NCBI GenBank assembly: GCA_963668695.2
Contig: CAXXLQ010000004.1
Span: 1,504,001 to 1,568,000, forward strand
Source: Vicinamibacteria bacterium
GTDB lineage: Bacteria > Acidobacteriota > Vicinamibacteria > Marinacidobacterales > Marinacidobacteraceae
Direction of reading: 5' to 3'
DNA: 64,000 bases
A program made the translations under genes and the position numbers. Of this stretch, positions 1 through 64,000 are shown piece after piece. Each line of letters opens with the position of its first letter. The stretch's first letter is position 1. The notes beneath the pieces are model-generated. The model saw only the letters and a list, made by a program, of their open reading frames with translations. It ran no database searches and was not told the origin of the DNA.

Positions 1-499
1 CGACATGGACGTGCTCGCCTTCGATCCACCCATGAAGGCGATCATCGAGGCCCGCCCGGATGTGGAGTACGCGGAGTTCGATGAACTGCTCGCTCGCAGC
101 GACTTCGTCACGATCCACACGGATCTCAACCCCTCGACGCATCATCTGTTCAATGCGGACGCCTTTGCCCGGATGAAGAAGACCGCGATCCTGATCAACA
201 CCGCGCGCGGCCCGGTAGTGGATGAAGCGGCGCTCGTGGACGCCCTCAAGTCGGGTCAGATCGGTGGGGCCGGCCTCGACGTGTTCGAGCACGAGCCGGC
301 CTTCCATCCGGGACTCGCCGAGTGTGACCAGGTGGTGATGCTTCCGCACGTCGCCAGCGGCAGCGTGGCTACCCGGGACCGGATGGCCACGATGTGCGCC
401 GAGAACGCGGTCGCTCACCTGACCCGGAAGCGCGCGCCGAACTGCGTGAACCCGGAGGTCTACGAAACCGAAGCGTACCGGCGGCGCATCGATCGTTAG
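1..499 (+). CDS. D-2-hydroxyacid dehydrogenase (glyoxylate/hydroxypyruvate reductase-like), 5' partial
   Basis: Motifs INTARGPVVDE, GLDVFEHEP and LPHVAS; the N-terminus lies before the window. Confidence 0.9.
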   Translation, partial: DMDVLAFDPPMKAIIEARPDVEYAEFDELLARSDFVTIHTDLNPSTHHLFNADAFARMKKTAILINTARGPVVDEAALVDALKSGQIGGAGLDVFEHEPAFHPGLAECDQVVMLPHVASGSVATRDRMATMCAENAVAHLTRKRAPNCVNPEVYETEAYRRRIDR

Positions 500-591
500 C
501 GTCCCGTGGAGAAAGTGCCGCGCCTTTCCCGCGCGCCAGCCAGTCCCCGGATTTACGGATCGTTGAGGAAGCGCGGCGCTTTCTCCACGGG
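500..591. repeat. Long inverted repeat, possibly a degenerate miniature of the MITE family
   Basis: CCCGTGGAGAAAGTGCCGCGC (503-523) pairs with 571-591 with one G-T; begins right after TTAG (stop codon) and resembles the MITE end CAGTCCGTGGACAGAGTG. Confidence 0.5.
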
Positions 592-740
592 GAGGTTCCG
601 CGAATCGCTGCGCGATTCACTCCACCTTTTCCTGCGGGGAGGGAACACCCCTCCCCGCACCCCACCCCGGCGGCGCTCCGCGCCGCATGGTACGTGTCTA
701 CTCGCAGTCACTCCAGACTGAGAAGACACGAGGCCGCGCG

Positions 741-2243
741 ATGACCCAGACGTTCGTCATCGTCACGGTCGCCGCCTACCTGCTGGGACTCCTGTTCCTG
801 GGCGCCGTCGCCTCCACCCGCATCCGGAACGTCACCGATTTCGTCGTCGCGGGCCGCCGGCTCGGCCTGGGACTCTGCACCTTCACCCTCTTTGCCACCT
901 GGTTCGGGGGCGGAACGATGATTGGAGCGGCCGGGGCCGCCTACGCGGGCGGCTTGAACGCGGTGGTCGCCGATCCCTTTGGCGCTGCGCTCTGCCTGCT
1001 CCTCGCCGGCGCGTTCTACGTAAGGCTCCTGCGGCGCATGCGCCTGCTCACCGTTCCCGACTTCTTCCGCCGCCGGTTCGGCAGGCCGGCGGAGATCCTT
1101 TCCGCGCTCTCCATTCTCCCTGCCTACATCGGCTGGGTGGGCTCACAGCTCCTGGCGGTCGGCACCGTGCTCTCGGCAATGGCGGGCCTTCCCTTCATCG
1201 CCAGCATCCTCATTGCCGCTGCCATCGTGCTCATCTACACGGTGCTCGGCGGGATGTGGGGGGTGACCCTCACCGACTTCTTCCAGGCGCTGGTCCTGAT
1301 CGCGGCGATCGTGCTCCTGCTTCCCATCGTTCTCGGGGAAGCCGGCGGCATTGCCGCGGTGCTCGACCGTCTACCGGAGGGGCGCACGCGCTTCCTGCCC
1401 ACCGGCGGGCTGCTGGAATGGCTCTTCTTCGTACAGGCCTGGCTGGTGATCGGGCTCGGCAACCTCCCCGGCCAGGACCTGATGCAGCGGGCGTTCAGTT
1501 CCAAGAGCGAAAGGGTGGCGCAGTGGGCCGCCTACTTCGGGGGTTCGCTCTACCTGGTGGTCGGCCTCATCCCGGTGGCGCTCGGGCTGATCGGTTCGGT
1601 GCTCATGCCGGGGCTTCAGAACCCGGAAGAGATCGTGCCGCGTCTCGCCATGGCGTACCTGCCGCCAGTGGGTCTCGCCCTCTTCCTGGGCGCGCTCTTT
1701 TCGGCGCTCATGAGTTCGGCGGACAGCGGACTGCTCGCCCCGGCAAGCATCTTCGGGCAGAACATCATGCGGAACGTGGCGCCCGACCTGAAGCCCAAGG
1801 AGGTGCTCCTCGCCGTTCGGGTGGGCGTCGTCATCTTCTGCGGACTGGCGCTGGCGGTAGCCCTCTGGTTCCAGAGCGTCTATTCGCTGATGGTCGAGTC
1901 CTGGACCGTCATGATGGTGGGGCTGTTTGGCCCGCTCACCCTGGGGATGTACTGGAAACGGACGAACGGTCCGGGAGCCGTGTGCGGCATCGTCGCCGGA
2001 CTGGCGACCTGGCTGGGGCTCATCGGGGTGGAAATGGTCTGGGGCGCCGTGTCGCCCGGAAACGTGACGGAGCTTCCCAACGCTCTGATCGCCACCCCCG
2101 TTTCCCTGCTGGCGACCGTAGTGGTGTCCCTGCTGACCGCGAAGAGCCATCCCCCGCGGGTGCTCACCGATGCCTCGGGGCGGCCGATCGAGGAACAGGG
2201 TCGTCTCGGGACCCTGGGTCTCCGCCGCCCGGCGTCCGCTTGA
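741..2243 (+). CDS. Sodium:solute symporter family protein (choline/proline-transporter-like)
   Basis: About 13 hydrophobic helices; DFVVAGR, YTVLGGMWGVTLTDFFQ, QDLMQR, SALMSSADS. Confidence 0.9.
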   Translation: MTQTFVIVTVAAYLLGLLFLGAVASTRIRNVTDFVVAGRRLGLGLCTFTLFATWFGGGTMIGAAGAAYAGGLNAVVADPFGAALCLLLAGAFYVRLLRRMRLLTVPDFFRRRFGRPAEILSALSILPAYIGWVGSQLLAVGTVLSAMAGLPFIASILIAAAIVLIYTVLGGMWGVTLTDFFQALVLIAAIVLLLPIVLGEAGGIAAVLDRLPEGRTRFLPTGGLLEWLFFVQAWLVIGLGNLPGQDLMQRAFSSKSERVAQWAAYFGGSLYLVVGLIPVALGLIGSVLMPGLQNPEEIVPRLAMAYLPPVGLALFLGALFSALMSSADSGLLAPASIFGQNIMRNVAPDLKPKEVLLAVRVGVVIFCGLALAVALWFQSVYSLMVESWTVMMVGLFGPLTLGMYWKRTNGPGAVCGIVAGLATWLGLIGVEMVWGAVSPGNVTELPNALIATPVSLLATVVVSLLTAKSHPPRVLTDASGRPIEEQGRLGTLGLRRPASA

Positions 2244-2917
2244 CGATCGCGAATCCAAAGGTGTCCACGCCTCGCTGGAGAATCGCGCCCACCGCGGCTC
2301 AACACGCGGAGGCGCTGGCCGAGCTCCAGCGCATCGTCTTTCCGACTCTGGACCCGTCGGAGCGCTTCGGTGCCGACCACTACCGCCGGCACGTCGAAAT
2401 CTTTCCCGGGGGTCAGTTCGTGGCCCTCGACGACGGGCGGCCGGAGACCCCGATTGCGGCGACCACGACCCTCCGGCTGAATCTCGATCTTGAGCATCCG
2501 CAGCACCGCTTCCCGGAGTTCCTGGGAGGGTTGTCGCTCAGTGCTCATGATCCGGCCGGGGAGTGGCTCTACGGGGCCGATCTCGGGGTCCACCCGGCCT
2601 GGAGGAGGCGAGGTATTGCCCGGGCGCTCTACGCGGCCCGGCAATCCGCCGCCGTTCAGCTCGGCCTGCGCGGCCAGCTCACCGTCGGCATGCTCAACGG
2701 CTACGGGGCGGTCGCCGATCGGATGAGCGCCGAGGAGTACTACGAGCAACTGGTGGCGGGGGTCCTCGAGGACCCCACGGTTTCCGCCCAGCTGCGGATC
2801 GGGTTTCGGCCGGGAGGACTGATTCCGGACTACGTTCAGGACCCGCGTTGCGGGGGCTACGGCGTCCTGCTCACCCTTCCGGTCGATCGTTGGCAGCCTG
2901 TGGTGGAACCCGCGTGA
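2240..2917 (+). CDS. GNAT N-acetyltransferase (YkwB-like)
   Basis: Acetyl-CoA motif VHPAWRRRGIARALY; TTG start overlaps the symporter stop; the last codons lie inside a MITE end. Confidence 0.8.
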   Translation: MTIANPKVSTPRWRIAPTAAQHAEALAELQRIVFPTLDPSERFGADHYRRHVEIFPGGQFVALDDGRPETPIAATTTLRLNLDLEHPQHRFPEFLGGLSLSAHDPAGEWLYGADLGVHPAWRRRGIARALYAARQSAAVQLGLRGQLTVGMLNGYGAVADRMSAEEYYEQLVAGVLEDPTVSAQLRIGFRPGGLIPDYVQDPRCGGYGVLLTLPVDRWQPVVEPA

Positions 2918-3124
2918 GCGCCGAGGCCGGTGAGGCGCTTGGCTGACAAGGCGCGTGAGGGAGGAATACCGGGTGTATTCCGACCGAAACGCAACGATGA
3001 GCGGCGCGCAGCGACGCGGTCAGCCGGGATGGATCGCCGGCCGAACGCCGCGCGGGTTTCATCACCGGCTGTTTGGCCGGGATGGATCGCCGGGCGAACG
3101 CCGCCGGGGTTTCACCACAGGCTG
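2894..3124 (+). mobile_element. MITE-like element with duplicated right end
   Basis: Terminal inverted repeats CAGCCTGTGGTGGAACCC / GGGTTTCACCACAGGCTG; flanks TTGG/TTAG; core shared with about 10 other copies. Confidence 0.85.
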
Positions 3125-3306
3125 TTAGGTCCCCGCTCGGGAACCGAGTGCCTAGCGCCAGTCACGGGCCCATCTGTAACATTCGCGGGTCACGCGCGTA
3201 GCGATAGCAAAGGCATTCCTTGATCCGCCCGCAAGGCGGTTGCCGGGTTCCCGGCAGGGGTCTGGAACCTTTGGGGAACGCGCCTCGTAGCGTCTGATGA
3301 CTCCGC

Positions 3307-4542
3307 ATGACTCCCGCCAAACCCGCCGACCGGCTCGCCGAACTGAAGATCGGTGACGAACAGCGCGGTTCGCGTCCGTTTGCGCTCGTCACCGCGATCA
3401 TCGGCGGGATCCTGGTTATCGGGGGTGGGGTATCGGCGGTCTTCCTCCTCGGGTCGGAACCGGAGGTGCTCGCTGTCCGCACGGCGCGGGTGCGCTCGGT
3501 CTCGGTAGACGCCGGGACCACGGTCCTCAACGCGAGCGGCTACGTGACCGCGCGCCGGCAAGCCACCGTCTCATCCAAGACGGCGGGGCAGATCATCGAG
3601 ATCGCCATCGAGGAAGGCATGGAGGTGATCGCCGGGCAGGTGCTCGCACGGCTCGACTCCTCGAACCTGGAGCGGAGTTTCGAGTTGGCGGAAGCGCAGA
3701 CGGCGGTGGCCCGGAAGGCGGTTCTCGAAGTGGAGGCCCAGCTTGCCGAGGCGCGTCTTCGCCAGGAGCGGACCAGACGCCTCGTGGAAGAGCGGGTAGC
3801 CGGACAGGCGGACCTTGACCGGGTCAATGGAGAGGTAGCGACCCTGGAAGCGCGGTTCGAGCGCCAGCAGGAGGACATCCGGGTTTCGGAGCGGCGGGCG
3901 GACGTCATCGGCCAGCAGATCGAGGACATGGTGATCCGGGCGCCCTTCGACGGCGTCATCACCGCCAAAAACGCCCAGCCGGGCGAGATGATGTCCCCAA
4001 TCGCCGGAGGCGCCGGCTTCACCCGTACCGGCATCGGCACCATCGTGGACATGACCTCGCTGGAGATCGAGGTGGATGTCAACGAGGCATACATCAACCG
4101 GGTATCGCCCGGGCAGCCGGTGGATGCGGTCCTCGACTCCTACGACGACTGGACGATCCCGGCGCGGGTGATCGCGATCATTCCGACGGCCGACCGCGAC
4201 CGGGCCACGGTCCGGGTGCGGATCGGCTTCGACGAACTGGACCCCCGGATCCTGCCGGACATGGGGGTCAAGGTGAGTTTCCGCTCCGCGGAAGCGGAAC
4301 CGGAAGAGGCCCCGGAGGGTCTGCTGGTCGAAGCCGCGGCGGTCTTTCAGGACACTGGGCGGGACCTGGTCTATCTGGTGCGCGACGGACGGGTCCAGCG
4401 CCGGGCGGTCCGGCTGGGCGACCGCCGCGGATCCGATGTGTTTGTGCTCTCCGGGCTCGTGGAGGGTGACCGGGTCGTCGTGGAGGGGCCCCCCGGCCTC
4501 GCGGACGGCGCGGAAGTCGTGGAAGCGGCCACGGCCCCGTGA
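3307..4542 (+). CDS. Efflux periplasmic adaptor (MacA-like membrane fusion protein)
   Basis: N-terminal TM, ASGYV, coiled coil, IRAPFDGVI, LEIEVDVNE, ILPDMGVKV. Confidence 0.9.
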   Translation: MTPAKPADRLAELKIGDEQRGSRPFALVTAIIGGILVIGGGVSAVFLLGSEPEVLAVRTARVRSVSVDAGTTVLNASGYVTARRQATVSSKTAGQIIEIAIEEGMEVIAGQVLARLDSSNLERSFELAEAQTAVARKAVLEVEAQLAEARLRQERTRRLVEERVAGQADLDRVNGEVATLEARFERQQEDIRVSERRADVIGQQIEDMVIRAPFDGVITAKNAQPGEMMSPIAGGAGFTRTGIGTIVDMTSLEIEVDVNEAYINRVSPGQPVDAVLDSYDDWTIPARVIAIIPTADRDRATVRVRIGFDELDPRILPDMGVKVSFRSAEAEPEEAPEGLLVEAAAVFQDTGRDLVYLVRDGRVQRRAVRLGDRRGSDVFVLSGLVEGDRVVVEGPPGLADGAEVVEAATAP

Positions 4543-4566
4543 TTTCGGGGCAAGGAGAACTCTCAG

Positions 4567-5358
4567 ATGAGTGAAACAGGGATTTCGGAAGGGATTTCGG
4601 AAACGGACGGCGGAAACGGAGCCGCGGCGGAAGCGATGGTGGATGTGCGGAACGTCACCCGGACCTTCCGCCGCGGCCGGACGCCGGTTCCGGTGTTGCG
4701 GGGCTTCACCCTGCGCATGGAAAAGGGAGATTTCCTCGCGCTCATGGGCCCCTCGGGCTCCGGGAAGTCCACGCTCTTGAACCTCGTTGCCGGGCTCGAC
4801 CGGCCGACCAGCGGCGAAGTGATCGTGGGCGGTTCCCCGATTCACAGCCTCTCCGAGCGGCGCCTGGCCGGCTGGAGGGCCCGCAACATCGGGTTCATCT
4901 TCCAGTTCTCGAACCTCCTCGGGGCGCTGAACGCCGAACGGAACGTCGCGGTGCCACTGCTGCTGACCTCGTTTTCCGCCCGCGAGCGACGCCGCCGGGT
5001 TGCCATCGCCCTCGAAATCGTCGGCCTTTCCGATCGGGCCAAACACCGTCCCCGGGAACTCTCGGGCGGTGAGCAGCAACGGGTCGGCATTGCTCGCGCT
5101 CTGGTGAACGATCCGGCGCTCCTGGTGTGCGACGAGCCGACCGGGGATCTCGACCGGGGGACGAGCAACGAGATTCTCGATCTGCTGGTGGCTCTCAACC
5201 GCGACCAGGGGAAGACCATCCTGATGGTGACGCACGACCCGGTCGCTGCGGAGCGTGCCTCCCGGGTGCTCCATCTCGAGGACGGCCGGCTGGCCGACTG
5301 CGGACACGACGGGACGATCGTGATGCCCGTCCACGAACCGGCCGGGGCGGCGGTATGA
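4567..5358 (+). CDS. ABC transporter ATP-binding protein (MacB/LolD-like)
   Basis: GPSGSGKST, LSGGEQQRV, DEPTGDLD, VTHD. Confidence 0.95.
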   Translation: MSETGISEGISETDGGNGAAAEAMVDVRNVTRTFRRGRTPVPVLRGFTLRMEKGDFLALMGPSGSGKSTLLNLVAGLDRPTSGEVIVGGSPIHSLSERRLAGWRARNIGFIFQFSNLLGALNAERNVAVPLLLTSFSARERRRRVAIALEIVGLSDRAKHRPRELSGGEQQRVGIARALVNDPALLVCDEPTGDLDRGTSNEILDLLVALNRDQGKTILMVTHDPVAAERASRVLHLEDGRLADCGHDGTIVMPVHEPAGAAV

Positions 5359-6515
5359 CTTCCTTCACGCTGATCAGCGCGGCGCTTCGGCGGAAGAAGA
5401 CCAGGACCTTCCTGACCTTCTCATCGGTGGTCTTCGCGTTCCTGATCTTTGGCGTTTTGTCCATGCTGCAGGCGGCCTTTTCGATGGGGGCCGATATCGC
5501 CAACGAGGACCGGCTGGTGGTGCGTCACCGGGTTTCGCTCTTCCAGCTTCTCCCGCAGTCCTATGAAGCCGACATGGAGGAGGTCCCCGGCGTCATCGAC
5601 GCCATGCACATGACCTGGTTCGGCGGCGTGTACCAGGATCAGCACAACTTCTTCATGCAGTCTCCGGTGGAACCCGCGGAATACCTCGACATGTATCCGG
5701 AGGTCTCGGTCCCGGAGGAGGCGAAGCTTCGCTGGATCGAAACCCGGAACGGCGCCATCGCCGGCCGCGCGCTCGTGGAGCGCTTCGGCTGGGAGGTCGG
5801 CGACCGGATCCCGCTTCAGCCCACCATCTGGCAGCAGCAGGGGAGGGGCGATGAGGCCTGGGAGTTCGAGCTGGTCGGCGTCTACGAGAGCGACGTCGAT
5901 GGCTTCGACGAGACCCAGTTCCTCTTCCGCTACGACTTCTTCGACGAGGCCCGTTCCTTCGGTCGGGGGCAGGTAGGGTGGTTCGCGGTGCGGATCGCAG
6001 ATCCGGATCGCGCCGCGGAGGTTGCCGCCGCGATCGACGATGCGTTCCGGAATTCCGCCGCCGAGACCAAGAGCGAGTCCGAGGGCGCGTTCGCGGCCGG
6101 GTTCGCGAACCAGGTCGGCAACCTGGGGCTGATCGTGACCTCGATCCTCGGTGCCGTCTTCTTCACCATCCTGCTGGTCGCCGGCAACACCATGGCGCAG
6201 TCGGTGCGCGAGCGGATCGGCGAGATCGGGCTGCTGAAGGCGCTCGGCTTCACGGCCACCCGGGTGCAGCGTCTCGTTCTCATGGAGTCGGTGACGCTGG
6301 TGACCACCGCGGGATTTTTGGGAATGGTCCTCGCGGTCGGGCTCGAGAAAGTTCTCCGGTCGGCGCTTTCGGCGTATTTCCCGGGCCTCTTCCTGCGGCC
6401 CGCGGATCTGTTGTTGGGGCTCGGTCTCGCGGTCGTGACCGGCCTCATCGTCGGGATCTTTCCGGCGCGGCGGGCGATGCGGCTGGAGACGGCGTTCGCG
6501 CTGCGCCGCCTGTAA
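5355..6515 (+). CDS. ABC transporter permease (MacB/FtsX family)
   Basis: ATGA overlap with the ATPase; NTMAQSVRERIGEIGLLKALGF; C-terminal PARRA. Confidence 0.9.
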   Translation: MTSFTLISAALRRKKTRTFLTFSSVVFAFLIFGVLSMLQAAFSMGADIANEDRLVVRHRVSLFQLLPQSYEADMEEVPGVIDAMHMTWFGGVYQDQHNFFMQSPVEPAEYLDMYPEVSVPEEAKLRWIETRNGAIAGRALVERFGWEVGDRIPLQPTIWQQQGRGDEAWEFELVGVYESDVDGFDETQFLFRYDFFDEARSFGRGQVGWFAVRIADPDRAAEVAAAIDDAFRNSAAETKSESEGAFAAGFANQVGNLGLIVTSILGAVFFTILLVAGNTMAQSVRERIGEIGLLKALGFTATRVQRLVLMESVTLVTTAGFLGMVLAVGLEKVLRSALSAYFPGLFLRPADLLLGLGLAVVTGLIVGIFPARRAMRLETAFALRRL

Positions 6516-6527
6516 GGGGTACGGAAA

Positions 6528-7724
6528 ATGGGCGTCCTTTCTCTCCTGCGGCAGTGCCAGGCGATCACCCGTTACAACCTCGAAACCATCTGGGAGCGCC
6601 GCGCGGTTTCGGTGGTCGCGATCTTCGGAATCGCCGGGGTTGTCGGGGTCCTCGTCGCCGTGCTCTCGATGGCCGCCGGATTCCGTGCGGTGGTGACCGG
6701 ACAGGCCCGGGACGATGTGGCGGTGGTGCTCCGGAGCGGTTCCATCGGTGAATCGGCGAGCATCCTGAACCATCAGGACATCCAGGTTCTCTGGGAGGCT
6801 CCGGGGGTGGCGAGGGGCCCGGACGGTCCGCTGGTTTCGCCGGAACTCTTCGTCATCATCGACCGCAAGAAGATAGGGGTGGGAACCGACGCGAACGTCC
6901 CGCTCCGGGGCGTGGAAGCCGCGGCCTTCGTGTTGCGCGACCAGATCGAAATCGTGGAGGGGCGGAACTTCGAGCCGGGCCGGAACGAGGTCATCGTCGG
7001 CGACGGCGCCGCGGGCGCCTTCGAGGGTCTGCTCGTCGGCGACCGGATTGATGTGGGGCGGGCCTCCTGGGAGGTGGTTGGTCGGTTCACTGCGGGAGGC
7101 GGCGTCGCCGAATCGGAGATCTGGACGGACACCCGCGTGCTCCAGCAGATGTACCGGCGCGGCAACTCCTGGAACGTGGCCCTCGTGCGTCTCACCGACG
7201 CCGACGCTTTCGAGGGGTTCGAGCAGGCGCTGACCGACGATCCGCGCGTGAGCCTCGGCGCCCAGCGGCAGACCACCTACATGGCCGCGCAATCCAGGCC
7301 GATCGAGGCCTTCATCTCGGTAGTCGGTTGGATCATCGTCGCCATGATGTCGGCGGGCGCGGTCTTCGCCGCGCTGAACACCATGTACGCGGCGGTGTCG
7401 TCGCGGTCCCGAGAGATTGCGACCCTACGCGCCCTCGGGTTCTCCCGGCTGCCGATCGTGATCTCGGTGATGATCGAGTCGCTCGTCTTCGGGCTGATCG
7501 GCGCGGCGGCAGGCGGCGCGGCGTCCTGGTTCCTGTTCGACGGGTTCCGGGCGGCGACGATCAACTGGGCCTCGTTCAGCCAGGTGGCCTTCGCCTTCGC
7601 GGTGACACCGGAGCTCCTCGTTCAGGGGATCGTTCTTGCCCTCGTCATCAGCGCCATCGGCGGTTTCCTGCCCGCGGTGGGCGCCGCCCGCCGCAGCGTG
7701 ATCGGGGCCCTGCGGGAACAGTAA
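6528..7724 (+). CDS. ABC transporter permease (MacB/FtsX family)
   Basis: NTMYAAVSSRSREIATLRALGF; 4-TM FtsX topology. Confidence 0.9.
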   Translation: MGVLSLLRQCQAITRYNLETIWERRAVSVVAIFGIAGVVGVLVAVLSMAAGFRAVVTGQARDDVAVVLRSGSIGESASILNHQDIQVLWEAPGVARGPDGPLVSPELFVIIDRKKIGVGTDANVPLRGVEAAAFVLRDQIEIVEGRNFEPGRNEVIVGDGAAGAFEGLLVGDRIDVGRASWEVVGRFTAGGGVAESEIWTDTRVLQQMYRRGNSWNVALVRLTDADAFEGFEQALTDDPRVSLGAQRQTTYMAAQSRPIEAFISVVGWIIVAMMSAGAVFAALNTMYAAVSSRSREIATLRALGFSRLPIVISVMIESLVFGLIGAAAGGAASWFLFDGFRAATINWASFSQVAFAFAVTPELLVQGIVLALVISAIGGFLPAVGAARRSVIGALREQ

Positions 7725-7776
7725 GGCCCGCCACCCGGCCGGGGCCGCCCCCGATCGGCGTGGGTGGCTCAGTTAA

Positions 7777-8226
7777 CAGCCGGTGGTGAAACCCACGTGA
7801 GCGCCGAGACCGGCCAGTTCTCCCGGTGGGGGCGAGGCGCCCGGCTGACAAGGCGCGTGAGGGAGGAGCCCCCACCGGGAGAACTGGCCCGGGTGTATTT
7901 CGACCGAAACGCAACGATGAGCGGCGCGAAGCGACGCGGGTAACAGCCTGTGGTGGGACCCGGGTGAGCGCCGAGGCCGGCCAGTTCTCCCGGTGGGGGC
8001 GAGGCGCCCGGCTGACAAGGCGCGTGAGAGAGGAGCCCCCACCGGGAGAACTGGCCCGGGTGTATTTCGACCGAAACGCAACGATGAGCGGCGCGAAGCG
8101 ACGCGGTTCAGCCGGGATGGATCGCCGGCCGAACGCCGCGCGGGTTCCATTGCAGGCTGTTTGGCCGGGATGGTTCGCCGCTCGAGCCCCGGGAGAACTG
8201 GGCCGCGTGACTTTGTCTACCGGCTG
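7777..8226 (+). mobile_element. Two tandem MITE copies (7777-7939 truncated; 7944-8226)
   Basis: Left ends CAGCCGGTGGTGAAACCC and CAGCCTGTGGTGGGACCC each follow TAA; duplicated core; right end ACTTTGTCTACCGGCTG. Confidence 0.85.
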
Positions 8227-10358
8227 TTGAGCCCGCGCCGCCGGAGCAGCGGCTCCACGTCCGCGTCCCGCCCGCGGAACGTGCGGAAGAGATCCATCGC
8301 CTCGACGCTGCCACCCTTCGAGAGCAGCGTTTGCCGGAAGTGGTCGCCGTTTTCGCGCTTCAGGCCGTCGTTCTCCTTGAACCATTCGACTGAATCGGCG
8401 TCCAGGACCTCGCTCCAGATGTACGAGTAGTAACCGGCTGAATAGCCGCTGCTCCAGATGTGCGAGAAATAGGTGCTCCGGTAGCGGGGCGGCACCGGAG
8501 CAAAGGCGACCCCCGCCGCTTCCAGCGCGGACTCTTCGAACGCGAGGACGCCGTCGGCTTCCGGAACGTCGGAAGCGTCGAGTTGATGCCAGGCCAGATC
8601 CAGCAGCGTGGCCGCCAGGTATTCGGTGGTGGCGAAACCCTGGTTGAAAGTGCGCGCCGACAGCACCCGGTCGAGGAGGTCCGCCGGAATCGGCTCCCCG
8701 GTTTCGTAGTGGACCGCGTAGTTCCGGAGCACCTCCGGCCAGGTGGCCCACATCTCGTTCACCTGCGAGGGGTATTCGACGAAATCCCGCGGCACCGAGG
8801 TTCCCGCGAAGTAGGGGTAGCGGACGCTCGAAAACAGGCCGTGGAGCGCGTGTCCGAACTCGTGGAACATCGTGATGACTTCGTCGAAGGTCAGCAGCGT
8901 CGCTTCCCCCTCGGGAGGTTTCGGGATGTTCAGATGGTTCGCGACGACCGGTTTCGTTCCCAGGAGGTTTGACTGGGAGACGTAGGCGTTCATCCAGGCG
9001 CCGCCCCGCTTCGACGGCCGGGCGTAGAAGTCGCCGATGAAGAGTCCGAGCGGGGAGCCGTCCTCCTCGAAGACCTCCCAGATGCGCACATCCGGGTGAT
9101 AGACCGGCAGTTCGGGCCGTTCTTCGAAGCGGAGGCCGAAGAGCTGGTTTGCGGCGTGGAAGACGCCGTTTACCAGGACGCCGTTCATCTCGAAGTAGGG
9201 CTTGAGTTGCGAGGCGTCAAATGAGAACCGTTGGGCTCGGAGCTTTTCGGAGTAGTACGACCAGTCCCAGGCGGCGATCTCGATATCGGCGCCCTCGGAT
9301 CGGGCGAGCGCCGCCAGGTCGTCGGCTTCCCGGCGCGCGTTGGCCACTGCCGCCGGGGCAAGCCCCGCGAGGCGCCCGTTCACGGCCTCGATGGTCTGCG
9401 CCGTCTGCTCCTCAAGGACATAGGCGGCGTGGTGCGGGTATCCGAGCAGCCCGGCGCGCTCGGCGCGGAGCGCCGCGATCTTCACGATCACCTCGCGGTT
9501 GTCGTGTTCCCCCCCGCGACTGCCCCGCGTGAGCGAGGTATTCGCGATCTGCTCCCGCAGTGCGCGATCTTCGAGCGATGAGAGGGCCGGCTGGCCGCTG
9601 GTGTTCAGGAGGGCGATCACGTACTTGCCATCGAGGTCGCGCGCCTTCGCCGCCTCGGCCGCGGCGGCGATTTCCCCTTCGGAAAGTCCGGCGAGTTCCT
9701 CGGCGGTATCCACCACCACTGCCGAGGCGTTCACCTCGTTCAGGGTGTTGTCGCTGAAGGCGGCCGAAAGGGAAGCGACTTCGGCGTTGATCTCCCGCAT
9801 GCGCTCCTTCTCGGGTTCCGAGAGCTGGGCGCCGGCGCGGGTGAAGTCGCGCCGGTACTGCTCCACCAGCCGCACTTCCTCGGGCGAGAGTCCGGCGGCC
9901 TCGCGCCCCTCGAAAAGCGCCTCCACCCGGGCGAAGAGGTCGGCGTTCAGCAGGATCTGGTCCGAGTGGGCCGCCAGCTTGGGCGCCATCTCGGCGCGGA
10001 TGGCATTGATCTCGTCGTTCGTATCGGCGGACGACAAGCTGAAGAAGACCCGCGCCACCTGGTCGAGCAGACGCCCCGACCGCTCCATGGCGACGAGGGT
10101 GTTCTCGAGGGTGGCCGGCTCCGAGGACGACGCGATCGCCTCCACCTCCTCGATCTGCTCGGCCATCCCGCGCTCGAACGCTCCCCGGTAGTGACCGTCC
10201 TCGATGAGGTCGAAGGCGGGCAGCCCGTAAGGGAGGCTGCTCTCGGCAAAGAAGGGGTTGTCGTCCATCTCTGGCTCAGGCGTCCCGCCGCAGCCGGCGG
10301 CGAGGATCAGCGTCAGGACCGGGGCCGCCGCGGCGGCCGGGAGGTGGCGGCTGTACAT
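8217..10358 (-). CDS. dcp: M3 family metallopeptidase (peptidyl-dipeptidase Dcp-like), lipoprotein
   Basis: HEFGH zinc motif, KRGGAWM, RDFVEYPSQ, YSAGYYSY; LAAGC lipobox; stop codon lies within a MITE end. Confidence 0.9.
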   Translation of the reverse strand: MYSRHLPAAAAAPVLTLILAAGCGGTPEPEMDDNPFFAESSLPYGLPAFDLIEDGHYRGAFERGMAEQIEEVEAIASSSEPATLENTLVAMERSGRLLDQVARVFFSLSSADTNDEINAIRAEMAPKLAAHSDQILLNADLFARVEALFEGREAAGLSPEEVRLVEQYRRDFTRAGAQLSEPEKERMREINAEVASLSAAFSDNTLNEVNASAVVVDTAEELAGLSEGEIAAAAEAAKARDLDGKYVIALLNTSGQPALSSLEDRALREQIANTSLTRGSRGGEHDNREVIVKIAALRAERAGLLGYPHHAAYVLEEQTAQTIEAVNGRLAGLAPAAVANARREADDLAALARSEGADIEIAAWDWSYYSEKLRAQRFSFDASQLKPYFEMNGVLVNGVFHAANQLFGLRFEERPELPVYHPDVRIWEVFEEDGSPLGLFIGDFYARPSKRGGAWMNAYVSQSNLLGTKPVVANHLNIPKPPEGEATLLTFDEVITMFHEFGHALHGLFSSVRYPYFAGTSVPRDFVEYPSQVNEMWATWPEVLRNYAVHYETGEPIPADLLDRVLSARTFNQGFATTEYLAATLLDLAWHQLDASDVPEADGVLAFEESALEAAGVAFAPVPPRYRSTYFSHIWSSGYSAGYYSYIWSEVLDADSVEWFKENDGLKRENGDHFRQTLLSKGGSVEAMDLFRTFRGRDADVEPLLRRRGLNSR

Positions 10359-10504
10359 ATCTGTTGCTCCTGTTTCTGGGTGGGGTCTGCCCGACGATGT
10401 CCGCAGGGCGCCGATCGTGCGCTGCGGGAGGGTCCGTCATGAAGCGCTCCACCGGCGCAGCAGGGGAACCCCGCAGCCGGCGAACTCCCGGACGTTGACG
10501 ATGA

Positions 10505-10767
10505 TCACGGGGAGAAGTTCTCGGAGCTGAAATCCGGCGGTTCCCGCATCGGCTCGCGCGGCGGCAGCTGAGTTCCACACCGCCAATGGGCTCGACGAGC
10601 CTTCGGATTGCGTCGTACAGGTTTTCTCGCGGGCCGGGATCAGCGTCCACAACGGTTGTCAGGATGGTGCGCGCTTCCGCTTCCATGGACCTCCCGTTCT
10701 CGGCCGCACGGATGCGAAGACGCTTCTTCGTGGTTTCGTCGAGGTTGCGGATCGAAAGATTGGCCGT
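10505..10767 (-). pseudogene. FitA/StbC-like ribbon-helix-helix antitoxin, degraded
   Basis: ANLSIRNLDETTKKRLRIRAAENGRSMEAEAR; start codon is ACG after GGAGG; 1-bp frameshift before QLPPREPMREPPDF; followed by a GTG-IIVNV remnant of a PIN toxin start. Confidence 0.8.
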
Positions 10768-10867
10768 AACCGGGACCTCCCCGAGGACCGGGATTCTACG
10801 TTTGGCCCATACCCGCATGGTTCCGGCCGGTTCCGTATCGTGCCCCACGGACGTCCGGGGGCGGGGT

Positions 10868-11680
10868 TCAGTAGCCGGGGTTTTCCACATCGACTTCGAC
10901 GATGCGGTTGCGCCTGGGGTTGTGGCGCTCGTTGCGGTAACCACGAGGGTTGGCGACGAACCAGACATCCGCCCCGGATGTCCGGTCCCGGAAGAACGCC
11001 GGGTGGTGAGTGTGCCCGAAGCACCAGACCCGCATCTTGGCGAGGAGCCCGCGCCCGGCGTTTCTCACTTCCTCGAACAGCCCGTTGTAGTACGAGCCGT
11101 TCGACGCCGGCTCATAGCCATCCCGGAGACCGCCGGAATGGGGAACCGAGTGCGTCACGACGACGACATGCTCGACGGCTGGATCGTCGCGAGCGCATTC
11201 GAGCTGGCGGAACAGGGTGCGCCTCGATTCTTCCCACCGTTCCAGCGCCTGCTGCGGGTCGCCCCCCGGGAAGACGAGCCGCGCGTCATTGGAGCGCGAG
11301 CTCCACCACTCCGATTGCGCCCGAAACGAACCGGAAGACGGCTCCCGGAATTGGTACCAGCCGTTTGCGCCGGCGAAAGCCGTGTTGCCGAGACAAAACG
11401 GCCCTTTCCGGTCGAGATAGTGGATATTCGCGGAGAACGCTTCCTGGAGCCGATCCCGCGTCCGGTCGATTTCGCCTCCTGACGAATAGAACTCGTGGTT
11501 CCCGTCCACGAACACGACTTGCCCGTACTCCCGCGCCAGCGCGGTCACCGCCGCCGCCGTCACCTCCACCCCGTTGCCCACATCGCCGGCGATCACCAGC
11601 GTCTCTGAATCACCGGTGCGGAGAGGCCGGCCGCGCCAGCCGGTGTCCTCATGGACATCCGAAACCAGATCGAACCGCAA
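10868..11680 (-). CDS. Calcineurin-like metallophosphoesterase
   Basis: SDVH, AGD, GNHE, VVTH, GHTH, NPRGY; AGGAG RBS before TTG. Confidence 0.9.
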   Translation of the reverse strand: MRFDLVSDVHEDTGWRGRPLRTGDSETLVIAGDVGNGVEVTAAAVTALAREYGQVVFVDGNHEFYSSGGEIDRTRDRLQEAFSANIHYLDRKGPFCLGNTAFAGANGWYQFREPSSGSFRAQSEWWSSRSNDARLVFPGGDPQQALERWEESRRTLFRQLECARDDPAVEHVVVVTHSVPHSGGLRDGYEPASNGSYYNGLFEEVRNAGRGLLAKMRVWCFGHTHHPAFFRDRTSGADVWFVANPRGYRNERHNPRRNRIVEVDVENPGY

Positions 11681-11694
11681 TCGGTTTCTCCTAG

Positions 11695-11963
11695 CCGCCG
11701 GTGGTGAAACTCACGTGAGCGCCGAGACCGGTGAGGCCCAGTTCTCCCGGTGGGGCCAGTCCTCCCGGTGGGGGCCCGGCTGACAAGGCGCGTGAGGGAG
11801 GAGCCCCCACCGGGAGAACTGGCCCGGGTGTATTTCGACCGAAACGCAACGCAGAACGCAGCGAAGCGGAGTGGTTCAGCCGGGGCCCCCACCGGGAGAA
11901 CTGGGGATCGCCGGTCGAGCCCCCACCGGGAGAACTGGGCCGCGTGGGTTTTGCCACCGGCTG
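11695..11963 (+). mobile_element. MITE copy
   Basis: Ends CCGCCGGTGGTGAAAC / GTTTTGCCACCGGCTG; flanks CTAG/CTAC; five copies of the 20-bp module. Confidence 0.85.
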
Positions 11964-11984
11964 CTACGCCCCTTGCAGAGCCGA

Positions 11985-14288
11985 CTATCTCCGGTAGGAC
12001 TGAGCGCGACGAACCTCGCGTTCGGCCTCGGCGGTTCGGCCCTGGCGGTTGTAGATGTCCGCCAGCACCAAGTGCCCGAGGGGCGCCATTTCCGGCTCGG
12101 GCTCGAGGGCCAGACCGCGGAGCGCGGTCTCTTCGGCTTCTGGTAGTTCTCCGCGGTCGAGAAGCGCCTTGGCGAGATACAGGTGGCCGACCGCGAACTC
12201 GTCGTTGTGCCCGATGGCGGCCCGGTAGGATGCCTCCATCCGGTCCTGGTCGCCCAGCGCGCCGTAGAGCTTCGCGACGTTGAAGTGGGACCGGAAATCC
12301 TTCGGAGCCATCTCGAGGCGGGTCTCGTAGGCCTTGATCGCGCGGGAACCGTCGCCGCGTTCCTCGAACAGCAGCGCCAGGTTGAACCAGGCGTCCGAGA
12401 GCAGGTCGTCCATCTCGAGCGCGAGGCGGAACTCGGCCTCGGCCTCGTCGAGCCGTCCGAGGCTCAGGAGGCACTCCCCCTTCAGGTTGTGGGCCGGCGC
12501 CCGCTCCTCGCCCGTCGCCTCGAGCCCGGCGAGGACCTCGAGCGCCGCCTCGTACTCCTCGCGGGCGGCGTGGATCTCGGCGAGGTGATAAAAGGCCTGG
12601 TTGTCGTTCGGGTCCAGCTCAAGCAGCCGCCGGTAGCCGGCCGCCGCTTCGTCGAGCCGGTCCGCCAGCCGGTAGGCGTCGGCGAGACCCAGGATCGCGG
12701 ACTTGTATTCGGGGTCAAGGGACAGCGCTTCCCGGTAGGCCACGATGGCCTCGTCCCAGTCTTCCTGCTTCACGAAAAGGTTCCCGAGGATGAAGTGCGC
12801 CTCAAGAATGCCGGAGTCTTCGGCAAGCACCCGCCGCACCTTGGTCATCGCTTCCTCGACCCGCTCCTCGGTGGAGTCGGTACCCGCCGCCTTCAGCAGG
12901 TTGTAGAGAACGATCTTGTCCTTGGGATCGGCGAGCGGTTCGTCTTCGTTCACCCGGACTCGGGAAGACCCTCCCAGATATCCCAGGGCGGCCAGTTGCG
13001 CGCGGGTGTCCTCATCCAGCGTTTCGGGCGCCTGTTCCTCTGCTCCTTCGTTCCCCAGCTCGGCCACCAACTGGTCGAGCCGCGCCTGGAGTTGCCGCGC
13101 CTGGCCGGGCCGGTCCGGGGCGAGGTTGCGTGCTTCGCCCGGATCGTCGAGCACTTCGAAGAGTTCCGGCCGCGGCGCCGAAATGAAATGGAGCAGGCCG
13201 TTCCGGAGCGAGCGGAGCGGGGACCAGCCGTAGTGGTTCCGGGGATAGAGACTTTCCGAATACGCCCAGAGTCCCAGGTCGCTCTCGGATCCGTCCGCCA
13301 GCGGCGCGAGGCTCACGCCCTGCACGGGCTCCGGAACCGGCACTCCCACCAGGCTGAGCACCGTGGGCATGAGATCGATCCCGCGCACCTGGGCCGGGAC
13401 CCGCAGCCCGCGTCCGATCTGCCGGTAGGGCGCCCGCAGCAGAAAAGGCACCTGCATCGAGGCGTCGTAGATGAAGAATCCGTGGGCTCCCTCCCGGTGC
13501 CGGCCGAGACTCTCGCCGTGGTCGCCGATCAGGACGAGGAGGGTGTCGTCGGCGAGCGCGCTTTCGTCCAGCCAGTCGAGGAGCCGGCCGACCAGGGAGT
13601 CGGTGAACAGGACTTCCGCGTCGTAGCTGGCTTCCGAGTAGCCGCTCACCCGGGAGGCCCAGGGTTCCGGCGCCTCGTAGGGCCAGTGCGGGTCGTAGAG
13701 GTGGATCCAGGAGAAAAACCGCTCCTCCTTCACCTCGTCCATCCAGGCGAGCGCTGCGTCCATTACTTCATCTCCCGGACGCTGCACGCTGTCGAGGCTG
13801 ATGCGCTCGAACTCGCGGAAGTTGAAGTCGTCGTAGTAGCGCTCGAATCCCTGGTCGAGCCCCCAGCGCGAGTCCACCACGAAGGCGGCCACGAATCCGC
13901 CGGTGCGGTATCCGGCATCGCGCAGCACTTCGGCGAGCGTCTCCGAGTCTTCTGGAACGTAGTAGCCGCCGTTGTCCCGGACCCCGTGGAACATCGGGTA
14001 GGTCCCGGTGAACATGGAGGTGTGGGAGGGCAGGGTGAGCGGAACCGTGGCGGTGGCCTGCTCGAAGAGCACGCCTTCGGCAGCTACTCGTCCGAAAGCG
14101 GGCGTTTCGATGCGGTTACTGCCGTACTGGCTGAGGTGCCGCGCCGACAGGGTGTCGAGCGTGACCACCACCACGTTCAGCGGGCGGACGGGGTCCGTCC
14201 CGCCCGGAAGTTCCGCGCACCCCGCGCTCAGGAGCGCGGTCAGGCCGATGCCGACCGCGCCGAACCGGACGAGCCGTAGCGGGAACAT
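11985..14288 (-). CDS. Sulfatase-like hydrolase/transferase with C-terminal TPR repeats, lipoprotein
   Basis: LDTL, TLPSHTSMFTG, HLYDPH, GDHGE, LAALGY, then TPR repeats; LSAGC lipobox. Confidence 0.88.
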   Translation of the reverse strand: MFPLRLVRFGAVGIGLTALLSAGCAELPGGTDPVRPLNVVVVTLDTLSARHLSQYGSNRIETPAFGRVAAEGVLFEQATATVPLTLPSHTSMFTGTYPMFHGVRDNGGYYVPEDSETLAEVLRDAGYRTGGFVAAFVVDSRWGLDQGFERYYDDFNFREFERISLDSVQRPGDEVMDAALAWMDEVKEERFFSWIHLYDPHWPYEAPEPWASRVSGYSEASYDAEVLFTDSLVGRLLDWLDESALADDTLLVLIGDHGESLGRHREGAHGFFIYDASMQVPFLLRAPYRQIGRGLRVPAQVRGIDLMPTVLSLVGVPVPEPVQGVSLAPLADGSESDLGLWAYSESLYPRNHYGWSPLRSLRNGLLHFISAPRPELFEVLDDPGEARNLAPDRPGQARQLQARLDQLVAELGNEGAEEQAPETLDEDTRAQLAALGYLGGSSRVRVNEDEPLADPKDKIVLYNLLKAAGTDSTEERVEEAMTKVRRVLAEDSGILEAHFILGNLFVKQEDWDEAIVAYREALSLDPEYKSAILGLADAYRLADRLDEAAAGYRRLLELDPNDNQAFYHLAEIHAAREEYEAALEVLAGLEATGEERAPAHNLKGECLLSLGRLDEAEAEFRLALEMDDLLSDAWFNLALLFEERGDGSRAIKAYETRLEMAPKDFRSHFNVAKLYGALGDQDRMEASYRAAIGHNDEFAVGHLYLAKALLDRGELPEAEETALRGLALEPEPEMAPLGHLVLADIYNRQGRTAEAEREVRRAQSYRR

Positions 14289-14342
14289 GTCGGCCGGATT
14301 ATCGCCGAGACCCGAACCGGCGTCGGTCCGGTGTCGGTAAGC

Positions 14343-14378
14343 ATGTGGATTGATGCCCACATATCACTGCGGTAATAT
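14343..14378 (+). promoter_or_regulatory. Putative leaderless sigma70 promoter and operator of mazEF
   Basis: TTGATG-17 bp-TAATAT ends 6 bp before ATG 14385; overlapped by the palindrome ATGTGG-N8-CCACAT. Confidence 0.55.
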
Positions 14379-14384
14379 GCCACC

Positions 14385-14621
14385 ATGAAGGCAGTACAGA
14401 TCAATTTCTCCGAGGAGCTGCTGGTACGGCTCGACGCCGACGAGATCGTGCGCCGGCTGGGCCGTTCCGAAGTGGTCCGGCGCATTGCAGAGGCCTATCT
14501 CCACCGCCGGGAAGAGCAGCGGATCGAGGCCGAATACGTGCGGGGCTACGGGCCGGACTTCCCGCCGATCGAAGAGGAATTGAAAGGCTGGACCGAGGCG
14601 GCTGCTCCATGGCCGGAATAG
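14385..14621 (+). CDS. Ribbon-helix-helix antitoxin (CopG/MazE-like)
   Basis: MKAVQINFSEELLVRLD..GRSEVVRR; overlaps the downstream toxin. Confidence 0.8.
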   Translation: MKAVQINFSEELLVRLDADEIVRRLGRSEVVRRIAEAYLHRREEQRIEAEYVRGYGPDFPPIEEELKGWTEAAAPWPE

Positions 14622-14968
14622 TCCGGCGCGGAGATCTCTGGCTCCATCGGTTCGGCACGCCGGATCGGCGGCGCCCGGTTCTGGTGTTGACCCGCGATGA
14701 AGTGGCGAACAGGCTCGGCACGGTCGCCGTGGCGCCCGTCATGTCCACGATCCGCGGGATTCGCAGCGAGGTCAGGGTCGGAGTGGCCGAAGGACTGAAG
14801 CAGGACTCCGTCGTGAACCTCGACCATGTTCACACGGTGTCACGAGCCGCGCTCCATCAATGGATTGGCCGCCTCGGTCCAGCCCGGATGTTCGACGTCT
14901 GCCGGGCGTTGAACGCGGCCTTCGGATGTGAGGCGACCATGGTCCGTGAGCAGCCGTGGGTGTTGTGA
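14609..14968 (+). CDS. mazF: PemK/MazF family toxin
   Basis: RRGDLW, RRPVLVLT, VAPVMSTIRG, SVVNLDHVHTV. Confidence 0.9.
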   Translation: MAGIVRRGDLWLHRFGTPDRRRPVLVLTRDEVANRLGTVAVAPVMSTIRGIRSEVRVGVAEGLKQDSVVNLDHVHTVSRAALHQWIGRLGPARMFDVCRALNAAFGCEATMVREQPWVL

Positions 14969-14987
14969 TGGCGCCGCATGATCGTTG

Positions 14988-15025
14988 CCCATATAGCCCA
15001 TAGTCGATGATATGGGTAATATGGG
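14988..15025. promoter_or_regulatory. Inverted-repeat operator upstream of vapBC
   Basis: CCCATATAGCCCATA-N8-TATGGGTAATATGGG (15-bp IR, 2 mismatches) directly before ATG 15029. Confidence 0.65.
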
Positions 15026-15028
15026 TCC

Positions 15029-15271
15029 ATGAAGACGACCGTAGAGATCCACGACGCGTTGCTCCTGCGTGCAAAGGATCACGCCCGGCAAAACGGAACC
15101 ACGCTCCGGTCGGTGATCGAGGAGGGACTCCGCCGAACACTGGACGAGCCGCAGCCTCAGGAGCCGTACCGCCTGCCCGACCGGAGTGTCGGAGACCCGG
15201 AGGACCCCTGGCCGCTCGACGACTACACCTGGCTCGAACTCCGGGAAATCATCTACGGAGACCGCGGTTAG
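15029..15271 (+). CDS. vapB: VapB family antitoxin
   Basis: MKTTVEIHDALLLRAK..TTLRSVIEEGLR. Confidence 0.85.
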   Translation: MKTTVEIHDALLLRAKDHARQNGTTLRSVIEEGLRRTLDEPQPQEPYRLPDRSVGDPEDPWPLDDYTWLELREIIYGDRG

Positions 15272-15273
15272 CC

Positions 15274-15726
15274 GTGCTCGCCGTGGACACGAACGTCCTG
15301 GTTCAGGCACATCGGCGAGACGCGCCACAACATGCGGTGGCTCGCCGATGCCTTACCGGGCTCGCAGAGGGCAGCCGGATCTGGGCAATCCCGTGGCCCT
15401 GCTGCCATGAGTTCCTGAATGTGGTTACGAACCCCAGGATCTGGAAGACGACTGCCAGTCCCATGGCGGACGCGTGGCAGCAGCTCCGCGATTGGGCGGC
15501 TTCGCCTGCAAACCGCCTGATCGGCGAAACGGACGGCCATCTGTCGTTGCTCGGCGATCTTGTCAAGCGCCCCCGCGTGCGGGGACCCGTCGTCCACGAT
15601 GCCCGGATCGCCGCGATCTGCGTTGCCCACGGGGTGGACGTGCTCTTCACCTGCGATCGCGATTTCTCACTCTTCCCCGAACTGCGCACCCACAATCCGC
15701 TTCGGGGTTCGGCAGGAGCGCCGTGA
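15274..15726 (+). CDS. vapC: VapC PIN-domain toxin
   Basis: VDTNVL, HEFLNVVT, VHDARIAA, TCDRDF. Confidence 0.9.
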   Translation: MLAVDTNVLVQAHRRDAPQHAVARRCLTGLAEGSRIWAIPWPCCHEFLNVVTNPRIWKTTASPMADAWQQLRDWAASPANRLIGETDGHLSLLGDLVKRPRVRGPVVHDARIAAICVAHGVDVLFTCDRDFSLFPELRTHNPLRGSAGAP

Positions 15727-15794
15727 GGACGCCGCCGGCGCGGGACGCCAACTCGGGAAGCGTCACCGCCGGCCAGGGAACGCCGACCTCTGTT

Positions 15795-15842
15795 TTCGGT
15801 TGCGAGGCGACCATGGTTCGCGAAGAGCCGTGGTCGCTCTGA
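15795..15842 (+). pseudogene. Remnant 3' end of a second mazF paralog
   Basis: Encodes FGCEATMVREEPWSL* versus FGCEATMVREQPWVL* at 14921-14968. Confidence 0.7.
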
Positions 15843-16022
15843 GGGGAGAATTCCGCGTCTGGTAAGGAACCGGCTGACCACGCGAACCCAGGCAACCGGG
15901 CTCCCATTCGCCCCGCGCGACGGCGCTTGACACAGGAGCGTCGCAACCCGTACGGTGTTGTCGATTCAATCCCGTCTCGCGGACCCCTGCGGGACCGATC
16001 AGATTTCCTTAGGAGTTGTCTG

Positions 16023-18854
16023 ATGATGAAGACTCGGAAGCTACTTGGAGGCCTGCTGGCGCTCGGACTCGTCCTTGCTGCCGGCTCGGCGTTCGGCCAG
16101 ATCACCGGCACGATCCTGGGCACGGTGTCGGACGACCAGGGACTGGTTCTTCCCGGCACGTCGGTGTCCGTCTCCTCGGATCAGCTTCCCGGAGGGCCGC
16201 GCTCGGCGGTAACGAACGCTTCCGGGCAGTACCGCTTCCCGAACCTGCCTCCCGGCGAGTACACCCTCACGGTGGAACTCTCCGGCTTCGGGACCTATAT
16301 CGAGGAAGGGATGCAGGTCCTGGTGGGAGGCACCGTAGAGCGGGGCGTTTCGCTCGGTCTCGCCACCGTCGCCGAGACCGTGACTGTCACCGGCGAGACG
16401 CCGGTGGTGGACACCCGCAAGTCCGGGGTTTCGACGAACTACACGAGCGAGTACATGGAAAACACCCCGCTCCGCCGGTTCAGCTTCTTCGACTTCACCA
16501 AGTCCGCTCCCGGCATGTCGGCCACCAACCCGACGAGCGGGACCAGCAGCCGGGTGTCCGCGTTCGGGTCCGGGGTGGACGAGAACAAATACATGATGGA
16601 CGGCGTGGACTTCACCGCTCCGGTTTCCGGCGCCGCCTGGCCCTGGCCGGCCACCGACCTGATCGAGGAAATGGAGATCGTTTCCCTCGGCGCGTCAGCG
16701 GAACACGGCAGCGCGGCGGGCGCCGTCTTCAATGTCGTGACCAAGCAGGGAACGAACAGGTTCACTTTTACCGGTGCCGCGTACAAGCAGTCCCAGTCCC
16801 TCACCACGCAGCCGATCAAGCTGAACGCGGACGGCGAAGACGACCCGAACGGCTGGGGCTACAACCGGGACCGCTACGACGACTACACGGTCCACGGCGG
16901 CGGCCCGATCATCCGGGACCGGGCGTGGTTGTATGCCAACTACCAGTACCTGCAGGACTGGGACACCCAGCCGGGGGCGGATCCGCAGTTCCCCCGCAAG
17001 TTCGGCGCCCACCGCATGTTCTGGAAGCTGACGGCGGATATCACCCCGAACGTCAAGTTCATGCATACGTACCACGATGACATCTGGGTCATCCCCGCGA
17101 CCCCGTCGGTGTCCCGCCCCTTTTCCACCATCGCCACCTTCAGTGGGAAGAACCCTTCGTTGACGTTCGGGCGCATCACCCACATCCTCAGCCCCGAGAC
17201 CTTCTATGAGGTCGGAGTATCGGGTTTTTACTCCCCGCGCGACCTCAGCGAGTCGAACAACCCAGGAGTCCCTGGGACCGTTGACATCGACAACGGGATC
17301 CGGTACGGCGGCAATCCCTATTACGACATCTTCAAGCAGGCGCGCACGGATGTGAAGGGAAAGATCAGTCACTACGCGAGCGACTGGCTGGGCGCCGACC
17401 ATGACTTCAAGTTCGGCGTCCAGTACACGGACGGCTCCCACAGCTCGCACGGCGGCTACGTGCCCGGCCCCAACTACCCTGGCGGGGTCTACTACTACAT
17501 CAACGGCGACGGCACTCCCTACGGGATCCTTACTTCGACGACCTACAACACCGGAGGGCAGTTCAAGGAGACCGCAGCCTACGTGGAGGATGTCATCAAC
17601 GTCGGCAACCGCGTCACCGTTTCCGCCGGGGTGCGGCTGGATCGGGTGCGCGGGATCAGCCAGGACGTGGACGACCTGCTGGTGAACGACCTCGTGGCGC
17701 TCACCTTCGACAAGCAGGGGACCGTTTCCGGCGCCGCGGAGCAGTTCAGTTGGACCAACTTCGGGCCGAGGCTCGGCTTCAACATGCGGCTCGACGACGA
17801 CGGGAAGACCGTCCTTCGCGGCAACTGGGGACGCTTCTACCGGACCGCCATCACCGGCGAATTGAGCAACATCCACCCCGGGCAGGGAAGCCAGCAGGAG
17901 TTCTACTGGAATGAGGACACCGGGAGGTACGACATTGAGGGACCGAAGTACGAGGCGAGCACCGACGTCGGCTACGACTCCAGTTCCCGGTCTCCCGTGA
18001 CCGATCAGATGTCCATCGGCTTCGATCGGGAACTCGGAACCAGCCTCGCCTTCAGCTTCACCTACGTCCGGAAGGATCAAAACGACCTGCTGGGCTGGAA
18101 CGTGGAAAACGCCACCTACACCACGGCCTCCCACGCCTTCGGCAACGGCCAGACCATCGAGGTCTATCCCATCACCTCGGATCCCGACGTCCGTTTCTAC
18201 CGCCTGACCAACGTGGACTGCCAGGGCATTTCCTACCGTTGCGATCCGATGTACATGGACTACAACGGATTCGTATTCGGCCTCGAAAAGAGGATGTCCG
18301 ACAACTGGCAGGCGCAGGCCTCTTATGTCTGGTCGAAGGCCTACGGGATCCTGCCCTCCAGCGGGTTCGGCGCGGCGTCGAGCCAGACCACGCGGGTGTA
18401 CGGAAGTTCGCTGGCCCGGGACCCGAACCAGTTCATCAACGCGGAGGGACACTTGCTGAACGACCGGACCCACACGTTCCGGGTTACCGGGACGGTTATC
18501 CTGCCGTTCGACATCCTGTTCGGCTGGAACTACGCCTACTTCAACGGCAAGCCTTGGGCGCAGCGTGGCCGGATTCCGAGGGAGGTCCTGCCGCAGAGCG
18601 GACTAAGCGTCAATCTCGAAAGCCCCGGATCGAGACGGCTGGATGATCAGAACCTGCTGGACTTCCGGATCTCGAAGTCCGCGTTCCTCGCGGAAACGAC
18701 CCGGTTCGAGGTGTTCGTGGACGCCCTCAACCTGATGAACGCGACATCTCCGGAGGACGTGGCGTCTCAGACCTGGGACTCCAGTCTGTACGGCGTCGGT
18801 GAGCGCTTTGTGGATCCTCGGCGGCTCATGATTGGCGTCAAGATCACCTACTGA
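16023..18854 (+). CDS. TonB-dependent receptor (Oar-like, carboxypeptidase-regulatory N-domain)
   Basis: Signal peptide, GTILGTVSD..LPG, AEHGSAAGAVFNVVTKQG, NFGPRLGF, C-terminal PRRLMIGVKITY; AGGAG RBS; possible TTGACA-18-TACGGT promoter at 15927. Confidence 0.92.
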   Translation: MMKTRKLLGGLLALGLVLAAGSAFGQITGTILGTVSDDQGLVLPGTSVSVSSDQLPGGPRSAVTNASGQYRFPNLPPGEYTLTVELSGFGTYIEEGMQVLVGGTVERGVSLGLATVAETVTVTGETPVVDTRKSGVSTNYTSEYMENTPLRRFSFFDFTKSAPGMSATNPTSGTSSRVSAFGSGVDENKYMMDGVDFTAPVSGAAWPWPATDLIEEMEIVSLGASAEHGSAAGAVFNVVTKQGTNRFTFTGAAYKQSQSLTTQPIKLNADGEDDPNGWGYNRDRYDDYTVHGGGPIIRDRAWLYANYQYLQDWDTQPGADPQFPRKFGAHRMFWKLTADITPNVKFMHTYHDDIWVIPATPSVSRPFSTIATFSGKNPSLTFGRITHILSPETFYEVGVSGFYSPRDLSESNNPGVPGTVDIDNGIRYGGNPYYDIFKQARTDVKGKISHYASDWLGADHDFKFGVQYTDGSHSSHGGYVPGPNYPGGVYYYINGDGTPYGILTSTTYNTGGQFKETAAYVEDVINVGNRVTVSAGVRLDRVRGISQDVDDLLVNDLVALTFDKQGTVSGAAEQFSWTNFGPRLGFNMRLDDDGKTVLRGNWGRFYRTAITGELSNIHPGQGSQQEFYWNEDTGRYDIEGPKYEASTDVGYDSSSRSPVTDQMSIGFDRELGTSLAFSFTYVRKDQNDLLGWNVENATYTTASHAFGNGQTIEVYPITSDPDVRFYRLTNVDCQGISYRCDPMYMDYNGFVFGLEKRMSDNWQAQASYVWSKAYGILPSSGFGAASSQTTRVYGSSLARDPNQFINAEGHLLNDRTHTFRVTGTVILPFDILFGWNYAYFNGKPWAQRGRIPREVLPQSGLSVNLESPGSRRLDDQNLLDFRISKSAFLAETTRFEVFVDALNLMNATSPEDVASQTWDSSLYGVGERFVDPRRLMIGVKITY

Positions 18855-18874
18855 CCGCGCGCGTACCCGATTTC

Positions 18875-18902
18875 GGGGCGGGGGCCGGAGGGCCCCCGCC
18901 CC
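18875..18902 (+). terminator. Hairpin (terminator or RNA-stabilising)
   Basis: Perfect 12-bp stem GGGGCGGGGGCC-GGAG-GGCCCCCGCCCC; weak U tract. Confidence 0.6.
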
Positions 18903-18923
18903 TTCTCATATCCTCGCCCCAGC

Positions 18924-21074
18924 GTGAACCGACCAGGCCCGAAACCGCTGGCGCTCGCGCTGTTGCTCCTGGCACTGTCCCCGATTCTGCTGTCGGGGCA
19001 GGACGGCGCTCCCGACATCCGCAAACAGGAAGCCGAGGAACACTTCCAACACGGCCTCCGGATGGTGGGCCTCCGGAACAACGATCGGGCCATCGAGCTC
19101 TTCCAGTACGCGATCGCGCTGGATCCTGACCACCCCGGGGCCCATTTCTACGTGGGGCTCGCGTACATCCAGCGCGGCTACACGAGCCTTCGGCTGGCCG
19201 AGCATCATCTCTCCCGCGCCATCACGCTCGACGGCACGAATCCGCGGCAGTACCACTGGCGAGGCATCGCCCGGCTGCGGCTCGGCGATTACCCCGCCGC
19301 CACCGCCGACTTCGAAGTAGTTCTCCGGGAGACGCCGGACAGCCCCACCACGCTTCGCGCCCTGGGGGCGACGCTCCTCCGGATGGGGGCTCCCGGTCCC
19401 GCCTCGGCGGCGCTGCGCCAAGCGGTGGATCTCGAGCCCGAGATGCTCGAGCCGCGCTGGAACTTGATGGTTGCCGCGGAGCGGGCCGCCGGCGATTCGT
19501 CATCGCTTCCCGAGCGCTACCGCCTCGAGATTCCGGATCGCGGCGCGGAGTCGCCCGTTCGCTTCGAGGAGGTCTCGGCCGACATCGGGATCGAGCGCTG
19601 GTCGCGGGCTCGGGCCAGCGGCTGGGCCGACTTCGACGGGGACGGAGATCTGGATCTGTTCGCCCTCGGAATCCGGGACCCGCACGCGCTCTACCGAAAC
19701 CGCCTGCGCGAGGACGGCGCCGCGACCTTCGCGTCCGCGGCTCTCGATGCCGGGCTCTTCGATCCGCGCGGCGGGTGGTCCGCGCTCTTTTTCGACTACG
19801 ACCGCGACGGCGATCCGGACCTCTACGTGACCCGCGACGGCTGGGACGGCGAGGATGACAACAGCCTCTATCGCAACGACGGCGGCCGCTTCGTGGATGT
19901 CGCGGCGGCCGCGGGAATCCTGAGCGGCGCCGACAGCTTCACGGCGGCGGTGGCGGATGTGAACCGCGACGGCCTCCTCGACGTGTACGTGGCGAACGGG
20001 GTGGCCACCCGGGGAGGAGCTTCCAACGAACTCTTCCTCGGGCTTCCCGAAGGGCGGTTCGTAGAGCGGGCGGAGGCCATGGGGGTGGCGGACCACGGCC
20101 GCTCCATCGGCTCAGCCTTCGGCGACTATGACAACGACGGCTGGCCCGACCTGCTGGTCGTCAACTTCTTCGACCGTCCGGTGCTCTACCGCAACCTCGA
20201 GGGCGGAGGATTCGAGGATGTTTCCGACGCGGCCGGCATCGCCGCCCCGCACGAAGGTTTCGTCGGGTTCTTTTTCGACTACGACAACGACGCGCGCCTC
20301 GACATTCTGGTGGTGGGCTTCACCTCCGACATGGAGGTGGCGCTCCAGAGCCGCATCGCCGGGAAGGCCGTTGCCGAGGGCAGCCGCCTGGCGCTTTACC
20401 GGAACCAGGGCGACGGCACCTTCAACGACGTGACCGCGGAAGCCGGGCTCTCCTGGAACCTCGGCGCCATGGCGGCCACCTTCGGTGACTACGACAACGA
20501 CGGCTGGCTCGACATCTTCATCGGGGTAGGCGCGCCACCCATGGAGCGATTCGAGGCAAATCGGCTGTTTCGCAACCTCGGGGACGGCACCTTCGCCGAC
20601 GTGAGCGCTTCGGCCGGGGTGGACGACCTGGGGAAAGGGCACGGCGCGACGTTCGCGGACCCCGACCACGACGGCGATCTGGATCTTTTCGTTCCCATCG
20701 GTGGGGCATTCCCCGGGGATCGCCAGCGGAGCCGCTTCTACCGGAATCCGGCCTCGCAGATGCCGCATCCGAATGGCTGGCTCCACATCCTGCTCCGCGC
20801 CTCGAGCCTCCATCCCGATGCCGTGGGCGCCCAGGTGGCGCTGCGGGTCACCGATGCGCCGGATGCGCCCGTGCAGTTGCAGGAAGTTGCGATTGGTGGA
20901 GGCTTCGGAGTGACGCCCAGTCCCATTCTGGAGTTCGGCCTCGGGCAGCACCACACGGTTGCCGAAGTCGCCATCCGGTGGCCGGGCGGCGGCCACCGGG
21001 TGCTGCGGAACATTCCCGCGAACCAGCGGATCCTGGTCGTCGAGAACGAACCCGGTTACCAGGTCCTGCAGTGA
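18924..21074 (+). CDS. TPR + FG-GAP/CRTAC1 + ASPIC/UnbV protein
   Basis: Signal peptide, TPRs, repeated D(F/Y)DxDGxxDL, C-terminal LEFGLG..IRWPGG. Confidence 0.88.
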   Translation: MNRPGPKPLALALLLLALSPILLSGQDGAPDIRKQEAEEHFQHGLRMVGLRNNDRAIELFQYAIALDPDHPGAHFYVGLAYIQRGYTSLRLAEHHLSRAITLDGTNPRQYHWRGIARLRLGDYPAATADFEVVLRETPDSPTTLRALGATLLRMGAPGPASAALRQAVDLEPEMLEPRWNLMVAAERAAGDSSSLPERYRLEIPDRGAESPVRFEEVSADIGIERWSRARASGWADFDGDGDLDLFALGIRDPHALYRNRLREDGAATFASAALDAGLFDPRGGWSALFFDYDRDGDPDLYVTRDGWDGEDDNSLYRNDGGRFVDVAAAAGILSGADSFTAAVADVNRDGLLDVYVANGVATRGGASNELFLGLPEGRFVERAEAMGVADHGRSIGSAFGDYDNDGWPDLLVVNFFDRPVLYRNLEGGGFEDVSDAAGIAAPHEGFVGFFFDYDNDARLDILVVGFTSDMEVALQSRIAGKAVAEGSRLALYRNQGDGTFNDVTAEAGLSWNLGAMAATFGDYDNDGWLDIFIGVGAPPMERFEANRLFRNLGDGTFADVSASAGVDDLGKGHGATFADPDHDGDLDLFVPIGGAFPGDRQRSRFYRNPASQMPHPNGWLHILLRASSLHPDAVGAQVALRVTDAPDAPVQLQEVAIGGGFGVTPSPILEFGLGQHHTVAEVAIRWPGGGHRVLRNIPANQRILVVENEPGYQVLQ

Positions 21075-21102
21075 GCCGCCGCCGACCCCCGTTGGCGGTG
21101 TG

Positions 21103-22154
21103 TCATGACTGGTTGGCTCGGGTCTCCGCAATTCTGGCCTGTGCGATGATCCAATCGAATCCAGGAGCATCGCCCAGAATCATCTCCTGCATGGCGCGGT
21201 AGTCCCGTTCGACAACGGCCATCAAGTCCGGTTGTGGCAGGAGCCGTACCTTCCCGGGGACCGCTTCGTCAAAGCGCTTCCAGCGTTGCGGGAAGGCCAT
21301 CAGGCTGTGGCGCCGAACGTCGTCGAGCAGTTCGTGGTCCTGGAGGGCCTTGGCTCCCAGTTCCGTCGCGGTGATCATGGCCGCGTCGTAGTAGTGACGC
21401 GAGAGCCGATGTTGGTCCTTCGGGAGTCGGCCTTCGTCACGGAAACCGCAATGCCAACCGTGGAGGATCAGTAGCTTCTCCCAATACGTGCGGGTGGGAG
21501 AAATCGCTGCAATGTTCTCGACCGCGAGGGACCACTCGGTGAGTTCATCCGCGATGAACGGCGTAACCGTGGAGTTCTGCCGGGGGCCGAGTGCTGATCG
21601 CGACCCGCACTCGATCCGTACTCCTGGTGTGACGTAGGAAAGTTCCGGGTGCGGGAAGAGGGTTGGATACTTGATCAGCAGGGTGGGGTCGGAATGCTCG
21701 TCGTCCCGAACGACGCGTCCGCCGCCGAAGCCGTCATTGAGTGCTGCGAGTTCGGTGTGGAGGCTGTTGAAGACGTAGCTACGGCAAGCATCATCCTTGA
21801 GTCTTGCGAACGGAGTCTTGCGAACGCCCTCTCTCGGGCCTTCGGTGACAGGCCAATGGCCGTCGGGTCAGAGCCCCCGCTGAAACCGAGGTCTCTCCGA
21901 TCCACGACAATGTCAATGTCTTCCGAGAAGCGCGGGACCAGTTGGAATGCCTTCGATAACGAGGTGCCGCCCTTGAAGAGCAATCTCGGGTGACCGTCCG
22001 GTAATCCGTTGTAGAGCAGATCGAGGGTAAGACAGACCCAAAAGTCCTTTTCGACATAGGCTGGCGGCGTATCGAGCCGACGGGACGTTTCCTCGAATAC
22101 ATCTGCCCGGTCACGGTCAGGAAGGTTGAGGAATCGGCGGAACGCGTCGTTCAT
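21103..22154 (-). pseudogene. abiEii: AbiEii nucleotidyltransferase toxin, frameshifted
   Basis: VEKDFWV, FKGGTSLSK, RFSEDID, RTYWEK, SRHYYD; frame broken by a 14-bp tandem duplication at 21799-21826. Confidence 0.88.
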
Positions 22155-22798
22155 TCGGCCGGGCATTCGGCCGGGCATTCGGCCGGGTTCTCCGGTGTTT
22201 CGAGATCCCGTGTCAGATCCGCGACCCAGCCGGGCAGGTACCGCCGGTGGCGGACGATGTCTTTCTTCACGACATCCGGAAGCCGGGAGGCGAGGGTTGT
22301 GACGATCCCGGTGTCCTTGAGGTTGTCTTTTCCCAGCCACCGCAGAGCTTGGACGACGGGTCCCGCCGGTCGGTGAGCCCAGCTCATTACTCGCGGTCCC
22401 GCATGTCGCAGGCGAATCGTTCGCCCGTCAACGGTGATGACGCGGCTTGGCCCATCGGTCAGATAGCCGGCTTTGGCCGGCACCGCGTTCGTGAGGCCGA
22501 GTTGGTTCGCGGCTGCGGCGCCATCGCGCACGATGCGCACATTGTCTCGTCGAGCGATAGCGGCAATGACTGCGTCCATATCGGCGCGGGCAGGTCCATT
22601 CAGCACCCGGCTGATTCGGGGCCGATCGTAGAGACCGGGTCCAATCCGTCGGAGGCCTCCCTTCTTCGCGAGCCGTGACAACGCCTGGTCAACAGCGGGC
22701 CGTTTGCCGATGTCCAGAAAATCGGTGGCGCCGAAGACCCACTTCCCCCTGCCTCGGACGCGCACACGCTTCATGATGCGGGTGGCTGTTCCGGTCAT
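22151..22798 (-). CDS. AbiEi-type antitoxin (DUF6088-like)
   Basis: AVDQALSRL..LRRIGPGLY, AANQLGLTNAVPA..YLTDG; ATGA-coupled to abiEii. Confidence 0.85.
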   Translation of the reverse strand: MTGTATRIMKRVRVRGRGKWVFGATDFLDIGKRPAVDQALSRLAKKGGLRRIGPGLYDRPRISRVLNGPARADMDAVIAAIARRDNVRIVRDGAAAANQLGLTNAVPAKAGYLTDGPSRVITVDGRTIRLRHAGPRVMSWAHRPAGPVVQALRWLGKDNLKDTGIVTTLASRLPDVVKKDIVRHRRYLPGWVADLTRDLETPENPAECPAECPAE

Positions 22799-22821
22799 GC
22801 GTTATCTCCTTCGAATATATG

Positions 22822-22850
22822 TGTCAGAAATATATCCGATGTTTCTGACA
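22822..22850. promoter_or_regulatory. Inverted-repeat operator of the abiE module
   Basis: TGTCAGAAA-N11-TTTCTGACA in an AT-rich patch upstream of the antitoxin. Confidence 0.65.
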
Positions 22851-23008
22851 TTTCAGAACCCATCACAACCCCGCCGCCCTTGCGGAACCGGGTTCACGGC
22901 CGATTGTGGAAGAGAGGCGAGAAGGGGCCGCACCTGGCTTTGGCGCCTCTCCGTTTGGTGTTGCACCGAATGGTTGACGCTGCGCGTGTCGCCCGCCTCG
23001 GGCGGACG

Positions 23009-23034
23009 ATGCCGGTCTGAAGACCGGCGTCCCC
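23009..23034 (-). repeat. REP-like palindrome (second repeat family)
   Basis: ATGCCGGTC-TGAA-GACCGGCGTCCCC; related copies at 28430 and 59399. Confidence 0.55.
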
Positions 23035-23105
23035 TGTCGGGCAACGCCAAGTCCTGGTTGGAGGTCGCTGCTCCCGCTGTCGCCTCCCTTTACGATACCG
23101 GCGGC

Positions 23106-24623
23106 ATGCACACCGTTCTGGATCGATTGGGACTCGGGGAAGGCGCTCCCGGCGCCTGCACCGGCCCGGAGGGTTGGATCCTCACCGGGGAGGAGCCTCT
23201 CGTCTCGCTGAACCCTTCGACGGGCGAGCCCATCGCCGCCGTCGTCCCCGCCGATCGTCGCGCCGCCGAGCAGGTGGTTGCCGAAGCGACGGAGGCCTTC
23301 CGTTCGTTCCGCGAGCTTCCGGCGCCGAAGCGCGGCGACCTGGTGCGCGATCTGGGGAGCGCGCTCCGCGACGACAAGGAACCGTTGGGAGATCTGATCG
23401 CCCTCGAAGCCGGAAAGATCCGGGCCGAGGGACACGGCGAAGTCCAGGAGATGATCGACGTCTGCGACTTCGCGGTGGGTCTGTCGCGCCAGCTCTACGG
23501 GCTCACCATGGCATCGGAGCGGCCCGGCCACCGGATGTTCGAGCAGTGGCACCCGCTCGGACCGATCGGAGTGATCACCGCCTTCAACTTCCCGATGGCG
23601 GTCTGGTCGTGGAACGCGGCGATCGCCGCGGTGTGCGGCGACCCGGTGATCTGGAAGCCGTCGGAACACACTCCGCTCTGCGCGGTCGCGGTGCAGAACG
23701 TCGCGAACCGGGTGATGGATGACCACGGCGTCTCCGGGGTCTTCAACCTGCTCGTGGGAGGCGGTGACCTCGGCGCCGCCCTCGCGGCCGACCGGCGGCT
23801 CCCGCTGATCTCCTTCACCGGCTCCACCGGGGTGGGCCGGAAGGTCGCCACCGAGGTCGCGGGCCGGCTGGGCCGCTGCCTGCTGGAGCTCGGAGGCAAC
23901 AACGCGGTGGTCGTCAGCCGCAACGCCGATCTCGATCTGGCGGTGCGGGCCATCGTCTTCGGCTCGGTGGGCACCACCGGCCAGCGCTGCACCACCACCC
24001 GCCGGGTGATCGCCGATCGGGAGGTCGCCGGGCCGCTGGTGGAGCGGCTTGCCGACGCCTACCGGCAGGTCCCCATCGGAGACCCGCTCGATCCCGCCAC
24101 GCTCATGGGGCCGCTGATTTCGGCCGGCGCGGTCGAGGCGATGCAGGGGGCGCTGGAGCGGGTGGTTGCTGAGGGCGGAACCATCGTCTGCGGCGGTGCA
24201 CGCCGGCCCGACGTGGGCCCGAATCATGTGGAGCCGGCCATCGTCAGGATGTCCGCCCAGACCTCGCTGGTGGCCGAGGAAACCTTCGCTCCCATCCTCT
24301 ACATCCTGGAGACCGATTCGCTGGAGCAGGCGATCGTCCTCCACAACGACGTGCCGCAGGGCCTCTCCTCGGCGATCTTCACCGACAGCCTGCGGGAAGC
24401 CGAGACCTTTCTCTCGGCGCGGGGCTCCGACTGCGGCATCGCCAACGTGAACATCGGCACCTCCGGGGCGGAGATCGGGGGAGCCTTCGGTGGCGAGAAG
24501 GACACCGGCGGCGGCCGGGAATCCGGGTCCGACGCCTGGAAGGCTTATATGCGCCGCCAGACGAACACCATCAACTGGTCGAAGGATCTGCCGCTCGCCC
24601 AGGGAATCGAGTTTGGCGGGTAG
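23106..24623 (+). CDS. ALDH7-like aldehyde dehydrogenase (piperideine-6-carboxylate/aminoadipate-semialdehyde)
   Basis: ITAFNFP, WKPSE, FTGS, LELGGNN, GQRC, EETFAP, GAEIGGAFGGEK. Confidence 0.92.
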   Translation: MHTVLDRLGLGEGAPGACTGPEGWILTGEEPLVSLNPSTGEPIAAVVPADRRAAEQVVAEATEAFRSFRELPAPKRGDLVRDLGSALRDDKEPLGDLIALEAGKIRAEGHGEVQEMIDVCDFAVGLSRQLYGLTMASERPGHRMFEQWHPLGPIGVITAFNFPMAVWSWNAAIAAVCGDPVIWKPSEHTPLCAVAVQNVANRVMDDHGVSGVFNLLVGGGDLGAALAADRRLPLISFTGSTGVGRKVATEVAGRLGRCLLELGGNNAVVVSRNADLDLAVRAIVFGSVGTTGQRCTTTRRVIADREVAGPLVERLADAYRQVPIGDPLDPATLMGPLISAGAVEAMQGALERVVAEGGTIVCGGARRPDVGPNHVEPAIVRMSAQTSLVAEETFAPILYILETDSLEQAIVLHNDVPQGLSSAIFTDSLREAETFLSARGSDCGIANVNIGTSGAEIGGAFGGEKDTGGGRESGSDAWKAYMRRQTNTINWSKDLPLAQGIEFGG

Positions 24624-24646
24624 CCCGCCAGCCAAGGAGGTACGTG

Positions 24647-25402
24647 ATGCCGAGAAACTGCCTGACCATTCTGTTGGTTGGAGTCCTCGGGGGCTGCGGT
24701 GGGGAACCAGCGGCCCCCGAGGCGCCGGTTCCCGAAGTTTCGGCTTCCGAGGCGCTCATTGCGAAGTCCATCGCCTACCACGATCCGGACGGGCGGTGGG
24801 ACACCGGCGAGATCGCGCTCCGGATCATGGAGTCCCGGCCGAACGGCGTTGCGCGAGCCGTCGAAGTAGGGATGGCGCCGGGAGCCGGCGCGATGGAGGT
24901 GAGCCGGGAGACCGACTCCGAGACGGTCACCTTCGCGGTGGTCGGAGAAGCGATTCTCATGCGGGCGGTAGACGCCGAGGAGAGCCTTGATGAGGAAGCG
25001 CTCGCCGAGCACGGACTCGATTCCGAACGCGTGATGTGGCTCCGGAACTACTACCTGTTCGTCTGGGGACTCCCGATGAAGCTGCGGGATCCGGGGACCA
25101 TCGTGGACCCCGAGCCGGTCGCCGATTCGTATAACGGCCAGGACGCCCTCAAGGTCCGGGTCACCTACGACCCCGAGGTCGGCGGCGACACCTGGTACTT
25201 CTATTTCCACCCGGACACCGCCCGACTGATCGGTTACCGCTTCTATCACGACGAATCGGCGAACGACGGCGAGTACATCCACCTCGACGGAGAAATCGAG
25301 AACGGCGGGCTGCGGCTCCCGGCGAAGCGGAGCTGGTTCTTCCACTCGAACGACGAGTTCCTGGGCGAGGACGAAGCCGTTTCGCTGACCGTGACGCCCT
25401 GA
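24647..25402 (+). CDS. Lipoprotein, DUF6503-like
   Basis: LGGC lipobox; SIAYHDPDGRW, LFVWGLPMKLRDPG, VGGDTWYFYF. Confidence 0.7.
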   Translation: MPRNCLTILLVGVLGGCGGEPAAPEAPVPEVSASEALIAKSIAYHDPDGRWDTGEIALRIMESRPNGVARAVEVGMAPGAGAMEVSRETDSETVTFAVVGEAILMRAVDAEESLDEEALAEHGLDSERVMWLRNYYLFVWGLPMKLRDPGTIVDPEPVADSYNGQDALKVRVTYDPEVGGDTWYFYFHPDTARLIGYRFYHDESANDGEYIHLDGEIENGGLRLPAKRSWFFHSNDEFLGEDEAVSLTVTP

Positions 25403-25436
25403 TTCAGCAGTCGGTTAAGGTAGTGGATCGGCAACC

Positions 25437-27239
25437 ATGATGGCCCTTGCGCTCGCCGTCCTGTTCCTGGCGGTGTCCGGTACCGTCCAGCCGGATGCGC
25501 GGGTCTTGGCCCAGGCCCGCAGTCTCCTGGAACAACAGGAATTCGCCTCGGTGCTGGACGTGCTGGACGCGGCTGGCCCGAACGGAGCCCATCCGGACTT
25601 GCTTCGGCTCCGGGCCGAGGCGTACGTCGGACTGCTCGACTATCCGACAGCGGTCGCTGTGCTCGAGCGTGCCGGTCGTGAGCCAGAAAACCTGGCGCTT
25701 CGCATTCGGCTCCTCGCCATGTTGAGCCGCGACGACGAGGCGCGCGAGGTCCTGGCCGAACTGTTGGCCCTTGATCGGCGCCCTCCCGACCGGCCCCGAC
25801 TGGAACTGGCGGGGCAGCTCCGCAAGTCGGGTCTCGTCCCCGAGTCTCGCCGGGTGCTGGGTACTCCGACTGCTGCGGATTCGCCAGCCCTGACGCTCGA
25901 ACATGGGAGGCTCCGGCTCGCCGAAGACGACTACCCGGGCGCCCTGCCTCTCTTGGCGTCTGCTGCCTCTGTCGAAGAGCCACCGGTGGGAGCCGCGTAC
26001 GAGTTCGGCCGCTGCCTTGCACTCCTCGGACGGCGCGAGGAGGCCATTGCCTGGCTCCGGAGAGCCGTCTCCGAATCACGTGACGATTCCCTGGCCCGTT
26101 TCCGACTCGGCCAGTTGCTCGTCCAGGATCCCGATCCCACTCTGGTCGCCGAGGGCCGGCGGCTTCTCTCCGGTCACGAGGAGAGTCGGTTGCGGGCCCG
26201 TCGTCGGGACCTGCTGCTCACCAGGCTCAACGAGCATACGGTCATCAGCGGATCCCCGACGGACCGCGTCCCCGGGCTCGTGACCTCAAGTCGGGACGGC
26301 TGGGTAGAACTGGTGGGATTGCTGCTCGACAGGGGCGATGTCGTGGAGGCAATCCGCATCGTGCGGGCGGCTTCGGCTCGCTACCCGGGGGATCCGGCCT
26401 TCGACATCGGCAGGGCGCGGGCGCATCTGCAATCGGGCAAGCTCGCGGCCGCCGCCGAGGTCCTCGCGCCCCTGGTCCCGGCGCCCGGCGAGCCGCTCGA
26501 GGGCGCCTCGCTGAGCGCCGCTCGTTGGCTGGCCGACGTGAGGCTGCGGGGTGGCGATCCGGCCGCTGCGGCGGCGCTCTTCGACCGTGTTCTGGAGGCG
26601 GGCGGTGACGGGATCTCGCCCGGGATTCGCGCCGCCGCCGCCACCGCCTTCGCGATGAAGGGCGATCCGGCCCGGGCGTTAATGCTCTTTGGTCAAGTAC
26701 TCGACCGCACCGCGGGCCCCGCCCGCGCCGGACCGCTCGCCGACAGCGCGCTGGTATTGGAGATGCTCGCGCGTCCTGCCGAAGCCGAGACTCGCTACCG
26801 CGCGTCGCTGGCAGCCGACCCGGCCCACACCTCCGCCTCCCTGGGCCTTGCCGAGTTGCTGCTGCGCACCGGCCGGACCGATGAGGCGGTGGTGGTGATT
26901 CGTTCGGCCCTTGAACAGGCTCCTGACGACCCCGCCCTGCGAGATCTGCTCTCCCGGGCCACGCCCGGTGATGCTCAGGATTCTTCCGGGGGTTCTCGGG
27001 CAGCGGTCAACAGATCGGTGATCTCCTTCCAGGCTTCTCCCGAGAGCACGAGCGTCCTCTCGTCTCCGGCCCGGAGCGCCTGTACCTCGCCGGCTGCGGA
27101 GACTCTGAGATGGACGGTCTCCGGTTCGCTCGCTCCGGAGTCCCCGCTCGCTTCGGTAACGGCGAGCGTCCAGGCGGCGTCGTCGCCGGGGAGCTGCTCC
27201 GCACCCAGGTCGTCCGCCTCGGTGGAGTTCAGCTTGTAG
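25437..27239 (+). CDS. Secreted TPR protein
   Basis: Signal peptide and many TPR-like helices; the 3' end overlaps the convergent gene by 265 bp, so the true end is uncertain. Confidence 0.65.
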   Translation: MMALALAVLFLAVSGTVQPDARVLAQARSLLEQQEFASVLDVLDAAGPNGAHPDLLRLRAEAYVGLLDYPTAVAVLERAGREPENLALRIRLLAMLSRDDEAREVLAELLALDRRPPDRPRLELAGQLRKSGLVPESRRVLGTPTAADSPALTLEHGRLRLAEDDYPGALPLLASAASVEEPPVGAAYEFGRCLALLGRREEAIAWLRRAVSESRDDSLARFRLGQLLVQDPDPTLVAEGRRLLSGHEESRLRARRRDLLLTRLNEHTVISGSPTDRVPGLVTSSRDGWVELVGLLLDRGDVVEAIRIVRAASARYPGDPAFDIGRARAHLQSGKLAAAAEVLAPLVPAPGEPLEGASLSAARWLADVRLRGGDPAAAAALFDRVLEAGGDGISPGIRAAAATAFAMKGDPARALMLFGQVLDRTAGPARAGPLADSALVLEMLARPAEAETRYRASLAADPAHTSASLGLAELLLRTGRTDEAVVVIRSALEQAPDDPALRDLLSRATPGDAQDSSGGSRAAVNRSVISFQASPESTSVLSSPARSACTSPAAETLRWTVSGSLAPESPLASVTASVQAASSPGSCSAPRSSASVEFSL

Positions 27240-28372
27240 AGCAGATCCTCAACGGCCACCGTATCGACGACGCGCGGCAGTGAGCCGCCGGTTTCCATCG
27301 TCCATTCCCGGCCTTCCTCTCCCTCGCGGCGCTGGAAGACCGCGTCCCCGCCGGGGCCCCGGACCACCAACGTCACGGCCTGGAAGCCGGCGAACCGGAA
27401 GAGGGCCAGGGACCGCAGGCTTGCCAGTTCGGTCTCGGCGCCCTCCCGGAGCGCGTCGAAGAGCGGCTTGCCGACCACAAAGACCAAAGGGTCCGATTCC
27501 ACCCGGGCGAAGACTCCGGGCGGGGTGCGGCTCTCCCCTCCGAATTGAATGGTCCGGGAGATCTCCTCCTCCTGCGGCCCGACCGCCAGGCTCAGTTCGG
27601 CGCGCAAGCGGGGCGCGCCCAGTCCGAATGAGCCTTGAGGTTCCTCCGCGGCGCCGGGCGCCAGGCCCGCCATCTCGGCGTCCAGCAGCCGTGATGCGAA
27701 CTGCGACGCCTCGTAGGGGTCGGCGGCGAACTGGTAGGGGTGCACGATGCGCCATATGCCTTTGTCCCGCGCCAGCTCTGCTGCGGTCCCTTCGCCGGTC
27801 GTAAGCCGGAGGCGCCGCGCCGCCGGAGCTTCCAACTGGAACACCCGTTTGTCCCGGAGGTCCCAGGCGCTTTTGTCGAAGTTGTCCCGGACGAAGGCGG
27901 AAGTCACGAGGACCCGGTCGCCGAGACGGAGATAGCGGTTTCCGGATGCCGGAGTCTCATCGCCGAAACCGGCGGTGAGCGGTTGGGCGTCCGGCGCATC
28001 TCCTGCTGGGAACACCCGGATCGCGAGTCCGGGTGGAGCGAGGCCGAACTCGGGGAAGTCCTCTTCCCGGATCCCTTCGAGTTCCCGCTCGAAGCGCAGT
28101 GATCCGACGTTTTGCAGCAGGAGGTCAACCTCGCCCGAGTCCGCGGACGATTCGGGGCCTTCGCCCTCGGCGACGACGAATCCGCCGTCATCCCGGGTCA
28201 CGCGGACGGTGGGTTCGCCCGGACGTTCTATCTCGACGGCGAGGATTTCAGCCTCGTCCAGACCAAATACCGGCTGGCCATCGTCGGAGGCGTTCTCGTC
28301 CCGCTCGAAGAGCGTGATCCAGCCGGCGACCGCCACGGCCGCCAGCAACGCGACGAGGGTCGTCCGGCGCAT
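26975..28372 (-). CDS. DUF4340 domain protein
   Basis: N-terminal TM, FGLAPP and FGLGAP repeats, DLRDKRVF; follows the gldG-like gene. Confidence 0.8.
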   Translation of the reverse strand: MRRTTLVALLAAVAVAGWITLFERDENASDDGQPVFGLDEAEILAVEIERPGEPTVRVTRDDGGFVVAEGEGPESSADSGEVDLLLQNVGSLRFERELEGIREEDFPEFGLAPPGLAIRVFPAGDAPDAQPLTAGFGDETPASGNRYLRLGDRVLVTSAFVRDNFDKSAWDLRDKRVFQLEAPAARRLRLTTGEGTAAELARDKGIWRIVHPYQFAADPYEASQFASRLLDAEMAGLAPGAAEEPQGSFGLGAPRLRAELSLAVGPQEEEISRTIQFGGESRTPPGVFARVESDPLVFVVGKPLFDALREGAETELASLRSLALFRFAGFQAVTLVVRGPGGDAVFQRREGEEGREWTMETGGSLPRVVDTVAVEDLLYKLNSTEADDLGAEQLPGDDAAWTLAVTEASGDSGASEPETVHLRVSAAGEVQALRAGDERTLVLSGEAWKEITDLLTAAREPPEES

Positions 28373-28429
28373 CCCGCCCGCGCTATCGCCGCGAAGTGCG
28401 GCAGGGAGTCTCCCCCGCCTGCGGCGGCG

Positions 28430-28454
28430 ATGCCGGCCTGAAGGCCGGCGCTCC
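28430..28454 (-). repeat. REP-like palindrome
   Basis: ATGCCGGCC-TGAA-GGCCGGCGCTCC, intergenic. Confidence 0.55.
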
Positions 28455-28459
28455 TGGTG

Positions 28460-30019
28460 TCACCGGCGCGACCACCAGACCGTGACGCCCCAGATGAGGA
28501 AGAACCCGGGCAGGAACACCAGGCTCAGGAGGACGACGTTCCGCACCTGGGCGGAGGTCATGGTGATCCGTCGATCCTCGGCGGAGCGGGGGCGGATCGC
28601 GATCAGATCCTCGTCTTCGGTGAGCCAGTTCACCATGTTGAGGAAGAGATCGGCGTTACCGAGCGGGGCGAGGGCGAGGTTGTTCCCGATGAAGTCGGAA
28701 TCCCCGACGATCACCAGGCGGCCCTCCGGGGATTCAGGAGACTCCCCTTCCGATTCCGCTGCTTCCGCGGGACCGGATTGCCCGGGACCGGATTGCCCGA
28801 CCACCGGAGAATCCGTGGCCGCCAACTCCCCAATTCCATCCTCTGCTTCTTCGTCATTGCCGGTTTCCACGTGGACCGCGTAGGCGAGCCTCAGGGGTCC
28901 GGTCCGGTCGTCTTCTCCGGCGTTCACCTCGCCGGTCTCCAGTTCGTCCGCGTCCCGCTCGCCCCAACTGGCGTCGGAACTCAGGACGAGTTCCGAAAGA
29001 CGCATCCCGGCGGGAAGTTCCGCGGGCGGTGTCGCGATCAGGCTCTGCGCGAGGGGGAAGACGGTGGCCGCGTTCACGAAACCGCGGGTGATCGGATGGA
29101 ACCCGTAGGACGCGGCGAGGGGAACCTCCACCCCGAAGCCGAAGAGTTGACCCACTCCGCTCGCGTCGATCACCACGTCCCCCGCGGGCGCCGCCCCGAA
29201 TTCCTGGGCCAGTCCGGTGAGCTCAAGCCGCTCATCCGGGGTTCCCGGTGGATCCGGAGGGTCGAGCAGCAGCATGGCCTTCCCGCCTGCGCGGATATGG
29301 GCGGCGAGAGCGGCGGACTCGGCTTCCAGCAGATCGAGCCGGGGTCCGGCGACGATCACGACGGCGGCATCCTCAGGGATTCGGACTTCCCCCTCCTCGA
29401 CCCTCTCGAGCAGCGCCAACTCGGCAACTTCGTAGTTCGACTCTTCGAGTCGCGACCCGATTGCGGAGAGGCCGCCCGCGCCCGTCTCGGCGAGCGAGCG
29501 CTCCTGGTGCCCGGTCGTGAAATAGACCTTCTTGGTCTCACCCTTGAGGAGCTTCACGATGGCGTTCGTGATGTCCTGCTCCTGGGGCGCCGCGACCCGT
29601 TCCTGCCGCTGTCCGGCTTCCACCACTACCGCGCCGAAGGGAATCCCGGCTTCGGCGGTGGCCTGGTAGGCGCGAGCCCGCGCGGGCTGCGCCTCCTGAT
29701 CGATGACTTCCCATTCGATCCGGTCGCTGCGGTCGGCGTAGCGTTCGAAGAGCTCGATGGTGCGTCCGGCGGCGCGGGGCTGATCCAGCACGACGAGACG
29801 TACGTCGCGGTCGAGCTCTGCGAGAATGCGGATCGTCTGTGGGGAAAGGCTGAACTGGCCGCCGGTGGTGGTGTCCCAAGTCGCGTTACGGCGGTTCGCC
29901 ACGTAGTTGACGCCGACCAGGGCGGCGAGGAGGAGCAGGGCCGTCACGCCGAGGTTGACCCCCTCCCGGGCGCTCCGGCGGCCAAGCGCCGCGCGGAGAC
30001 GCGCGAACCCGGCGCTCAT
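28460..30019 (-). CDS. GldG-like ABC transporter auxiliary component
   Basis: WDTT..FSLSPQT, YFTTGHQE, VGDSDF, NADLFLNMVNWL. Confidence 0.88.
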   Translation of the reverse strand: MSAGFARLRAALGRRSAREGVNLGVTALLLLAALVGVNYVANRRNATWDTTTGGQFSLSPQTIRILAELDRDVRLVVLDQPRAAGRTIELFERYADRSDRIEWEVIDQEAQPARARAYQATAEAGIPFGAVVVEAGQRQERVAAPQEQDITNAIVKLLKGETKKVYFTTGHQERSLAETGAGGLSAIGSRLEESNYEVAELALLERVEEGEVRIPEDAAVVIVAGPRLDLLEAESAALAAHIRAGGKAMLLLDPPDPPGTPDERLELTGLAQEFGAAPAGDVVIDASGVGQLFGFGVEVPLAASYGFHPITRGFVNAATVFPLAQSLIATPPAELPAGMRLSELVLSSDASWGERDADELETGEVNAGEDDRTGPLRLAYAVHVETGNDEEAEDGIGELAATDSPVVGQSGPGQSGPAEAAESEGESPESPEGRLVIVGDSDFIGNNLALAPLGNADLFLNMVNWLTEDEDLIAIRPRSAEDRRITMTSAQVRNVVLLSLVFLPGFFLIWGVTVWWSRR

Positions 30020-30786
30020 CCGCGCCACCTGCGGGAGCGCACCGACTCCCGGGCGAGGTACAGCCAGAACCCGGCAAAGGACAGGTAGAACACGAGATCG
30101 CGGGTCGTGATCACCCCGCGCGCGAATCCCTCCAGGTGGCCGGTCACCGAGAGGTAGGCAAGGACGCGTCCCAGGTCTCCCCCGCGCGCTCCCGCGAACT
30201 CCAGCAGCCAGAGGACGAGCAGCGCTCCGAAGGTCAGGAGTCCCGCCACGATCTGGTTCCCGGTCAGACTCGAGAAGAAGAGGCCCAACGCGAGGAGTCC
30301 GGCTCCCAGCAACGCCAGGCCGAGGTAGGCGGCGAGGACCGGCGGAACCTCCGGCTGGGAAAACCAGAACAGGACGCCCAGGTGGAGCCCGGTCAGCGCC
30401 AGCATCCCGCCGTAGAGGGTGAATGCGGCGAGGAACTTGCCGAGAACGATCTCCCCATCGGTGATCGGCGCCGTCAGCAGCAGTTCCATGGTCCCCGACC
30501 GGATCTCCTCGGAAACCGTGCGCATCGAGAGCAGGGGCATCAGGAACAGCGCCAGGATGGCGGTGCTCGCCATGAGCCAGCGGATCAGGTCGGTGTTCAC
30601 GTTCAAAGTGCCGCCGCTGAAGCCGCCCATCTGGCTCATCCGCATGCCGGCCTCCACGAAGCTTTGGAGGTAGTCGGCGAAGAAGTACCCGTAGAGGAAT
30701 GCGAACGCTCCGAAGAGGACGTAGGCCACCGGCGACGCGAGGGCGGCGCCTATCTCGCGCCGGGCGATGGTCAGCGCGTTCCTCAT
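30016..30786 (-). CDS. ABC-2 permease (GldF-like)
   Basis: SMRTVSEEIRSGTMELLLTAP..VLGKF. Confidence 0.9.
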   Translation of the reverse strand: MRNALTIARREIGAALASPVAYVLFGAFAFLYGYFFADYLQSFVEAGMRMSQMGGFSGGTLNVNTDLIRWLMASTAILALFLMPLLSMRTVSEEIRSGTMELLLTAPITDGEIVLGKFLAAFTLYGGMLALTGLHLGVLFWFSQPEVPPVLAAYLGLALLGAGLLALGLFFSSLTGNQIVAGLLTFGALLVLWLLEFAGARGGDLGRVLAYLSVTGHLEGFARGVITTRDLVFYLSFAGFWLYLARESVRSRRWRG

Positions 30787-31826
30787 GAGTCCTTTCCCGG
30801 CGCTTCCGGGCCGCCCGTCCTGTCCGGGGCATCTGCGCCCGGTTCGTCCGCGCCGGCGCCGTCCGCTTCCATCTCCTCGGTGGTGAGCGCCAGGAAGACG
30901 TCCTCGAGGCTCGCGCCGCCCCGGCGAAGGCCGTAGAGCGGGGCGCCGGCGTCGAGAAGTACCCGCGCCAGTTCGGTCGAAACGCCGCGGTCGCCGGCCG
31001 CTTCCACCTGCAGGATCGAGGTCCGTTCCGCGGTCTCGGGACCGGCCTCCACCCGGGCTACGCCGGGAACCGAGCGGAGAGCGGCAACCGCCGTTTCCGC
31101 CGGGGCTGACGTCTCGATTTCCCAGCTTCCGCGGCCGCGCTGCGCGGCGCCCAACCGCGCCACCAGTCCGTCGGGAGTGTCTTCGGCGCGCAGCCGTCCA
31201 CCGGCGATGATGACCACCCGGTCGCAGGTGACCGCCACTTCCGGGAGGATGTGCGTCGAGAGCACGACGGTGCGGTCACCCGCCAGGGCGCGGATGAGTT
31301 CGCGCGTCTCGTGGATCTGCTTCGGATCGAGGCCGGCGGTCGGCTCGTCAAGGACCAGCAGATCGGGTTCGTGGACGAGCGCCTGCGCGAGCCCCACCCG
31401 TTGGCGGTATCCGCGGCTCAGCTTCCCGATGATGCTTTCCCGGGCCTCTCCGAGGGCGCAGCGCTCGATCGCGCGAGCTACCGCTTGCTGAATCCGGCTT
31501 CTTGGGACTCCCCGGAGCCGCGCCGCGAATTCCAGGAAGGCGGCGACCTCCATCTCGGGGTACAGCGGTGGATTCTCGGGCAGATACCCGATACGCCGCT
31601 TGACGTCGAGTGGCGCCTCCGAGATGTCCAGACCGGCGACCAGCACCCGTCCTTCGGTGGGCGGCATGAAGCCGGTGATGACCCGCATGGTGGTCGTCTT
31701 CCCGGCGCCGTTCGGCCCCAGGAACCCGAGGACCTCTCCCTTCGCGACGCCGAAGCTGAGATCCGCTACCGCCAGTGTCCTCCCGTAACGCTTGGAGACG
31801 CGGTCCACCAGGACGAGGGGTTCCAC
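30783..31826 (-). CDS. ABC ATP-binding protein (GldA-like)
   Basis: GPNGAGKTT, LSRGYRQRVG, LDEPT, STH. Confidence 0.92.
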   Translation of the reverse strand: MEPLVLVDRVSKRYGRTLAVADLSFGVAKGEVLGFLGPNGAGKTTTMRVITGFMPPTEGRVLVAGLDISEAPLDVKRRIGYLPENPPLYPEMEVAAFLEFAARLRGVPRSRIQQAVARAIERCALGEARESIIGKLSRGYRQRVGLAQALVHEPDLLVLDEPTAGLDPKQIHETRELIRALAGDRTVVLSTHILPEVAVTCDRVVIIAGGRLRAEDTPDGLVARLGAAQRGRGSWEIETSAPAETAVAALRSVPGVARVEAGPETAERTSILQVEAAGDRGVSTELARVLLDAGAPLYGLRRGGASLEDVFLALTTEEMEADGAGADEPGADAPDRTGGPEAPGKDS

Positions 31827-31949
31827 GGCTGTTCCGAGGGGAGGTGTCTCGATGGCGTTCAGTCCTGGCGGTCTCCCGCTCCCGAGTCAGCGGTTGCGGC
31901 CGGCCCGGCAGTCTATACTGGCTTCCGGCGCTTCCGGTTCCACGTTTCC

Positions 31950-32591
31950 ATGAGTCTTCGCCGCTTGTTTCTCTCGTCCGGTGTTGGCCTTGCGGCCGGA
32001 TTGTTCCTCGCCCTCACCACCTCGATCGGGGCTCCGGGGTGCGTCAACACCGAGGACAACGAGACCGCGGCGAGGATGGAACTGCCCGAACTCGTCGCCT
32101 ATTGGGCCGTTCGCGGCCGGGATTCCGAGGGCAACAACTACATCCGGCCGGCGGTGCGTTTCCGGGTGCAGAACACGAGTCCGGAACCGGTCCAGTACGT
32201 CCAGGTGATGTCGGTCTTCCGTCGCGAGTCGTCGCCGGAAGAGGCCTGGGGTACGGGATACCTGCACACGGTCTTCGAAGGACCCCTCGCGCCGGGAGAA
32301 GCGACCGGGGAACACACCCTGCGCGCGGACTCCAACTACCTCTCGCAGGGCGCCCCCGAGCGCATGTTCGAGAACGAACTCTGGGAAGACGTCGAGGTCG
32401 AGATGTTCGTCCGGGTCGGCGCGTCCTCGTGGGTTTCGCGGGGAACGACCATCGCGCTTCGTCGGCTCGGACCGCCGGGTGTCGAGAAGTACCTCGAGCC
32501 CATCGAGGGCGAACCCCTCTACGGCGCAGCTCCGGGACCGGAAACCCCGCCCGCGGAAGATCCCGAACCCGAGACTCGTCCCGAGCGCTAG
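31950..32591 (+). CDS. Hypothetical exported protein or lipoprotein
   Basis: Hydrophobic leader ending PGC; coding-like composition; stop in CTAG. Confidence 0.65.
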   Translation: MSLRRLFLSSGVGLAAGLFLALTTSIGAPGCVNTEDNETAARMELPELVAYWAVRGRDSEGNNYIRPAVRFRVQNTSPEPVQYVQVMSVFRRESSPEEAWGTGYLHTVFEGPLAPGEATGEHTLRADSNYLSQGAPERMFENELWEDVEVEMFVRVGASSWVSRGTTIALRRLGPPGVEKYLEPIEGEPLYGAAPGPETPPAEDPEPETRPER

Positions 32592-32689
32592 CGGCCTCTG
32601 GATAACCCGGCGGAAGCGCCGGGGTGACGCGTGGCTACGCGATCATCGCGAGAGGCGATTACGCCCGACGCGGCGTCGCTTTCCGCTAC

Positions 32690-33224
32690 CAGCCGGTGGT
32701 GGAACCCGGGTGAGCGCCGAGAGCGGCCAGTTCTCCCGGTGGGGGCGAGGCCCAGTTCTCCCGGTGGGGGTCCGGCTGACAAGGCGCGTGAGGGAGGAGC
32801 CCCCACCGGGAGAACTGGCCCGGGTGTATTCCGACCGAAACGCAACGATGAGCGGCGCGCAGCGACGCGGTTCAGCCGGGATGGATCGCCGGCCGAGCCC
32901 CCACCGGGAGAACTGGGCCGCGTGGGTTTCATCAGCGGTTGTTCAGCCGGGATGGATCGCCGGCCGAGCCCCCACCGGGAGAACTGGGCCGCGTGGGTTT
33001 CATCACCGGCTGTTCAGCCGGGATGGATCGCCGGCCGAGCCCCCACCGGGAGAACTGGGCCGCGTGGGTTTCATCACCGGCTGTTCAGCCGGGATGGATC
33101 GCCGGCCGAGCCCCCACCGGGAGAACTGGGCCGCGTGGGTTCCACCACCGGCTGTTTGGCGGGATGGATCGCCGCTCGAGCCCCCACCGGGAGAACTGGG
33201 CCGCGTGGGTTTCACCACAGGCTG
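32690..33224 (+). mobile_element. MITE with five tandem 71-bp right-end units
   Basis: Flanks CTAC/CTAG; units start at 32871, 32942, 33013, 33084 and 33155. Confidence 0.88.
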
Positions 33225-33346
33225 CTAGCCCACCAGGTCGCGCACTTTTCGCTGCACCGCTTCTTGGGGGCGACCAGCCCGGATTTCCATGGGCGTCCGG
33301 TTACCCTGGCTCCCAGGCGCCGGTAGTACGCGCTGCTGGACGGTGC

Positions 33347-33410
33347 GCGGAAAAGGGGTAATGAAGAATGCGGAAAAGAGGTAGTCGCACGTGCGGATAT
33401 TGGGTATCAT
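33347..33410 (+). promoter_or_regulatory. Three direct repeats at 23-bp period with an embedded -10 box
   Basis: GCGGAAAAGGGGTA (33347), GCGGAAAAGAGGTA (33370), GCGGATATTGGGTA (33393); TATCAT at 33405. Confidence 0.65.
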
Positions 33411-33418
33411 GACTCGCG

Positions 33419-34648
33419 ATGGATGTTTATCGCCCGCGTTTTCTGGATCGGATTCTCCCCGGGTTGCTTGCCGACCATCCGGCGGTCATGGTCACTGGCG
33501 CGCGTGCCACCGGCAAGACCACCACCGCGATGCGGCATGCGGCGACGGTCGTTCGACTCGATCGGGAGGCAGAAGCGTTCGCATTCCGGGCCGACCCCGA
33601 CGCGGCGCTCCGCGACCGGCCGGAACCGGTACTGCTCGACGAGTGGCAGGCGGTCCCGGAAGTGCTCGGTGCGGTGAAGCGCCTGGTGGACTCCGACCCG
33701 CGTCCGGGGCGTTTCTTGCTGACTGGCTCGGTCCGGGCCGAGGGGGACGCCCAAAGCTGGCCGGGCGTTGGGCGGGTGATCCGGGCGGAGATGCACCCCT
33801 TGACGGTGGCGGAGCGCCTGGGGTGCTCTCCTCGACCGCTCGTGGACCGGATCGTTGCCGGCGAGCCACTTCGCCCGCCGGATGATGTTCCCGACCTCCG
33901 CGGGTATCTCGAACTCGCGCTGGCGGGAGGGTTCCCCGAACCGGCGTTCGCTCGTTCGGCCGAAGCGTCCCGGCGGTGGTACCGCAGCTACGCAGATCAC
34001 CTCGTGACCCGGGATCCGGCCGGGGCGGCGAACGGTCGGGATCCGGCGCGCCTACGGAGGTTTCTCAGTGCCGTTGCCCTCAACTCCGCCGGGATCGCTA
34101 CCGAACGGACGCTGCACGAGGCTGCGGGAATCAACAAGCGCACCGGAATCGCCTACTGGCGCTTTCTCGAAACGCTCGGGGTGGTCGATGCAGTTCCCGC
34201 CTGGGCGTCGAACCGGTTGAAACGCCTGACCGGCGCGCCGAAGCGATACCTGGCCGACTCCGGACTGCTCGCCGCAGTGGCGCGCGCGAATCTCGATGCC
34301 GTGCTGGCGGACGGGGACCTGCTGGGTCGGATGCTGGATACGCTGGTCGCCGCGCAGTTGCGCGCGGAGGCAACCGTCGCGGTCAGCGAGCCGCTGCTCT
34401 ACCACCTGCGGCAGGAACAGGGCCGGCGGGAGGTCGACATCGTTGCGGAAATTGGCACGGGTCCGGTGGTCGGATTCGAGATCAAGGCAAGGGCGGCCCC
34501 GGGTCCGGGTGATGCGCGCCACCTGCGTTGGCTGCGGGATGAACTCGGAGACCGGTTCCTCGGTGGGGTGGTGTTGCACACCGGGCCCCACAGCTACCCG
34601 CTCGCCGAGCGGATCGTGGCCGCTCCCATCGGCACGCTGTGGGCGTGA
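33419..34648 (+). CDS. AAA+ ATPase with DUF4143 domain
   Basis: GARATGKTT, LLDEWQ, FLLTGS, GGFP, PKRYLADSGL, EVD..EIK. Confidence 0.9.
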   Translation: MDVYRPRFLDRILPGLLADHPAVMVTGARATGKTTTAMRHAATVVRLDREAEAFAFRADPDAALRDRPEPVLLDEWQAVPEVLGAVKRLVDSDPRPGRFLLTGSVRAEGDAQSWPGVGRVIRAEMHPLTVAERLGCSPRPLVDRIVAGEPLRPPDDVPDLRGYLELALAGGFPEPAFARSAEASRRWYRSYADHLVTRDPAGAANGRDPARLRRFLSAVALNSAGIATERTLHEAAGINKRTGIAYWRFLETLGVVDAVPAWASNRLKRLTGAPKRYLADSGLLAAVARANLDAVLADGDLLGRMLDTLVAAQLRAEATVAVSEPLLYHLRQEQGRREVDIVAEIGTGPVVGFEIKARAAPGPGDARHLRWLRDELGDRFLGGVVLHTGPHSYPLAERIVAAPIGTLWA

Positions 34649-34770
34649 GGCTGCGGAGGTGGACGCCGTGACCGCGTCGGCCGGAGGAGCAGCCTTCGCA
34701 CGTCGTCGCCTTGGCGGCAGCAACGTACTGCCGGCCGGAGATCCGGTAGTCCCTGGTCCACCACCGCTCG

Positions 34771-34812
34771 TAGGGGCCGGCTGGTAGGGGCTGGCTGGTA
34801 GGGGCTGGTTGG
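34771..34812. repeat. 3 x 14-bp tandem repeat
   Basis: TAGGGGCYGGYTGG x3. Confidence 0.7.
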
Positions 34813-34817
34813 GCGGG

Positions 34818-35939
34818 CTATCCGTAGCGCCGCTGGTGGTCCCAGGTCGCGAAGCGGTCCGTCATGCCGGCGATGTAATCGCAGACCACCCGTTCCCGGG
34901 ACGATGGCCCGATCCGCAGCTGGAAGTGGGCCGGCAGGTCCCCCGGCGTTTCCAGGTAGTAGCGAAAGAGACCAGGCAGCCGCCGCGTCTCGGCCTCGGT
35001 AGTTGCCGCGACGCGCGGATGGCGGTACAGCCGTTCGTGGAGGACCGTCTTGAGTTCCCGCAGTTCGCTGTCCTGGCGTGCGGGAAGCTCGACAACGGGT
35101 GACACGGACTCGGGCGCTCCCGGGCCGCTGCTTCCGGGTTTCTCGATTCCGGATTCCCGGATCCGGCGTTCGGTTTCCTCGATGAGCGCGACCACGAGGT
35201 CTGCGATGACTCCGCGAAGCAGGGTACGGACGTTCACTCGCCCGTAGTTCTGCCCGCCTCCCGGAGACCCGGGCCAGTGCCGCCGGAACAGCGCCGCCTC
35301 CTCCAGGTCGGAAACTCCGATCAGGCCCGAGGCGAGGCCGTCTTCCATATCGTGCGCGCTGTAAGCGATCTCGTCGGCCACGTCCGCAATCTGCGCCTCG
35401 AGGGGCGGCGGCCCCAGGCCCCGAAGGTCATCCGGAACGAATCCTGTCCGGCTCGAATGGGCGAAGATCCCGTGCCGCGATTCGCGCGTCAAGTTGAGGC
35501 CCGGAAAGCCCGGATAGGCGCGTTCGAGTTCGTCCACGATGCGGAAGGACTGGATGTTGTGCTCGAACCCTCCGTGATTCCGCATCAGGCCGTCGAGAAC
35601 CTCTTCCCCCGCGTGGCCGAAGGGGGTGTGCCCGAGGTCGTGCGCGAGCGCCACTGCTTCGGTGAGGTCTTCGTTGAGGCGGAGCGCCCGGGCGATCGTG
35701 CGCGCGATTTGCGCGACCTCGAGGGTATGGGTGAGCCGGGTCCGGTAGTGGTCGCCTTCGTGGTTGATGAAGACCTGCGTCTTGTACTGAAGCCGGCGGA
35801 AGGCGCTCGAATGGATGATCCGGTCCCGGTCCCGCTGATACGCCGTCCGCAACGATTCGGACGCTTCCGGCCAGCGGCGGCCCGCCGTGCGCGAACTGCG
35901 GCAGGCCGCAGGACGCAGGCCCACCTCCTCTACCTCCAC
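34818..35939 (-). CDS. dgt: dGTP triphosphohydrolase (HD domain)
   Basis: RDRDRIIHS, RTRLTHTLEV, HDLGHTPFGH, DYIAGMTD. Confidence 0.93.
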   Translation of the reverse strand: MEVEEVGLRPAACRSSRTAGRRWPEASESLRTAYQRDRDRIIHSSAFRRLQYKTQVFINHEGDHYRTRLTHTLEVAQIARTIARALRLNEDLTEAVALAHDLGHTPFGHAGEEVLDGLMRNHGGFEHNIQSFRIVDELERAYPGFPGLNLTRESRHGIFAHSSRTGFVPDDLRGLGPPPLEAQIADVADEIAYSAHDMEDGLASGLIGVSDLEEAALFRRHWPGSPGGGQNYGRVNVRTLLRGVIADLVVALIEETERRIRESGIEKPGSSGPGAPESVSPVVELPARQDSELRELKTVLHERLYRHPRVAATTEAETRRLPGLFRYYLETPGDLPAHFQLRIGPSSRERVVCDYIAGMTDRFATWDHQRRYG

Positions 35940-35944
35940 GTGAG

Positions 35945-36194
35945 CAACCTGTGAACAAGGTGGCGCGGCCCAGTTCTCCCGTGGGGGCTCGACCGGCGAT
36001 CCATCCCGGCTGAACCGCTCCGCTTCGCTTCGCTCATCGTTGTGCTTCAGTCGAAATACGCACGGGCCAGTTCTCCCGGTGGGGGCTCCCCCCTCGCACG
36101 CCTCGTCAGCCGGGCCCCCACCGGGAGAACTGGCCCCACCGGGAGAACTGGGCCTCGCCGCTCTCGGCGCTCACGCCACCTTGTCCACAGGCTG
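35945..36194 (-). mobile_element. MITE copy (reverse orientation, ACAAGG end subtype)
   Basis: 21-bp ends CAACCTGTGAACAAGGTGGCG / CGCCACCTTGTCCACAGGCTG. Confidence 0.8.
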
Positions 36195-36203
36195 CTAACC
36201 CAG

Positions 36204-37151
36204 CTAACCCGGCGCGTAATAGCCGAGTTTGGTCCGCACCCGGAGATCCGGGAGGTTCGTCTGCACCACGATGCGCCGCCAGGCGCCGTCCTGCCGCGGA
36301 TTGTTGGAGATGTAGCCGACGTTGTACTGGCTCTTCAGTTCCTCGGCGATCCGGTCGTATACCGATTCCAATTCCGCCAGCTCGGCAGGGAAGAACCATT
36401 GGCCACCGGTTTCTTCGGCCAGGTTCTTGAGGACGTGCTCGGCCTCGGAGAAGCGCCGTCCCCGCCGGCGCGCGGTGTTCTGGAGCGAGATGGAGTAGAT
36501 GACGACGTCGGTGTCCTTGGTCAGGTCGAGTACCTGTTCGAAGGTGACGAGCGAGCTGGTGTCCCGGCCGTCGGACAGCAGGATGATGGCTTGCCGGTGG
36601 GCTTCCATACGCTGGCGCTCGAGCGAGCGCAGCGAGATGTACATCGCGTTGTGCAGTTTCGTCGTCCCGCCCGCCTGGGTCATCCGGATGGCCTGTTCGA
36701 GATCTCCATGGCTGTTGGTGAACTTCTGCAAGACGTTGGCGTGGCTGCCGAACTCGACCACCTCCGCCACGTCCTCAATGCGCAGGGTCCTGGTGAACCG
36801 GACCGCCGCCTCCTGGGCGAAGTGCATCTTGTCCACCATGCTGGCCGAGGTGTCGAGCAGCAGCACCATGCGGATTGGCAGGTCCTCCCGCGAGAAGGCC
36901 TCGATTTCCTGGAGGATGCCGTCCTCGTAGACCGAAAAATCTTCCTCGATCAAGTCGGTGATGAACCGCTCACGGCCGTCGGTGACCGTGACGTTGAGCG
37001 AGATCAGGTCCACCGTCACCCGGAACTGGTAGGCCTGCTGGAGGAGAGGGCCGGCCAGCGCCGTCAATCCGCTGAGGGCCAGCGCCAGCGTTCCTGCCAC
37101 CACAATCCCCCGCCAACTCCGGAGAGCCTTGCGGGAGGGGTGCGTTTGCAT
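36204..37151 (-). CDS. VWA domain protein (Acidobacterial VWFA-related)
   Basis: FRVTVDLISLNVTVTD, MIDAS DTSAS, LSDGRD, QYNVGY..RTKLGYYA. Confidence 0.88.
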   Translation of the reverse strand: MQTHPSRKALRSWRGIVVAGTLALALSGLTALAGPLLQQAYQFRVTVDLISLNVTVTDGRERFITDLIEEDFSVYEDGILQEIEAFSREDLPIRMVLLLDTSASMVDKMHFAQEAAVRFTRTLRIEDVAEVVEFGSHANVLQKFTNSHGDLEQAIRMTQAGGTTKLHNAMYISLRSLERQRMEAHRQAIILLSDGRDTSSLVTFEQVLDLTKDTDVVIYSISLQNTARRRGRRFSEAEHVLKNLAEETGGQWFFPAELAELESVYDRIAEELKSQYNVGYISNNPRQDGAWRRIVVQTNLPDLRVRTKLGYYAPG

Positions 37152-37235
37152 CGGAATGGCTATTCTGACGCAAAGCCCAAGCTGGCCCCGGGCCGCCTCC
37201 GCCGTGGCGAAACGGGCTGCCAGCCCCGATTCCGA

Positions 37236-37787
37236 ATGATTCCCGCCGAATCGCCGCCGCCGAGCGAACAGGACACCCGGAATGCGAAGACCGCCGCGGT
37301 CCTGACGGCGAGCGACGGTTGCGCCGCGGGAGTGGTGCCGGATCGCTCCGGGACCATCGCTCGCGGGATCCTCCAGGAACTCGGGTTCCGTATTGCCGAC
37401 TCGGCGATCGTGCCCGATGACGTGGAAGCCATCCGGGAGAGAGTCAAGGCGTGGGCGGCGTCGGGCATCCGGCTGGTACTGACTACCGGCGGAACCGGCC
37501 TCGGTCCTCGGGACCGCACGCCCGAAGCGATTACGCCTCTACTCGATCGGGAACTACCGGGTTACGGCGAACTGCTGCGGTCCGAGGGTCTCCGGGATAC
37601 ACCGATGGCCGTGCTTTCCCGGAGCCTTGCGGGGAGCATCGGCGGCACCCTGGTGATCGTGCTGCCAGGGAGCCCCCGAGCCGTCAAGAGCGGCCTCCGG
37701 ACCCTCGCCCCGACGATCCCCCACGCCCTCCAACTGCTCGCCGGAGACACTGCCCATCGCCCTCCCGGAAATACTCATAACGGTTGA
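37236..37787 (+). CDS. mog: MogA/MoaB molybdenum cofactor biosynthesis protein
   Basis: TASD, DRSG, VPDD, TTGGTGLGPRDRTPEA, LPGSP. Confidence 0.9.
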   Translation: MIPAESPPPSEQDTRNAKTAAVLTASDGCAAGVVPDRSGTIARGILQELGFRIADSAIVPDDVEAIRERVKAWAASGIRLVLTTGGTGLGPRDRTPEAITPLLDRELPGYGELLRSEGLRDTPMAVLSRSLAGSIGGTLVIVLPGSPRAVKSGLRTLAPTIPHALQLLAGDTAHRPPGNTHNG

Positions 37788-37846
37788 TATACTTGGCTAA
37801 TTCTCCCTTGCCGCCCGCGGCATGAACCGGTAGGCAGACTCCGAAA

Positions 37847-38179
37847 ATGACACCCGAAGAACTGCAACTGCACGAAGCGAATCTTCTCGCCAAAAAAGCC
37901 GCCATCGAAAAACTCGTCCACACCCGCGTCTTCTCCCGGACCCCGCCGCACGGAGATGACGGCGACCGGTCCATGGTGGCCAACGACGACGAGATCGCGA
38001 TCCAGCTTCAGCAAAACGACGCGAAGCTGCTCCGCGCGATCGACAAGGCGCTCGCCCGCATCCAGGCCGGCGAATTCGGCATCTGTTCCGACTGCGAGGA
38101 GGAGATCCCGCGCGTTCGGCTGGAGGCGGTGCCCTGGACGCGCGTCTGCGTCCCCTGCAAGGAACGGCAGTATTCCTGA
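37847..38179 (+). CDS. TraR/DksA C4 zinc-finger protein
   Basis: ALARIQAGEFGICSDC..RLEAVPW..CVPC. Confidence 0.88.
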   Translation: MTPEELQLHEANLLAKKAAIEKLVHTRVFSRTPPHGDDGDRSMVANDDEIAIQLQQNDAKLLRAIDKALARIQAGEFGICSDCEEEIPRVRLEAVPWTRVCVPCKERQYS

Positions 38180-38211
38180 ACGTCGCATAGCGGCCTCGGA
38201 ACACGCCCCGG

Positions 38212-39003
38212 ATGGATCTCGGCATCGCCGGGCGGGTCGCCGTCGTCGCCGCGGGAAGTCAGGGGCTCGGCCGCGCGGTTGCCGAAGCGCTGGCCGCTGA
38301 GGGTGCCCAGGTCGCGATCGGGGCGCGCGGCCGGGACGCGCTCGAGCGGACCGCCGCGGAGATCCGCGACCGCCACGGGGTGGAGGTTCTTGCCCATCGG
38401 GTAGACGTCGGGGATCCGGATGCCGCGTTCGGATTCGTCCGCGCCGCGGAGGAGCGGTTCGGGCAAGTGGACATCCTGGTCACGAACGCCGGCGGGCCGC
38501 CCCCGACCCGCCTGCGGGACACCACACCCGAGCAGTGGCGCGATGCGCTCGCACAGAACCTGCTCTCCTGCGTGAACCTGGTGCGCGCGGCCCTCCCCGG
38601 GATGATCTCGCGCCGCTGGGGGCGGATCCTCGCCATCGCCTCTGTCTCGGTGAAGCAGCCCGTGCCGGACATCATCCTGTCCAACACCGCGCGGTCGGGG
38701 ATCGCCGGTTTCATGAAATCGCTCGCGAACGAGGCCGCGCCCCACGGGGTGCTCGCCAACGTGCTTTGCCCGGGATATACGCGAACCGCGCGGCTCGTGG
38801 AGCTGGCGGACCACCTCGCGGAAGCGCGTGGTTGTTCGGTCGACGAGGTCTACGCCGAATGGTCGGCGGACATCCCGCTCGGACGGGTGGGGGAGCCGGA
38901 AGAGTTCGCCGCCGCCGCGGCATTCCTCGCCTCCGAGCGGGCCAGCTATATCACCGGAACCGTGCTGGCGGTGGACGGCGGCCACATCAAGAGCGTGACG
39001 TGA
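38212..39003 (+). CDS. SDR oxidoreductase
   Basis: AGSQGLG, NAGGPP, SNTAR, PGYTRT, VDGG. Confidence 0.9.
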   Translation: MDLGIAGRVAVVAAGSQGLGRAVAEALAAEGAQVAIGARGRDALERTAAEIRDRHGVEVLAHRVDVGDPDAAFGFVRAAEERFGQVDILVTNAGGPPPTRLRDTTPEQWRDALAQNLLSCVNLVRAALPGMISRRWGRILAIASVSVKQPVPDIILSNTARSGIAGFMKSLANEAAPHGVLANVLCPGYTRTARLVELADHLAEARGCSVDEVYAEWSADIPLGRVGEPEEFAAAAAFLASERASYITGTVLAVDGGHIKSVT

Positions 39004-40259
39004 CATTGGGCGGCGGGCCGGACCGGGATATCTACCGGTCTCTGCTGGCGTACGAGAACCTTGGACTCCTCTTGGAGTTGGCGGTCGAAGCGTTCAACGC
39101 GACGGTCTCAGAGTTCACCGCAGCTGGTTGCATCGCCCCCGTGCCTCCGCGCGACCGCCGCCGTATTGAGGACTTCGCCGACCTCCACGACATGCTCCGC
39201 AGTCGCTTCATCTTGGAGACCAAAGGTGACGTGTCGTTCCAGTGGCTTGCCGACACTTTCAAGCGCGACGTCAAAGGCCGTTCCGACTATGACTCCCTCT
39301 CTCGGACGTGTCACGAACTCTCGCCCACGTTCCGGTTCATTCAGAGCCACCGGAATCGCCAGCAACACAGCCGGGCACGCGGGACCCCCGCCCAGATCAG
39401 GGCCTTGGCCAGTGCCATCCAACAGGTTCTTGAACTTGCGACTCCCATGTTTCGCGAGACCCGAGCGGAAGAACTCGCGGCTCTTCACAATCACTGCCAT
39501 CGCGCGATCAACGTCCAGCTCCGGGAATCGGATGCGTCGTCGGAGGCTCCTCACGTCCCGAAAGGTCCGCCACTGGCCGCAAGATCAGTGCGCCTGGAGC
39601 TCACTTCCGGGTCTGGCGGCGAGCCGGTTTCTGAATGGATCGCACGCCGAGGAGATGTGCTGCCCCGAGAGGGCCAATGTGTGCTCCAGATCGGCGGACT
39701 TCAGGAGCCGGGCGGTGACGTCCTTCTCCGGCTGGCCCTGTGGATGACGAGCTTCCATGACCCAGCGAGCGGAGTCCTCCTCGAAAAGGTGGTGCTCCGG
39801 AATGCCGCCGTCCGGCAGGCCGTAGTTGCGGGGACCTTGGAGCTCCGCTGTGATTTCGGAATTAGCGCGGAGGGCTGGCTTGACCTCAACGTTTCAACAT
39901 CGGGGTCGCCGCCAGTGAGGATCGCCACACGCCGGTTTCCTTATCCGCAGCGCCCGGAGCAGTTCGCAAAGATCTGCGGGACGCGGTTAGATCTCGCGCG
40001 AGACGCCGTTTGGCAGCACGTTGATGCCTGGAGCACGGAGTTGGGCCGCGATGACGAGCCCGGCTCTGAAAAAGGGATCGAGGAGGCTGAGAAACTTCAG
40101 TATCGCCTACTGCGCGCTCTCGTGGACCTACACGATTGCATCCAAGGCTGCCTTGGCGTAGAGGGGCGGTACTTACCGGGCGAGGAGATTCTCGACGACG
40201 ATCTCAATGACCTGGTGCGCAACTGCACAGAGGGGTTTTCCGGGGGCTGGTCGGTGTGA
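39000..40259 (+). CDS. Hypothetical protein: candidate HEPN domain plus Hsp70-like C-terminal region
   Basis: GTGA-coupled to the SDR; lower GC; RNRQQH (RX4H) motif; SVRLEL..EWIARRGDVLP..LRCDFGISAEGWLDLNVS. Confidence 0.55.
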   Translation: MTLGGGPDRDIYRSLLAYENLGLLLELAVEAFNATVSEFTAAGCIAPVPPRDRRRIEDFADLHDMLRSRFILETKGDVSFQWLADTFKRDVKGRSDYDSLSRTCHELSPTFRFIQSHRNRQQHSRARGTPAQIRALASAIQQVLELATPMFRETRAEELAALHNHCHRAINVQLRESDASSEAPHVPKGPPLAARSVRLELTSGSGGEPVSEWIARRGDVLPREGQCVLQIGGLQEPGGDVLLRLALWMTSFHDPASGVLLEKVVLRNAAVRQAVVAGTLELRCDFGISAEGWLDLNVSTSGSPPVRIATRRFPYPQRPEQFAKICGTRLDLARDAVWQHVDAWSTELGRDDEPGSEKGIEEAEKLQYRLLRALVDLHDCIQGCLGVEGRYLPGEEILDDDLNDLVRNCTEGFSGGWSV

Positions 40260-40260
40260 T

Positions 40261-40635
40261 CTAGCGTGCTGCAGCCGGGTGGTACTGGCGCACCAGCAGG
40301 TCGGCCGGAAGGTTCCATTTGGCCGAGAGGGCCCGGATCATCGGCAGTGTCAACGGGCGCCAGCGACTGAGCACTTCCGAGGTGCGTGGCTGGGAGCCGA
40401 TCAGGGCAGCGAGATCCTTCTGCCGTAGGCCGCGGGCTTTCATGGACTGCTGGATCGCCGAGACGGGATCGGGGGCCTCCACGGGCCAACCCGCGGCTTC
40501 GTAGGCTTCGACCAGCGTCACGAGGATCTCGAGTTCGTCGCTTTTGGTGTCTCAGGTGGCGCGCTCATGAGGCGGTCGATGGCAGCCAACGCCGCGCCGT
40601 CGTCGCTTTCGTTCTTGATCGGCTTGGATGTCCAT
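40261..40635 (-). pseudogene. higA: HigA-like HTH antitoxin, frameshifted
   Basis: MDI/KPIKNE..ALAAIDRLM / ELEILVTLVEAYE..PDPVSAI..GLRQKDL..SEVL..LTLPMIRAL, split by +1 and -1 indels. Confidence 0.8.
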
Positions 40636-40648
40636 CGTGAACCCCTCA

Positions 40649-40750
40649 TCAGATTGTGGACGCCTCGACCGCGTCGCAATGAACGTGCGCTCCAACAAAG
40701 CGTACGAATCCGATGCGGTTCGGATGATCCAAACGCATGATGAGTTCGCC
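40649..40750 (-). pseudogene. higB: HigB toxin 3' remnant
   Basis: LIMRLDHPNRIGFVRFVGAH..DAVEASTI matches the HigB C-terminal pattern; N-terminus missing. Confidence 0.7.
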
Positions 40751-41030
40751 CGTGATCCGGTCCTCCTGCAAACTCCGCCGGGGATGATGAGGCGCCGCCC
40801 GGGGCAGGGGGGTGGCGGGACTGGGGTTGGGAGCCGGCGCCGCGCTGACGTTGGCATGGCCGAGCGTCATCGGCGGTGGTTTCGCGCTCTCGCGCGATGC
40901 CGACCAGAGGTCCGGCGTTCCAAGCCGTCCCCGCGCTTTTTCGCGGTGAGCAGTGCGCGGTGCTGGCTGGACGTCGGTGTTCCCGGGCCGGCGGCGCCCT
41001 CCGGGGTCGCTGGATCGGTCCTTGCATACG

Positions 41031-41059
41031 TTGACCTCACGCCGCCGATCCGGTACCTT
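41031..41059 (+). promoter_or_regulatory. Putative sigma70 promoter for nuoL
   Basis: TTGACC-17 bp-TACCTT. Confidence 0.55.
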
Positions 41060-41106
41060 CCGCGCGCCGTTTATTCCTGTACTTCAGGAGTGCTCAGTAA
41101 GCCGTT

Positions 41107-43131
41107 TTGAACTCCCTGCTCTGGCTCATCCCGGTAATTCCCGGGTTGGGTGCGGCAATTAATGGACTCTTCGGGAAACGCCTCGGCCAGCGGCTGAGCG
41201 GCGCGCTCGCCTGCGGTTCGGTCGCAGCGTCGTTCCTGATCGCGCTCGGCTTCTTCTTCACGGTGTTCCTCGCCGAGGGCGGGGCGTCCGCCAGGGTCGA
41301 GCAGTCCCTGTTCTCCTGGATCCCGAGCATGGGGGTGGACTGGGCCTACCGCCTGGACTCGCTCTCGATGGTGATGATCCTGGTGGTCACCGGCATCGGC
41401 CTGCTGATCCACATCTACTCGCTCGGCTACATGAGCCACGACGGCGGCTTCAGCCGGTTCTTCGCCTACCTGAACCTGTTCATGTTTTTCATGCTGAACC
41501 TGGTTCTCGGGGCGAACATGCTGCTCATGTTCATCGGTTGGGAGGGGGTCGGACTCTGCTCCTACCTGCTGATCGGGTTCTGGTTCGAGCGGCCGGCGGC
41601 GGCGCAGGCGGGGAAGAAGGCGTTCATCGTGAACCGGATCGGAGACGCCGGTTTCATCCTCGCGGTGATGCTCACCTTCGTCACCTTCGGGACCCTGGAC
41701 TTTTATGGGGTCATGGGCGAGATCGGCGCTTCCGACATGCACGGCGGGGTGCTCACCGCGATCGGGATGCTGCTCTTCGTCGGCGCCGCCGGCAAGTCGG
41801 CGCAGATCCCGCTCTATGTGTGGCTGCCCGATGCGATGGAGGGGCCGACTCCGGTTTCCGCCCTGATCCACGCGGCGACCATGGTGACCGCCGGGGTCTA
41901 CATGGTGGCCCGCAGCGGTGTGCTCTTCTCGCACGCCCCGGCGGCGATGGCGCTGGTGGCCACCGTGGGGGCCGTAACCGCCCTCTTCGCGGCCTCCATC
42001 GCACTCTTCCAGAACGACATCAAGAAGGTACTTGCCTACTCCACCGTCTCCCAGCTCGGCTACATGTTCCTAGGCGCCGGCGTGGGAGCCTTTGGTGCGG
42101 CGATCTTCCACCTGATGACCCACGCCTTCTTCAAGGCGTGCCTCTTCCTTGGTTCCGGAAGCGTGATCCACGCCATGGAGCACGCCGAACACGCCTCCGG
42201 CGGGAAGCGCCACTACACCGAGATGCAGGACATGCGGAACATGGGCGGCCTCGCGCGCCACCTGCCCAGGACCGCGTACACCTTCATGATCGCCACCGTG
42301 GCGATCACCGGCATTCCGCCGCTCGCCGGGTTCTTCAGCAAGGACGAAATCCTCTGGAAGACCATCGACGGTGGCCACTCCGCGTTGTGGGTGCTCGCCG
42401 CGGCGGCGGCAGCGATGACCGCCTTCTACATGACCCGGCAGGTCATCATGACCTTCTGGGGCGACTTCCGCGGCGGCGCGAAGATGGAGAAGCACCTCCA
42501 CGAGTCGGCGCCTTCGATGACCGTGCCCCTCGTCATCCTCGCGGGCGGTTCGGTGCTCGCCGGTTTCGTCGGGGTCCCGGCGGCTCTCGGAGGCGCGAAC
42601 CGCATCGAACACTTCCTCGAGCCCGCCATCTTCGCCGGCGGCCACGGGCCGGCCGCGGCGCACCACGCTTCGAACGCCGTGGAGTACGCTTTCATGGCGA
42701 TTTCGGTGGCGCTCGCCGCCGGCGGCATCTGGTTCGCCTACCGGCGCTACTGGAAGGGGCCGACCCGGGACGCCTCGCTCGCCGGCAGCCGCGTCTACCA
42801 GACGCTGCTCAACAAGTACTACGTGGACGAGGCCTACGATGCGACCGCGGTGAACGGAACGCTGCGCGGCGGCGAGGGCCTCTACCGCTTCGATCAGCGG
42901 GTCGTGGACGGGGCCGTCAACGGCGCCGCGTCGGTCACGCGGCTCGCCGGTGATCTTTCCGATCTGAGCGATCAGAACCTCGTGGACCGTGCGGTCAACC
43001 TGATTGGCGAGATTCTGGGAGCCGCGTCCACGCGGTTCCGGCGGCTCCAGACCGGGCTCTTCCAGAACTACGCCCTTCTCATGTTGTTCGCCGTGGTCCT
43101 GCTCGCCGGGGCCCTAACCCTTTGGAGTTAG
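41107..43131 (+). CDS. nuoL: NADH-quinone oxidoreductase subunit L
   Basis: GWEGVGLCSY, NRIGD, GKSAQIPL..WLPDAMEGPTPVSALIHAATMV, HAFFKA. Confidence 0.95.
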   Translation: MNSLLWLIPVIPGLGAAINGLFGKRLGQRLSGALACGSVAASFLIALGFFFTVFLAEGGASARVEQSLFSWIPSMGVDWAYRLDSLSMVMILVVTGIGLLIHIYSLGYMSHDGGFSRFFAYLNLFMFFMLNLVLGANMLLMFIGWEGVGLCSYLLIGFWFERPAAAQAGKKAFIVNRIGDAGFILAVMLTFVTFGTLDFYGVMGEIGASDMHGGVLTAIGMLLFVGAAGKSAQIPLYVWLPDAMEGPTPVSALIHAATMVTAGVYMVARSGVLFSHAPAAMALVATVGAVTALFAASIALFQNDIKKVLAYSTVSQLGYMFLGAGVGAFGAAIFHLMTHAFFKACLFLGSGSVIHAMEHAEHASGGKRHYTEMQDMRNMGGLARHLPRTAYTFMIATVAITGIPPLAGFFSKDEILWKTIDGGHSALWVLAAAAAAMTAFYMTRQVIMTFWGDFRGGAKMEKHLHESAPSMTVPLVILAGGSVLAGFVGVPAALGGANRIEHFLEPAIFAGGHGPAAAHHASNAVEYAFMAISVALAAGGIWFAYRRYWKGPTRDASLAGSRVYQTLLNKYYVDEAYDATAVNGTLRGGEGLYRFDQRVVDGAVNGAASVTRLAGDLSDLSDQNLVDRAVNLIGEILGAASTRFRRLQTGLFQNYALLMLFAVVLLAGALTLWS

Positions 43132-43322
43132 CAGTCCGTGGACAGAGTGAACCGGCATTCGAGCGGCGATCCATCCCGGCTGAATCGCTTTGCTCTGCGT
43201 TGCGATCCAGTCGGAATACGGCTCCGGTATGCCTCCCGAATCGCGCCTTGTCAGCCGGGCGCCTCGCCCCCACCGGGAGAACTGGCCGCTCTCGGTGCTC
43301 GCCCCACCCTGCCCATGGACTG
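43132..43322 (-). mobile_element. MITE copy at the nuoL stop codon
   Basis: Follows TTAG; ends CAGTCCGTGGACAGAGTG / CACCCTGCCCATGGACTG. Confidence 0.75.
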
Positions 43323-43384
43323 CTGAGCTGATGGCTGACGCCGACCGCGGTTAGCCCTTCCAGCCTCAGCTCCGGAAAAGCCGA

Positions 43385-44989
<1,605 letters not shown>

Positions 44990-45349
44990 GCATCTCGGCA
45001 TTTGAGCGGCGATGCATCCCGGCTGACCGCTTCGCTCTGCGTTGCGATTCGGTCGGAATACGCCCGGTATGCCTCCCGAATCGCGCCTTGTCAGCCGGGC
45101 GCCTCGCCCCCACCGGGAGAACTGGCCGCTCTCGGCGCTCGACCTGCCTAGCAGCCTGTGGTGAAACCCAGGCGGCGTTCGAGCGGCGATGCATCCCGCC
45201 TGAACCGCGGCGCTTTGCGGCGCTTTGCGTTGCGTTTCGGTCGAAATACACCCGGTATTCCTCCCTCACGCGCCTTGTCAGCCGGGCGCCTCGCCCCCAC
45301 CGGGAGAACTGGCTGCTCTCGGCGCTCACCCGGGTTCCACCACAGGCTG
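44990..45349 (-). mobile_element. Degenerate MITE (44990-45147) plus intact MITE (45152-45349)
   Basis: The intact copy has CAGCCTGTGGTGAAACCC / GGGTTCCACCACAGGCTG and CTAG on both sides. Confidence 0.88.
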
Positions 45350-45420
45350 CTAGTCCACGGGCCGCTGGCGACGACTGAGATCGCCGCACTCCGCTCCCCG
45401 CGGGCGGCGGAGCGTTACCG

Positions 45421-45690
45421 GTGACCCAGGAGCCCTCACGCGCTCCGCAAGTCGCGCCCCGCGCCCGGATGCTGACTCTGCTCAGCCTCGGCTTTTCGGT
45501 GCCGATGGCGATCGTGATCGGTGGCGCGGCCGGCTGGCTGGCGGACCGCTGGCTCGGAACCGCGCCCTGGCTCTTCCTGGTATTCCTCGGCTTCGGAATC
45601 GTCGCCGGCCTCCGGAACGTAGTCCGCGCCGCTTTGGCGGTCGCGGGGGATGACCCGCCGGGTAACGACTCCGGGAGCGAGGACTCATGA
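45421..45690 (+). CDS. atpZ: AtpZ/AtpI-family protein (ATPase gene 1)
   Basis: GWLADRWLGTAPW..GFGIVAG; first gene of the Fo cluster. Confidence 0.8.
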   Translation: MTQEPSRAPQVAPRARMLTLLSLGFSVPMAIVIGGAAGWLADRWLGTAPWLFLVFLGFGIVAGLRNVVRAALAVAGDDPPGNDSGSEDS

Positions 45691-46139
45691 CAGAGTCGGC
45701 AACACCGCCTGATGGCGCCCGCGAGGTGCGCCTGACGCGCCGGGCTCTCGCCTTCGGAGCCGCCGCCGGGCTGATCGGGCTCGCGTTCGGCCCCCGGATC
45801 GGGCTTTCGGTGCTCGGCGGAGCGACGGTCTCGGTCCTGAACATCGTCGCCCTCCGCCGGACGGCTGCGGGCCTGACCGCCGCTGCTTCGGCCCGCTCGG
45901 CAATCGCGCTCGCGGCGCTCACCGGAGTGCGCTATCTCTTGCTCGGGGGGGCGCTGTTTGCGATAATTGCTCTCTGGGGCGCCGACGTGATCGGCGTCGT
46001 GTGCGGGTTGGGCGCGCCGCTGCTGGCCGTCCTGCTGGAGTTTGGAAGCGGGGGCTTCGCGGCCCTTCGTACACCGGCACCCCTTCCTCCACCGGATCGA
46101 CCGGAGGGCAGGGAGGAGCCCCCATCCGACGTCCGCTGA
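45687..46139 (+). CDS. atpI: ATP synthase subunit I
   Basis: Four hydrophobic helices, GGATVSVLN, RYLL; lies before atpB. Confidence 0.7.
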   Translation: MTESATPPDGAREVRLTRRALAFGAAAGLIGLAFGPRIGLSVLGGATVSVLNIVALRRTAAGLTAAASARSAIALAALTGVRYLLLGGALFAIIALWGADVIGVVCGLGAPLLAVLLEFGSGGFAALRTPAPLPPPDRPEGREEPPSDVR

Positions 46140-46178
46140 CCGTTCCTCTTTCTTTCGGCCCCCATTCTTCGCGCGACC

Positions 46179-46868
46179 ATGGAAATCCACCATTCCTCAG
46201 CCCTCACCCACTGGATCGAGGAGTGGTTCCATGCCCATCCGCCCGACCATGTGGTGATGGCGGTTTTCGTGGCGGTCGTTCTCTCCGCCTTCGCGATCTT
46301 CTTCCGCCGCCGGATCTCGGTCGAAAACCCCGGCCGGCTCCAACTGCTCCTCGAAGGGCTGGTCGGCGGGCTGCTCTCGCTGCTCCGGGACAATGTGGGA
46401 GCGAAGGGACGCCCCTTCCTGGGTCTCGTCGGCACCCTCGCTCTCTTCATCCTGGTGAGCAACCTGTTCGGGCTGGTGCCGTATTTCTCTTCGCCCACGG
46501 TCAACATCAACATGCCGGTGGGCTGCGCGCTGGTGGCCTTTTTTTACTACAACTTCCAGGGCATCCGGGCGCACGGCGCGAGGAAGTACTTCGCGCACTT
46601 CCTCGGCCCGAGCCCGTATCTCGCCGTGTTGATGCTGCCGATCGAGATCATCAGCCACCTGAGCCGCATCCTTTCGCTCTCGGTCCGGCTCTTCGGAAAC
46701 ATCTTCGGCGAAGAGCTGGTGGTCATCGTGTTCGCCTTTCTGATCCCGTTCGTGGTGCCGGTCCCGATGATGGCCTTCGGGGTCTTCGGGAGCACCCTCC
46801 AGGCGTTCGTGTTCACCATGCTCACCGTCATCTACCTCGGCGGCGCGGTCGCCGCCGAGGAACACTGA
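46179..46868 (+). CDS. atpB: ATP synthase Fo subunit a
   Basis: NLFGLVP, SLSVRLFGNI, LQAFVFTML. Confidence 0.95.
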   Translation: MEIHHSSALTHWIEEWFHAHPPDHVVMAVFVAVVLSAFAIFFRRRISVENPGRLQLLLEGLVGGLLSLLRDNVGAKGRPFLGLVGTLALFILVSNLFGLVPYFSSPTVNINMPVGCALVAFFYYNFQGIRAHGARKYFAHFLGPSPYLAVLMLPIEIISHLSRILSLSVRLFGNIFGEELVVIVFAFLIPFVVPVPMMAFGVFGSTLQAFVFTMLTVIYLGGAVAAEEH

Positions 46869-46901
46869 TTCCAATCCCAACAGATCAAGGAGAAAACAAC
46901 C

Positions 46902-47225
46902 GTGTCCAACAAGTTTCGGACAACCCTGCTGGCCGTCTTCGGCGTTCTCGCCGCTTCCCCGGTCTTCGCCCAGGGAACCTGGGATCCGGTGGTGACCCAG
47001 TGGGCGATGATTTCGGCGGCCGGGGCGATCGCCATCGCCGCCGCCTTTGGCGCCACGGCCCAGGGACGCGCGGTTGCCGGCGCCTGTGAGGCCCTCGCCC
47101 GAAACCCCGGCGCCGCCGCGCAGATCCGCTTCTCGCTGCTCCTCGGTCTGGTGCTGATCGAGTCGCTCGTCATCTACGCCTTCGTCACCGCGCTCATCAT
47201 CTTCTTCGTCCGCTGGAACACCTGA
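46902..47225 (+). CDS. atpE: ATP synthase Fo subunit c
   Basis: ARNPG loop, LIESL carboxylate; N-terminal leader. Confidence 0.92.
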   Translation: MSNKFRTTLLAVFGVLAASPVFAQGTWDPVVTQWAMISAAGAIAIAAAFGATAQGRAVAGACEALARNPGAAAQIRFSLLLGLVLIESLVIYAFVTALIIFFVRWNT

Positions 47226-47341
47226 GTCCGGCTGGCGCGGACCGGGCTCTTGCGCCCGGTCCGCGCCGATCGAACTCATTGGGAACGCCGGCCAGTCCTC
47301 CCGGTGGGGACTTCAGACCGGCATAGCCGTTCGCGTCCGGC

Positions 47342-47377
47342 AGCCATGGACCCGGGCGGTAAGCCTGGTCCATGGTT
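47342..47377 (+). terminator. Stem-loop after atpE
   Basis: AGCCATGGACCCGGGC..GCCTGGTCCATGGTT. Confidence 0.45.
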
Positions 47378-47451
47378 ACCGGCGCGCACGGCGCACCCGC
47401 CCAACGCCCCGACGGCGCGCCCGAACCAGCACCTCTGTCACGGACTGCTAG

Positions 47452-47720
47452 CAGCCGGTGGTCGAACCCGCGTGAGCGCCGAGGCTGGCCAGTTCTCCCG
47501 GTGGGGGCGAGGCCCAGTTCTCCCGGTGGGGGTCCGGCTGACAAGGCGCGTGAGGGAGGAATACCGGGTGTATTGCGACCGAAACGCAACGATGAGCGGC
47601 GCGCAGCGACGCGGTTCAGCCGGGATGGATCGCCGGCCGAACGCCGCGTGGGTTTCATCACCGGTTGTTCAGCCGGGATGGATCGCCGGGCGAACGCCGC
47701 CTGGGTTTCACTACAGGCTG
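47452..47720 (+). mobile_element. MITE copy with duplicated right end
   Basis: CTAG on both sides (47448-47451 and 47721-47724). Confidence 0.88.
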
Positions 47721-47733
47721 CTAGGGTGTTTCC

Positions 47734-48804
47734 ATGGTTCGCCCGTTCCGGTGGGACTCCGAGCGCCGGGTTCTCTGTCTGCTGGACCAGCGCCGGCTCC
47801 CCTCGAAAGAGGTCTGGATCGAGTGCGCCGAACCCGGCCAGGTTGGGGAGGCCATCCGCGAAATGGTCATTCGCGGTGCTCCGGCGATCGGGGTTGCTGC
47901 CGCCTACGCGGTGGTCCTCGGGTTTGCCCGGAACCTGGCCAGCGGAACCGCCGCCGCCCGCTTCGAGGACCTGGCGGCGGCGCTCCTGAACACCCGTCCC
48001 ACCGCGGTCAACCTGGAGAGCGCCCTCGACCGGATGCGGGTCCGACTGGGATCGCTGCTCCCCGGTCCCCGCGCTGATCTCGTCGCCGGTCTCGAGGACG
48101 AGGCGAACCGGATCGCCGCGGAGGATCTGGAAGCGAACCGCCGCCTCGGCGCGCTCGGCGCCGGCCTGTTGCCCCCCGGCGGCGGGCCGGCCCGCGTCCT
48201 GACTCACTGCAATGCGGGCAGCCTTGCCACTTCCGGTTACGGCACCGCTCTCGGGATCGTCCGGGCGGCGGTGGAATCCGGCCGCCGGGTCGAGGTCTTC
48301 GCACCCGAGACCCGGCCGTACCTTCAGGGCGCTCGCCTCACCGCCTGGGAACTCATGGCCGAGAAGATTCCGGTGACCTTGATCACCGATGGGATGGTCG
48401 GCGCCCTGCTCGCCAGGGGAGGGGTCGATGCGGTCGTCGTGGGCGCCGACCGGATCGCCGCGAACGGCGACATCGCCAACAAGATCGGCACCTATCAGGC
48501 CGCCGTGCTCGCGAAGGAACACGGCGTCCCGTTCCTGGTGGCGGCGCCCTTTTCGAGCGTGGATCTGAAAACGCCCACCGGGCGGGACATCCCCATCGAA
48601 GAGCGCCCCCCGGAGGAAGTCGCCGAGATCGCCGGACGGCGGGTGGCGCCCGAGGGCGTCCGGGTATGGAACCCGGCCTTTGACGTAACCCCGGCGAGGT
48701 ACATCACCGCCATCGTCACGGAGCGAGGGATCGCCCACCCGCCCCTGGCCGCCTCCCTTGCCCGTCTCGCGGCCTCGCACGGAAAAGCTCCCGCAGCTAG
48801 GTGA
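47734..48804 (+). CDS. mtnA: Methylthioribose-1-phosphate isomerase
   Basis: IRGAPAIG, RPTAVNL, THCNAG, ETRPYLQG, GADRI, NKIGTY, NPAFD. Confidence 0.95.
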   Translation: MVRPFRWDSERRVLCLLDQRRLPSKEVWIECAEPGQVGEAIREMVIRGAPAIGVAAAYAVVLGFARNLASGTAAARFEDLAAALLNTRPTAVNLESALDRMRVRLGSLLPGPRADLVAGLEDEANRIAAEDLEANRRLGALGAGLLPPGGGPARVLTHCNAGSLATSGYGTALGIVRAAVESGRRVEVFAPETRPYLQGARLTAWELMAEKIPVTLITDGMVGALLARGGVDAVVVGADRIAANGDIANKIGTYQAAVLAKEHGVPFLVAAPFSSVDLKTPTGRDIPIEERPPEEVAEIAGRRVAPEGVRVWNPAFDVTPARYITAIVTERGIAHPPLAASLARLAASHGKAPAAR

Positions 48805-48852
48805 GGGCGATTTGCTAACATCGTGCCATCACGACGCCATGGAGGTGCAATC

Positions 48853-49089
48853 ATGGGTAGCCTCACCATCCGAAATCTGGATGACCACGTCATTCAGGCG
48901 CTTAAGGCGGAGGCCAAGGCGAACCAGCGTTCGATGGAGGCTGAAGCGCGCCACGCTCTACGGGAGCGATTCAACCGGCGTCTTCGCATGGTGCGGCTGC
49001 GGGAGCGTTCCGATGCGCTCTCCAGGCTCACCACGGACGTTCCTCAGACGGACAGTGTCCTGCTGCTGCGCGAAGACCGGGACCGGTGA
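48853..49089 (+). CDS. FitA-like RHH antitoxin
   Basis: MGSLTIRNLDD..RSMEAEAR; C-terminal DSVLLLREDRDR; GGAGG RBS. Confidence 0.85.
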   Translation: MGSLTIRNLDDHVIQALKAEAKANQRSMEAEARHALRERFNRRLRMVRLRERSDALSRLTTDVPQTDSVLLLREDRDR

Positions 49090-49898
49090 GGCTTACGGTT
49101 GACGCCAGTGTGGTCGTCAAGTGGTACGTGCCCGAGGATCTGGCGGACAACGCGCGCTTGTTGCGCGCCCACCGTCTCGAACTCCATGCGCCGGACTTCC
49201 TTCTTGCCGAGTTCGCAAATGTCATCTGGAAGAAGTCTCGCCGAAAGGAAATCTCGGATGTGGCTGGTCACCTGGATGAGATTTCGCGTCTTCCGGAGAA
49301 CATCAGCCTGCGTTCCATGTCCAGCTTGATCGGCCGGGCCAGTCGGATTTCGCTGGCGCTCGATCAAACGGTTTACGACTGCCTCTATCTGGCCTGCGCG
49401 GAGGAAACGTCATCGCCGCTGGTCACGGCAGACCAGACGCTTGCCAACAAGGTCAGTGACAGCGCTCTGGACATCACCGTCCGCCACGTGGGCTCGGCCG
49501 ACTTCGCGGACGACATTGGTGCGGCCGGCACCGCACCAGTCATCACGCGGGAGACGGTTGCGAACCTGGTCGAGGCCTACCGCCTCCTTGAAGCGACCCG
49601 TGAAGCGTTACGCCGCGAGACAAAAGATGGGTTCGAGGTATTGGACATCGGTGCGCTTGAAATGCATCGTGACTCCGCGGCGCGTCGCCGCCTCGTCACG
49701 CTCTTGCGGGGGCTCTCGGAAGAGGAACGTATTGATCTCCTCGCGCTCGGGTGGCTGGGCCGGCCGGATGGTTGGGATTGGAAGTCCTGCTTTGAATACG
49801 CATGCGGCGAGATCGACACCGCCCACGAGAATTACCTGATCCGCAACGGCCAGTTCTGGCAGCGGGGATACGAGCGATTGTTTGACGTCGCTCTTTGA
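49086..49898 (+). CDS. vapC: VapC PIN toxin with C-terminal DUF3775-like extension
   Basis: VDASVVVKW, EFANV, YDCLYLA, TAD; tail LSEEERIDLLALGWLGR. Confidence 0.82.
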   Translation: MRLTVDASVVVKWYVPEDLADNARLLRAHRLELHAPDFLLAEFANVIWKKSRRKEISDVAGHLDEISRLPENISLRSMSSLIGRASRISLALDQTVYDCLYLACAEETSSPLVTADQTLANKVSDSALDITVRHVGSADFADDIGAAGTAPVITRETVANLVEAYRLLEATREALRRETKDGFEVLDIGALEMHRDSAARRRLVTLLRGLSEEERIDLLALGWLGRPDGWDWKSCFEYACGEIDTAHENYLIRNGQFWQRGYERLFDVAL

Positions 49899-49903
49899 AG
49901 ACC

Positions 49904-50968
49904 ATGCTCGTCCTGGGGATCGAGACCTCCTGCGACGAAACCTCGGCGGCGGTGGTCGAGGATGGTCGTCGCATCCTCTCGAACGTCGTTTCGTCGCAGG
50001 TCGCCGAGCACGCGGCCTTCGGCGGGGTGGTGCCCGAGATCGCCTCCCGGCAGCACCTCGTGAACCTTTCGCCGGTGGTGCGGCAAGCGCTGAGCGAGGC
50101 GCGCGTGGGACTCGCGGACATCGAGGCCGTTGCGGTAACCAGTGGCCCGGGACTCATCGGAGCGCTGCTTACGGGGGTCTCTTTCGCCAAGGCCTTCGCG
50201 TTCGCCCGCGGCATTCCGCTGGTGGGGGTGGATCACATCGAGGGGCATATCCGGGCCTGCTATCTGGAAGGTGGCGACGTCCCCCACCCGGCGCTGGCGC
50301 TGGTGGTCTCCGGGGGGCACACGAGTCTTTTCCTGCTCGCAGGCGAGAGTTCCTACCGGCTGCTCGGCAAGACCCGCGACGATGCGGCCGGCGAGGCGTA
50401 CGACAAGCTCGCCAAACGGCTCGGCCTCGGCTATCCGGGCGGTCCGGTGCTGGACCGGCTGGCGCAGCGCGGCGACGCGAACCGCCACCTGCTGTCGCTC
50501 CCGCACTTTTCGGACGGCGCCAAACTCGACTTCAGCTTTTCGGGCCTCAAGACCCAGGTCCTGCGGCTCATCGAGAAGGAAGGAATCGCGCCTTTGGCCG
50601 GCGGCGAGGATCCCGCCAGCCGACCCGATCTCTGCGACCTGGCGGCCAGCTTTCAGTCGGCGGTGGTGCGGGCGCTCCGCCGCTCGGTGGACCGCGCGCT
50701 TGACATGTTTGAAGTGAGGGCGGTCCTGCTGTCCGGCGGCGTCGCCGCCAACTCGGCGCTCCGTGCCCGCTTCCGCGCTCTCGGTGAGGAGCGCGGCCTG
50801 CCCGTGTTCTACCCGAGCATCGCCCTCTCCACCGACAACGCGGCCATGATCGCCGCCGCCGGTCACCTGGCACTCCTGCGGGGCGAAACGGCAGGTTCCG
50901 ACCTTACCGCCGACACCGAGTTGCGGCTTGGGGAGTCGGGACCGCGAAGGTCCCGGCGCCACCGGTGA
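49904..50968 (+). CDS. tsaD: tRNA threonylcarbamoyladenosine biosynthesis protein TsaD
   Basis: GIETSCDE, GGVVPE, HIEGH, SGGH, DDAAGEAYDK, TDNAAMI. Confidence 0.95.
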   Translation: MLVLGIETSCDETSAAVVEDGRRILSNVVSSQVAEHAAFGGVVPEIASRQHLVNLSPVVRQALSEARVGLADIEAVAVTSGPGLIGALLTGVSFAKAFAFARGIPLVGVDHIEGHIRACYLEGGDVPHPALALVVSGGHTSLFLLAGESSYRLLGKTRDDAAGEAYDKLAKRLGLGYPGGPVLDRLAQRGDANRHLLSLPHFSDGAKLDFSFSGLKTQVLRLIEKEGIAPLAGGEDPASRPDLCDLAASFQSAVVRALRRSVDRALDMFEVRAVLLSGGVAANSALRARFRALGEERGLPVFYPSIALSTDNAAMIAAAGHLALLRGETAGSDLTADTELRLGESGPRRSRRHR

Positions 50969-52545
50969 ACCCGAACGTGCGGGAGGCGCCGCCCGATCCC
51001 GATCGCGTAACCGCCGTCTACCGACTTCAGGCGAGCTCCGGGGACCCGGAGGAGTTCGCCCGCGCCATCGCCATCGAGCAGACGGTAGAGATTCCGCAGT
51101 CGCTCATTCCACCCGGACGGATTCAGGACGAAATCGTCGGGAAGGTCGAGTCGGTGGCGCCCGATCCGGACGCTTCGGGCGCCTCCCGAATCACCATCAG
51201 CTACGCGGCGGATCTCGCGACGGATCTCTTCGGCCTGCTGAGCGTGGCTATCGGCAACGCCTCGATGTACGGCGGAGTGCGACTCGTCGATCTGCAGCCA
51301 CCCCGGGCGCTCCTCGAGAGCCTCCCGGGACCGAACCACGGCGTCGAAGGGGTGCGGCGGCTTTGCGGTGTGCTCGGGCGTCCGCTGCTGGCCACGGCGG
51401 TAAAGCCCCGGGGCTCGAGCGTCCCCGAGTTGGCCGCGATCGCGGGCGCCTTCGCGCGGGCTGGTGGAGATCTGGTCAAGGACGATCAGAACCTGACCGA
51501 CGACTTCCCTGCTTTTCGATCCCGGGTGCTCGCCTGCGGCGAGGCGGTGGACCGGGCCAACCAGACCACGGGTCGGCGGTGCCTCTACCTCCCCCACGCC
51601 GGCGCCCGGGCGGAGGAACTCGAACGTTTCGTCGAGTTCGTCGCCGAGGCCGGTCTCCCCGGTGTCTTGATCTGCCCGATGATCGCCGGCCTCGACACGG
51701 TGCGGGCGTTGGCGGAGCGCTATCCGCTGATCTTCATGGCGCACCCCTCGCTGACCGGGGCCTACACGCACGCTCCCACCCAGGGAGTGGCCCACGGGGT
51801 CCTGCTCGGGACCCTCTTCCGGCTGGCCGGAGCGGACATTTCGGTGTTTCCGGATGCGGGCGGCCGCTTTGCGTATTCGGCAGCCGAGTGTGCGGAGATC
51901 ACCGGGCGGCTCCGGGAGCCGCTCGGCGCGCTCCGTCCGGCGTGGCCGGCCCCCGCCGGCGGGATGGGCCTCGCCGACGTAGGGCGCATCTGCGAGACCT
52001 ACGGCCCCGATACGGTCCTGCTGATCGGCGGGGCGCTCCTCGGCCACACCGGCGGCGTGGAGGCGGGAACCCGGGAGATCCTCGCGAGGATCCGCGAATC
52101 CCACCCCGAGGTGGCCATGGAACCGGCGGATCTGCCGCGCCCCGCGCTCCCCGAGCCGCGCCGGTTGGCCTTCAGCCGCGACTGGAACTGGGAGGGGCGC
52201 GACAGCTCGCCCTACAAGGACGCTCGAGATCTCGCGTTCCGGGGCGTGCGGCGGGTGGAACTCGTCGGGAAATTCGGGGAGCGAACGCGCTCGGACCTGC
52301 GCTACTTCGAGGTCGAACCGGGTGGCCACACGAGCCTCGAGCGGCACGTCCACACCCACGTGGTCATCGGGGCCCGCGGGGAGGGCGTCCTCCTGCTCGG
52401 GGATCGGCGGCTGCCGCTGCGGCACCTCGACGTCGCCTGCGTCGGCCCGCTGGAGGCCCACCAGTTGCGGAACGAGACCGCCGAGCCGTTCGGTTTCTTC
52501 TGCGTGGTGGACCACGACCGCGACCGCCCGATGAGGGCGGAGTAG
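50965..52545 (+). CDS. RuBisCO-like protein (form IV) fused to a cupin
   Basis: AIEQT, AVKPRG, GGDLVKDD, AHP, PAGG, IGG; C-terminal LRYFEVEPGGHTSLERHVHTH..HQLRN..GFFCVVD. Confidence 0.9.
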   Translation: MNPNVREAPPDPDRVTAVYRLQASSGDPEEFARAIAIEQTVEIPQSLIPPGRIQDEIVGKVESVAPDPDASGASRITISYAADLATDLFGLLSVAIGNASMYGGVRLVDLQPPRALLESLPGPNHGVEGVRRLCGVLGRPLLATAVKPRGSSVPELAAIAGAFARAGGDLVKDDQNLTDDFPAFRSRVLACGEAVDRANQTTGRRCLYLPHAGARAEELERFVEFVAEAGLPGVLICPMIAGLDTVRALAERYPLIFMAHPSLTGAYTHAPTQGVAHGVLLGTLFRLAGADISVFPDAGGRFAYSAAECAEITGRLREPLGALRPAWPAPAGGMGLADVGRICETYGPDTVLLIGGALLGHTGGVEAGTREILARIRESHPEVAMEPADLPRPALPEPRRLAFSRDWNWEGRDSSPYKDARDLAFRGVRRVELVGKFGERTRSDLRYFEVEPGGHTSLERHVHTHVVIGARGEGVLLLGDRRLPLRHLDVACVGPLEAHQLRNETAEPFGFFCVVDHDRDRPMRAE

Positions 52546-52759
52546 GCGAGGGACGGTCCTTGGAATTGATGGACCCTCCCCAAACGGTTACTTTGTAGAG
52601 AGGCGGCGGGCCTAGGGAGACCCACCCATCTCCGGCATGGCCTGTCCTTCGAGGACCTTGTACCACGTGTACGTCGTCATGTCGCCCGTCGCTGAACATT
52701 TTGCCCGGACGGCGCCGCAGGGAAGGAACCGCCCCAGTTTCTCGGTGGGGGTCCTCCAG

Positions 52760-53226
52760 CAGCCTGTGGACAAAGTGACGTGAGCACCGAGGCCGGTGAG
52801 GCGCCCGGCTGACAAGGCGCGCGAGGGAGGAGCCCCCACCGGGAGAACTGGCCCGAGTGTATTTCGACCGATGTGCAACGCAGAGCGTCGCGAAGCGGCG
52901 CGGTTCAGCCGGGATGCATCGCCGGTCGCTTCCGGAGCGGGGCGCGAGCACCGCGGAGACCCCGGAGCGGAAGGGACGGGAGGCGGGGCTACCCGACCCC
53001 CATCCCTTCTGGCTCGGGCTTCCGGAGCGGGGCGCGAGCACCGCGGAGACCCCGGAGCGGAAGGGACGGGAGGCGGGGCTACCCGACCCCCATCCCTTCT
53101 GGCTCGGGCTTCCGGAGCGGGGCGCGAGCACCGCGGAGACCCCGGAGCGGAAGGGACGGGAGGCGGGGCTACCCGACCCCCATCCCTTCTGGCTCGGGAA
53201 TGCCGCCTGACTTTGTCCACAGGCTG
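52760..53226 (+). mobile_element. MITE carrying three exact 90-bp tandem units
   Basis: Ends CAGCCTGTGGACAAAGT / ACTTTGTCCACAGGCTG then CTAG; units at about 52928, 53018 and 53108. Confidence 0.88.
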
Positions 53227-53565
53227 CTAGGTCGGGATCGTCCCCCGAGAGGCGGGCGAAATGCGTATGGCCGACCCGCGTGAAGCGCGGCCGGGTCAGG
53301 GGCCCCCACCGGGAGAAACTGGCGCCGCCTCTGGCCGGCAGCGCGCCGGAGCGCGAAACGAGCGCCGATGCCGCTGCGCCATGCCGACGTCAGGGCCGCA
53401 CTCCCGGGGAGTCCTCAGCTCCGGGGCGCCGCCACGCTGGCGTCGCAGCCGGGACGCGCCCTCGTTCCTCTGCTCGGCGCCCCGGCGAGCCGGTGGCGTC
53501 TCGAACCCGGCGTGGGATGTTCCGGCGATCAGCACCTCAGTCGCAGTGGTGCGGGGTCACACCGC

Positions 53566-54048
53566 TCAGGATCGATCCAACGCACTCATGAACCGTCCAA
53601 ACCGCTCAAGGTCGCGCGTCACCAGCGGATGAGCCTGGCGCAGCTTGCCCACGAGAAAGTCCAGGCGATCCCAGTCATATTCCAACTCGAAGTAGTTACG
53701 CTTGAAGTGGCGGAACTGGAGCAGTTGCAAGAGCGGGGGGAAGGCAGCCTCTGATACCGCCGCCACCCGCACGCCCTTGATCTCCAGAGTCATCTTCTGC
53801 AGCAAGTCCGTGTGCCAGCGGTCGGAGCCGAGACGGTTTTCGAAGTGCTGCGAGATTCGCAGGAGGATCGTCTCCAGGCAGGTGTAGTAGTTCTCCAGCA
53901 GGCCAGCGATGATGAGCGCCGACACCGGCGTCTTGCCGAGCCTGGTGATCTCGTCGGTGAGCGCCCTCTCGAGGGTTCCGTGAACCGCCTCCAGCCGCCG
54001 CCGATGCAATTCGACGAGGGCTGTGAGTTCACGGATCGCTGCGTTCAT
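53566..54048 (-). CDS. HEPN-domain RNase toxin (HepT-like)
   Basis: NYYTCLE, WHTDLL, FRHFKRNY; downstream of the MNT gene. Confidence 0.8.
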   Translation of the reverse strand: MNAAIRELTALVELHRRRLEAVHGTLERALTDEITRLGKTPVSALIIAGLLENYYTCLETILLRISQHFENRLGSDRWHTDLLQKMTLEIKGVRVAAVSEAAFPPLLQLLQFRHFKRNYFELEYDWDRLDFLVGKLRQAHPLVTRDLERFGRFMSALDRS

Positions 54049-54418
54049 GGACCACTGCACCCCGGGCGCGAATGCGCTCGGCGATCTCCGCTGGGACCTT
54101 CTCCAGCTCGATCACGTCGACCGGTAGGGTCGTTCCCTCCATCGCGATGCCGAGTGTCCGAAAGAACTCGGCCGGCCCGTGCAGCCCCTCGATTGCGAAG
54201 TCGATGTCCGAGATTTCACTGAATCGCGACCGATCGAGCAGCGACCCCCACTGGTAGATGCGGCGCGGGTTTACTTGTTCCGCGATTGCCGCGACGATCG
54301 CGCTCGCGTCCCGGGTGGCCTGCTCGAAGCGTGCATCAATCCGCGCACGCCGCCGCCTTTCCTTTTCGGTCTGGAATGCCCGGGCCCGATCGAGATCGAT
54401 GCCGAACTCGTTTGCCAC
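54029..54418 (-). CDS. Minimal nucleotidyltransferase (MNT) antitoxin
   Basis: WGS..SDID, PVDVI; a TATACT box precedes the GTG start. Confidence 0.82.
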   Translation of the reverse strand: MANEFGIDLDRARAFQTEKERRRRARIDARFEQATRDASAIVAAIAEQVNPRRIYQWGSLLDRSRFSEISDIDFAIEGLHGPAEFFRTLGIAMEGTTLPVDVIELEKVPAEIAERIRARGAVVHERSDP

Positions 54419-54513
54419 CGCGTGCCAGTATAAGCGGCGGCGGCGCACCCTCCGGACGACCGGTTCCCGGTGGTCCGAAGCGCCGGGGGCGTTCTGTCCG
54501 TCTGCCGAGTGCG

Positions 54514-57500
54514 CTACCGGACCACGTCGGCCAGCTCACGAAACCGGCAGAAGGCGTTGGCGAGCCGCATCTGGTGCGGGGTCTTGCACTCCGGAAAGAA
54601 CAGTTCCGGACTTGCCACCACGACCGCGAGGCAGCGGGCTCGCGACGTCGCCACATTGAGCCGGTTCAGCGAATAGAGGAAGTCCATCCCGCGTGGGGCC
54701 GCCTCGGGAGTGGAGGTCGCCAGCGAATAGAAGACCACTGGAGCCTCCTGTCCCTGGAACTTGTCCACGGTTCCGACTCGGGCTCGGCCGTCGAGTGCAC
54801 GAGTGAGGAGGTTGACCTGGGCGTTGTAGGGAGCGACGATCAGGATGTCCTTGGGGGTGATCCTGTGGCTCACGCCGTCGGCGCCGGTCCAGGAGCCGGC
54901 ATCGAGCAGGCCGTCGACGAGAGACGCGATGCGGTCGGCCTCCTCCGGCGACTCCCGCTGGTTGCCCTCGTGATCGACGGGGACGAACCGAAGGCCGGCC
55001 CCGGGCAGGGGGCCGCCCCGGACCGCCTGGCGTTCCAGGCCCGGCCGGACCTGCAAGCGATCCTCGTAGAACTGTTCCGAGGTGAACCGGCAGATCTCCG
55101 GATGCATCCGCCAGGTCTGCCCGAGGAAGAGACCGCGGTCTGGCGGGATCGTTTTCTCCCCGCCGAGGAGGTGGCCGAGCGCCGAGGCGGCCGAGCCCTC
55201 CGGGTGCACCCCTTGCGTCACCTGGTCGAGCTGCCGTGGGTCGCCGAGCAGCACCAGGCTCTTCGTGGACTGAGCCGAGGCAAGCGTATTGGCGAGCGAG
55301 AACTGTCCCGCCTCGTCCACCACCAGCACGTCCACGGAGCCCTGCATTCCCTGTCGGGCCCAGACCCAGGCGGTCCCGGCGATCAGGCGGACTTCGAGGT
55401 CAGCGGCAGCGGTTACGGCATTGGCGGAGCCGGTCTCTACCTGGACCCGGGCGTCCCTGCAACCCTCATACGGCGTGATCTGGGTTCCCCGGAACTCGAC
55501 GCCCTCTTGGTCCGCCGCCGAACAGACGTGATCCAGCAGGTTGGTGATGACCTGGTGGCTCTGGGCGGTCACCCCCACCCGCCGCCCGGCGGCCAGTAGC
55601 GCGGTGATGATCCGGGCGCCGGTGTACGTTTTTCCGCTCCCCGGAGGCCCCTGAATCGGCAGCACCGACCGGTCGAGGCCGAGCGCGAGGCGCCGGGCGG
55701 CGGGGAGGAGGTCCTCCCCGGGCCGAACCAGCGGCGCCCCGGACGAGCCGGAACGGGGCCGGACCCGCCGGAGCAGATCGAAAGCGGCCCGCCGCGTACT
55801 CCCTTCCGCAAATCCCTCTTCGGCCACCCGCTCGCCGAGCCGGAAGAGCGAATCACGCAGCGCCTGAGCGCCCAGAATGCCGAGAGGGACCAGCGCCAGC
55901 GGATGGGGCCGCCGCGCGATCTGCGGGCCGCGTTTCAGGATGAGAGCGCCGCTCCGGACCTCCACCACGGTTCCCGGCGACTCTTTCGTCGCGGGGTCAC
56001 GGACGTCTTGTCCGACCTCGATCCCGTGTTCCTGCGGCGGAAACCGGTAGCGACAGAGCGTGGATCGCTTTTCCTTGCCCACCTCTCCCTCGAACTCGAG
56101 ACCGCCCAGTGTCGTCCGCTCCTCGACCAATTCCTGGGCGTCCAGCCCCAAGAGGTGGAAGTACTCCCACCACTGGGATTTGTCTTCCCGCCGGTAGTAG
56201 TCGAGGAGATATCCGAGCAGACGACGTGCCGGGGCTTCCTCCTCCGCACCTTCGGCGAGCAGCCGTTCGACAAGTTCGGAGACTCGCAGAGCGGCCTCCA
56301 TCTGGGCCTGCTCCTTCTCCGGAGGGATTTCGACTACCGGTCGATCCACGGGGCCGATGTGGTCGGTCAGATCCCGACGCTGCTCTTCGAGCCAGCCATG
56401 GAGGACGAGGGTGGACAGACAGTCTTCGCGGTTGTAGCGCCGGATGACTTCCAGATCGGCCGGTTCCCCGGCGCCGCCGGAATCCAGCGCGGCGTCCATC
56501 CTGGCGCGCGCCCGGATCGCCTCGACGAGATCCTGTTCCCGGACGAACCCGTAGAAGGGTTCCATCTCCTTGATGGAGTAGCTCTCCACCGATGCGACGA
56601 CCCCCTGGCGAACGACCTGCAGCAAATCAACGAAGACCTGACGGCGGAGGAGGCCGTCCATCGTGTCCTCGCGGGTGGCGTAGCGGCTCATCAGCCGCTT
56701 CAGCGCACCGGTCTCGTAGCCGCCGTAGTGGTAGATGTGGAGTTCGGGAAAACGCTCGATCCGCTCCTCCACCATGTCCATGAAGTCTTCGAACGTGCGG
56801 CGCTCGCGGTCGCGGTCGAAAGCCCAGTGGTCGTCGTAGCGGCCGTCGCGATTCACGAAACCGAACAGGTACTCAAGCGCGTGGTCTGCGCCCGGCCGGG
56901 AGCTCTCAATGTCGAAGAACAGGTCCCCGCCGGAGGGCTCGGGAAGCGCCAATAGGCCGCGTCCAGCTTCTGGCGGGTCGGTCAGGTCGTGGAATGGCCG
57001 CCCCTGTTCACGCCCGGTGAGCTGCGCTTTCGCCTGGCGATGGATGCGCTCGAGTGAAGCCGCCTGAACTCCGGCGAGCGGCGGGTCCATCGGCAGGGGT
57101 AGCCGCGCAAGGCCCGCGAGCGTTCTGATGCCGCGTCTTTCGAGCCGTTCGCGCTGGTGGCGCGTCGCACCAGCGACGAGGGAGAGGTGATCATCCTCGT
57201 GCCGCCGGTCCTTGCAGACGTGGTTCCAGTCGCAGCGCGGGCAAAGCTCCACCGGTTCCGGATAGGGTTCCGCGGGCTCGGTGCAGTGCTCCTCGAACCG
57301 TTTTCTGAGCGCCCGCTCGAACGCCGCGAAGTCCGGGACGCGAAAGCGCTCGACCTCGCCGTCCCCCAGCGCGAGAACCATCGCTTCCGGCGCCGCGCCC
57401 TGAGCCTGCTCGAGAAGTCGGGAATAGACGGCGATCTGGAGCACCGCATCCGCCTTCGCCGCCGCGGCCAGCTTGGCGTCCACTACCTCGTAGGACCAAT

Positions 57501-57879
57501 CCCCGAGGTCGCTGCGGCCTGGAACCCGCACCAGGAAGTCGGGGTAGCCGCTCCAGCTTCCGTTGCCGAGTCGCCCTTGGTAGATGACCTCCACCCCGCG
57601 CCTCATCGCGGTGAGTGTTCGTTCCCCTCGCGGGGCGAAACCCCCGCCAGAATCGATGGTTTCGACCGTGCGGCCCTCGGCCCGATACCGCTCGAGGATG
57701 GCTCCTTCGTGTACCCGTCCGGCTTCGGCGAGTGCCTCCCGCCGGGGGTCCTCAAAGACGTGGGGCGGGGAGAGCTCGCCGAGGGCGACGCCCCGGGAGA
57801 GAGTCGTCAGGCGCCGGCAGGCGAGAAACCGGCTGAGATCCGTGGGGGCAAAGAAGAGCTGCCCGTTTCTTTGGTGCAT
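54514..57879 (-). CDS. TM0106 family RecB-like nuclease / RNase H-like / Upf1-like helicase
   Basis: PDFL..DAK, FFDIE, YSIK, YNREDC, GPPGSGKT, DEAGQ, GDPRQL, TVDKFQGQE, RLNVATSRA. Confidence 0.92.
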   Translation of the reverse strand: MHQRNGQLFFAPTDLSRFLACRRLTTLSRGVALGELSPPHVFEDPRREALAEAGRVHEGAILERYRAEGRTVETIDSGGGFAPRGERTLTAMRRGVEVIYQGRLGNGSWSGYPDFLVRVPGRSDLGDWSYEVVDAKLAAAAKADAVLQIAVYSRLLEQAQGAAPEAMVLALGDGEVERFRVPDFAAFERALRKRFEEHCTEPAEPYPEPVELCPRCDWNHVCKDRRHEDDHLSLVAGATRHQRERLERRGIRTLAGLARLPLPMDPPLAGVQAASLERIHRQAKAQLTGREQGRPFHDLTDPPEAGRGLLALPEPSGGDLFFDIESSRPGADHALEYLFGFVNRDGRYDDHWAFDRDRERRTFEDFMDMVEERIERFPELHIYHYGGYETGALKRLMSRYATREDTMDGLLRRQVFVDLLQVVRQGVVASVESYSIKEMEPFYGFVREQDLVEAIRARARMDAALDSGGAGEPADLEVIRRYNREDCLSTLVLHGWLEEQRRDLTDHIGPVDRPVVEIPPEKEQAQMEAALRVSELVERLLAEGAEEEAPARRLLGYLLDYYRREDKSQWWEYFHLLGLDAQELVEERTTLGGLEFEGEVGKEKRSTLCRYRFPPQEHGIEVGQDVRDPATKESPGTVVEVRSGALILKRGPQIARRPHPLALVPLGILGAQALRDSLFRLGERVAEEGFAEGSTRRAAFDLLRRVRPRSGSSGAPLVRPGEDLLPAARRLALGLDRSVLPIQGPPGSGKTYTGARIITALLAAGRRVGVTAQSHQVITNLLDHVCSAADQEGVEFRGTQITPYEGCRDARVQVETGSANAVTAAADLEVRLIAGTAWVWARQGMQGSVDVLVVDEAGQFSLANTLASAQSTKSLVLLGDPRQLDQVTQGVHPEGSAASALGHLLGGEKTIPPDRGLFLGQTWRMHPEICRFTSEQFYEDRLQVRPGLERQAVRGGPLPGAGLRFVPVDHEGNQRESPEEADRIASLVDGLLDAGSWTGADGVSHRITPKDILIVAPYNAQVNLLTRALDGRARVGTVDKFQGQEAPVVFYSLATSTPEAAPRGMDFLYSLNRLNVATSRARCLAVVVASPELFFPECKTPHQMRLANAFCRFRELADVVR

Positions 57880-58032
57880 CGGCGGGCGAAGTCTATGGAT
57901 TGGCCAGCAAGGACGGGGCTGGCTATGGACCGACGCGGTCCGGGTGGGCATCTCGTGCCGGAGACCGCGGAAACCGCACGACTCCTCCGGATGGCTGTGG
58001 GTTCCGACCAGCCCGCCCCGGCAGAGCGGACC

Positions 58033-59298
58033 TCACGACCGGTCCAAGGTCCCCGGCGCCTCCCACAGCCGGCGGATCGGCACCGCGTACAGCCGCTCAC
58101 CGAACCGGGCGCTGGTTTCCCCGTCGAAGAGCACCACTCCGGCCGCGAATCGATCCCCGGTGGCATTCGCCAGTTTGCGTAGTCCCCGAAAGTCGCGACC
58201 CCTTACGGTGGAGGATGCCTTGACCTCCAATCCGGCGACGGCTCCGCCGGCTCGCTCGATCACCAGATCCACCTCGACACCGTCACGGTTGCGGAAATGG
58301 AAGAAAGTCGTCGCGGCGTCACTCCAGTCCGCCTGCCGTCTCAACTCCTGGAACACGAAGGTCTCCAGTAGTTGGCCCAGCAGCGTTCGGTTCCGGGCCA
58401 GTTCCTCGGCATTCGCGCCCAGCAGGGCGCACGCCAGACCGGTGTCGCCGAAGTGGAGTTTCGATGTCTTGATCAGACGGCTCACGCGATTGCTCCGCCA
58501 AGCGGGCAGGCGTTCCAGAAGGAACATCCGTTCGAGGAGAGTCAGGTAGCTGCGGATCGTGGGGCGCGTGAGCTGAAAGGGCGAGGCCAAATCGTTCACG
58601 TTGAAGAGCCCGGCGGTTTGGGCGGCCGAGACGCCGAGCAGGCGGGGCAGGGCTTCGAGGGCTCCGATCCGGGCTAGGTCCCGCACGTCGCGCTCGACCA
58701 GCGATGTTGCGTAATCGCGCAGCCAACGGGCGCAGCGCCGCTCCGTCGGCAGCGCGAGCGCCGCCGGATATCCCCCGGCGACGATCTGTTCGGCCAGTTG
58801 CTTTCCAAGTCTCTCACTTGGCGCCATCGGAAAACCGTCGCCGAAGACGGTGTCCAGGAAGTCGGGAATCCGGCCCGCGAGTTCTGCCTGCGACAGCGGA
58901 TGGAGCCGCACGATCTGCAGGCGACCCGCCAACGAGTCGGACAATCGCGGGAGGAGCAGCACCTGGGTCGAGCCCGCCATCAGGAAGCGCCCCGGGGAGC
59001 GCCTCCGGTCAATCTCGGTCTTCAGGGCCCGGAACAGCGAAGGGGTGCGCTGCACTTCGTCCAGAATGACGCGTTCGGGTAAATCGGCGGCAAAGCCGAT
59101 CGGATCCGCCTCGGCGGCGTCCCGCAGGGTGTCGTCATCCAGATTGACGTAGGCGTATCCGCGGCCTTGCCCGAACCGGCGCGCGAGGGTGGTTTTCCCG
59201 GATTGGCGGGGACCGTGGATCAGGACGGCCGGCGAGTCTTCGAGCGCTTCCGCGAGACGCGGCTCGACGAAGCGGGGGTACATGGTGTCCCGAGCCAT
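58033..59298 (-). CDS. AAA+ ATPase with DUF4143 domain (second paralog)
   Basis: GPRQSGKTT, LDEVQ, GGYP, KLHFGDTGL, EVD..EVK. Confidence 0.9.
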   Translation of the reverse strand: MARDTMYPRFVEPRLAEALEDSPAVLIHGPRQSGKTTLARRFGQGRGYAYVNLDDDTLRDAAEADPIGFAADLPERVILDEVQRTPSLFRALKTEIDRRRSPGRFLMAGSTQVLLLPRLSDSLAGRLQIVRLHPLSQAELAGRIPDFLDTVFGDGFPMAPSERLGKQLAEQIVAGGYPAALALPTERRCARWLRDYATSLVERDVRDLARIGALEALPRLLGVSAAQTAGLFNVNDLASPFQLTRPTIRSYLTLLERMFLLERLPAWRSNRVSRLIKTSKLHFGDTGLACALLGANAEELARNRTLLGQLLETFVFQELRRQADWSDAATTFFHFRNRDGVEVDLVIERAGGAVAGLEVKASSTVRGRDFRGLRKLANATGDRFAAGVVLFDGETSARFGERLYAVPIRRLWEAPGTLDRS

Positions 59299-59380
59299 CG
59301 GCAGATTGTAAAGTTATCTTCGCCAAAATGAAAACTCAGTGTTCGGCAGAATGAAAACATCAATCCGTCCAAACGAAAAT
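59298..59380 (-). promoter_or_regulatory. Four direct repeats at 22-23 bp period over the promoter
   Basis: TCGGCAGATTGTAAAG (59298), TCGCCAAAATGAAAAC (59320), TCGGCAGAATGAAAAC (59343), CCGTCCAAACGAAAAT (59365); minus-strand TACAAT at 59310-59305. Confidence 0.65.
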
Positions 59381-59398
59381 GAAACAACTGCCAAAGGA

Positions 59399-59424
59399 GG
59401 GACCGCCGACCTCCAGGTCGGCAT
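59399..59424 (+). repeat. REP-like palindrome
   Basis: GGGACCGCCGACC-TCCA-GGTCGGCAT. Confidence 0.55.
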
Positions 59425-59546
59425 CGCAGCCCGGGAGGGCTGCGAAACGCGCAATGCCAATTCCGGAGGGCCGCGAAACGGGGAGCGCCGCCTCCCTTCG
59501 GTGATATAACGCCGAATCGGCCCATCCCTCGTTCCAAGGAGGCGTC

Positions 59547-61496
59547 ATGGCGAACTCATCCGGCAGTTCCCGCGAGTTCACGCTCCGGGCTGTTCTCCTC
59601 GGCCTGTTCATGGCCGTGGTGCTAGGGGCGGCGAACGCCTATCTCGGCATCCGCGCCGGCCAGACGGTCGCCGCGACCTTCCCGGCCGCGGTGGTCTCCA
59701 TGGTCGTTATCCGGGGGCTCTTCAAGGGGGGCACCCTCCTCGAAGAGAACATCGCCCGGACCACCGCCTCGGTGGGAGAGGCGCTGGCCGCCGGGGCCAT
59801 CTTCACGCTTCCGGCGTTCCTGATGGCGGGGGCGTGGGAGGAGTTCCACTACCTCGAGAGCACCCTGCTGATGCTGGTCGGCGGGCTGCTCGGCATCCTC
59901 TTCGTCGTCATCCTCCGGCGGAGCATGGTCAACGACCCCGAGCTGCCGTTCCCCGAGTCGGTCGCCGCCGCCGAGATCCACCGCGCCGGCAAGGGAGCGA
60001 GCGGCGGGCGGCTGCTCTTCCAGATGATGGGGGTCGGCGCCCTGATCGAGGTGTTCAAGAACTCGAAGGGGATCCAGCTCTTCACCGACCGGATCGCCGG
60101 GGCCTTCGGCTACGGCACCTTCCAGGGGTCGGTCTCGGTCGGCGGCCAGTCCTTCGGTGCCGCGGCGCAGCCCGGAGTGCTCCCCTTTTCCACTCCGTCG
60201 GCTTCGCCCGCCTACCTGGGCGTGGGCTACATCATCGGCTTCCGGCTGGCGGCGCTCACCTTCTCGGGAGGGGTCTTCGCCTGGTGGTTCATGATCCCGG
60301 CGGTCCTCTTCTTCAATCCCGAGTTCGCAGATGCGAACCGGTTGGCGGCGGCGGGAGCCGATTGGAGCGCGGTCAGCAGCGTCATCTGGGCGGAGCTCGT
60401 GCGGCCGATCGCGGTGGGGGCGATGATCGCCGGTGCGGTCTGGACCCTGCTCCGGATGCGGAAGTCGCTCGGCGAGGGGCTCCGCCGCTCCTTCGTCGAA
60501 ATCCGGACCGGCCACCCGGCCGGCTCGGGCGATGAGAAGGACCGCGACATTCCCTTCAGTTGGACCACCGCGGGCGTGGTCGCCCTCGTCATCCCGACCT
60601 TCTTCCTCTACAACTACTACACGGGCCAGGCGCTCGGAGCGCTCGGCTCCGCGATCGTGATGATCATCGCCGGGTTCTTCTTCTCGGCGGTCGCCGGCTA
60701 TCTGGTCGGCGTGATCGGGAGTTCCTCGAACCCGGTCTCCGGCCTGACCATCTCGACGCTGCTGCTGGCCGCCTTGTTGATGACCTTCCTCGGCGTCACC
60801 GGCATGCAGGGGGTGACGGCGGTGCTCGGGGTGGCCGCGGTGGTCTGCTGCGCCTGCGCGGTCGCCGGGGACATGCTCCAGGATCTCAAAGTGGGTCAGA
60901 TCCTCGGGGGCACCCCGTTCCGCATGGAATGGGCCGAGATCATCGGGGTGATCTTCGCCTCGTTCTTCCTCGTCCTCCCCATGATGCTCCTCCACCAGGG
61001 AGACATCGCGTCGGGCGGAATCGGGATTGGAGGCGAAGAGCTGCCCGCGCCCCAGGCGGGCCTGATGGCGCTCCTGTCCCAGGGCATCGTGGGCGGCGAC
61101 ATGCGCTGGCCGCTCGTGGTCTTCGGGATCGCGCTCTGTTTCTTCCTGATCCTGATTCAGGCGCCCTCCCCGATGCTCATCGCGGTGGGGATGTACCTGC
61201 CTCTCCAAACCACCTTCGCCATCTTCGTGGGTGGCTTCTTCCGCTGGGTGACCGATCAGCGGATGGCGTCGCTGCCGGCGGAACGGCGGTCCCTTGGGGA
61301 GAGTGCCGGGACGCTGATCGCGTCCGGACTCATCGCCGGGGAGGCGCTGATGGGGGTGGCGCTAGCCGGATTCGCGGTATGGGACTTCCAGCTTCCGGTG
61401 CTGGTGCCCGCGCCGTCCGGGGTGCCGGGATTCCTGGTGTTCGTGGTTCTCGGCTGGTTCCTGATCCGGATTCCGCTGCGCCACGCCCGGGGGTAG
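59547..61496 (+). CDS. Oligopeptide transporter, OPT family
   Basis: EFTLRA, ENIART, LPFPE, GSSSNPVSG, LQDLKVG, PAPQA, SGLIAGE. Confidence 0.93.
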   Translation: MANSSGSSREFTLRAVLLGLFMAVVLGAANAYLGIRAGQTVAATFPAAVVSMVVIRGLFKGGTLLEENIARTTASVGEALAAGAIFTLPAFLMAGAWEEFHYLESTLLMLVGGLLGILFVVILRRSMVNDPELPFPESVAAAEIHRAGKGASGGRLLFQMMGVGALIEVFKNSKGIQLFTDRIAGAFGYGTFQGSVSVGGQSFGAAAQPGVLPFSTPSASPAYLGVGYIIGFRLAALTFSGGVFAWWFMIPAVLFFNPEFADANRLAAAGADWSAVSSVIWAELVRPIAVGAMIAGAVWTLLRMRKSLGEGLRRSFVEIRTGHPAGSGDEKDRDIPFSWTTAGVVALVIPTFFLYNYYTGQALGALGSAIVMIIAGFFFSAVAGYLVGVIGSSSNPVSGLTISTLLLAALLMTFLGVTGMQGVTAVLGVAAVVCCACAVAGDMLQDLKVGQILGGTPFRMEWAEIIGVIFASFFLVLPMMLLHQGDIASGGIGIGGEELPAPQAGLMALLSQGIVGGDMRWPLVVFGIALCFFLILIQAPSPMLIAVGMYLPLQTTFAIFVGGFFRWVTDQRMASLPAERRSLGESAGTLIASGLIAGEALMGVALAGFAVWDFQLPVLVPAPSGVPGFLVFVVLGWFLIRIPLRHARG

Positions 61497-61651
61497 AGCA
61501 ACAGTGGCCAAGGCCCCAAGGGCATGATCTGACGCGACGATCGGAACCCAAGAGTAGTGTCCGTTGCCAGGGTCCGTTGTGTGCCCCTGACCTTCATCTC
61601 AGGGCGATAGCGGTATCGCCTCCATCTCCAGCACAAAGGGAACAAGACCAA

Positions 61652-61870
61652 ATGAAAGTAAGTATCAAACAGTTCAATGTAGAAATGGATGTCAAGACAA
61701 AGGGGATCGAATTCGAGGTAAGAACCCCAAAAGGGGAGCACTTGGGGGATTTGGTGCTGACCAAGACCCGATTGGAGTGGCACACCGGGAAGGCACAGAG
61801 CGGCCCTCAAGTTGACTGGAAAGACTTCATTGGATGGATGGAACAAGCTGACGCGGAATCCAAGAAGTGA
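61652..61870 (+). CDS. Small hypothetical protein in a low-GC segment
   Basis: 72 aa MKVSIKQFNVEMDVKTKGIEFEV..HLGDLVLTK..WKDFIGWM. Confidence 0.7.
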   Translation: MKVSIKQFNVEMDVKTKGIEFEVRTPKGEHLGDLVLTKTRLEWHTGKAQSGPQVDWKDFIGWMEQADAESKK

Positions 61871-61969
61871 GTAGCGCGGCACGCGTCCCGGGCGGATGGG
61901 CCTTGCGGTCGGGTTACAAGGGGGCCGGAACGCGGCGCGACCCGCCGCCGATTGTGGACTCCCGGCGGC

Positions 61970-62098
61970 GGTACGCACCACGATTGCCGCGATGCGGCGG
62001 GCGGTGTCCGTGAAGCGTTGGAGCTCTTCGGGGTCGATGGGCCGTTTGAGGACCGAACTCCCGCGATAGGAGAGCCACTTCTTTAGGACCTGGTAGTC
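61970..62098 (-). pseudogene. C-terminal remnant of a Type ISP restriction-modification enzyme
   Basis: YQVLKKWLSYR..LKRP..EELQRFTDTARRIAAI with no upstream gene body. Confidence 0.7.
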
Positions 62099-62248
62099 AC
62101 GTTTGTCCTCGATGGGATTGGCTCACGGTTCCGATTCCCATACGGTACGCGCCCGACCAGATGAGAACCGTGTCCCCGACGACAAATCGCGCCGTTCCTC
62201 CCGCGCTTACCCACATTCGGACATGGGTCGGTCGCCCGTGAAACTACT

Positions 62249-64000
62249 GTGAAGATTTCAGACATTCTCTCAAGCATTGACGTTGGCACGTTGACTCTGC
62301 CGCAGTTCCAGCGCGGGTTCGTGTGGAACCGGGATCAGGTCCGCGCTCTCTTTTCATCGCTTTACCGCCGCCATCCGGTGGGTGGCATGCTCGTGTGGGT
62401 CACCGGACCGGAGACGGCAGCCCATCGCGGGGGTCAGGAGCTTCCGCCCGGAGCCGTCAAGCTGCTCCTTGATGGGCAGCAGCGCCTTACGACGCTCTAC
62501 GGCGTTCTGCGGGGCAAGCCGCCGCCGTTTTTTGATGGGGATGAACGGACGTTCACCGGACTCATGTTCCATCTTGGAGATGAGGTCTTTCAGTTCCGCC
62601 AGCCGGTCAAGATGCGCGATGACCCCCGTTGGGTCGACGTGACAGCGCTTATGACCGCTGGGGTCGAAGGCCTCTACCCACTTCTCCAACGTGCGGTTCC
62701 CGACGTGTCCCAGTGGGGGGACGCGCACCCGAAGCTCACCCGTCTTCTGGGCATCACCGAGATCGAGTTGCCGCAACAGGACCTCGTTGGAGAGGTCATG
62801 ACGCTGGAGATTGTGGTGGACATCTTCAATCGAGTGAACACCGGCGGCACGAAGCTGTCCAAGGGTGACCTCGCGCTCTCCCGCATCTGCGCCGACTGGC
62901 CGGATGCCCGCGACGTGATGAAGCAGCATCTGGCCGAATGGGGGAAGCACGGCTACGACTTCAGCTTGGACTGGTTGCTCCGGTGCGTGAACACGGTCCT
63001 TACTGGCGAGGCTGAGTTCCGCTTTCTGCACGACGTGGAATCCGACGACATCCGAGGAGGGTTGACGCGAGCGTCGAAGCAGATCGAGAAGGCCCTGAAC
63101 CTGATCGCCGCCAAGACGGGACTGGATCACGCGCGGGTCCTGTTCGGCGGTTTCGCTTTCCCGGTGATCGCGCGCTACCTCGACAGCAACGGCGGTGCGC
63201 TCTCGCCCCGCGATGAGGGCAAACTGCTCTTCTGGTACCTGCAGGCGGGAATGTGGGGACGCTTTTCCGGCTCGACCGAGACGAGGATCAACGAAGACAT
63301 CCACGCCGTCGAAAACGGCGGGCTCGACGGTCTCCTCGAGAAGCTGCGGGTATGGCGGGGAGGGTTTGAGGTCGAGCCTGAGCACTTCGACGCTTCTACG
63401 ATTGGGGCCCGGTTCTATCCGGTGCTCTACTTCCTGACGCGGATGGGTGAGGCGCGAGACCTCTGCAGCGGGCTGCCGCTCAAGAAGGGAATGCTCGGCA
63501 AGATGGCGAGCCTCGAAGTCCACCACATCTTTCCGAAGAAGGTGCTCCGGGAGGCGGACTACGATCGACGGCAGATCAACGCCCTCGCGAACTTCTGCTT
63601 CCTTACGAAGGACTGCAATCTCCACTTGGCGGCACAAGCGCCCGAGGACTACTTCCCCCGCATCGCCGCCGAACAACCCGGCGCTCTCGAATCGCAGTGG
63701 ATCCCGATGGACCGTCGGCTCTGGACGGTGGACCGCTTCCCGGAGTTCCTCGCGGCACGGCGGAAGCTGCTGGCCGAGGCGGCGAACGTTCATCTCGCGA
63801 GCTTTGTGGAGGGAGATGACCGCTGGGGAGCGGCGCAGATCGCGCGAGCCCCTGCGCCAGTACCCCCACCGCCGGGCGGGATCACGTCCGAAGATGAGCG
63901 GGAAGCACTCGACGAATTGCGAGCGTGGATGCGACTCCAGAAGCTCCCCGAGGGCGAGCTTTCTTGGGATCTCGCCGACGAGACAACCGGAGAACAGCTC
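62249..64000 (+). CDS. DUF262 (GmrSD-like) protein with HNH-like domain, 3' partial
   Basis: LPQFQRGFVW, LLDGQQRLT, FNRVNTGG, EVHHIFP, ALANFC; runs off the window, so absent from the ORF track. Confidence 0.9.
   Translation, partial: MKISDILSSIDVGTLTLPQFQRGFVWNRDQVRALFSSLYRRHPVGGMLVWVTGPETAAHRGGQELPPGAVKLLLDGQQRLTTLYGVLRGKPPPFFDGDERTFTGLMFHLGDEVFQFRQPVKMRDDPRWVDVTALMTAGVEGLYPLLQRAVPDVSQWGDAHPKLTRLLGITEIELPQQDLVGEVMTLEIVVDIFNRVNTGGTKLSKGDLALSRICADWPDARDVMKQHLAEWGKHGYDFSLDWLLRCVNTVLTGEAEFRFLHDVESDDIRGGLTRASKQIEKALNLIAAKTGLDHARVLFGGFAFPVIARYLDSNGGALSPRDEGKLLFWYLQAGMWGRFSGSTETRINEDIHAVENGGLDGLLEKLRVWRGGFEVEPEHFDASTIGARFYPVLYFLTRMGEARDLCSGLPLKKGMLGKMASLEVHHIFPKKVLREADYDRRQINALANFCFLTKDCNLHLAAQAPEDYFPRIAAEQPGALESQWIPMDRRLWTVDRFPEFLAARRKLLAEAANVHLASFVEGDDRWGAAQIARAPAPVPPPPGGITSEDEREALDELRAWMRLQKLPEGELSWDLADETTGEQL

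Follow-up and report, generated by a model that had tools for sequence, protein, structure and literature searches.

A gene joining a RuBisCO-like protein to a cupin, a candidate bifunctional MTA-isoprenoid shunt enzyme in Vicinamibacteria

A single open reading frame in the window, as we call the whole stretch of 64,000 nucleotides that was analyzed from a marine acidobacterium, joins a RuBisCO-like protein (RLP) to a cupin. Its product is probably a bifunctional MTA-isoprenoid shunt enzyme, a reading that we hold at a probability of about 0.7 and in which both activities are deduced from the sequence. One gene would then unite both signature enzymes of a pathway that converts methylthioadenosine waste into an isoprenoid precursor and methanethiol. 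The fused form is new, the pair of enzymes itself is known, and we infer its activity. The gene is organized as follows:

50965..52545, + strand, fusion gene, one open frame of 526 amino acids with a GTG start and a 4-nt overlap with the tsaD stop
50965..52110, + strand, RLP domain, residues 1-382, best PDB match 3QFW
52111..52161, + strand, variable linker, residues 383-399, from the alignment of fusions and the sequence
52162..52545, + strand, cupin domain, residues 400-526, PDB matches 3IBM, 3JZV and 3KGZ

The fused gene and its junction

The RLP half contains the Pfam domain RuBisCO_large (PF00016) at residues 128-291, with 75.4 bits against a cut-off of 30.1. Cupin_2 (PF07883), at residues 447-515, reached 26.2 bits, slightly below its cut-off of 27.2, but the cupin assignment was secured because phmmer matched three cupin structures. 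An earlier note on this DNA had described one 526-residue frame that combines an RLP and a cupin with KP, KDD, LERHxHxH and GFxC motifs, and all four were seen in the translation: VKPRG (K147-P148) and VKDDQN (K172-D173-D174) in the RLP half, and LERHVHTHVV (E459, H461, H463 and H465) and GFFC (C513) in the cupin half. The pLDDT was mostly 80-97 over the RLP domain and 58-64 over residues about 390-440. The same note had proposed that an internal ATG could yield a free cupin. The codon is indeed present inside the linker (52117-52119, M385), with GAGG 5 nt upstream. Since M385 is retained in just 2 of 23 aligned fusions, a free cupin starting at this residue is unlikely as a conserved feature.

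An assembly error or a frameshift could have merged two separate genes, and no point in support of this explanation was found. In sequencing runs from two studies, one of these runs possibly being the source of the window itself, a single 1851-nt contig covered 50939-52600 without any difference or indel. The junction region, 52090-52150, where a check of the reads had been advised, was crossed in both studies. Contigs of a related strain traversed 52100-52150 with substitutions and nothing else. A stop between the domains was sought in the frame and across the spanning contigs, and there was none. A full-length, stop-free match to the fusion was present in 24 of 27 family genomes, and both domains occurred together in 28 representative clusters (50% identity). 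The best 120 database homologues listed were all 501-584 amino acids long and carried PF00016; in this precomputed list 119 also carried PF07883, and the remaining one showed PF00016 alone. The fusion is no assembly artefact; the contigs and homologues, together with 43 fused loci from several phyla, have already refuted that explanation, leaving it a negligible probability. A contig from an RNA library was identical to 52218-52527, a weak hint that the gene is expressed.

Relatives and conserved residues of the two halves

The RLP half has a RuBisCO large-subunit fold without the carboxylase signature and, judged from its matches, is nearer to the characterized RLP1, of the DeepYkr type, than to other RLP clades. 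Parts of a study of Rhodopseudomonas palustris (PMC5893883) describe two RLPs in all in this organism and identify RLP1 as the 1,3-isomerase of 5-methylthioribulose-1-phosphate (MTRu-1P) in vivo and in vitro. The phmmer scores of the RLP half were 214.7 bits for 3QFW, an R. palustris RLP distinct from rlp2 (2QYG), followed by 4NAS (164.4), 2ZVI (140.8), 1YKW (91.7) and 2QYG (88.1). Foldseek superimposed it on 3QFW with a TM-score of 0.91 and placed the MtnW structures second (0.80-0.84). The identity to 3QFW was only 35-36%, a value that counts against the shunt reading. The unfused relative L063 matched 3QFW with 409 bits; the match to 4NAS, an MtnW-type structure, was stronger for the RLP half of the fusion (164 bits) than for L063 (126 bits), a further point against the shunt reading.

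The gene could instead unite two steps of classical methionine salvage, an MtnW-type enolase and a cupin dioxygenase resembling ARD. The acireductone dioxygenase MtnD likewise belongs to the cupins, and the top NCBIfam match by name was the MtnW model PRK09549 (NF007095). However, its 197 bits are well under the cut-off of 409, as are the 148 bits of TIGR03332 (cut-off 513.6). At position 98 the phmmer alignment pairs IGN of the query with FGK of 4NAS, so that an Asn, conserved in 42 of 42 fused sequences, stands in place of a Lys. The MtnW Lys at the RuBisCO N123 position is what we take to be the catalytic base. In addition, the Pfam search gave no ARD family match to the fusion protein, the nearest cupin relatives are shunt cupins, and MtnB, required ahead of the enolase, was not found in the genome. 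We regard this explanation as highly improbable. The MtnW/YkrW DK-MTP-1P enolases of Bacillus subtilis (2ZVI), Geobacillus kaustophilus (2OEK) and Alicyclobacillus (4NAS) have the RLP fold and methionine salvage in common with the fusion, but the fusion scores below their equivalog cut-offs, and MtnB and MtnX lie outside its context.

The RLP half also scored far from the models of OiaX (87 bits, cut-off 700) and of form III (147, cut-off 497). The acid-sugar RLPs, which include OiaX (3-oxo-isoapionate-4-phosphate decarboxylase), belong to the RuBisCO superfamily too, at about 28% identity, but they form a long-branch outgroup and carry R, K and E at the positions of P261, R301 and Q175 of the fusion. 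Grouping with enolase or sugar-acid RLPs was the result that the earlier note had named as fatal to its proposal; with 3QFW as the best match and the MtnW and OiaX cut-offs failed, no such grouping was found.

The cupin half gave a parallel picture, and its proposed relationship to the methylsulfurylase held. Its top three PDB matches were 3IBM (110.6 bits), 3JZV (Rru_A2000, 73.9) and 3KGZ (71.9), which come from H. halophila, Rhodospirillum rubrum and R. palustris, respectively (PMC3293032). The match to 3JZV had an E value of 1.3e-19 and aligned query residues 11-132 with chain residues 14-133, while the next non-shunt cupin reached 28 bits. Parts of PMC4958253 and PMC4334135 describe Rru_A2000 as the methylsulfurylase of 1-methylthioxylulose-5-phosphate (MTXu-5P). 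This cupin family is small: among 1.84 billion representatives, 516 matched at E<=1e-3.

Residues at catalytic positions are conserved in both halves. N98 (codon 51256-51258), K147 (51403-51405), K172-D173-D174 (51478-51486), H260, R286, D291 and R301 were invariant in all 42 fused and all 24 unfused RLP sequences aligned. The same was true of E459, H461, H463, H465, H499, Q500 and C513 in 42 fused and 19 unfused cupins; the E459-H465 region lies at 52345-52359 and the C513 codon at 52501-52503. Five of these residues, E459, H461, H463, H465 and H499, constitute a putative metal site (61 of 61 sequences), and in the alignment C513 of GFFC is matched by the GFLC cysteine of Rru_A2000. The role of the active-site cysteine in the methylsulfurylase cupin was reportedly addressed by Warlick et al. 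in 2012.

Other positions distinguish the fused proteins. Position 175 of the RLP is Q in 27, H in 13 and N in 2 of the 42 fused sequences and H in all 24 unfused ones; at position 176, 41 of 42 fused sequences have N, and 22 of 24 unfused ones have G. In the cupin, R412 (41 of 42) and N503 (42 of 42) are replaced in 17 of the 19 unfused sequences by V and A, respectively. These clade-specific residues are consistent with a drift in substrate, by which the enzyme would act on another 5-thio- or 5-deoxy-pentulose phosphate, or on another thioalkyl group, with products other than DXP and methanethiol. The fused forms constitute their own clade, with RLPs 35-50% identical to the unfused RLPs, and MtnP is absent from the family. 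The characterized enzymes fall into a different clade from the fused forms, so that specificity could differ, which counts against the shunt reading. Nonetheless, both clades keep the core residues at catalytic positions without variation, among them the Cys, the set of His residues, Arg and Tyr, and mtnA, plus a class II aldolase in some relatives, is found beside the fusion. Such a drift seems rather unlikely.

Distribution of the fusion and gene neighborhood

The search for other fusions recommended earlier was productive: the fusion is widespread, in several bacterial phyla, and of 68 loci classified 43 were fused, 23 had a cupin after the RLP and 2 had the RLP alone. In 22 of the 23 the cupin has a gene of its own, no more than about 75 nt away, and the other is a fused-type gene split by a stop. 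The nearest unfused relatives are neighboring RLP and cupin gene pairs, which is Rosetta-stone evidence for the shunt reading; the link, covalent here, is kept as gene proximity in 22 related loci. The cupin tree divided fused from separate sequences with a support of 100. In the RLP tree, which had acid-sugar RLPs as its only outgroup and was built without the YkrW (MtnW), Photo and NonPhoto references, a clade with a support of 99 contained 41 of 42 fused sequences and both RLPs found alone. It stood next to two clades of unfused RLPs that are linked to cupins, with no resolved branching order among the three, and remote from the OiaX-type outgroups. The fusion has a single-clade origin.

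The following genes precede the fusion:

47734..48804, + strand, mtnA, S-methyl-5-thioribose-1-phosphate isomerase (TIGR00512, 428.8 bits, cut-off 279)
48823..49089, + strand, FitA-like RHH antitoxin (Pfam)
49086..49898, + strand, PIN-DUF3775 protein of a toxin-antitoxin cassette (Pfam)
49895..50968, + strand, tsaD, tRNA t6A synthesis (TIGR03723, 398.5 bits, cut-off 296.1)

From mtnA to the fusion the genes abut or share 4-nt overlaps, forming one gene string. The claim that mtnA is co-oriented with the fusion stood, but the two are not adjacent, being separated by the toxin-antitoxin pair and tsaD. The cassette (48823..49898) is an insertion and lies outside the pathway; its GC content is 0.62, versus about 0.70 in the surroundings, and it is missing in five other genomes, as judged from gene spacing. 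The tsaD gene is a syntenic passenger. Linkage of mtnA to the fusion was seen only in the genome's own genus and one neighboring genus, and four genus members have a class II aldolase directly downstream of the fusion. No shared pathway genes surrounded the fusion in the neighborhoods inspected in other phyla. In the class, 59 of 61 genomes have mtnA regardless of the fusion, so its co-occurrence with the fusion adds nothing. Both points count against the shunt reading.

Proposed shunt and the supply of DXP

In the proposed shunt, MtnA, from the same gene string, would produce MTRu-1P, which the RLP domain would convert by a 1,3-shift into MTXu-5P. The tethered cupin would then strip the methylthio group reductively, a step carried out by C513 together with a metal that the His/Glu set binds. 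The DXP released would enter the Dxr/IspH pathway of the host, and methanethiol could be returned to methionine by O-acetylhomoserine sulfhydrylase (OAHS). Which substrates and which thiol reductant are used is predicted by this scheme, as is any channelling from one active site to the other. The genome, which is 91.7% complete, contains OAHS (586.2 bits, cut-off 495.1), Dxr (436.6) and IspH (217.9). MtnB and a class II aldolase were not found in it, so there is no other recognizable consumer of MTRu-1P.

The upstream step is less clear. MtnP was not found in the genome, where the best MTAP match, 86.5 bits versus a cut-off of 274.85, is a purine nucleoside phosphorylase, nor in any of 28 family genomes; at E<=1e-40 it was present in 31 of 33 other class genomes, and in 29 of these its score exceeded the cut-off. 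MtnN and MtnK had no match in the genome. This leaves the origin of MTR-1P unaccounted for; the step has just two candidates, a TRZ/ATZ deaminase below threshold and a purine nucleoside phosphorylase that scored 267 bits against a cut-off of 218. None of the 28 family genomes had a match to the glutathione synthetase GshB (TIGR01380) above the cut-off, so the reductant of R. rubrum may be lacking here. Both the missing MTR-1P source and the result for GshB count against the shunt reading.

The same chemistry could have a larger role if isoprenoids, thiamine and PLP drew their DXP mainly or wholly from the fusion, as opposed to its being a side route of sulfur salvage. The fusion is the only recognizable DXP-forming enzyme of the genome: Dxs was not found (TIGR00204, best 70.7 versus 466; PF13292, no match), HMG-CoA reductase is absent, and Dxr and IspH are present. 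Parts of PMC10663253 propose that the shunt may stand in for Dxs in 5 species without this enzyme. If this were so, the MEP pathway, thiamine and PLP would be fed by SAM-derived methylthio-sugars and not by pyruvate and glyceraldehyde-3-phosphate, and the fusion would serve to keep the flux tight. However, the lack of Dxs spans the class (1 of 61 genomes over the cut-off), and Dxr is found in 59 of 61, with or without the fusion. Neither the fusion nor any RLP was found in the 27 genomes of families f2 and f3, so another source of DXP must exist in the class. Moreover, Dxs is present in 5 of 5 fusion-bearing genomes of other phyla, and without MtnP in the family the route of MTA supply is unclear. 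Replacement of Dxs by the fusion was not shown, its loss being class-wide irrespective of the fusion. A role as chief DXP supplier is accordingly unlikely, and it is equally doubtful that this marine Vicinamibacteria family, with no Dxs, mevalonate pathway or MtnP, acquired the fusion horizontally as its main route to DXP.

The closest known systems are the pairs of R. rubrum (RLP Rru_A1998 and cupin Rru_A2000) and R. palustris (RPA2169 and RPA2170). They belong to the same families, have the same order, RLP then cupin, and supply the best solved relatives of both halves (3QFW for the RLP; 3JZV, 3KGZ and 3IBM for the cupin). The residues at catalytic positions, MtnA and OAHS are common to these pairs and the fusion system. 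The separate genes of R. rubrum and R. palustris differ from the single polypeptide, with its variable linker of about 20-40 residues, and from its clade, the RLP being about 36% identical to 3QFW. R. rubrum, according to parts of PMC4334135, has Dxs and MtnP, unlike the genome analyzed here, which has no recognizable MtnP, GshB or Dxs. A precedent for the fusion of consecutive methionine-salvage enzymes is described in parts of PMC6302742 for MtnBD and MtnAK of Tetrahymena thermophila, which differ from the present fusion in protein families, pathway branch and organisms.

The RLP-cupin gene and its locus

The fusion of a RuBisCO-like protein (RLP) and a cupin is encoded at the end of a run of five co-oriented genes (47734-52545), in which neighbours abut or share 4 nt.

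Genes of the block, with the models that identified them
47734-48804, + strand: mtnA (TIGR00512, 428.8 bits, cut-off 279)
48823-49089, + strand: FitA-like antitoxin (Pfam)
49086-49898, + strand: PIN protein with a C-terminal DUF3775 (Pfam)
49895-50968, + strand: tsaD (NCBIfam)
50965-52545, + strand: fusion ORF, 526 aa (RuBisCO_large at residues 128-291, C-terminal cupin at 447-515)

The earlier note had described mtnA as co-oriented with the fusion, which it is; the antitoxin, PIN-DUF3775 and tsaD genes lie in between, and hence the two are not adjacent. All four motifs that it had named in the fusion ORF were found. The toxin-antitoxin pair (48823-49898) has a G+C content of 0.62 in a window of 66.9%, and gene spacing indicates that it is present only in some members of the genus and missing from five. 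Its low G+C and these absences point to an insertion between mtnA and tsaD. A scan of 47200-52900 returned no promoter-like site and one terminator-like site, which falls within coding sequence; shuffled sequences gave more. The RNA run X17 contributed a single 310-nt contig, located on the cupin part only, and because of its small size no claim is made for transcription of the whole gene. Intergenic repeats of one family, each about 150 nt long and present in either orientation, lie on both sides of the mtnA-to-fusion block (44996-45354, 47280-47725 and 52758-53330), and a 90-bp sequence is repeated in tandem three times, in perfect copies, at 52928-53198. Just 3' of the fusion, at 53566-54448 (- strand), there is a HepT-like toxin and Pol-beta nucleotidyltransferase (MNT-like) pair.

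The RLP-cupin fusion is real. One 1851-nt contig in each of two sequencing runs from different studies, one of which may be the window's own source, spans 50939-52600 with 0 differences, and a related strain crosses the domain junction with substitutions only. The best 120 homologues listed are all 501-584 aa long and carry PF00016; PF07883 is also listed in 119 of them, the other one (P0013) being listed with PF00016 alone. A full-length, stop-free match was found in the window's own genome and in 24 of the 27 other genomes of its family. Species-representative genomes were then scanned, and the 68 loci kept were classed by an open-frame test. Of the 68 loci, 43 are fused. A separate cupin gene follows directly after the RLP gene in 22, the RLP occurs without a cupin in two (L052 and L053), and one (L057) has a fused-type gene interrupted by an internal stop; these last three fall inside the fused clade. 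The cupin belongs to a small family: among 1.84 billion representatives, searched exhaustively, 516 matched it at E<=1e-3, and 243 did so at E<=1e-10. Among the best 150 cupin matches, 28 are at least 495 aa long, and all 28 carry PF00016. In one representative protein, the 781-aa P0252, two stretches of cupin come after the RLP.

The earlier note had also raised the possibility that an internal ATG at 52117 (Met385) yields a free cupin. The codon exists, but only 2 of the 23 fusions aligned share it, and it lies in a linker that varies between fusions and has low pLDDT; separate translation of the cupin is therefore not conserved. Complex prediction with the RLP domain (1-382) and the cupin domain (400-526) gave 0.00 in two runs, a value that carries no information on an interface.

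Predicted activities of the two halves

In the MTA-isoprenoid shunt, MTR-1P formed from MTA is converted by MtnA to MTRu-1P, by an RLP to MTXu-5P, and by a cupin to DXP and methanethiol. The RLP half of the fusion is nearest to 3QFW (214.7 bits) rather than to MtnW-type structures (164.4, 140.8 and 130.4 bits), in agreement with the isomerase assignment proposed earlier. The predicted model is confident (pLDDT 84.1, pTM 0.76), and a Foldseek search with it matched 3QFW, an RLP of Rhodopseudomonas palustris, with a TM-score of 0.91. According to an excerpt of PMC5893883, R. palustris has two RLPs, of which RLP1 is an MTRu-1P 1,3-isomerase with demonstrated activity. Since the other one, rlp2, is 2QYG, 3QFW was taken as RLP1. 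The NCBIfam models for MtnW, form III and OiaX all scored well under their cut-offs with the RLP half. The fusion protein has IGN at the site of FGK in the MtnW structure 4NAS, whose lysine we take to be the enolase base. The following RLP positions are identical in 42/42 fused and 24/24 unfused rows of the alignment: E38, Q39, E42, N98, K147, K172, D173, D174, H260, P261, R286, D291, R301, F302, P330, G332/G333 and G355/G356. Acid-sugar RLPs deviate at positions 261, 301 and 175. At the last of these the unfused rows have H (24/24), while the fused rows have Q (27/42), H (13) or N (2); position 176 is N in 41/42 fused and G in 22/24 unfused rows.

The cupin half matches 3IBM (110.6 bits), 3JZV, labelled 'Rru_A2000' (73.9 bits), and 3KGZ (71.9 bits); the next cupin, which lies outside the shunt, scores 28 bits, and the relationship to the methylsulfurylase postulated in the earlier note is thus upheld. 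The source organisms of 3IBM and 3KGZ are Halorhodospira halophila and R. palustris, respectively (excerpt of PMC3293032), and Rru_A2000 is described as an MTXu-5P methylsulfurylase in parts of PMC4958253 and PMC4334135. In the cupin, 41 or 42 of the 42 fused and 19/19 unfused rows share the residue at R430, R446, Y447, E459, H461, H463, H465, H499, Q500, C513, R519 and D520. In the alignment with Rru_A2000, C513 falls on the cysteine of its GFLC motif. The equivalent cysteine is presumably the nucleophile, a role that work by Warlick in 2012 reportedly ascribed to a cysteine in the cupin. Fused and unfused cupins differ at R412 (41/42 fused, versus V in 17/19 unfused) and N503 (42/42 fused, versus A in 17/19 unfused).

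The fusion is probably, at roughly 70%, a bifunctional MTRu-1P isomerase/MTXu-5P methylsulfurylase. We infer both activities, and likewise the reductant, where MTR-1P comes from and whether the fusion enzyme channels. The protein is a widespread variant, in fused form, of an enzyme pair that is already known. To our knowledge, the shunt was shown experimentally in two alphaproteobacteria only. Those two have separate genes, whereas the window's lineage has one fused gene. As a Rosetta-stone case, this natural fusion independently supports a joint action of RLP isomerase and methylsulfurylase cupin as a pair, and the single polypeptide offers a handle for probing channelling of the labile MTXu-5P. 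With the fusion, Acidobacteriota, Planctomycetota, many Gammaproteobacteria and other phyla come within the likely range of the shunt and of methanethiol release from MTA. One carrier, Planctopirus hydrillae JC280 (L062), bears a strain name, on the basis of which we assume that it is in culture. No description of an RLP-cupin fusion was found in the literature searched; Erb et al. 2012, Warlick et al. 2012 or their supplements may mention fused homologues.

Origin of the fusion and its neighbourhoods

The trees included 42 fused rows (the window and 41 loci; the truncated L016 and L042 were omitted) and 19 separate rows, from which L021 and L022 (near-copies of L020), L040 (cut) and L057 (broken) were left out. 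The other rows were 2 RLP-alone, 5 database proteins, 2 plasmid RLPs and 2 acid-sugar outgroups; PDB matches and named loci served as proxies for R. rubrum and MtnW reference sequences. In the RLP tree (quick IQ-TREE), a clade with support 99 contains 41 fused rows and the 2 RLP-alone rows; a branch with support 72.9 sets all 44 on one side, L068 being a long unresolved row. The cupin tree splits fused from separate rows with support 100. Both trees are compatible with a fusion that arose once and was then transferred widely. Those of the Vicinamibacteria are nested within a mostly gammaproteobacterial clade (support 98), and within the class the fusion is limited to the window's family (24/27, versus 0/8 and 0/19 in two other families), a pattern that fits acquisition by transfer.

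Clustering of ORFs over 65 loci revealed no pathway gene common to fusion neighbourhoods across phyla, and gave, besides various housekeeping genes, only an OPT transporter, in 7 fused loci. In those 7 loci the OPT-family oligopeptide transporter gene immediately precedes the fusion (e.g. L013:6035-7987), and the window has one at 59547-61496, 7 kb downstream of the fusion. Five loci, all with RLP and cupin as separate genes, have a phosphoribulokinase gene (313 bits, cut-off 236) upstream of the pair, one example being L024:5575-6624 from an Ectothiorhodospiraceae MAG. In 4 of 15 genus members, a convergent class II aldolase gene (PF00596, 157.5 bits) is located directly downstream of the fusion (L093:1767-2978 in G014; also in G003, G007 and G015), which links the locus with the metabolism of MTRu-1P. 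The repeats and the HepT/MNT pair occupy this position in the window. A plasmid of Mariluticola halotolerans (L089, NZ_CP090961.1 14078-21118) carries, in order, mtnA, a DXP-synthase-N-terminal-like gene, a transketolase-C-terminal-like gene and an RLP gene. This RLP is 37% identical to that of the window and has no cupin, and the operon could represent an alternative RLP-based route from MTRu-1P.

Shunt genes and the supply of DXP

The window's own genome (4.10 Mb, 4 contigs, completeness 91.7%, contamination 9.3%) has MtnA, OAHS (586 bits, cut-off 495), Dxr and IspH. At this completeness, no MtnP, MtnN, MtnK, MtnB, class II aldolase, Dxs, HMG-CoA reductase or GshB was found in it. A weak MTAP match proved to be a purine nucleoside phosphorylase (L001:1465-2325) adjoining a NupC transporter. 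The genome also has a TRZ/ATZ hydrolase (L075:1384-2811), kin of MTA and 5'-deoxyadenosine deaminases, which scores under every cut-off. With these two enzymes, a route in which the hydrolase would convert MTA to methylthioinosine and the phosphorylase would then release MTR-1P is conceivable. The class was compared over 61 genomes, including the unpublished G036, a member of the family with 0/8 fusions, on which no conclusion rests.

Occurrence of pathway genes in the 61 class genomes
Dxs, over cut-off: 1/61 by TIGR00204; 1/61 by PF13292
Dxr: 59/61
HMG-CoA reductase: 0/61
MtnA: 59/61
MtnP (TIGR01694): 0/28 in the window's family (G000-G027); 31/33 in the others (G028-G060) at E<=1e-40, 29 of them over cut-off

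The family that gained the fusion is the family without MtnP, and MtnA is retained in it and in the other class genomes. Co-occurrence of mtnA with the fusion was discarded as evidence, since a gene that is nearly universal in the class carries no weight. The lack of Dxs extends across the class, irrespective of the fusion. The absence of dxs from six cultured acidobacteria had already been reported (excerpt of PMC5462960), and what feeds the MEP pathway in bacteria lacking Dxs is described as an open question in an excerpt of PMC10663253. A general rule in which the fusion replaces Dxs is not supported, because the class lacks Dxs with or without the fusion and because, in other phyla, Dxs is present in 5 of 5 genomes that carry the fusion; the class-wide pattern likewise speaks against the fusion as a general answer to how the MEP pathway is fed without Dxs. 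Within the window's family, where the fusion is the only recognisable DXP-forming enzyme, it is possible that it acts in place of Dxs, and in this Dxs-less host lineage the locus offers a concrete case for pursuing the question. About 2.2 kb from ispH, the same genome encodes a 748-aa fused E1 alpha/beta thiamine-diphosphate enzyme (L004:1420-3666) that scores under the PDH cut-offs and adjoins an acyl-CoA dehydrogenase; similar frames of 720-840 aa recur throughout the class.
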